Positions 1-14,776 of a stretch of 14,776 nt of DNA are shown here, piece by piece. Below the pieces are notes generated by a model. That model made no database searches, had not been told where the DNA came from, and was given only the letters and a program-made list of their open reading frames with translations. The DNA is from Candidatus Bipolaricaulia bacterium. Its GTDB lineage: Bacteria > Bipolaricaulota > Bipolaricaulia > JBHIAT01. The position numbers and the translations under genes are program-made. Where the stretch lies: assembly GCA_046758705.1 (NCBI GenBank), contig JBHIAT010000085.1, forward strand, positions 1 through 14,776, given 5' to 3'. Within the stretch, counting starts at the first letter, position 1. Each line of letters begins with the position of its first letter.

Positions 1-1
1 A

Positions 2-1165
2 AAGCAAACGCAGAACCGTGAGAGAGATCTGGAGCTGATGTTCCGATTGCTCCAGAAAGGAAGCTCCGACGCCGAACGGCGGATCGTCGAGGCGAAGTTC
101 GAATTGGTACAAGCGGTCGCTGCGGAGCTTTCCGGCTTGAGCCAACCATCGGATGAACTGATCCAGGCCGGCTATATCAGCCTATTAAACGCCATCCACA
201 GTTTCAATCCCTCTCAGAAAGGTGGATTCGGCTGGTTCGACAACTATGCGACCCTCCTGATCCAGGAGGGGATCCGGCGCCACCTTCAGGAAAAACCGTC
301 CGATGAGTTCCCTGAGTGGATACAGATGCTCAGTGGGAAGGTGAGGATCGCCATCGCTGCCTTCTTCGAGGAACATAGTCGATTCCCGTCGGTCGCCGAG
401 CTCTCCAATGAGCTCAACATCAAGCAAGCAGGGATTCTGGAGATCCTCAAAGCCGGGGGGGCAGAGGAGATCGACGCCGATAAGATCCGGAGCAAACGAC
501 CTAGGACGTTCAAACTCTCTATCGAGGACATGATCCGGATCGCAAGAGCCATCGAGAAGGTCTCTAAGGTTCAGCGGACGGTGGTTCAGAGGCTGTTGCG
601 CATCGGCAAATCCGAGGCGACCGAAGCGGATGGATCTCAGGTGAACGAGCCGGACGAAGGCAGTCATGACGAACGCAAGTATCTGGAGCAGTTGGAGCGG
701 GAGCTCGATCACCTGCGCAACTTCATCACCGCGATCGATACCATAAATACCGATACCGATACCGATACCGATATCCATGAGGAAGCCAGGATTCAAAAAG
801 AAGATGTAACCAACCGGAAGTTGTTTTTCAATTTGTATCAGGAGTACCAGGAGCAGGGGCAGAAATTGACCTCTCTCCAGTTCAAACAGTGGTCCAGAAA
901 ACGGATCGAGGCGCTTAAAGGGCGACAGATTCAATGGTGGGGACAAGTCTTAGATGTGCATGAAATGGACGGGGGAATCCGAATCGACGTTCAGGCGTTA
1001 CCCACCGTCCACAACGTACATCTCTATCTCAAACTACCGATGGACCGGCTTGAGGAGGTGCTGGAGCAGGAAAGAGGTGCACTCACCATCTTTAGGGGTG
1101 TGATCAGCCAGATCCAGAGTGAACCATTTGCTATGACGTTGACCGATGTGGAATTTGCTGAATAA
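2..1165 (+). CDS. Sigma-70 family (SigB/SigF/FliA-like) protein, probably 5'-partial; regions 2 and 3 present, region-4 HTH apparently absent, C-terminal coiled coil plus OB-fold-like domain
   Basis: Frame is open from nt 2 (KQTQNRERDLELM...), so the ATG at 38 may not be the true start. Region 2-like DELIQAGYISLLNAIHSFNP...FDNYATLLIQEGIRRHLQE; region 3-like PEWIQ...RFPSVAELSNELNI; start of region 4 IEDMIRIARAIEKVSKVQRTVV, followed by unrelated sequence. Confidence 0.75.
   Translation, partial: KQTQNRERDLELMFRLLQKGSSDAERRIVEAKFELVQAVAAELSGLSQPSDELIQAGYISLLNAIHSFNPSQKGGFGWFDNYATLLIQEGIRRHLQEKPSDEFPEWIQMLSGKVRIAIAAFFEEHSRFPSVAELSNELNIKQAGILEILKAGGAEEIDADKIRSKRPRTFKLSIEDMIRIARAIEKVSKVQRTVVQRLLRIGKSEATEADGSQVNEPDEGSHDERKYLEQLERELDHLRNFITAIDTINTDTDTDTDIHEEARIQKEDVTNRKLFFNLYQEYQEQGQKLTSLQFKQWSRKRIEALKGRQIQWWGQVLDVHEMDGGIRIDVQALPTVHNVHLYLKLPMDRLEEVLEQERGALTIFRGVISQIQSEPFAMTLTDVEFAE
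747..773 (+). repeat. Hexanucleotide tandem repeat (ATACCG)x4.5 encoding TDTDTDTD
   Basis: ATACCG ATACCG ATACCG ATACCG ATA read directly from the sequence; in frame, in the linker before the C-terminal domain. Confidence 0.95.
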
Positions 1166-1193
1166 CGTATCTCTTACCGTAAAAGCACATTAA

Positions 1194-2687
<1,494 letters not shown>

Positions 2688-2763
2688 TGAGCATGTCGTG
2701 ATGGGTGAATGCTGAAGCGTATCCATTGCAGCCCATCGGGTTATCGGATATATTAAGGTCGCT

Positions 2764-4497
2764 ATGGCGAATCGGATCTTTAAGGCAGTTATGTCCTTAG
2801 GGGTGCTGTTGGCAATCGTCGCTGCCCTGTCTGTCAGCTTCGGACGGTTGGTCTGGGAACGTGAGTACAAGGACGTCGGAATCACCATCGAATACAAGGA
2901 CGTGGTAAAACTCTCCTCCAAACACGGCTATCCCGATGGGGAATTACTGTTCCAGTTGCGCGAGCGGAAGGTCGATTCGCTCACCCTCTATCCGGTGGAG
3001 CTGGAGGAATTTGCAGCACTGCTCACGCCGGTGGAGCTGGAGATGGAGGAGGAGGAAAAGGGAGGACCGCTCGTCGGCAGGTTCTTCGAGAGCGATGTGA
3101 CGAAGTTGCGTGCGATGGGGTTTGGGATCGTCCTCCGGCCGATCAATTTCCAACCTCCCACGAGCGATCCCGTGTTCTTCGAAAGATACCTGGAAAGACT
3201 GGGCGACCTCGAGCCACGGCAGATCATCTTCGGGGGCCGGGAGGTGCTGGGGTACCCGGATTACCTCGAGGAGACCACCGCTTTTCTCAAGGAACATAGC
3301 AGCCTGGTGGGCCACATAGAGTTCGGGAATCAGTTAGGAATGGGAACTCTGGTCGATGGGGTAACCGATCAATTCGTCCGGGTCCATAGCATCACCCGAG
3401 ACGAGATGAAGTCGATCACGATCGATGATGCGCTGGCCCGCTGGGAACGGGCGGTAGAGGAAAGGAACATCCGCAGGCTATACGTACGGTTCTTCGAGGA
3501 TAAGACGGTGGAGGAAAACCTCAGCTACGTGGAGAGTCTGGTGAATCGTCTGAATGATAGCGGTTTCCAGGTAGGTAGGGTGAGCCTGGCTGAGCCATTC
3601 GAGGTGCAAGATCGGTGGTTGCTCGTCATGATGATCGGTGCGGTCAGCTTGGGCATGTTGAACGTGAATCGGGTCTGGAAGCCGCAGTTCCTTATCAACC
3701 TGCTGCTGTGGGTGATAGGGATAGCCATCGTCATCACTGGGTTGAGGTTGGACACGCTGCTCACCCGCCAGGCGGTTGCCCTGGCGCTTGCCTTGCTGAT
3801 CCCGGTCTCCGCGTTCCTCTATCTGCGTCCCGTTCTTATAGGCGAGCGGGAGACGATCGGAAGCGCACTGGGGGGTGGGATGTTGGTCTTGGTCTACTCG
3901 TCTCTCATCGTAGTCTTGGGAGGGATCGGGATTGGCGCGCTGCTGAGCGGGGAGGAGTTCTTCCTGAAGCTCAGGGAGTTTCGCGGCGTCAAACTGTCGT
4001 TGGTTGCCCCGTTGGTGTTGGTGTTCATCACCTATTTCATCGTGGTCGGCAGGGACCGGTTCAAAGCGTTTGTGACCAGGCAGATCAGGATGGGCGATCT
4101 GATCCTGATCGGGCTGGGGGGGGCGGCCCTGGTGATGGTGGTGTTGCGCAGCGGAAATTTCTCGATCGTTCCGGTTCCCGAGTTGGAGGTGTTCTCCAGG
4201 CGTTTTCTGGAGGAATCCCTGTTCGCCAGGCCCCGGTTCAAGGAGTTCCTCTTCGGCCATCCGTTGCTGTTCCTGTGGGGAGGGGTGGGCTTCAGAAGCC
4301 TGCGCGACTATGATGTCATCGTGTTACTCCTCGGTATGATCGGCCAAGTCTCGATTATCAACACCTTCGCTCACCTGCACACTCCTCTGATCGTCTCACT
4401 GTCCAGGACGGCCATCGGGGTAGCGCTGGGAATCATCGTTGGGGTGATCCTGGTGGTGATCTTCAAGGAGGGTGAACGGTTTTGGACGAGGAGCTGA
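2764..4497 (+). CDS. DUF5693-like polytopic membrane protein (csaB-associated)
   Basis: N-terminal TM helix, an extracytoplasmic domain (RAVEERNIR), then multiple TM helices with FRGVKL, RPRFKEFLFGHP and SIINTFAHLHTP motifs; overlaps csaB, matching the usual pairing of this family. Confidence 0.8.
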   Translation: MANRIFKAVMSLGVLLAIVAALSVSFGRLVWEREYKDVGITIEYKDVVKLSSKHGYPDGELLFQLRERKVDSLTLYPVELEEFAALLTPVELEMEEEEKGGPLVGRFFESDVTKLRAMGFGIVLRPINFQPPTSDPVFFERYLERLGDLEPRQIIFGGREVLGYPDYLEETTAFLKEHSSLVGHIEFGNQLGMGTLVDGVTDQFVRVHSITRDEMKSITIDDALARWERAVEERNIRRLYVRFFEDKTVEENLSYVESLVNRLNDSGFQVGRVSLAEPFEVQDRWLLVMMIGAVSLGMLNVNRVWKPQFLINLLLWVIGIAIVITGLRLDTLLTRQAVALALALLIPVSAFLYLRPVLIGERETIGSALGGGMLVLVYSSLIVVLGGIGIGALLSGEEFFLKLREFRGVKLSLVAPLVLVFITYFIVVGRDRFKAFVTRQIRMGDLILIGLGGAALVMVVLRSGNFSIVPVPELEVFSRRFLEESLFARPRFKEFLFGHPLLFLWGGVGFRSLRDYDVIVLLLGMIGQVSIINTFAHLHTPLIVSLSRTAIGVALGIIVGVILVVIFKEGERFWTRS

Positions 4498-5666
4498 GTC
4501 AAGGGCAAGGCGAAGGGCAAGATCAAGAGCAGGAGCGCAACGCGGCGCAGGGCAAATTTCTGATCGTAGGGTACTATGGGTTCGGCAACTTCGGCGACGA
4601 GGCGATCCTGGCCAGCTTGGTGAGCGGCCTGTGCCTCCGATTCCCCGATGTCGAGCTGGTCATCCTGTCCAAAGACCCACAGGAGACGAGCGAACGGCAC
4701 GGAGTGCGGGCGATCAACCGCTGGAACCTGTTTTCCATCGTTCGAGAGTTGCGCAAGACCACGCTGTTCATCAGCGGGGGTGGCGGACTGCTGCAAGACA
4801 GCACCAGCCGCCGATCCCTCTGGTATTATCTGTCTTTGATCCTGCTCGCCCGCTTGTCCAGGAAACCGATCTTCTTGATCGGCCAGGGGATCGGTCCGAT
4901 CCGAAGCGAGCTGAACCGTCGGTTGACGGCGATCGTGCTGCGCTGGGTCGATTTCATCTCGGTGCGGGATGAAACCAGCCTATGGCTGTTAAGAGACTGG
5001 GGTGTGGACGAGGATCGACTGCTGCTCGGCGAGGACCTCGCTCTGTGCCTGGAGAACCGGGACGATGCGAAGGGATTAAGCCTGGGGTCCGCGGATGATA
5101 ACCGGAATCTGTTGGGTGTCGCGTTGAAGGAGGGCGCCCGGAATCAGGAACGGTTCACCCGTTCGATGGCCGAGGCTCTGGACGAGGCGAGCCGCCGTTG
5201 GGGGCTTCAGGTGGTGTTCTTCTCTACCTTTCCCGATCAGGATCTTAAGATCGCCGAGGAGATCCGTGACAGGATGCAGGAGCGAGCGTTCATCGTCAAC
5301 TCGGCACACCTATCGGTCCGGGAGATGATCAACCTGATCGATGAGGCCCGGATCGTTATCGGAACCCGGCTCCATGTGCTGGAGTTCGCCGCCCTCTCGG
5401 GAATCCCGTTCATCGCCCTCAGCTACGATCCGAAGGTGGATGCGTTCGTCGAACGCCTGGAACAGGCCTCGGATCTACAGATATCGCTCTGGAGCGTCGA
5501 TAGGATCGAAAGCGGGCAGATCATCCAGGAGCTCGGCAGGTTGATCGAACACGAACAGAATTACCGGGAGCGGTTAAAACACGGGGCTGAGTATTTGGGC
5601 CGATCGGTTCACAAAAGCTTCGAGACGCTATGCGAACGGATCTGGGAACGGATTCAAGTAGACTGA
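4482..5666 (+). CDS. csaB: Polysaccharide pyruvyl transferase CsaB
   Basis: GYYGFGNFGDEAIL, ISGGGGLLQDSTSRRSLWYY, GQGIGP, ISVRD, GTRLH and LSYDPKV motifs. TTG start preceded by AAGGAGGG. Confidence 0.9.
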   Translation: MDEELSQGQGEGQDQEQERNAAQGKFLIVGYYGFGNFGDEAILASLVSGLCLRFPDVELVILSKDPQETSERHGVRAINRWNLFSIVRELRKTTLFISGGGGLLQDSTSRRSLWYYLSLILLARLSRKPIFLIGQGIGPIRSELNRRLTAIVLRWVDFISVRDETSLWLLRDWGVDEDRLLLGEDLALCLENRDDAKGLSLGSADDNRNLLGVALKEGARNQERFTRSMAEALDEASRRWGLQVVFFSTFPDQDLKIAEEIRDRMQERAFIVNSAHLSVREMINLIDEARIVIGTRLHVLEFAALSGIPFIALSYDPKVDAFVERLEQASDLQISLWSVDRIESGQIIQELGRLIEHEQNYRERLKHGAEYLGRSVHKSFETLCERIWERIQVD

Positions 5667-5676
5667 ACCTGAACCG

Positions 5677-5877
5677 ATGAAATGGCTGTTGATTGCCGTT
5701 CTGCTTGTCTTGGTGATCGTCTTGGGTCTCCCGGTCCTGAGCGGTGAAGTCGAGTGGTTAAAGAGCTTCGAACCTGAAGAGCTCGGATCGTTCTTCTTTG
5801 GAGTGCTCGACTACTGGATAACGGTCGTCAAGACGATATTGAGGCTTCAGCAGGATCAGGAGCCTCAAGTGATCTAA
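5677..5877 (+). CDS. Small hypothetical membrane/secreted protein (66 aa)
   Basis: ATG start, hydrophobic N-terminus (MKWLLIAVLLVLVIVLGLPVL) and an amphipathic second helix; fills the gap between csaB and rsmH almost exactly. Confidence 0.6.
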   Translation: MKWLLIAVLLVLVIVLGLPVLSGEVEWLKSFEPEELGSFFFGVLDYWITVVKTILRLQQDQEPQVI

Positions 5878-5908
5878 TTCTAGATTGGAGTCGGAATCCC
5901 CTAACGGC

Positions 5909-6850
5909 ATGGAACATCAACCGGTCCTGCTCGACCGAGCGATCGAGCTTCTCGATGTCAAATCGGATGGGATCTATGTGGACGCCACCGTCGGAGGCGG
6001 CGGCCATGCACTAGAGATCGCCAGGCGGCTCTCCGTTTCCGGGAGGCTCATCGGGATCGATCTGGATCGCGACGCACTAGAGATCGCTGCAACCCAACTC
6101 AAACCGTTCTCCGAATGGGTGACCCTCATCCACGGGAACTTCGCTGAACTTGACAGGTTGCTTGATCGGGTCGGCGTAGACCGGGTCGATGGGATCTTGT
6201 TCGATCTCGGCCTGTCCTCGATGCAGCTCGATACCCCTGAGCGAGGGTTCAGCTTCCGATTCGATGCGAAGCTCGACATGCGCATGGACCCAAATGGCAA
6301 CCCGCTGACGGCCGAGGAAGTGATCAATACTGATTCCCAAGCTGAATTGGAACGGGTGTTTCGGGAGTCCGGTGAAACGCGCTGGGGAAAACGGATTGCG
6401 GAGGCGATCGTCAAAACGAGAAAAACGGAGAGAATCGAGACGACCGGCCAGCTGGTTGAGACGGTGAAGAGTGCGATCCCAACGGGATATCAGCGCAATA
6501 TGAACATCCATCCGGCTACCAAAATCTTCCAAGCACTTCGGATTATCGTCAATAATGAGTTGACAAACCTGCGACGAGGGATTATAATAGGCTCCCATTG
6601 TCTCAAGGTGGGAGGGGTCATAGTGGTCATCGCCTATCATTCCCTTGAGGACCGGATTGTCAAAGGGATCTTCGTCGAGCAGGCGAGCGATTGCATCTGT
6701 CCACCGGAGTGGCCGGTCTGTCGTTGTGATAAGGAGCGAGAGGGAGAGATTCTCACCAAACGACCGATTCAGCCCGACGCTGAGCAGGTGGCCTGTAACC
6801 CCCGATCGAGAAGTGCGAGGCTCAGAGCGATCCGGAAGCTGATCGGTTGA
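5909..6850 (+). CDS. rsmH: 16S rRNA m4C1402 methyltransferase RsmH (MraW)
   Basis: HQPVLL, VDATVGGGGHA, DLGLSSMQLD..ERGFSF, LDMRMD, HPATKIFQALRIIVNNEL, YHSLEDRIVK, NPRSRSARLR. ATG 5909 fits family length; TTG 5885 is an alternative start. Confidence 0.97.
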   Translation: MEHQPVLLDRAIELLDVKSDGIYVDATVGGGGHALEIARRLSVSGRLIGIDLDRDALEIAATQLKPFSEWVTLIHGNFAELDRLLDRVGVDRVDGILFDLGLSSMQLDTPERGFSFRFDAKLDMRMDPNGNPLTAEEVINTDSQAELERVFRESGETRWGKRIAEAIVKTRKTERIETTGQLVETVKSAIPTGYQRNMNIHPATKIFQALRIIVNNELTNLRRGIIIGSHCLKVGGVIVVIAYHSLEDRIVKGIFVEQASDCICPPEWPVCRCDKEREGEILTKRPIQPDAEQVACNPRSRSARLRAIRKLIG

Positions 6851-6884
6851 GCAAAGCCAACGTTTAGAACAGGAGGTAGGTGGG

Positions 6885-7355
6885 GTGGCGCTTAGAAGGG
6901 CCAAGGGGCTGAGTCTCACTATCACCCAGCAGACTTACACAACTGGGGTCTCAATCGCTACGGAGCGAGAGCAACATGAGGCGTTTCTCACCCCAGCGAG
7001 AACAGTTGGCATCATTCTGCTCATCCTCGTGACCCTGGGGTGCCTCATCTACCTGTGGCAGTCGTGGGAGCATCGACAGCTGGTGCAACGGGTGCGGATC
7101 GGTCAGGAAAGTTTGACCAGACTGCAAGCGGAGCACCAGCAGTTGGAATTCGAACTCGCCCAGTACCACTCCCTGGATCGGATCGAGCGGATCGCTCGGG
7201 AGAGGTTGGGAATGGCAGAGCCGGAGACAGTGGTGTACGTCCCGCGCCCCCTGTTTCCGCTCCTGGCCTCCAAGGGGACGCAAGCGGAACCTGCTCGTTC
7301 ATCTGAGGTCGAGGCCGAGGCTGAGGTCGCAATCCAGCCTGGGTCGGAACGCTGA
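6885..7355 (+). CDS. ftsL: Cell division protein FtsL / septum formation initiator family
   Basis: Single TM segment, then a coiled coil and SLDRIERIARERLGM motif; canonical position between rsmH and ftsI; AGGAGG RBS 8 nt before GTG; TGATG overlap with ftsI. Confidence 0.85.
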   Translation: MALRRAKGLSLTITQQTYTTGVSIATEREQHEAFLTPARTVGIILLILVTLGCLIYLWQSWEHRQLVQRVRIGQESLTRLQAEHQQLEFELAQYHSLDRIERIARERLGMAEPETVVYVPRPLFPLLASKGTQAEPARSSEVEAEAEVAIQPGSER

Positions 7356-9085
7356 TGAGATGGAAGGTGCTATCGATCGCCACCCTGGTGATACTCGCTT
7401 CCGGGGTCGTCTTGGGAAGACTCGTCTATCTCCAGGTGTTCCAACATGAATTGTGGAGCAGTCGGGCGGAGGCGATCCAAACCCAGGTCATCCGGGTTCC
7501 TGCGAATCGGGGGCGACTGTTCGACCGGAACGGCATACTCCTGGCCGACAACCTGAGAACCATCGATATCGCCGTCGATCCGTCCTACCTGACCGAGCCT
7601 GAACTGCTCAAACCGATTCTGAGCCAGGAACTCGGACTCGATGCTGCCTACCTGAACGCCCAGCTGTCCCGGGAGGGCCGGTTCGCATGGATTCGTCGTC
7701 AGGTGCCCCTGGCGATGGCAGACCGAATCCGACGTAGGGCGGAGATCAGCGGGATCCGGGGACTCATCTTCCTCGACTCGACAAAACGGATCTACCCCCA
7801 AGGGCAATTGGCAGCCAACGTGATCGGGTTCGCCGGGGTCGACAATCAGGGGCTGGAAGGGATCGAATTCGGATTGGACGAGTTGTTGGACGGCGAGGAC
7901 CGGGTCGCCCGGTTGGTGAGCTACACGAGTGAGATCGCCGAGGTCATCGAAACGGGCCGGCCGGGCCACGATGTCTACCTGACCCTGGACAGCCAGATCC
8001 AGCATATCGCCGAGAGCGAAGTGGATCGGGGAGTGAACGAATTTCTGGCCCGGCACGGGTTCGCCGTGGTGATGAACGTCAATACCGGTGAGATCCTGGC
8101 GATGGCTCAGGACGCCCGCCCCGATCCGAACGACTTTCAGAGCACCTCCCCCGATCAGTGGCGTAACCGCGCGATCTCCTACATGTTCGAACCCGGTTCT
8201 TCGTTAAAGATATTCGCCGGGCTGGCCGCGCTTGAGAACGGGGCCATCGAACTCGATGAGCAGGTCAGCGGGGACGAGCCGGTGGTGATCGCCGGACACG
8301 CCTTCCACAACGCTGAAAACATCAACTACGGGATGGTCACCCTGAGAGATATCATCCAGTTGTCGATCAACACCGGGATGATCCGGGTGGCTCAACAGCT
8401 CGGCCCGGAACCCCTGTATGCGTTCTTGAAGCAGCTGAGATTTGGGGAGCGGACCGGTCTGAACGGTCTGAGCGGGGAGGCTGCCGGAATGCTGCGTCCC
8501 GTCGAAAATTGGTCAGAGCTCGCCATCGGTGCGGTCCCCATTGGTCAGTCGATCGCGGTCACCGGCCTTCAGTTGATCACCCGAGCGGCGGCGATCGCTA
8601 AGGATGGTCTGCTTCTCAAACCGCAACTCGTCCTCCGGGTCGAGGATCGTGAAGGGAACCTGGTCCAGCGCGCCCGACCCGAGGTGCTCGAACGGGTGAT
8701 CTCCGAGGAAAATGCCCGGATCATGAAGCAGATCATGCGTCAGGCGGTGATGGACGGCACCGGGCGCTGGGCCGAGGTGGAGGGCTTCGAAGTGGCGGGC
8801 AAGACCGGCACCGCCCAGAAGGCGAGCCCTGAAGGCGGCTACGCCGAAGGGAAGTTCACGTCGCTGTTCGTCGGTTTTTTCCCGGCGTCACATCCGCAGC
8901 TGGCCATACTGGTTGTCTTGGATGAGGTTCAGGTGAAACCGTTCTGGGGCGGCCAGACGGCCGGGGTGATCTTCCAGCGCATGGCAAGACGAATCGTCGA
9001 ACGTAAGCGGATTCCACCGGTCGTGGTCGCAGACGTTGAGCCGGTGCAACCAGAACCACTCCTCTTCGCCCCGCTCCTACCCTGA
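7355..9085 (+). CDS. ftsI: Class B penicillin-binding protein, FtsI/PBP3-like transpeptidase
   Basis: N-terminal TM, RGRLFDRNG, RIYPQG, GLEGIE, LTLDSQIQ; catalytic motifs SxxK (EPGSSLK), SxN (SIN) and KTG (GKTGTAQK); no PASTA domain visible. Confidence 0.92.
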   Translation: MRWKVLSIATLVILASGVVLGRLVYLQVFQHELWSSRAEAIQTQVIRVPANRGRLFDRNGILLADNLRTIDIAVDPSYLTEPELLKPILSQELGLDAAYLNAQLSREGRFAWIRRQVPLAMADRIRRRAEISGIRGLIFLDSTKRIYPQGQLAANVIGFAGVDNQGLEGIEFGLDELLDGEDRVARLVSYTSEIAEVIETGRPGHDVYLTLDSQIQHIAESEVDRGVNEFLARHGFAVVMNVNTGEILAMAQDARPDPNDFQSTSPDQWRNRAISYMFEPGSSLKIFAGLAALENGAIELDEQVSGDEPVVIAGHAFHNAENINYGMVTLRDIIQLSINTGMIRVAQQLGPEPLYAFLKQLRFGERTGLNGLSGEAAGMLRPVENWSELAIGAVPIGQSIAVTGLQLITRAAAIAKDGLLLKPQLVLRVEDREGNLVQRARPEVLERVISEENARIMKQIMRQAVMDGTGRWAEVEGFEVAGKTGTAQKASPEGGYAEGKFTSLFVGFFPASHPQLAILVVLDEVQVKPFWGGQTAGVIFQRMARRIVERKRIPPVVVADVEPVQPEPLLFAPLLP

Positions 9086-9099
9086 GCAGCGCTCCGAAA

Positions 9100-9539
9100 A
9101 TGGTCTTATTCGTTGACGACGGTGGTGTGCTGAACGATAACACCCGGCGGTCACTGCAGTGGCAGCGGTTGCTGGGAGAGTTTTTTCCACCGATCCTGGG
9201 TGGCACACCCGAATCCTGGGCCGAGGCGAACCCTCAAGCGAATTAGAGGGCTATCTGGAAGGAATGGGCGTGCGAGATTGCTTCGGGCGCCTCTACGGAC
9301 CCGACCTGGTGGATACGCTGAAACGGGGTCCCGAGTACTATGTGCGAATCTTTACCGACGTAAGGGTATCTCCGGCCGATGCCCTGGTGATTGACGATCA
9401 ACCTCTCTTCATCAATTGGGCCGCCCAAGCCGGCGCGAAAACGGTGCTGGTTGGCCCGGCGGCCGACGAGGAGTGCAAGCCGGGCCTGATCATCGCCAGC
9501 CTGGCTGAACTGCCCCAGGCTCTGGAAACTATCGGGTGA
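9100..9539 (+). pseudogene. HAD-family hydrolase pseudogene (internal deletion with frameshift)
   Basis: An unlisted ORF at 9100-9246 (MVLFVDDGGVLNDN...WAEAN) holds HAD motif I. A different frame from ~9225 holds GEPSSELEGYL...LKRGPEYY...ALVIDD...AGAKTVLV (motifs III and IV). Most of the cap domain and motif II are missing. Confidence 0.8.
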
Positions 9540-9579
9540 AGGCTCATGAAGGAACGAGGAACTTAAGGAGGTGAAGCGT

Positions 9580-10470
9580 ATGGCAATGACAGCGCAGGAT
9601 AGAGTCATGACGGCTCTGCAACATAAGGAGCCCGATCGTGTTCCTTTTGACTTGGATGGAACAACGGTGTCAGGGATTCATCGCATCGCGTATCGCAACC
9701 TGCTGTCCCATATCGGCATGGACGAAGAAAGCGAGATTTCCGTTTATGATATCGTCACCCACAGAAATCAGGTGGAAGCGCTGTCCCAAAAGACCGGCTG
9801 TGCATTGACCCTGGTGGGAAGCGGTTCGGGAATCTTCGAATATGCATGCTGGATAAGAGGATTTAAAGAATTCTATTTAGATTTAGCGAGGGATCCGTCT
9901 TTAGCTACAAGTCTGTTGGACAAAATCACCGATTATAAGATAAGGATTTGGGAACTTCTGCTGGATGAGCTCGGTCATCTGGCTCAAATAGCCCAGGAGG
10001 CAGATGATCTCGCCGGTCAAGTCGATTTATTAATATCTCCCGACATGTACCGCCAGCTCATCAAACCACGACATAAAAGAGTTTTCGAGTTTATCAAGAA
10101 GAACGCTCCAAAACCGATGTACGTGTTTCTCCATTCTGATGGAGCGATTTACGACTTGATCCCTGACCTGATTGAGGCAGGCGTCCAGATCTTGAATCCC
10201 GTGCAAGTCAGTGCAGCGAGAATGGATACCCGGCGACTCAAAAAGGAATTCGGAGATGTGCTGTGCTTTTGGGGAGGCGGGGTCGATACCCAGAACGTGT
10301 TACCCCGAGGCACCCCGGATGAAGTCAGGGATGAAGTGAGAAGGCACCTCGATGATCTGGCCCCTGGAGGGGGTTACATCTTCGGCGCGATCCATAATAT
10401 TCAGCCGGACGTGCCCCCGGAGAACATCATCGCCATGTGGGAAACTTTACAGGAGTATGGCAGGTATTAA
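9580..10470 (+). CDS. Uroporphyrinogen decarboxylase-like (UroD/MtaA/CmuA family) protein, probably internally deleted
   Basis: MTAQDRVMTALQHKEPDRVPFD, ADDLAGQ, ISPDMYRQLIKP, FLHSDGAI, NPVQVSA, FWGGGVDTQ, GGGYIFGAIHNIQPDVPPENI. AAGGAGGTG RBS favours ATG 9580. Only 296 aa. Confidence 0.85.
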   Translation: MAMTAQDRVMTALQHKEPDRVPFDLDGTTVSGIHRIAYRNLLSHIGMDEESEISVYDIVTHRNQVEALSQKTGCALTLVGSGSGIFEYACWIRGFKEFYLDLARDPSLATSLLDKITDYKIRIWELLLDELGHLAQIAQEADDLAGQVDLLISPDMYRQLIKPRHKRVFEFIKKNAPKPMYVFLHSDGAIYDLIPDLIEAGVQILNPVQVSAARMDTRRLKKEFGDVLCFWGGGVDTQNVLPRGTPDEVRDEVRRHLDDLAPGGGYIFGAIHNIQPDVPPENIIAMWETLQEYGRY

Positions 10471-10473
10471 GTT

Positions 10474-12030
10474 CTAGAATTCGAGTGGTTCACCCTCTTG
10501 GGGAAGACGTACTTCGCAAAGGTCCCCCAGCTCTTTGGAATAGATTTCCGGATACTCGGTATGGATGGGGATTAACGTCTTAGGCTCGATCGCCCGGGCG
10601 AATTGGAGCAGCTCGGGGCCGCTCGCGTGCCCGCTGGCATGGATCTGGATCGGCTGGTACCCCTGCTCAGGATTGATGCCAAAGTGCTTCAGCCAATTGT
10701 GCAGCCGCTCGTCGGAAAGCTCCATCTCTTCGTTGAACGGCTCGGTGCTGGCCCGGATATAGCTCGAACCGGCCGGCGGCTTAATGTCCAGTAGGTTATT
10801 GAAACGCCAGTAGTCGAGCTGGAACACGTAGCGCTCCGGCTCACGGTTTAGATCCAGTGCGGTGACTCCGCGCTCTAAATGCGGGGTCTCAGGTTTCTTC
10901 CCTTTGAGCCAATGGGCCTGATATCCTGCCTTGTACTTGTCGTAGACATAGTCAGCAGGGCTATAGAGCAGGCTACGGCTCCGCTCCAGATAGACGTAAA
11001 CCCCGGGCTCGGATTCCAAATCGTAGCCGAGCTGATGTAGGAGATAGGCAAGTCGGGGGAAAATGACCAGCTCGCGACCTACCGCCTCTGCCGCCTCTTT
11101 CATCGTTTCGTAGCGCTCCACGTCCTTCCAACGGAAGCCGATCATCGCTAGACCTTGCGTCTGGTGGATGGCTCGGACAAGCTCTTCAAGGACGCGTGTC
11201 TCATCATCGTGTTCCTGGCTGGTGATGCGTGTCCCCTCAAGCAACAGCACATCCGGTTGGAGTCCTCCCAAGCTCTCTAACGGATCAAAATGCCAGCGGC
11301 CGTGAAAGCGTATGTCACCGGAATAGACGACCGTCTGGCCGTCAGCCCGGATCACAAAGGCGACCGAACCGGGAACCGAGTGACCGACGGCTACGGGTTG
11401 GACGGTGATCGCCGAGTTCTCTTGTAGTGTGAACGGCTGACCGGGCTCAAACAGGTGGATGTGGCGGGGCTCCTCGTCCCCGGCGGCGATCTTAGGCGCA
11501 CCGGGGAAGAAGCCGCCCTTATTGGGTTGCAACACTCGTCGGCTGATGCGCAGCACGTCCCGTTCACAACCGCTATAGTTGCCGACAGAGACAGCCGCCT
11601 CAAGCAGGGTATGCGTCTGAGGCGAGCAGTAGATCGGAAGGTGACCGAGAAAGCCGATCAGGCCAAAGTGGTCATCATGACCGTGGGTCAGCAACAGGGC
11701 ATCGACCGGTGGTTTGCCACGGTCTCGCTGGTAATCTTCGGCGCATTGGACCTCGATCTGCCAGAGCGGGGCACTGCGACCGAGCAGATCGGGGTCTCCC
11801 AAAGGGGTCAATGCATCTTCGCGATAGAGACCGTCGACACGGGGCAAGATGCCTAACCGGAGGTAGTCACAGAGTTGTGAATTGGTGCGCGGGGCCAGAT
11901 ACTCTTCGTAGAAGCGTTCCCTGCATTTGAAGGATACACCAAAATCGAGCAGGACTCTTCCGGAGGGGAACTCGACCAGGATCTTGTTGCCACCGATCTC
12001 ATTGACCCCACCATAGCAGGTAATCTTCAT
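10474..12030 (-). CDS. Metallo-beta-lactamase fold hydrolase, beta-CASP / RNase J-like nuclease
   Basis: GGVNEIGGN, LLDFG, THGHDDH (HxHxDH), GHSVPGS, YSGDIR, HASGHAS and IPIHTE motifs. Confidence 0.85.
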   Translation of the reverse strand: MKITCYGGVNEIGGNKILVEFPSGRVLLDFGVSFKCRERFYEEYLAPRTNSQLCDYLRLGILPRVDGLYREDALTPLGDPDLLGRSAPLWQIEVQCAEDYQRDRGKPPVDALLLTHGHDDHFGLIGFLGHLPIYCSPQTHTLLEAAVSVGNYSGCERDVLRISRRVLQPNKGGFFPGAPKIAAGDEEPRHIHLFEPGQPFTLQENSAITVQPVAVGHSVPGSVAFVIRADGQTVVYSGDIRFHGRWHFDPLESLGGLQPDVLLLEGTRITSQEHDDETRVLEELVRAIHQTQGLAMIGFRWKDVERYETMKEAAEAVGRELVIFPRLAYLLHQLGYDLESEPGVYVYLERSRSLLYSPADYVYDKYKAGYQAHWLKGKKPETPHLERGVTALDLNREPERYVFQLDYWRFNNLLDIKPPAGSSYIRASTEPFNEEMELSDERLHNWLKHFGINPEQGYQPIQIHASGHASGPELLQFARAIEPKTLIPIHTEYPEIYSKELGDLCEVRLPQEGEPLEF

Positions 12031-12213
12031 CTTGCTACATATACATTTGCATATTTAGTGCTCATCCGTCAAACAGCCAGTAGTAGAGCTTGGAGGTAAC
12101 AAGGTTATCAGGGGTTAACGTCGTTCTATAGCCATGGCCCTCGTCCATGAGCTTCCCAAGCCTGCCACTTTGACCGGAAGCGCCATAAAGAAGAACCGCC
12201 TCCGCCTTATTAT

Positions 12214-12531
12214 CGGTCAATACACCGGACTTCAGTCCGCGTGGACTTTCTCCTCTTTCCATGGTATAATGATCACAGATCTTTGACAACGTATGGGGTT
12301 GTTGCCGCAACCCTGAGCAACGTAAAACGTTGTGGGTATAGCCAGGTGCATTTTGCCAGCGTTTTGCTGTTCAGCGAAACAGAAGCTAACAGCCGCGAAG
12401 CCTGGCCTAAAGAAACTAAAACGTTGTGTGTGAACTGGCCGGGCGCGGCCAGCGTGGAGGCGTGAACCGCTGCGAGAGCAAGTTCCGCCTGTGAAACGAG
12501 AAGCCCCGTACTTTAGTGCGGGGAGCGTCAC
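12214..12531 (+). mobile_element. Non-autonomous IS200/IS605-family miniature element (no tnpA/tnpB)
   Basis: Left-end imperfect hairpin CACCGGAC-TTCA-GTCCG(C)GTG (12223-12243) preceded by AATA, with TTAT at 12210-12213. Right-end hairpin CCCCGTAC-TTTA-GTGCGGGG (12504-12523) preceded by GAAG and ending in TCAC (12528-12531). No terminal inverted repeats or target duplication, as expected for this family. The left boundary is inferred. Confidence 0.8.
12242..12270 (+). promoter_or_regulatory. Sigma-70 promoter with extended -10 inside the element left end
   Basis: TGGACT-17 nt-TATAAT, with TG at 12262-12263 giving TGnTATAAT. Confidence 0.75.
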
Positions 12532-12551
12532 GAGGGTTACCCCTCGGGAAC
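12277..12551 (+). ncRNA. Candidate TnpB-type omegaRNA/reRNA-like structured RNA plus ~20-nt flank-derived guide
   Basis: Successive stems: GGGTTG/CAACCC, CAACGT/ACGTTG, GCCAGG/CCTGGC enclosing GTTTTGCT/AGCGAAAC, CTGGCCG/CGGCCAG, AGGCG-GAAC-TGC[GAGA]GCA-GTTC-CGCCT, then the right-end hairpin and TCAC. Both ends are inferred. Confidence 0.6.
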
Positions 12552-12956
12552 CACGCCGAGCTGTTGCATCATGCCCAGGAAGTCGAACTCGCCCCAGCGT
12601 TCCACGGCCTTGCCGCCTTCGATGCGGATGATGTCGATCCCCGTCATCGCCACCTGCTTACCGGTCGCAGGAATGCCTTGAAACTCACCTTGGTGTGTGC
12701 CGCTCAATGTCAGGCGGGTCGTAACCTTGTCCCCTTCGGCAATCATGTCTTCAATCGTGAAGTGTAAGTCGGGGAAGGAGACGAGGATCTGTGCAAAGAT
12801 TTGTTTGACGCCCTCAAGGCCGGGTGCCTGTCCGGGATTGGGATTGTGATCGACAAAGCCAGCGCCGATAAACTCGTCTAATACGTCCACATTCCTCTGG
12901 CTCAGAACCTCCTCGTAGAAACGGCGGGTCTTGGCCTTGTTTTCTTCTGTTGACAT
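12537..12956 (-). CDS. Ester cyclase / SnoaL-like (NTF2-fold) protein
   Basis: MSTEENKA...FPDLHFTIEDMIAEGDKV...GTHQGEFQGIPATGKQV...GKAVERW...MMQQLG; AAAGGAGG RBS. Confidence 0.92.
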   Translation of the reverse strand: MSTEENKAKTRRFYEEVLSQRNVDVLDEFIGAGFVDHNPNPGQAPGLEGVKQIFAQILVSFPDLHFTIEDMIAEGDKVTTRLTLSGTHQGEFQGIPATGKQVAMTGIDIIRIEGGKAVERWGEFDFLGMMQQLGVVPEG

Positions 12957-12990
12957 GGGATGGCCTCCTTTGACATTTTGTCTCAGGATA

Positions 12991-13008
12991 TACCTAGAGT
13001 TACCTAGA
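12991..13008 (-). promoter_or_regulatory. Direct-repeat operator candidate upstream of the ester cyclase gene
   Basis: TACCTAGA-GT-TACCTAGA, two perfect 8-mers with a 10-bp period. On the - strand they fill the spacer of a possible TTGCGT-18 nt-TATCCT promoter. Confidence 0.5.
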
Positions 13009-13060
13009 ACGCAACTTTAAGAAAAGTGCTGCTTTCATGGCCTGCAGCGGATCAGGACAT

Positions 13061-13801
13061 TCACTCCCATTGAAAAAAGCGGAGTGAGAGAATCGCCGAT
13101 CCCAAAAGAATGACGATCACGATGAACATCTCGGTGGTGTTCCAACCGAAACCGAGCCAGGCGTCCTGCAGCAGGTAGACGAGGTGCGTCAGCGGTAGTA
13201 TGTCCCCGATCTGTTGCAATATATCCCCAAGGACCTCTGGGGGTGGCCCGGTGCCGGAGAGGAGCATCATCACGAAGAACAGGATCAGGCCAGCCATTTG
13301 GGCTGCCCGTGCCGTGGGAAGCAAGGCGCCCAGTAGAAAACCCAAGGCGGCAAAGCTCAGCGTGCCCAGCACGAAACCTGCTACCACCCCGGTGGTAAAG
13401 TGGGGCGAGTTCAGATCATAGATGAGCCGGGTCGCCAGGATCATCAGCGCACCGCTCACCGTTGCGACCACGAATGAGATGATGATCTGTGACCCGAACA
13501 CACTCCAAATCGGGATCGAAGACGCCCGAAACCGGCGAAGTACGCCCGCCTCTCGGTACCCGGACAAATGGACCGGGATGCCGACCAGGCCGACGGATGC
13601 GATGACGAGACCGATATACGCTGGCACGTAGAAGTCTATGGGGCCGACCCCTCGATAGATTTCGGGATCAGGGTTGTTGCCGAACACCTCGGCGAGCACA
13701 AATAGCAAGATGATCGGAAAGAACAAAGAGAGGACCATGGTAATCGGCTCTCGGATGAAGAGCTTGATCTCGACCCAGGTCAACTTGGTTAACGTGTGCA
13801 T
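13061..13801 (-). CDS. ABC-2 type exporter permease (DrrB-like)
   Basis: About six TM segments; E.KLF.REP, YREAGVLRRFRAS and LPLTHLV motifs; stop/start overlap with the upstream ATPase gene at 13801. Confidence 0.92.
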   Translation of the reverse strand: MHTLTKLTWVEIKLFIREPITMVLSLFFPIILLFVLAEVFGNNPDPEIYRGVGPIDFYVPAYIGLVIASVGLVGIPVHLSGYREAGVLRRFRASSIPIWSVFGSQIIISFVVATVSGALMILATRLIYDLNSPHFTTGVVAGFVLGTLSFAALGFLLGALLPTARAAQMAGLILFFVMMLLSGTGPPPEVLGDILQQIGDILPLTHLVYLLQDAWLGFGWNTTEMFIVIVILLGSAILSLRFFQWE

Positions 13802-14760
13802 TACGTCTTCGCCTCTACCTCCACCTCATTCTCGATTTCACCATCGGTGAGTGTCAGGAACACGTCCTCGAGCGTCGGTTGCTCCACACGGAAATCGGGC
13901 GGTGTGATCCCGTGTTCGACCAGCGCTGCCGCGACTAGGACGAGCACCGAACTGCTACATTCAATCTCAACCCGCGGTCCTCGTCTCGTAACGCGGCGAA
14001 CGTGCTCCATCTCCTCAAGCCACGACAGGTCAGCGTGGTCGGTACTGAAGATGACTCGTGTGTGGTCTGCGTGGTTGGCGATCAGCCCCTGAGGTGTATT
14101 GAGGGCAACGACCCGGCCTTGTTTCACGATGGCCAGCCGATCACAGAGGTGCTCTGCCTCGTCCATGAAGTGGGTGACCAGCACCACGGTCGTACCTCGA
14201 TTACGGATGGCTTCGATCAGCTGCCAGGCGACTCGGCGGCCGGCCGGATCCAGACCCGTGGTCATCTCGTCGAGGAACACCACCTCAGGATCGTTGACGA
14301 GCGCGAGAGCGACCAATAGCCGCTGGCGCTGACCTCCGGACAAGCTTGAGAACGAGGTGTTGCGCTTGTCGGCCAGGCCCCACTGCTCCATGAGGACTTG
14401 CCAGTCTGAGCCTCCGGGAATCACCGAAGAGAATAAGTCAAGTGCCTCCCAGACTCTGATTCGCTCGGGCAGGGCCGTCTCTTGGAGTTGAGAGCCGATC
14501 CGCCGCCGCAACGCTTGCGCCTGTTCCTGTGGATCGAGCCCCAACACGCTGATTTGGCCCCCGTCCGGTTGACGCAGACCCTGCAGACACTCCACCGTCG
14601 TGGTCTTGCCCGCGCCGTTGGGGCCGAGCAAACCAAAGATCTCCCCTTCGCCTACCTCGAACGAGATATCGTCCACGGCAACCGTCGATCCGTAGGTCTT
14701 TCGCAGATGTTCGACCTCGATAACGACATTCATCGGAGATTTTCCATAGAGTTCAGTCAA
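13801..14760 (-). CDS. ABC exporter ATP-binding protein (DrrA-like)
   Basis: Walker A GPNGAGKTT, signature LSGGQRQR, Walker B VVFLDE, H-loop VTH, C-terminal PTLEDVFL. TTG start with AAGGAGG 9 nt upstream. Confidence 0.95.
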   Translation of the reverse strand: MTELYGKSPMNVVIEVEHLRKTYGSTVAVDDISFEVGEGEIFGLLGPNGAGKTTTVECLQGLRQPDGGQISVLGLDPQEQAQALRRRIGSQLQETALPERIRVWEALDLFSSVIPGGSDWQVLMEQWGLADKRNTSFSSLSGGQRQRLLVALALVNDPEVVFLDEMTTGLDPAGRRVAWQLIEAIRNRGTTVVLVTHFMDEAEHLCDRLAIVKQGRVVALNTPQGLIANHADHTRVIFSTDHADLSWLEEMEHVRRVTRRGPRVEIECSSSVLVLVAAALVEHGITPPDFRVEQPTLEDVFLTLTDGEIENEVEVEAKT

Positions 14761-14776
14761 GGGGACCGTCCTCCTT

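Follow-up and report, generated by a model that had tools for sequence, protein, structure and literature searches.

A multi-copy, protein-less IS200/IS605 element with a predicted TnpB omegaRNA scaffold and a conserved 5' RNA part in a Candidatus Bipolaricaulia genome

The window analysed here is the whole 14,776-nt stretch of contig JBHIAT010000085.1 (GCA_046758705.1), from a Candidatus Bipolaricaulia bacterium. Between two genes on its minus strand lies a 321-bp sequence that is a non-autonomous, protein-less derivative of the IS200/IS605 family (PATE). The metallo-beta-lactamase-fold gene lies about 180 nt beyond its left end, and the stop codon of the SnoaL-like gene is only 6 nt from its right end. 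The flanking genes, the element and the motifs at its ends are as follows.

10474..12030, minus strand: flanking gene for a metallo-beta-lactamase-fold protein with an RMMBL domain
12207..12210, plus strand: TTAT, TnpA insertion target and predicted TnpB TAM, in the flank outside the element
12211..12531, plus strand: protein-less IS200/IS605 element (PATE), 321 bp, from copies and the lack of Pfam and TnpB blastx matches
12219..12222, plus strand: AATA directly 5' of the left hairpin foot, read in the sequence
12223..12243, plus strand: left-end subterminal hairpin with a TTCA loop, the same in 10/10 left ends
12500..12503, plus strand: GAAG directly 5' of the right hairpin foot, read in the sequence
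12504..12523, plus strand: right-end hairpin, also the last scaffold stem, from the fold and compensatory changes
12528..12531, plus strand: TCAC, right-end cleavage motif and final bases of the element, at 10/10 right junctions
12537..12956, minus strand: flanking gene for a SnoaL-like protein (Pfam PF07366, E 3.2e-43)

The original prediction described two hairpins with TTCA and TTTA loops, TTAT outside the left one and TCAC closing the right one, and all of these are present. The left hairpin (CACCGGAC / TTCA / GTCCGCGTG) has eight pairs with one C bulged, and the right one (CCCCGTAC / TTTA / GTGCGGGG) has eight pairs, one of them T.G; folded as single-stranded DNA they give z scores of -2.42 (5/200 shuffles as good) and -1.53 (15/200), respectively. 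In IS608 the tetranucleotide 5' of the hairpin foot pairs with the cleavage site, and by the same rule AATA would presumably pair with the TTAT cleavage site and GAAG with TCAC. GAAG and TCAC are common to the mini-element and the aligned right ends of resident IS605 elements (in the context GGAAGC on contig C198), and the right hairpin shows compensatory changes between sub-families, for example CCCC/GGGG versus CCAC/GTGG. This hairpin is also constrained at the DNA level by TnpA. Taken alone, the hairpins are weak evidence for an element, and it is the copies that are decisive.

BLAST of the element against its own genome returned six complete copies that are 99.7-100% identical (the window on C85, and C63, C183, C65, C279 and C42), together with four left-end pieces (C122, C251, C59, C58) and four right-end pieces (C220, C171, C155 and a second C183 site) at contig ends; the copy number in the assembly is at least ten. 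In three DNA runs the word depth of short contigs of the element was 143-162x, against 8-12x for the flank. The expected sharp boundaries with differing flanks are seen at every junction: the left end begins TTATTAT after unrelated sequence in 10/10 cases, with TTAT always ahead of the junction in the window sub-family, and the right end reads ...GAGCGTCAC before unrelated sequence in 10/10. Flanks of the copies are unrelated and carry no target duplication, and the two ends of the element are not inverted copies of each other, that is, there are no terminal inverted repeats.

One boundary had to be moved. A start at 12214 had been proposed, and a second TTAT does lie at 12210-12213; the left junctions of other sub-families (TTAT/TCATTC..., TTAT/ACCTTC..., where the slash is the junction; the C120/C45/C80 and C106 sub-families) and of the tnpB element on C185 have only TTAT in common with those of the window sub-family, and the element therefore most likely starts 3 nt further left, at 12211. 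An empty site would then read ...CCGCCTTAT joined to GAGGG..., in longer form ...CCGCCTTAT joined to GAGGGTTACC.... Such an allele had also been anticipated, and no contig of the four DNA runs placed on 11700-13000 joins across the element. The search did return four joints, all of them within the SnoaL-like gene; their shorter sides measure 20-29 nt, and they resemble matches to a paralogue or to other organisms.

The claim that no transposase or TnpB is encoded between the ends also holds. Neither of the two internal open reading frames (99 aa on the minus strand, 74 aa on the plus strand) has a Pfam match, and when the element was compared by blastx with the open frames surrounding the 23 resident TnpB hits, no match was better than E 0.2. 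The PATEs of Haloquadratum walsbyi are reportedly also small, non-autonomous, gene-less derivatives of IS200/IS605 with subterminal palindromes; they are archaeal and are said to have been described before omegaRNAs were known, and their likeness to the window element is one of description.

A gene-less element of this kind could arise by recent internal deletion of a tnpB element, leaving decayed coding sequence inside. Internal deletion does occur in the family, as the C80 element truly derives in this way from a C120-type mini-element, and in tnpB elements the tnpB reading frame ends within the region that corresponds to the last ~95 nt. The interior, however, has the null blastx result just given, nothing in any tnpB locus corresponds to its 5' part (see below), homology to tnpB elements begins abruptly at the first scaffold hairpin, and 1-2-nt indels between sub-families break every reading frame. 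These observations contradict the decayed-tnpB reading, which we regard as very improbable.

Potential partners are plentiful in the genome, which holds 23 PF07282 and six Y1_Tnp (PF01797) matches. A tnpA/tnpB element with the same ends had been expected. Identical ends were not found, in that no tnpA- or tnpB-bearing element of the assembly has the same left end, while related ends do exist: the nearest tnpB right ends, on C185 and C274, are 74-76% identical over 95 nt. The C185 element carries a frame with HTH_OrfB_IS605, OrfB_IS605 and TNB domains, and its left end follows TTAT and resembles that of the C120-type mini-elements. From these features the best candidate for a trans partner would be the TTAT-type TnpB that C185 encodes in full length, or the related one on C274. 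Among the tnpA elements, the one on C207 also inserts at TTAT and the one on C27 has a similar start, CGGTCAA, and hairpins whose loops are TTCA and TTTA; the ends of both differ from those of the mini-element. A left-end variant on C115, 93% identical, runs into sequence missing from the assembly, where its 30-letter loose end finds no continuation.

The interior of the element, and the flank that follows it, can be divided into the following predicted RNA features.

12242..12270, plus strand: sigma-70-type promoter-like site (TGGACT, 17 nt, TG-n-TATAAT), directed towards the right end
12276..12418, plus strand: 5' RNA part, 143 nt, specific to gene-less elements, from covariance model R1
12419..12531, plus strand: omegaRNA core scaffold, 113 nt, ending at the right-end cleavage site, from homology and covariation
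12421..12425, plus strand: 5' strand (ACGTT) of a pseudoknot-like closing helix, positions -111 to -107, pairing with 12524-12528
12524..12528, plus strand: 3' strand (AGCGT) of the pseudoknot-like helix, positions -8 to -4
12532..12551, plus strand: predicted guide GAGGGTTACCCCTCGGGAAC, flank sequence, by position

The last ~100 nt of the element align with the region directly after the HRDHNAA codons of resident tnpB genes, and nhmmer likewise matches the scaffold to the 3' ends of these genes. A covariance model built from gene-less copies only (R2) recovers the tnpB 3' ends on C274 (71.8 bits) and C185 (61.3 bits), and also on C198, C33 and C184, each of the five adjoining a PF07282 hit. 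In 15 model-aligned rows, an alignment that is fitted to the model and so leans towards structure, 94.3% of cells are paired, as against 71.2 +/- 1.4% in shuffles and 32-39% when the partners are slid, and 28/35 pairs have changed on both sides. Compensatory changes between sub-families extend to helices 2-5, beyond the TnpA hairpin, and part of this covariation may have arisen in tnpB-linked ancestors rather than in gene-less copies. When the right ends of mini-elements and tnpB elements were aligned by MAFFT alone, RNAalifold returned only 10 pairs because of misalignment, and the model-guided alignment was used instead. A match to Rfam omegaRNA or IS605 models had been foreseen as well; the whole window has none at gathering score, and at E up to 10 the region 11950-12800 yields two chance-level hits only, to CRISPR-DR57 and HgcC.

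The geometry of the predicted scaffold can be set beside that of the ISDra2 omegaRNA of Deinococcus radiodurans as given in its cryo-EM description (PMC10097598), where a 116-nt scaffold has a pseudoknot of -5..-3 with -103..-105, a stem 2 of -84..-81 with -35..-32, and a UUUA tetraloop at -20..-17. In the 113-nt scaffold of the window, -8..-4 would pair with -111..-107, stem 2 would be formed by -79..-77 with -36..-34, stem 3 falls at the matching position, and the loop (TTTA in the DNA, 12512-12515) occupies the same positions, -20 to -17; in all of these the likeness is by position only. Both have a further 5' region beyond the core, which in ISDra2 lies outside the protein-bound core. They differ in the TAM, predicted to be TTAT in the window and TTGAT in ISDra2, and in the nature of the 5' region, which in ISDra2 is tnpB coding sequence and in the window is non-coding, conserved and preceded by its own promoter-like site. 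Homology, conserved fold and this geometry together support the reading of the right end as a TnpB omegaRNA scaffold.

The promoter that was thought to be retained corresponds to the promoter-like site behind the left hairpin, which has 10/12 consensus positions and an extended -10 TG; the region holds two such sites, where 0.5 +/- 0.7 would be expected. The other sub-families have CTTGACTT...TATAAT/C at this position although their left hairpins differ. Similar sites (TTGAC.../TAnAnT) also follow the left-end regions of three tnpA-bearing elements and of the C185 tnpB element, and their position in these full-length elements matches that behind the left hairpin of the mini-element.

That parent-type left ends also carry such sites would fit an inert miniature transposon, whose ends work for TnpA while promoter and scaffold are parental leftovers and no functional guide RNA is made; nor does the 99.7-100% identity of the copies help to decide, as it shows only a recent burst. 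Yet sub-families with an overall identity of 75-89% and differing left hairpins have retained the promoter-like hexamers and the fold, the scaffold helices beyond the TnpA hairpin have acquired compensatory changes, and the interior is conserved above the ends, when a passive miniature transposon should show the opposite. We therefore consider an inert element improbable.

Since the scaffold ends at the TCAC junction, the guide position falls in the flank, and 12532-12551 is predicted by position to serve as the guide. This sequence is antisense to the stop-codon region of the SnoaL-like gene, and the genome has a single match to its first 16 nt. The same is true for 21/22 guides tested; the exception, that of C185, matches a second time where contig C107 begins, and there too the same bases of the right end come immediately before it. 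This second match seems to be the C185 locus again, at a contig end. Across the 22 guides, secondary targets in the genome gave no sign of TldR-like regulatory targeting.

The original reading, of a mobile guide-RNA cassette without a protein gene, is thus supported by the copies, the non-coding interior, the homology and fold of the scaffold and the promoter-like site. We put at roughly 75% the probability that the element is a standalone omegaRNA-carrying PATE moved by TnpA in trans and serving a TnpB in trans. Mobility signatures, copy number, scaffold homology, a conserved fold and a conserved promoter-like site are all present; for transcription, processing, TnpB loading, cleavage and the identity of the mobilising TnpA, we infer the following course from the sequence. 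A Y1 TnpA encoded elsewhere would move the element as single-stranded DNA, inserting it 3' of TTAT and cutting after TCAC. The promoter behind the left hairpin would transcribe about 255 nt, the 143-nt 5' part followed by the 113-nt core scaffold, and transcription would continue past the right end into the flank, so that each insertion would have a different 16-20-nt guide. A TnpB acting in trans, perhaps that of C185 or the C274 relative, would load this RNA, and the complex would cleave a site that is still vacant, recognised as TTAT with the guide match behind it; this may favour retention of the element, as the break would be repaired from a filled copy.

No tnpB-linked omegaRNA region contains the 5' part, which also shows little covariation. 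A simple omegaRNA model leaves it unexplained, and the published TnpB model does not need it. All 12 sites in its own genome that match R1 are in protein-less copies, and a filter-free scan of six tnpB loci gave a best match of 6 bits (E 2.2). It is the best-conserved segment of the family, at 77-92% identity between sub-families whose left ends differ, and the interior is thus better conserved than the ends. The last 95 nt of the mini-elements, meanwhile, group with different tnpB lineages: those of the C159 element are 87% identical to the C14 and C33 tnpB elements and 62-64% identical to other mini-elements, and those of the C244 element are 84% identical to the C274 tnpB element. In the family member on C144 the 5' part is joined straight to the right hairpin, without a core scaffold.

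The first 64 nt of the 5' part recur in four gene-less elements of G063, another genome of the same class, with 81-91% identity between the two genomes, although the G063 elements differ from the window family in target motif, right-end motif and 3' part. The same pattern is repeated within G063, where the 5' parts of its two element types are 88-95% identical, the left ends 57-71% and the 3' parts 50-53%. The G063 assembly has no PF07282 or PF01797 match. These related elements in an assembly with no detectable TnpB or TnpA run counter to the standalone-omegaRNA reading, as do the C144 element that lacks the core scaffold and the lack, in the data above, of a tnpA/tnpB element with the same left end and of an empty-site allele.

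All this raises the question of whether the selected unit may be the 5' part itself, as an RNA gene of its own (regulatory, structural, or a cis-controller of the scaffold) riding on interchangeable IS605 ends, with the scaffold serving only mobility and retention or being a passenger. The inside-out conservation, the mixed lineages of the 3' ends, the G063 elements and the C144 element speak for this reading. However, the 5' part matches no known RNA family and its structural covariation is weak (five pairs changed on both sides, 77/500 shuffles as good); no instance was found outside IS605 ends, and in 11/12 own-genome sites a complete scaffold lies directly downstream. G063, moreover, reaches a completeness of only 85%, and insertion sequences frequently drop out of assemblies; and only 2/151 genomes scored are R1-positive, so recent transfer could explain part of the similarity. 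On balance we think this alternative unlikely.

Under the standalone-omegaRNA reading, our guess is that the 5' part supports the production, stability or control of the RNA without a surrounding tnpB mRNA. One form of control is suggested by the minimum-free-energy fold, in which ACAACGU (12286-12292) is perfectly complementary to ACGUUGU (12421-12427), the segment that contains the 5' strand of the pseudoknot. A comparable arrangement has been described for the AmaTnpB mRNA (Nety et al. 2023, PMC10278001), whose cis-inhibitory region precedes the processed omegaRNA and has complementarity to the scaffold, though in the window family the pairing is no better than in shuffles (83.3% paired in six sub-family sequences; 343/500 as good), and a switch helix is a lead only. 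More broadly, the 5' part, above all its first 64 nt, could be a portable functional RNA module. On this view, recombination in two genomes of one class would have brought it together with ends, target motifs and scaffolds from three or four different IS605/TnpB lineages at least, and it would be more strongly constrained than the ends. We advance this tentatively, as a possibility that is probably wrong. Such a module would be either a lineage-independent accessory (a 5' stabiliser, a processing platform or a switch that masks the pseudoknot strand) or its own RNA gene with IS605 shells as vehicles.

Standalone omegaRNAs that undergo mobilisation and act in trans (Altae-Tran et al. 2021, cited after PMC10691335) and PATE-like protein-less IS200/IS605 elements of Geobacillus stearothermophilus that encode omegaRNAs (Meers et al. 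2023, preprint PMC10055086) are already in print, and the concept is not new. The window family resembles them in having gene-less left and right ends in multiple copies, TnpB-encoding elements in the same genome, and a right-end omegaRNA scaffold with its guide taken from the flank, and in that mobilisation by TnpA and use by TnpB in trans are presumed. It differs from these loci, as described in PMC10691335 and in the main text of PMC10055086, in its extra 143-nt 5' RNA part, which is conserved above the ends and found on ends and scaffolds of varied tnpB lineages. This combination looks like the new feature.

A plain standalone omegaRNA element would add little, because the kind is already in print. 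At least ten identical cassettes with ten different guides, alongside a full-length TTAT-type TnpB in the same genome, nevertheless make a clean natural test set, in which trans-loading and homing by gene-less elements become directly testable. The family is also built the wrong way round for a miniature transposon, with the interior 5' part conserved and the ends and scaffolds swapped. If the 5' part is functional, TnpB guide-RNA cassettes would include accessory RNA modules whose evolution and movement do not depend on the nuclease; this would bear on the origin of the tracrRNA-like and leader-like parts of Cas12 guide RNAs, and could provide a natural 5' module for expressing compact TnpB guides.

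The whole element had no DNA match in any of 40 relatives of the same class, and searches of genome_contigs and metagenome_contigs for a 22-nt core of the 5' part gave no exact match in either. A degenerate two-block pattern found nothing in metagenome_contigs and four loci in genome_contigs, all in one Bipolaricaulota MAG record. Twenty viral_contigs loci with a 17-nt degenerate core were rejected as chance hits, since none of the 20 matches R1 at E up to 1. When the 3' part of the G063 elements was compared with 184 genomes of the phylum, matches outside G063 were at most 37 nt long and consisted mostly of the right hairpin; the match in G054 lies at the end of a 380-aa TnpB frame, and that in G034 adjoins a pantothenate kinase gene and not a TnpB.

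Here we show that the window carries a non-autonomous, recently multiplied IS200/IS605 mini-element of 321 bp. The hairpins, loops, flanking tetranucleotides, TTAT and TCAC of the original prediction are all present where it placed them, as follows.

Features of the element and its left flank (window coordinates, plus strand)
12207-12210: TTAT, outside the left end
12211-12531: protein-less element
12223-12243: left hairpin, loop TTCA, with AATA immediately 5' of its foot
12242-12270: promoter-like site TGGACT-17-TG-n-TATAAT, behind the left hairpin
12276-12418: 5' RNA part, 143 nt, found in gene-less copies
12419-12531: 3' part, TnpB omegaRNA scaffold by homology and fold, 113 nt
12504-12523: right hairpin, loop TTTA, with GAAG immediately 5' of its foot
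12528-12531: TCAC, right-end junction

As single-stranded DNA the hairpins beat shuffles modestly (left, z -2.42, 5 of 200 shuffles equally good; right, z -1.53, 15 of 200). Such folds would be weak proof by themselves; the observation is settled by the copies in the genome. BLAST against the source assembly (3.70 Mb, 319 contigs, 93.9% complete) recovered six complete copies at 99.7-100% identity, in the window (contig C85) and on contigs C63, C183, C65, C279 and C42, and further partial copies at four contig ends stopping within the left end and four starting within the right end. All ten left junctions of window-type copies read TTATTAT preceded by unrelated sequence, and all ten right junctions close with GAGCGTCAC followed by unrelated sequence, with no target duplication at either; the sharp boundaries and differing flanks that the original prediction named as support are present. 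In three DNA runs containing the window, word depth on short contigs of the element is 143-162x versus 8-12x in the flanks, which fits at least a dozen copies, provided the short contigs derive from the source organism alone.

The first base 3' of TCAC is T in nine of the ten insertions and G in the window's copy, which suggests a target preference TTAT/T. In silico removal of the C63 copy (G000:C63:2111-2431) gives a 311-codon stop-to-stop frame across the junction, with 200 codons on its left side and 110 on its right, and this copy may interrupt a gene; the remaining five complete copies are apparently intergenic or at gene ends. The genome is rich in IS200/IS605 sequences, with 23 TnpB zinc-ribbon and six Y1 transposase matches, several at contig ends, and measures 3.7 Mb against 1.1-2.3 Mb in relatives of the same class.

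Diverged sub-families lie on C120, C45, C106, C244 and C159, together with an internally deleted copy (C80) and a chimera (C144). Their left ends differ in sequence, with junctions TTAT/TCATTC... (C120, C45, C80) and TTAT/ACCTTC... (C106), and TTAT, which also precedes the tnpB element on C185, is all they have in common with the window type there. Because TTAT is the sole shared left-junction sequence, the element most likely starts at 12211, 3 nt to the left of the boundary first proposed (12214), and the proposal of TTAT as insertion target and predicted TAM is upheld. The C80 copy (G000:C80:9239-9349) is a C120-type mini-element whose left end is fused directly to the 3' scaffold, without promoter and 5' part. 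C115 ends (G000:C115:11863-11923; window 12243) in a left-end variant that matches over 44 nt at 93% identity and then passes into different sequence, which runs off the contig. Three DNA runs show the same continuation as a loose end of 255 nt that the assembly lacks; it may be where the missing full-length relative (tnpA or tnpB) of the window's element begins.

Consistent with the predicted absence of coding sequence between the ends, neither of the two internal ORFs holds a Pfam domain, and blastx of the element against the open frames surrounding the 23 resident TnpB hits gave nothing below E 0.2. No terminator-like site is predicted downstream of the promoter-like site. Other sub-families carry CTTGACTT plus TATAAT/C at the matching position despite different hairpins, the tnpA-bearing elements on C27, C207 and C257 have a promoter-like TTGAC.../TAnAnT in the left-end region upstream of tnpA, and a promoter-like site also lies behind the left hairpin of the C185 tnpB element; judged from sequence, the site looks like an ordinary left-end promoter that has been retained. 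The RNA region between about 12276 and 12531 has a good predicted fold (-111.1 kcal/mol; z -3.29, one of 200 shuffles as good) and consists of two parts, 12276-12418 and 12419-12531, with different histories.

The core proposal, that the right end is a guide-RNA scaffold, is well supported by homology to tnpB 3' ends, by its fold and by an ISDra2-like layout. A mini-element profile matches the region immediately 3' of the zinc-ribbon and HRDHNAA codons in resident tnpB genes on C274, C185, C14, C33 and C198, and also remnants on C24 and C297. We built a covariance model of the scaffold, R2, solely from five gene-less copies; C274 reaches 71.8 bits and C185 61.3 bits, C198, C33 and C184 are also matched, and each of these matches adjoins a PF07282 hit. 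In a model-guided alignment of 15 rows, one a 23-nt partial match, 94.3% of scaffold cells are paired, versus 71.2 +/- 1.4% in shuffles and 32-39% with slid partners, and 28 of 35 pairs have changes on both sides, figures somewhat inflated by fitting the alignment to the structure. The layout compares as follows with the solved ISDra2 omegaRNA, as given in PMC10097598.

Scaffold layout, window element versus ISDra2 omegaRNA
Scaffold length: 113 nt; 116 nt
Pseudoknot: -8..-4 with -111..-107; -5..-3 with -103..-105
Stem 2: -79..-77 with -36..-34; -84..-81 with -35..-32
Next stem: long bipartite stem in matching position; bipartite stem 3
UUUA tetraloop: -20..-17 (window 12512-12515); -20..-17

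The 5' part belongs to gene-less copies only. All 12 matches in the genome to R1, a covariance model of this part, fall in such copies and none at the 23 tnpB loci, where a filter-free scan of six reached only 6 bits at best; homology between mini-elements and tnpB elements starts abruptly at the first scaffold hairpin. With 1-2-nt indels between sub-families and no blastx or Pfam signal, the 5' part is not coding. No other part of the family is as well conserved (77-92% identity between sub-families). The last 95 nt of the mini-elements group with different tnpB lineages: those of the C159 copy are 87% identical to the C14 and C33 tnpB elements versus 62-64% to other mini-elements, and those of the C244 copy 84% identical to the C274 tnpB element. 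The chimera (G000:C144:4464-4640) begins 3' of a TTAT, a short distance downstream of a coiled-coil-like ORF. Its 5' part runs straight into a right hairpin of the kind that the C207 tnpA+tnpB element carries, the two meeting at a shared GAAGCC, and the chimera has neither an omegaRNA core scaffold nor a recognisable left hairpin or promoter.

Structural covariation in the 5' part is weak, with two-sided changes in five pairs, a result matched by 77 of 500 shuffles, and the constraint looks to be at the sequence level as much as structural. The pseudoknot strand has a perfect complement in the 5' part, ACAACGU at 12286-12292. This pairing, which recalls the inhibitory mRNA region described by Nety et al. 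(PMC10278001), has no covariation support, whereas the closing helix and pseudoknot are kept at 97%. We can offer only candidate roles for the 5' part, as a 5' stabiliser or processing platform for guide RNA outside tnpB mRNA, or as a cis-control element.

R1 was used to score 151 genomes of the phylum, and the 5' part turned up in one more of them, G063, which belongs to the same class but a different family and has four copies. Scanning 185,579 species genomes for an exact pattern gave four loci, each in the same Candidatus Bipolaricaulota MAG, and JGI metagenomes scanned in this way gave none. The four G063 elements (loci L074-L077, also L079-L082) are diverged and gene-less, with a 64-nt 5' motif; these first 64 nt, at 81-91% identity, are all they have in common with the family described here, from which they differ in target (TCATC), left hairpins, 3' part and right end (closing GTTGAC). 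The pattern of conserved 5' part and variable ends repeats within G063, where identity is 88-95% in the 5' part, 57-71% in the left ends and 50-53% in the 3' parts between its two types. No TnpB or Y1 TnpA domain was detected in that assembly, which is 85% complete.

With its copies and junctions, retained promoter-like site and tnpB-homologous scaffold, the original observation is confirmed and its interpretation supported. A gene-less omegaRNA element as a kind is already in print: the introduction of PMC10691335 describes standalone omegaRNAs, mobilised, lacking effector and transposase, and shown to act in trans. In the portions of the literature covered, we found no account of a 5' module that is conserved, independent of the effector and common to such elements across different ends. 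This mosaic architecture, conserved inside out, appears to be the new feature and merits modest follow-up.

The element is shown to carry a conserved promoter-like site and a scaffold homologous to tnpB-linked omegaRNAs; the following model is inferred. TnpA supplied in trans would excise the top strand and insert it at TTAT; the left-end promoter would drive RNA through the scaffold into the flank, with the A-rich linker between the 5' and 3' parts a likely processing site; and a TTAT-type TnpB, such as that encoded on C185, would load this RNA and cut the vacant site. We found HTH, OrfB_IS605 and TNB domains in the C185 frame, and what we take to be the D, E and D motifs are readable in its translation. 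Such loading and cutting would correspond to the retention mechanism set out by Meers et al. (PMC10055086).

For 21 of 22 guides examined, the first 16 nt are unique in the genome; the exception, the C185 guide, matches once more where contig C107 starts. The same right-end bases immediately precede this second match, which looks to be the C185 locus again, at a contig end. None of the 22 hints at regulatory, TldR-like use. Next to the window's element is a SnoaL-like gene. Its stop codon is 6 nt away from the right end, and the predicted guide is antisense to the region of that stop. The 3' end of the SnoaL-like gene (window 12546-12600) is 77-91% identical to six places on C229, C110, C34 (twice), C24 and C69, a paralogous gene family unrelated to the element. 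Window 1-10470 holds ordinary housekeeping genes: a sigma-70-like fragment, a beta-eliminating lyase and a DUF5693 protein with polysaccharide pyruvyl transferase, then mraW, ftsL/divIC, a penicillin-binding transpeptidase and a URO-D-like gene.

Follow-up and report, generated by a model that had tools for sequence, protein, structure and literature searches.

The structured interval at positions 12277–12452 (+ strand) of the analysed window, a 14,776-nucleotide stretch of contig JBHIAT010000085.1 from a Candidatus Bipolaricaulia bacterium, probably corresponds to the 5′-proximal two-thirds of a stand-alone omegaRNA gene on a PATE-like element, in which a tnpB-derived hairpin has been kept as a 5′ stem by selection at the RNA level. 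The surrounding sequence (12207–12531) is a non-autonomous IS200/IS605 (PATE-like) element of an already known kind, and neither a new RNA class nor a new system is revealed. The repeat family, its anatomy, conservation, covariation and homologies were computed, and the 5′ hairpin looks like a more important part of the omegaRNA than assumed. The initial annotation had described an extra structured RNA domain of about 175 nt upstream of an omegaRNA-like core, proposing either an extended scaffold or a separate cargo ncRNA. The interval is indeed dense, conserved and structured on the + strand between the promoter and the omegaRNA core, but it does not form one unit. The extended-scaffold reading fits its position.

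Copies, ends and promoter of the mini-element

The gene-less mini-element measures 325 bp (12207–12531, + strand) and comprises, in order, a left-end hairpin, a sigma70-like promoter, the flagged region, a tail of ~110 nt homologous to resident tnpB 3′ ends, and the right end. Six full copies with 99.7–100% identity were found in the source genome (contigs C85, C63, C183, C65, C279 and C42), inserted at unrelated sites with unrelated flanks and with identity that is sharp from 12207 to 12531. The element is short, contains no protein-coding gene, and carries subterminal hairpins at both ends without terminal inverted repeats, its ends resembling those of resident full-length elements. Additionally, a Y1 transposase is available in trans (six Y1_Tnp matches in the genome), and the TnpB zinc-ribbon family has 23 matches. 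Further relatives in the genome comprise diverged copies and contig-end stubs of 26–61 nt. All six copies begin with the four bases TTAT, preceded by bases that vary; the TTAT at 12207 may be a target-adjacent motif lying outside the element proper.

The putative left-end subterminal hairpin, CGGAC-TTCA-GTCCG (12226–12239, + strand), was read from the sequence. In this subfamily it resembles a hairpin that follows the Y1 tnpA on contig C204, and it differs from the left-end hairpin of subfamily C120. A sigma70-like promoter with a TG extension, TGGACT-17-TATAAT, lies at 12242–12270 (+ strand; 10 of 12 consensus matches), and transcription is predicted to start at ~12277. A promoter at the same place is retained in the diverged copies and in mini-elements of other genomes. 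Furthermore, the left end and promoter of subfamily C120 are homologous to the left end and tnpB promoter of the full-length C185 element. A second promoter starting from the leader TTGACA was dropped by eye, as it has no downstream −10 box.

Conserved pairing along the predicted RNA

On the + strand, the 176-nt interval folds at −66.5 kcal/mol, compared with −54.2 ± 4.1 for shuffled sequences (z −3.02; 1 of 200 shuffles as good); the z value on the − strand is −2.70. The stems listed in the initial annotation are all present in the sequence. The first two were assessed in a MAFFT alignment of 19 copies from four genomes that was not fitted to a model. The proposed GGGTTG/CAACCC stem was found to be just 76.3% paired and is not supported, and CAACGT-AAA-ACGTTG (12318–12332) is 96.2% paired with one pair changed on both sides but is not the favoured pairing. 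Taken together, the covariation of these two stems is not above that of 75 of 500 shuffles, and helices A and B, described below, score far better.

The first part of the interval is occupied by a 61-nt 5′ hairpin motif (12280–12340, + strand; covariance model R2), consisting of a leader, UCUUUG, and two helices defined by covariation, helix A (12286–12292 with 12327–12333) and helix B (12301–12305 with 12317–12321). In the unfitted MAFFT alignment of 19 copies, helix A is 97.7% paired and helix B 98.9%, with three of the five pairs of helix B changed on both sides; their joint covariation score is 0.281 versus 0.171, a value reached by none of 500 shuffles. Across 39 copies from eight genomes, in an alignment that was fitted to the covariance model and leans towards the structure, the helices are 97.0% paired, 11 of 12 pairs are changed on both sides (121 doubly changed cells), and the score is 0.781 versus 0.250 (0 of 500 shuffles as high; slid controls ≤0.169). 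Several unpaired stretches are near-invariant, namely UAUGrGGUU, the loop CAA..CC, GUAAA and GGGUA. The G-U pairs fall on the + strand, in agreement with the strand read from the promoter. Equal covariation would be expected from top-strand single-stranded DNA. The 3′ strand ACGUUGU is able to pair with two alternative partners.

Other pairings involving the motif were rejected. A four-pair stem, GGGG/CCCU, which could have formed a pseudoknot with helix B, is only 68.4% paired, and the long-range pairing of the minimum-energy fold (12286–12292 with 12423–12429) is lost in subfamilies C120, C45 and C106 and in other genomes. A helix between UUGAC of the leader and GUCA at the right end was dropped by eye, since neither sequence varies appreciably and the tails of G050 are incompatible with it, and an 11-nt GNRA receptor was likewise considered by eye and abandoned.

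Model R2 finds the motif in eight genomes of two classes. At E ≤ 10, the matches number 12 in G000, 4 in G050, 22 in G184 and 13 in G185, and the motif is matched in 4 of 87 genomes of the class of G184 and in 3 of 151 of the class of G000. Each of the approximately 50 motif contexts that were read is a small element lacking genes or what truncation has left of one. All occurrences found lie beside IS200/IS605 ends, where the motif either precedes a right-end tail or is itself a truncated remnant. Between subfamilies of the source genome, the motif is 86–98% identical, which mostly exceeds the identity of the core, and it is joined to at least six tail types. In the C159 copy, for instance, the motif is 98% identical and the core, of another tnpB type, 45–55% identical, a pattern that would correspond to modular exchange of motif and core.

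Downstream of the motif lies a branched hairpin insert (12341–12406, + strand), delineated by RNAalifold and pair counts in six copies of the source genome. Its closing stem, P4 (12341–12347 with 12400–12406), includes the GCCAGG/CCTGGC pairing of the initial annotation, which is kept among these copies (97.6% paired, one double change). Within it, the annotated hairpin GTTTTGCT-GTTC-AGCGAAAC found no support; the same bases covary instead as stem P5, GCUGUU (12366–12371) with AACAGC (12388–12393), and the run containing this stem amounts to nine pairs, three with double changes. Two further helices, 12360–12362 with 12395–12397 and 12373–12375 with 12385–12387, were obtained by the same procedure. 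The insert, up to 12413, was seen only in the source genome, and mini-elements of other genomes bear different hairpins at this place. A predicted closing helix, P1 (12280–12285 with 12408–12413, + strand), is 97.2% paired with no pair changed on both sides; as a prediction only, it would join motif and insert (12280–12413) into one domain.

The omegaRNA core (12421–12531, + strand) was assigned from homology to tnpB 3′ ends and from pair counts. A predicted long-range helix (12421–12425 with 12524–12528) is 96.7% paired with one double change in six copies. The core hairpin CTGGCCG-GGCG-CGGCCAG (12435–12452), given by the initial annotation as the end of its extra domain, is real and covaries, but belongs to no extra domain, being homologous to a hairpin within the tnpB 3′ coding end. 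Middle stems follow, and the terminal hairpin (12504–12523) holds the former tnpB stop codon TAG in its loop, as do the 21 resident tnpB ends listed. The right end of the core reads ...GAGCGTCAC. Homology between positions 12452–12531 and the 3′ ends of tnpB on C274 and C185 includes the terminal hairpin, and in the diverged copy C244 it extends over the hairpin at 12435–12452. The scaffold adjoins the right end and would read into the flank, which differs in each copy, as a guide. TnpB guides are about 16–20 nt long. By position, the putative guide of ~16–20 nt would occupy 12532–12551 (+ strand), antisense to the end of a SnoaL-like gene; in ISDra2, the guide measures 16 nt (PMC10097598).

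Searches for known relatives gave few matches. In the Rfam scan proposed by the initial annotation, the whole window gave no match at the gathering score, and at E ≤ 10 over 11900–12700 the lone match was a 20-nt hairpin to HgcC with 12.4 bits against a threshold of 50. Two pattern scans of metagenome contigs yielded 0 matches each, one 20-nt pattern scan of genome contigs yielded a single match, a truncated copy, and blastn found no match among plasmids and phages. A 17-nt pattern gave 20 matches in viral contigs, approximately the number expected by chance on a rough estimate, and none of the 20 fits model R1. The phylum-level pattern search covered the same 184 genomes as the class-level search. 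Several candidate identities were discarded: ARAGORN finds no tRNA in support of a tRNA-like cloverleaf; a group I intron or IStron has its intron-like words in the wrong order, with Rfam silent and the element antisense to its neighbours; and an antisense target is not indicated, the 11-mers of the module and their complements occurring elsewhere in the genome at an estimated near-chance level, with two C204 matches falling within an unrelated ORF.

Origin of the hairpin and competing explanations

In one tnpB clade, the coding stretch from the zinc finger to RuvC-III seems to be the ancestor of the motif, as judged from two pairwise observations. A G050 mini-element aligns collinearly with the C67 tnpB immediately before the tail in which the two are homologous (score 29 versus 15.0 ± 2.1; 0 of 1000 shuffles), and in one motif subtype both strands of helix A are identical to a G185 tnpB at codons CPNCGNISDSDVNAAKNIAQLG; no other occurrence of this two-string helix-A pattern was found in ~0.97 Mb of loci or across the genome of G000. 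By this DNA-level alignment, the statement that the interval is unlike eroded tnpB coding DNA fails for its first 61 nt. Because the motif aligns with the tnpB coding stretch, it looks like a native 5′ stem of the omegaRNA and not foreign material, which makes a separate cargo ncRNA of unrecognised class unlikely. Broader comparisons gave little similarity. One of 35 motif-by-tnpB comparisons beat all 300 shuffles, nhmmer with the motif profile found nothing in 11 tnpB zinc-finger/RuvC-III regions even at E 1000, and a genome-wide nhmmer search found nothing in tnpB at E ≤ 100. With filters off, R2 reached only 5.1 bits at the G185 tnpB site, and Smith-Waterman alignment of the whole module with 21 tnpB 3′ ends gave a best score of 21 against a shuffle maximum of 29. 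The motif is also joined to tails from tnpB clades that have nothing similar in their own coding 5′ regions. Its reading frame is broken, for instance by the stop in GCG-TAA-AAC. There is overlap between the invariant motif bases and the best-conserved TnpB codons (NAAxNI), and part of this invariance could be inherited. A derivation of the leader UCUUUG from tnpB K-S-L-S codons was suggestive in two genes only and was dropped.

Transcription, use by TnpB and a role for the hairpin are what we infer from here on. In full-length elements, the zinc-finger-to-RuvC-III stretch would form the 5′ stem of the omegaRNA, and after loss of tnpB, selection on RNA pairing would keep the motif, which together with its promoter would have recombined onto several different omegaRNA tails. 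Transcription would begin at ~12277 from the retained tnpB promoter and proceed through the 61-nt hairpin motif, the genome-specific branched hairpin and the ~110-nt tnpB-derived core, crossing the right end into the flank that serves as guide. The motif would cap and organise the 5′ end of the guide RNA, whether by protecting it from RNases, by insulating its folding, or as a handle for TnpB loading or 5′ processing. The gene-less element could thereby build up guide RNA to a level sufficient for homing with borrowed TnpB, which, like the Y1 TnpA that would move the element, would be produced elsewhere in the genome. Some observations speak against this: the promoter, start site and co-transcription are predictions, and the 5′ stem need not matter for TnpB activity, given the dispensable 5′ region of the ISDra2 omegaRNA. 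In addition, G050 has four such elements and no TnpB match (its genome is 85% complete). A precise protein contact is made less likely by the joining of the motif to tails from clades without a similar coding 5′ region and by the insert, which shows that the distance between motif and core is unconstrained.

A tentative variant, possible at best, is that promoter and 61-nt hairpin together form a portable guide-RNA “front module”, selected in its own right, recombined onto the tails of several TnpB clades and working alike with all of them. It might act as a loading or processing signal, as a shield for the 5′ end, or as a binder of a further host or transposon factor. If this were true, gene-less elements could out-compete full-length transposons for the nuclease.

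It is rather doubtful that the hairpin motif, either alone or together with the insert, is an RNA that functions independently (as a regulator, a binding site for a protein, a switch or a ribozyme of unknown type) and rides in these elements with the omegaRNA tail as a secondary feature. The several unpaired stretches that hardly vary across eight genomes would suggest a role beyond stem stabilisation, conservation of the motif mostly exceeds that of the core, at least six tail types are joined to it, the two partners of ACGUUGU are switch-like, and the G050 elements exist without a TnpB match. However, the motif was found only at IS200/IS605 ends, either preceding the right-end tail or in truncated form, tnpB coding DNA is the source to which its sequence can be traced, Rfam offers no family match for it at E ≤ 10, and its invariant bases, overlapping the NAAxNI codons, could be partly inherited.

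An action of the structure in DNA, in which the folded single-stranded top strand helps the Y1 transposase to join the ends or resists nucleases, is unlikely. IS200/IS605 elements do move as single strands, covariation and G-T wobbles are identical for top-strand DNA and RNA, and the predicted helix P1 would pull the interior together. Nevertheless, TnpA is known to require nothing beyond the subterminal hairpins and short terminal guide sequences, and full-length elements of 1–1.5 kb move without this feature. The promoter conserved directly upstream in elements read from all eight genomes points to RNA, and mere compaction would not require near-invariant unpaired bases.

The notion of a functionless relic, that is, leftover tnpB coding DNA which seems structured as its copies are young, draws on the partial derivation from tnpB and on the identity of the six source-genome copies, within which selection has tested nothing. 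It is quite improbable and already disfavoured, since compensatory changes (121 doubly changed cells) have preserved both helices in 39 diverged copies from eight genomes, with the reading frame broken meanwhile by such stops as that in GCG-TAA-AAC, and the motif is mostly better conserved than the remaining RNA. That the interval encodes a small protein can be set aside almost entirely: open frames exist on both strands (+ ORF 12241–12465, 74 aa; − ORF 12232–12531, 99 aa), but Pfam gives no match for three local ORFs, blastx against the ORFs of the genome of at least 60 aa matched only copies of the element and no TnpB, both frames are interrupted by stops and indels in relatives from other genomes, and substitutions track base pairing and not codons.

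Comparison with known guide RNAs

The reading of the interval as the 5′ part of a stand-alone omegaRNA gene places it beside the PATEs encoding omegaRNAs described in Geobacillus stearothermophilus (Meers et al., PMC10055086). As in those, the element is gene-less, has ends like those of resident tnpB elements, occurs in several copies per genome, and carries an omegaRNA for which TnpB and TnpA would have to act in trans. Unlike the Geobacillus PATEs, the omegaRNA here is long (scaffold of ~254 nt) and chimeric, with a 61-nt 5′ hairpin common to the mini-elements of eight genomes, at least six tail types and a genome-specific insert. A shared 5′ module of such a kind is not known to be described in PMC10055086.

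In ISDra2, the 5′ region of the omegaRNA (−231 to −117) is reported as disordered and dispensable for cleavage (Nakagawa et al., PMC10097598). The scaffold here likewise finishes in a terminal hairpin at the right end, is predicted to form a long-range helix between the 3′ tail and a segment ~105–110 nt upstream (12421–12425 with 12524–12528), which may be the counterpart of the ISDra2 pseudoknot, and would reach 5′ into present or former tnpB coding sequence. In contrast to ISDra2, the equivalent 5′ part covaries and is mostly the best-conserved piece. Processed omegaRNA scaffolds of TnpB range from 79 to 466 nt according to Nety et al. (PMC10278001), so that scaffold length alone is not unusual here; that report also gives a subterminal hairpin within 10 nt of the scaffold 3′ end, one clade with conserved 5′ stem-loops, and trimming of the 5′ side by TnpB. 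Those omegaRNAs are cut from tnpB mRNA, whereas in the present case no tnpB lies upstream and transcription would be initiated by a promoter situated a few bases 5′ of the hairpin.

The likeness to Cas12f-type guides raised by the initial annotation is conceptual only. Cas12f sgRNA and tracrRNA carry extra 5′ stems and form a long guide RNA that extends beyond the minimal nuclease-binding core. Both RNAs are long with extra stems, but the present one is without a repeat/anti-repeat duplex, without a CRISPR array, and with no sign of a second bound protein copy.

Gene-less omegaRNA elements are known already, as is the view, from the best-studied case, that the 5′ part of the omegaRNA is dispensable. 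The new detail is a 5′ part that has outlived its gene, is mostly the best conserved, keeps two helices by compensatory change in eight genomes, and is followed by varied tails. Confirmation would indicate that the omegaRNA 5′ region has a natural function, in stability, processing or loading, that is missed by cleavage assays with over-expressed RNA, and would provide a compact natural 5′ element to try in TnpB guide-RNA design. It would also offer an example of coding sequence turned into a purely RNA-level element.

Gene-less element and its tnpB-type tail

The flagged interval (12277-12452) is located in a 506-nt gap separating two minus-strand genes, an MBL-fold/RMMBL RNase-like gene (10474-12030) and a SnoaL-like gene (12537-12956). 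The 518-aa product of the former carries an MBL fold and an RMMBL "RNA specificity" domain and is thus RNase J/beta-CASP-like; because the other five element copies are located elsewhere, this gene is probably a chance neighbour. A search of the own genome (G000) revealed that the segment 12207-12531 is repeated in six copies with 99.7-100% identity over 325-329 bp (contigs C85, C63, C183, C65, C279, and C42), whose flanks are unrelated to each other. Diverged copies were found on C120 (88.9%), C45 (88.1%), C106 (87.1%), and C244 (75%), and partial copies on C159, C144, and C80. Approximately ten contigs (C122, C251, C59, C58, C115, C220, C171, C155, C273, and C183) end after 26-61 nt of the repeat, in most cases ~53 nt, and therefore represent assembly breaks at further copies; the true copy number exceeds six, and the repeat ranks among the main causes of fragmentation in this assembly.

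Over its final ~80 nt (12452-12531), the element shares homology with the tnpB 3' ends of C274 and C185, whose frames end at a TAG in the terminal-hairpin loop, a few nucleotides short of the right end (...GAGTGTCAC). Since a repeat family is combined with a tail homologous to tnpB 3' ends, the element is read as a gene-less IS200/IS605 derivative with an omegaRNA tail. PATE-like elements, which "often encode" omegaRNAs (Meers et al., PMC10055086), are of the same kind, and the element fits a PATE-like IS200/IS605 derivative, with a TnpB omegaRNA predicted from position and homology. The genome contains 23 TnpB zinc-ribbon family matches and 6 Y1 TnpA matches. On C204, the hairpin CCATGGACTTTAGTCCGTGG (2690-2730) follows a Y1 tnpA gene; it resembles the element's left-end hairpin (12226-12239) more closely than the element's own right-end hairpin does, which makes this tnpA a candidate transposase for the element. 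TTAT opens all six copies (12207-12210), and three mini-elements of another genome, G185 (loci L105, L109, and L113), start directly after TTAC; TTAT and TTAC probably serve their respective elements as target-adjacent motifs.

The copies in the genome are mosaics. In C159, the module preceding the core is 98% identical over the first 66 columns and is followed by a core of another tnpB type (C33/C14), with 45-55% identity. In C144 (4469-4621), the module, lacking the promoter, switches at the common word GAAGCC to a terminal hairpin belonging to a third tnpB type (C207), while in C80 (8986-9349) the module is missing and the left end is joined directly to the omegaRNA core.

Fold and covariation of the predicted RNA

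A promoter (TGGACT-17-TATAAT, 12242-12270, plus strand, with a TG extension) scored 10/12, and its position places the predicted start at ~12277. The initial annotation had proposed an extra structured domain of ~175 nt between promoter and core; its named stems were all found in the sequence, and the interval folded at -66.5 kcal/mol, whereas dinucleotide shuffles averaged -54.2 +/- 4.1 (z -3.02; one shuffle in 200 did as well). Its minus strand gave z -2.70. The architecture differed in that the first stems are re-paired and the last hairpin belongs to the core.

Six distinct copies from the genome were aligned, and pairs were counted on the RNAalifold consensus. The predicted helix P1 (12280-12285 with 12408-12413; 97.2% paired, no pair changed on both sides) possibly closes a domain formed by the motif (61 nt, 12280-12340) and an insert (12341-12406). 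Within the insert, P4 (12341-12347 with 12400-12406) showed one double change, and P5 together with the stem nested in it (12366-12375 with 12385-12393) showed changes on both sides in 3 of 9 pairs, such as GCUGUU/AACAGC to GCGGUU/AACCGC or GUUGUU/AACAAC. The hairpin previously drawn as GTTTTGCT-GTTC-AGCGAAAC uses the same bases, and P5 is the covarying form. The hairpin at 12435-12452 is present and covaries (two double changes), but it aligns, linked via the copy on C244, with the hairpin CCAGTGGGGCACCACTGG within the coding 3' ends of the C274 and C185 tnpB genes, and it is therefore assigned to the tnpB-derived core (12421-12531, ~110 nt) rather than to an extra domain. The functional scaffold of ISDra2 is of similar size, at 116 nt (PMC10097598). 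A predicted long-range helix (12421-12425 with 12524-12528) and the terminal hairpin at the right end were also supported. Upstream of the core, 12278-12420 showed no similarity to 21 tnpB 3' ends of the genome (best Smith-Waterman score 21, shuffle maximum 29).

In an unfitted MAFFT alignment of 19 motif copies from 4 genomes, the proposed GGGTTG/CAACCC stem was paired in only 76.3% of cases. CAACGT-AAA-ACGTTG reached 96.2%, but the joint covariation of the two stems (0.137 versus 0.127) was equalled by 75 of 500 shuffles. Helix A (12286-12292 with 12327-12333, ACAACGU with ACGUUGU) was 97.7% paired with 2 pairs changed on both sides, and helix B (12301-12305 with 12317-12321, GUUGC with GCAAC) was 98.9% paired with 3 of 5 pairs so changed. 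Together, they scored far better than the two earlier stems (0.281 versus 0.171; 0/500 shuffles as high; slid controls <=0.119). A larger alignment (39 copies, 8 genomes), which was fitted to the model and so leans towards the structure, agreed in direction: pairing held in 97.0% of cells, double changes affected 11 of 12 pairs (121 cells in total), and covariation was 0.781 versus 0.250 +/- 0.020 (0/500 shuffles as high; slid controls <=0.169). Because ACGUUGU can pair with the 5' strand or with the middle strand of the motif, an alternative fold may exist. The unpaired stretches UCUUUG(A), UAUGrGGUU, CAA..CC, GUAAAA, and RRGU are near-invariant, even in AT-rich (23-31% GC) and GC-rich (~60%) versions.

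Distribution of the motif and its relation to tnpB

A covariance model of the whole module (R1) detected 12 copies in the own genome and 4 in G050, that is, in 2 of 151 genomes of the class; in G050, the likeness is confined to the first ~61 nt. A second model (R2), restricted to these 61 nt with helices A and B, yielded at E<=10 12 copies in G000, 4 in G050, 22 in G184, and 13 in G185. At E<=0.001, it matched 3 of 151 genomes of the own class (G000, G050, and G007) and 4 of 87 in the class of G184 (G184, G185, G219, and G249). A weak nhmmer match to the motif profile in the own genome (C152:565-614, minus strand, E 0.076, profile positions 2-49) could represent a further decayed copy. Exact-pattern scans gave one match in genome contigs, located in G184, and, in two runs, none in metagenome contigs; viral contigs gave 20 pattern matches, about the number estimated for chance, and none of them fitted the covariance model.

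The genomic context of ~50 matches usually comprised a left-end hairpin, a sigma70-like promoter, 3-30 nt, the motif, at least one variable hairpin, a terminal hairpin, and a right end (..GTCAC, ..GTCAA, ..ATCAC, ..GTTGAC, and others), with predicted mini-element transcripts of ~142 to 400 nt. Remnants included L054 (cut after the motif), C144 and L115 (without promoter), and L118 (without left-end hairpin), and a few copies were cut by contig ends. None of the matches examined lay inside a tnpB frame; the match on G185 contig C104, in a segment fetched for its tnpB, belongs to a separate mini-element that lies ~450 nt past the tnpB stop. At their left end and promoter, the mini-elements show homology to the corresponding parts of full-length elements, where the promoter is that of tnpB. 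In G050, four mini-elements (L024, L026, L028, and L030) combine the motif with tails homologous to C67-type tnpB of G000; this genome, 85% complete, gave no TnpB zinc-ribbon match, and its nuclease may simply be unassembled.

Directly upstream of this tail homology, the G050 motif aligns with the tnpB codons N-A-A-Y-N-L-V-R-V-A-S-V (RuvC-III) at ATGCAGCGTAAAACGTTGT--GGGTAGCAAGCTGTG and ATGCGGCGTACAACCTTGTTCGGGTGGCGAG-TGTG (score 29 versus 15.0 +/- 2.1; 0/1000 shuffles as high). A second G050 copy scored 23 (6/1000), and the window's own copy aligned at the same place without significance (17; 213/1000). In the motif subtype of L117/L118, both helix-A strands (an 8-mer and a 10-mer) are identical in a G185 tnpB, at codons C-P-N-C-G-N-I-S-D-S-D-V-N-A-A-K-N-I-A-Q-L-G, and stand 32 nt apart in the motif but 26 nt apart in this tnpB; neither the ~0.97 Mb of retrieved loci nor the G000 genome contained the two-string pattern anywhere else. 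On G185 contig C104 (L087, reverse strand 1651-1698), an 8-bp helix (GGCAAUAU with AUAUUGCU) forms between the G-N-I and N-I-A codons; it spans zinc finger to RuvC-III, and its strands are those of helix A in one mini-element subtype. By eye, codons flanking the RuvC-III asparagine can also pair in 4 of 5 C67-like tnpB genes (L175, L176, L182, and L184; G000, G051, and G112), with alanine/aspartate codons before it pairing with two alanine codons after it (GCCG/CGGC, GCGGC/GCCGC). This pairing, at the place of helix B, is possibly an RNA hairpin maintained inside coding sequence.

These alignments suggest that the motif descends from the zinc-finger-to-RuvC-III stretch of one tnpB clade, which, for these 61 nt, runs counter to the earlier impression that the interval is unlike eroded tnpB coding DNA. 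This stretch would serve as an omegaRNA 5' stem in the full-length element, and the motif would then have diverged under RNA-level constraint, its frame now broken (e.g., GCG-TAA-AAC). Among the shortest mini-elements (~142-150 nt), a gap of 8-12 nt separates the motif from ~72 nt matching a tnpB tail that begins right after N-A-S-L-N-I-L, the spacing expected of a native omegaRNA. The window's element has an added 66-nt branched hairpin (12341-12406), seen only in G000, and a tail whose tnpB type differs from the one resembled by the motif. Against a tnpB origin, just one of 35 motif-by-tnpB comparisons outscored all 300 shuffles, profile searches with the motif detected no tnpB, and R2, with filters off, gave only 5.1 bits at the G185 tnpB site.

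Proposed role of the 5' hairpin

The element probably encodes a stand-alone, hairpin-fronted omegaRNA of a gene-less IS200/IS605 element. The data show a mobile, gene-less element with recent copies, a conserved promoter, a conserved and covarying 5' hairpin, and a tnpB-type tail that ends at the right end. An RNA with its own function is unlikely; Rfam returned no match at the gathering score and, at E<=10, a single 20-nt hairpin match. ARAGORN found no tRNA. The RNA of unrecognised class suggested at the outset gives way to a known kind, and there is no new RNA class here. A structure of the single-stranded transposing DNA is rather improbable; the element has a conserved promoter. A functionless relic is very doubtful: the covarying hairpin is mostly the best-conserved part of the RNA (86-98% identity between subfamilies versus 45-84% in the middle of the core). 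A small protein is hardly credible, as three local ORFs had no Pfam match and blastx of 12150-12560 against G000 ORFs of at least 60 aa returned only the element's own copies and no TnpB.

Published omegaRNAs already include long scaffolds (79-466 nt) and, in one TnpB clade, 5' stem-loops that are conserved (PMC10278001). No account of a 5' hairpin common to gene-less elements across tails and genomes was found in the literature consulted. The gene-less omegaRNA element is a known kind, and the 5' hairpin is the new detail; of the extended scaffold first proposed, a covarying hairpin between promoter and core stands, while 12435-12452 is core.

The hairpin travels with the promoter onto different tails, and its distance to the core is free. 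ISDra2 cleaves without the 5' region of its own omegaRNA (PMC10097598), and TnpB trims the 5' side of its RNA (PMC10278001). Since the hairpin is mostly the best-conserved part and promoter-linked, yet sits at no fixed distance from the core, and the ISDra2 5' region is dispensable, we favour a role in producing or preserving the RNA rather than in catalysis, which is the weakest step of this reading. The hairpin could protect the 5' end, insulate folding, or serve as a handle for TnpB loading or for trimming of the 5' side. A single RNA would run from ~12277 across 12531 into the flank, which would act as the guide; a resident TnpB (closest tails C274 and C185) would use it to cut empty sites, and a resident Y1 TnpA would move the element.
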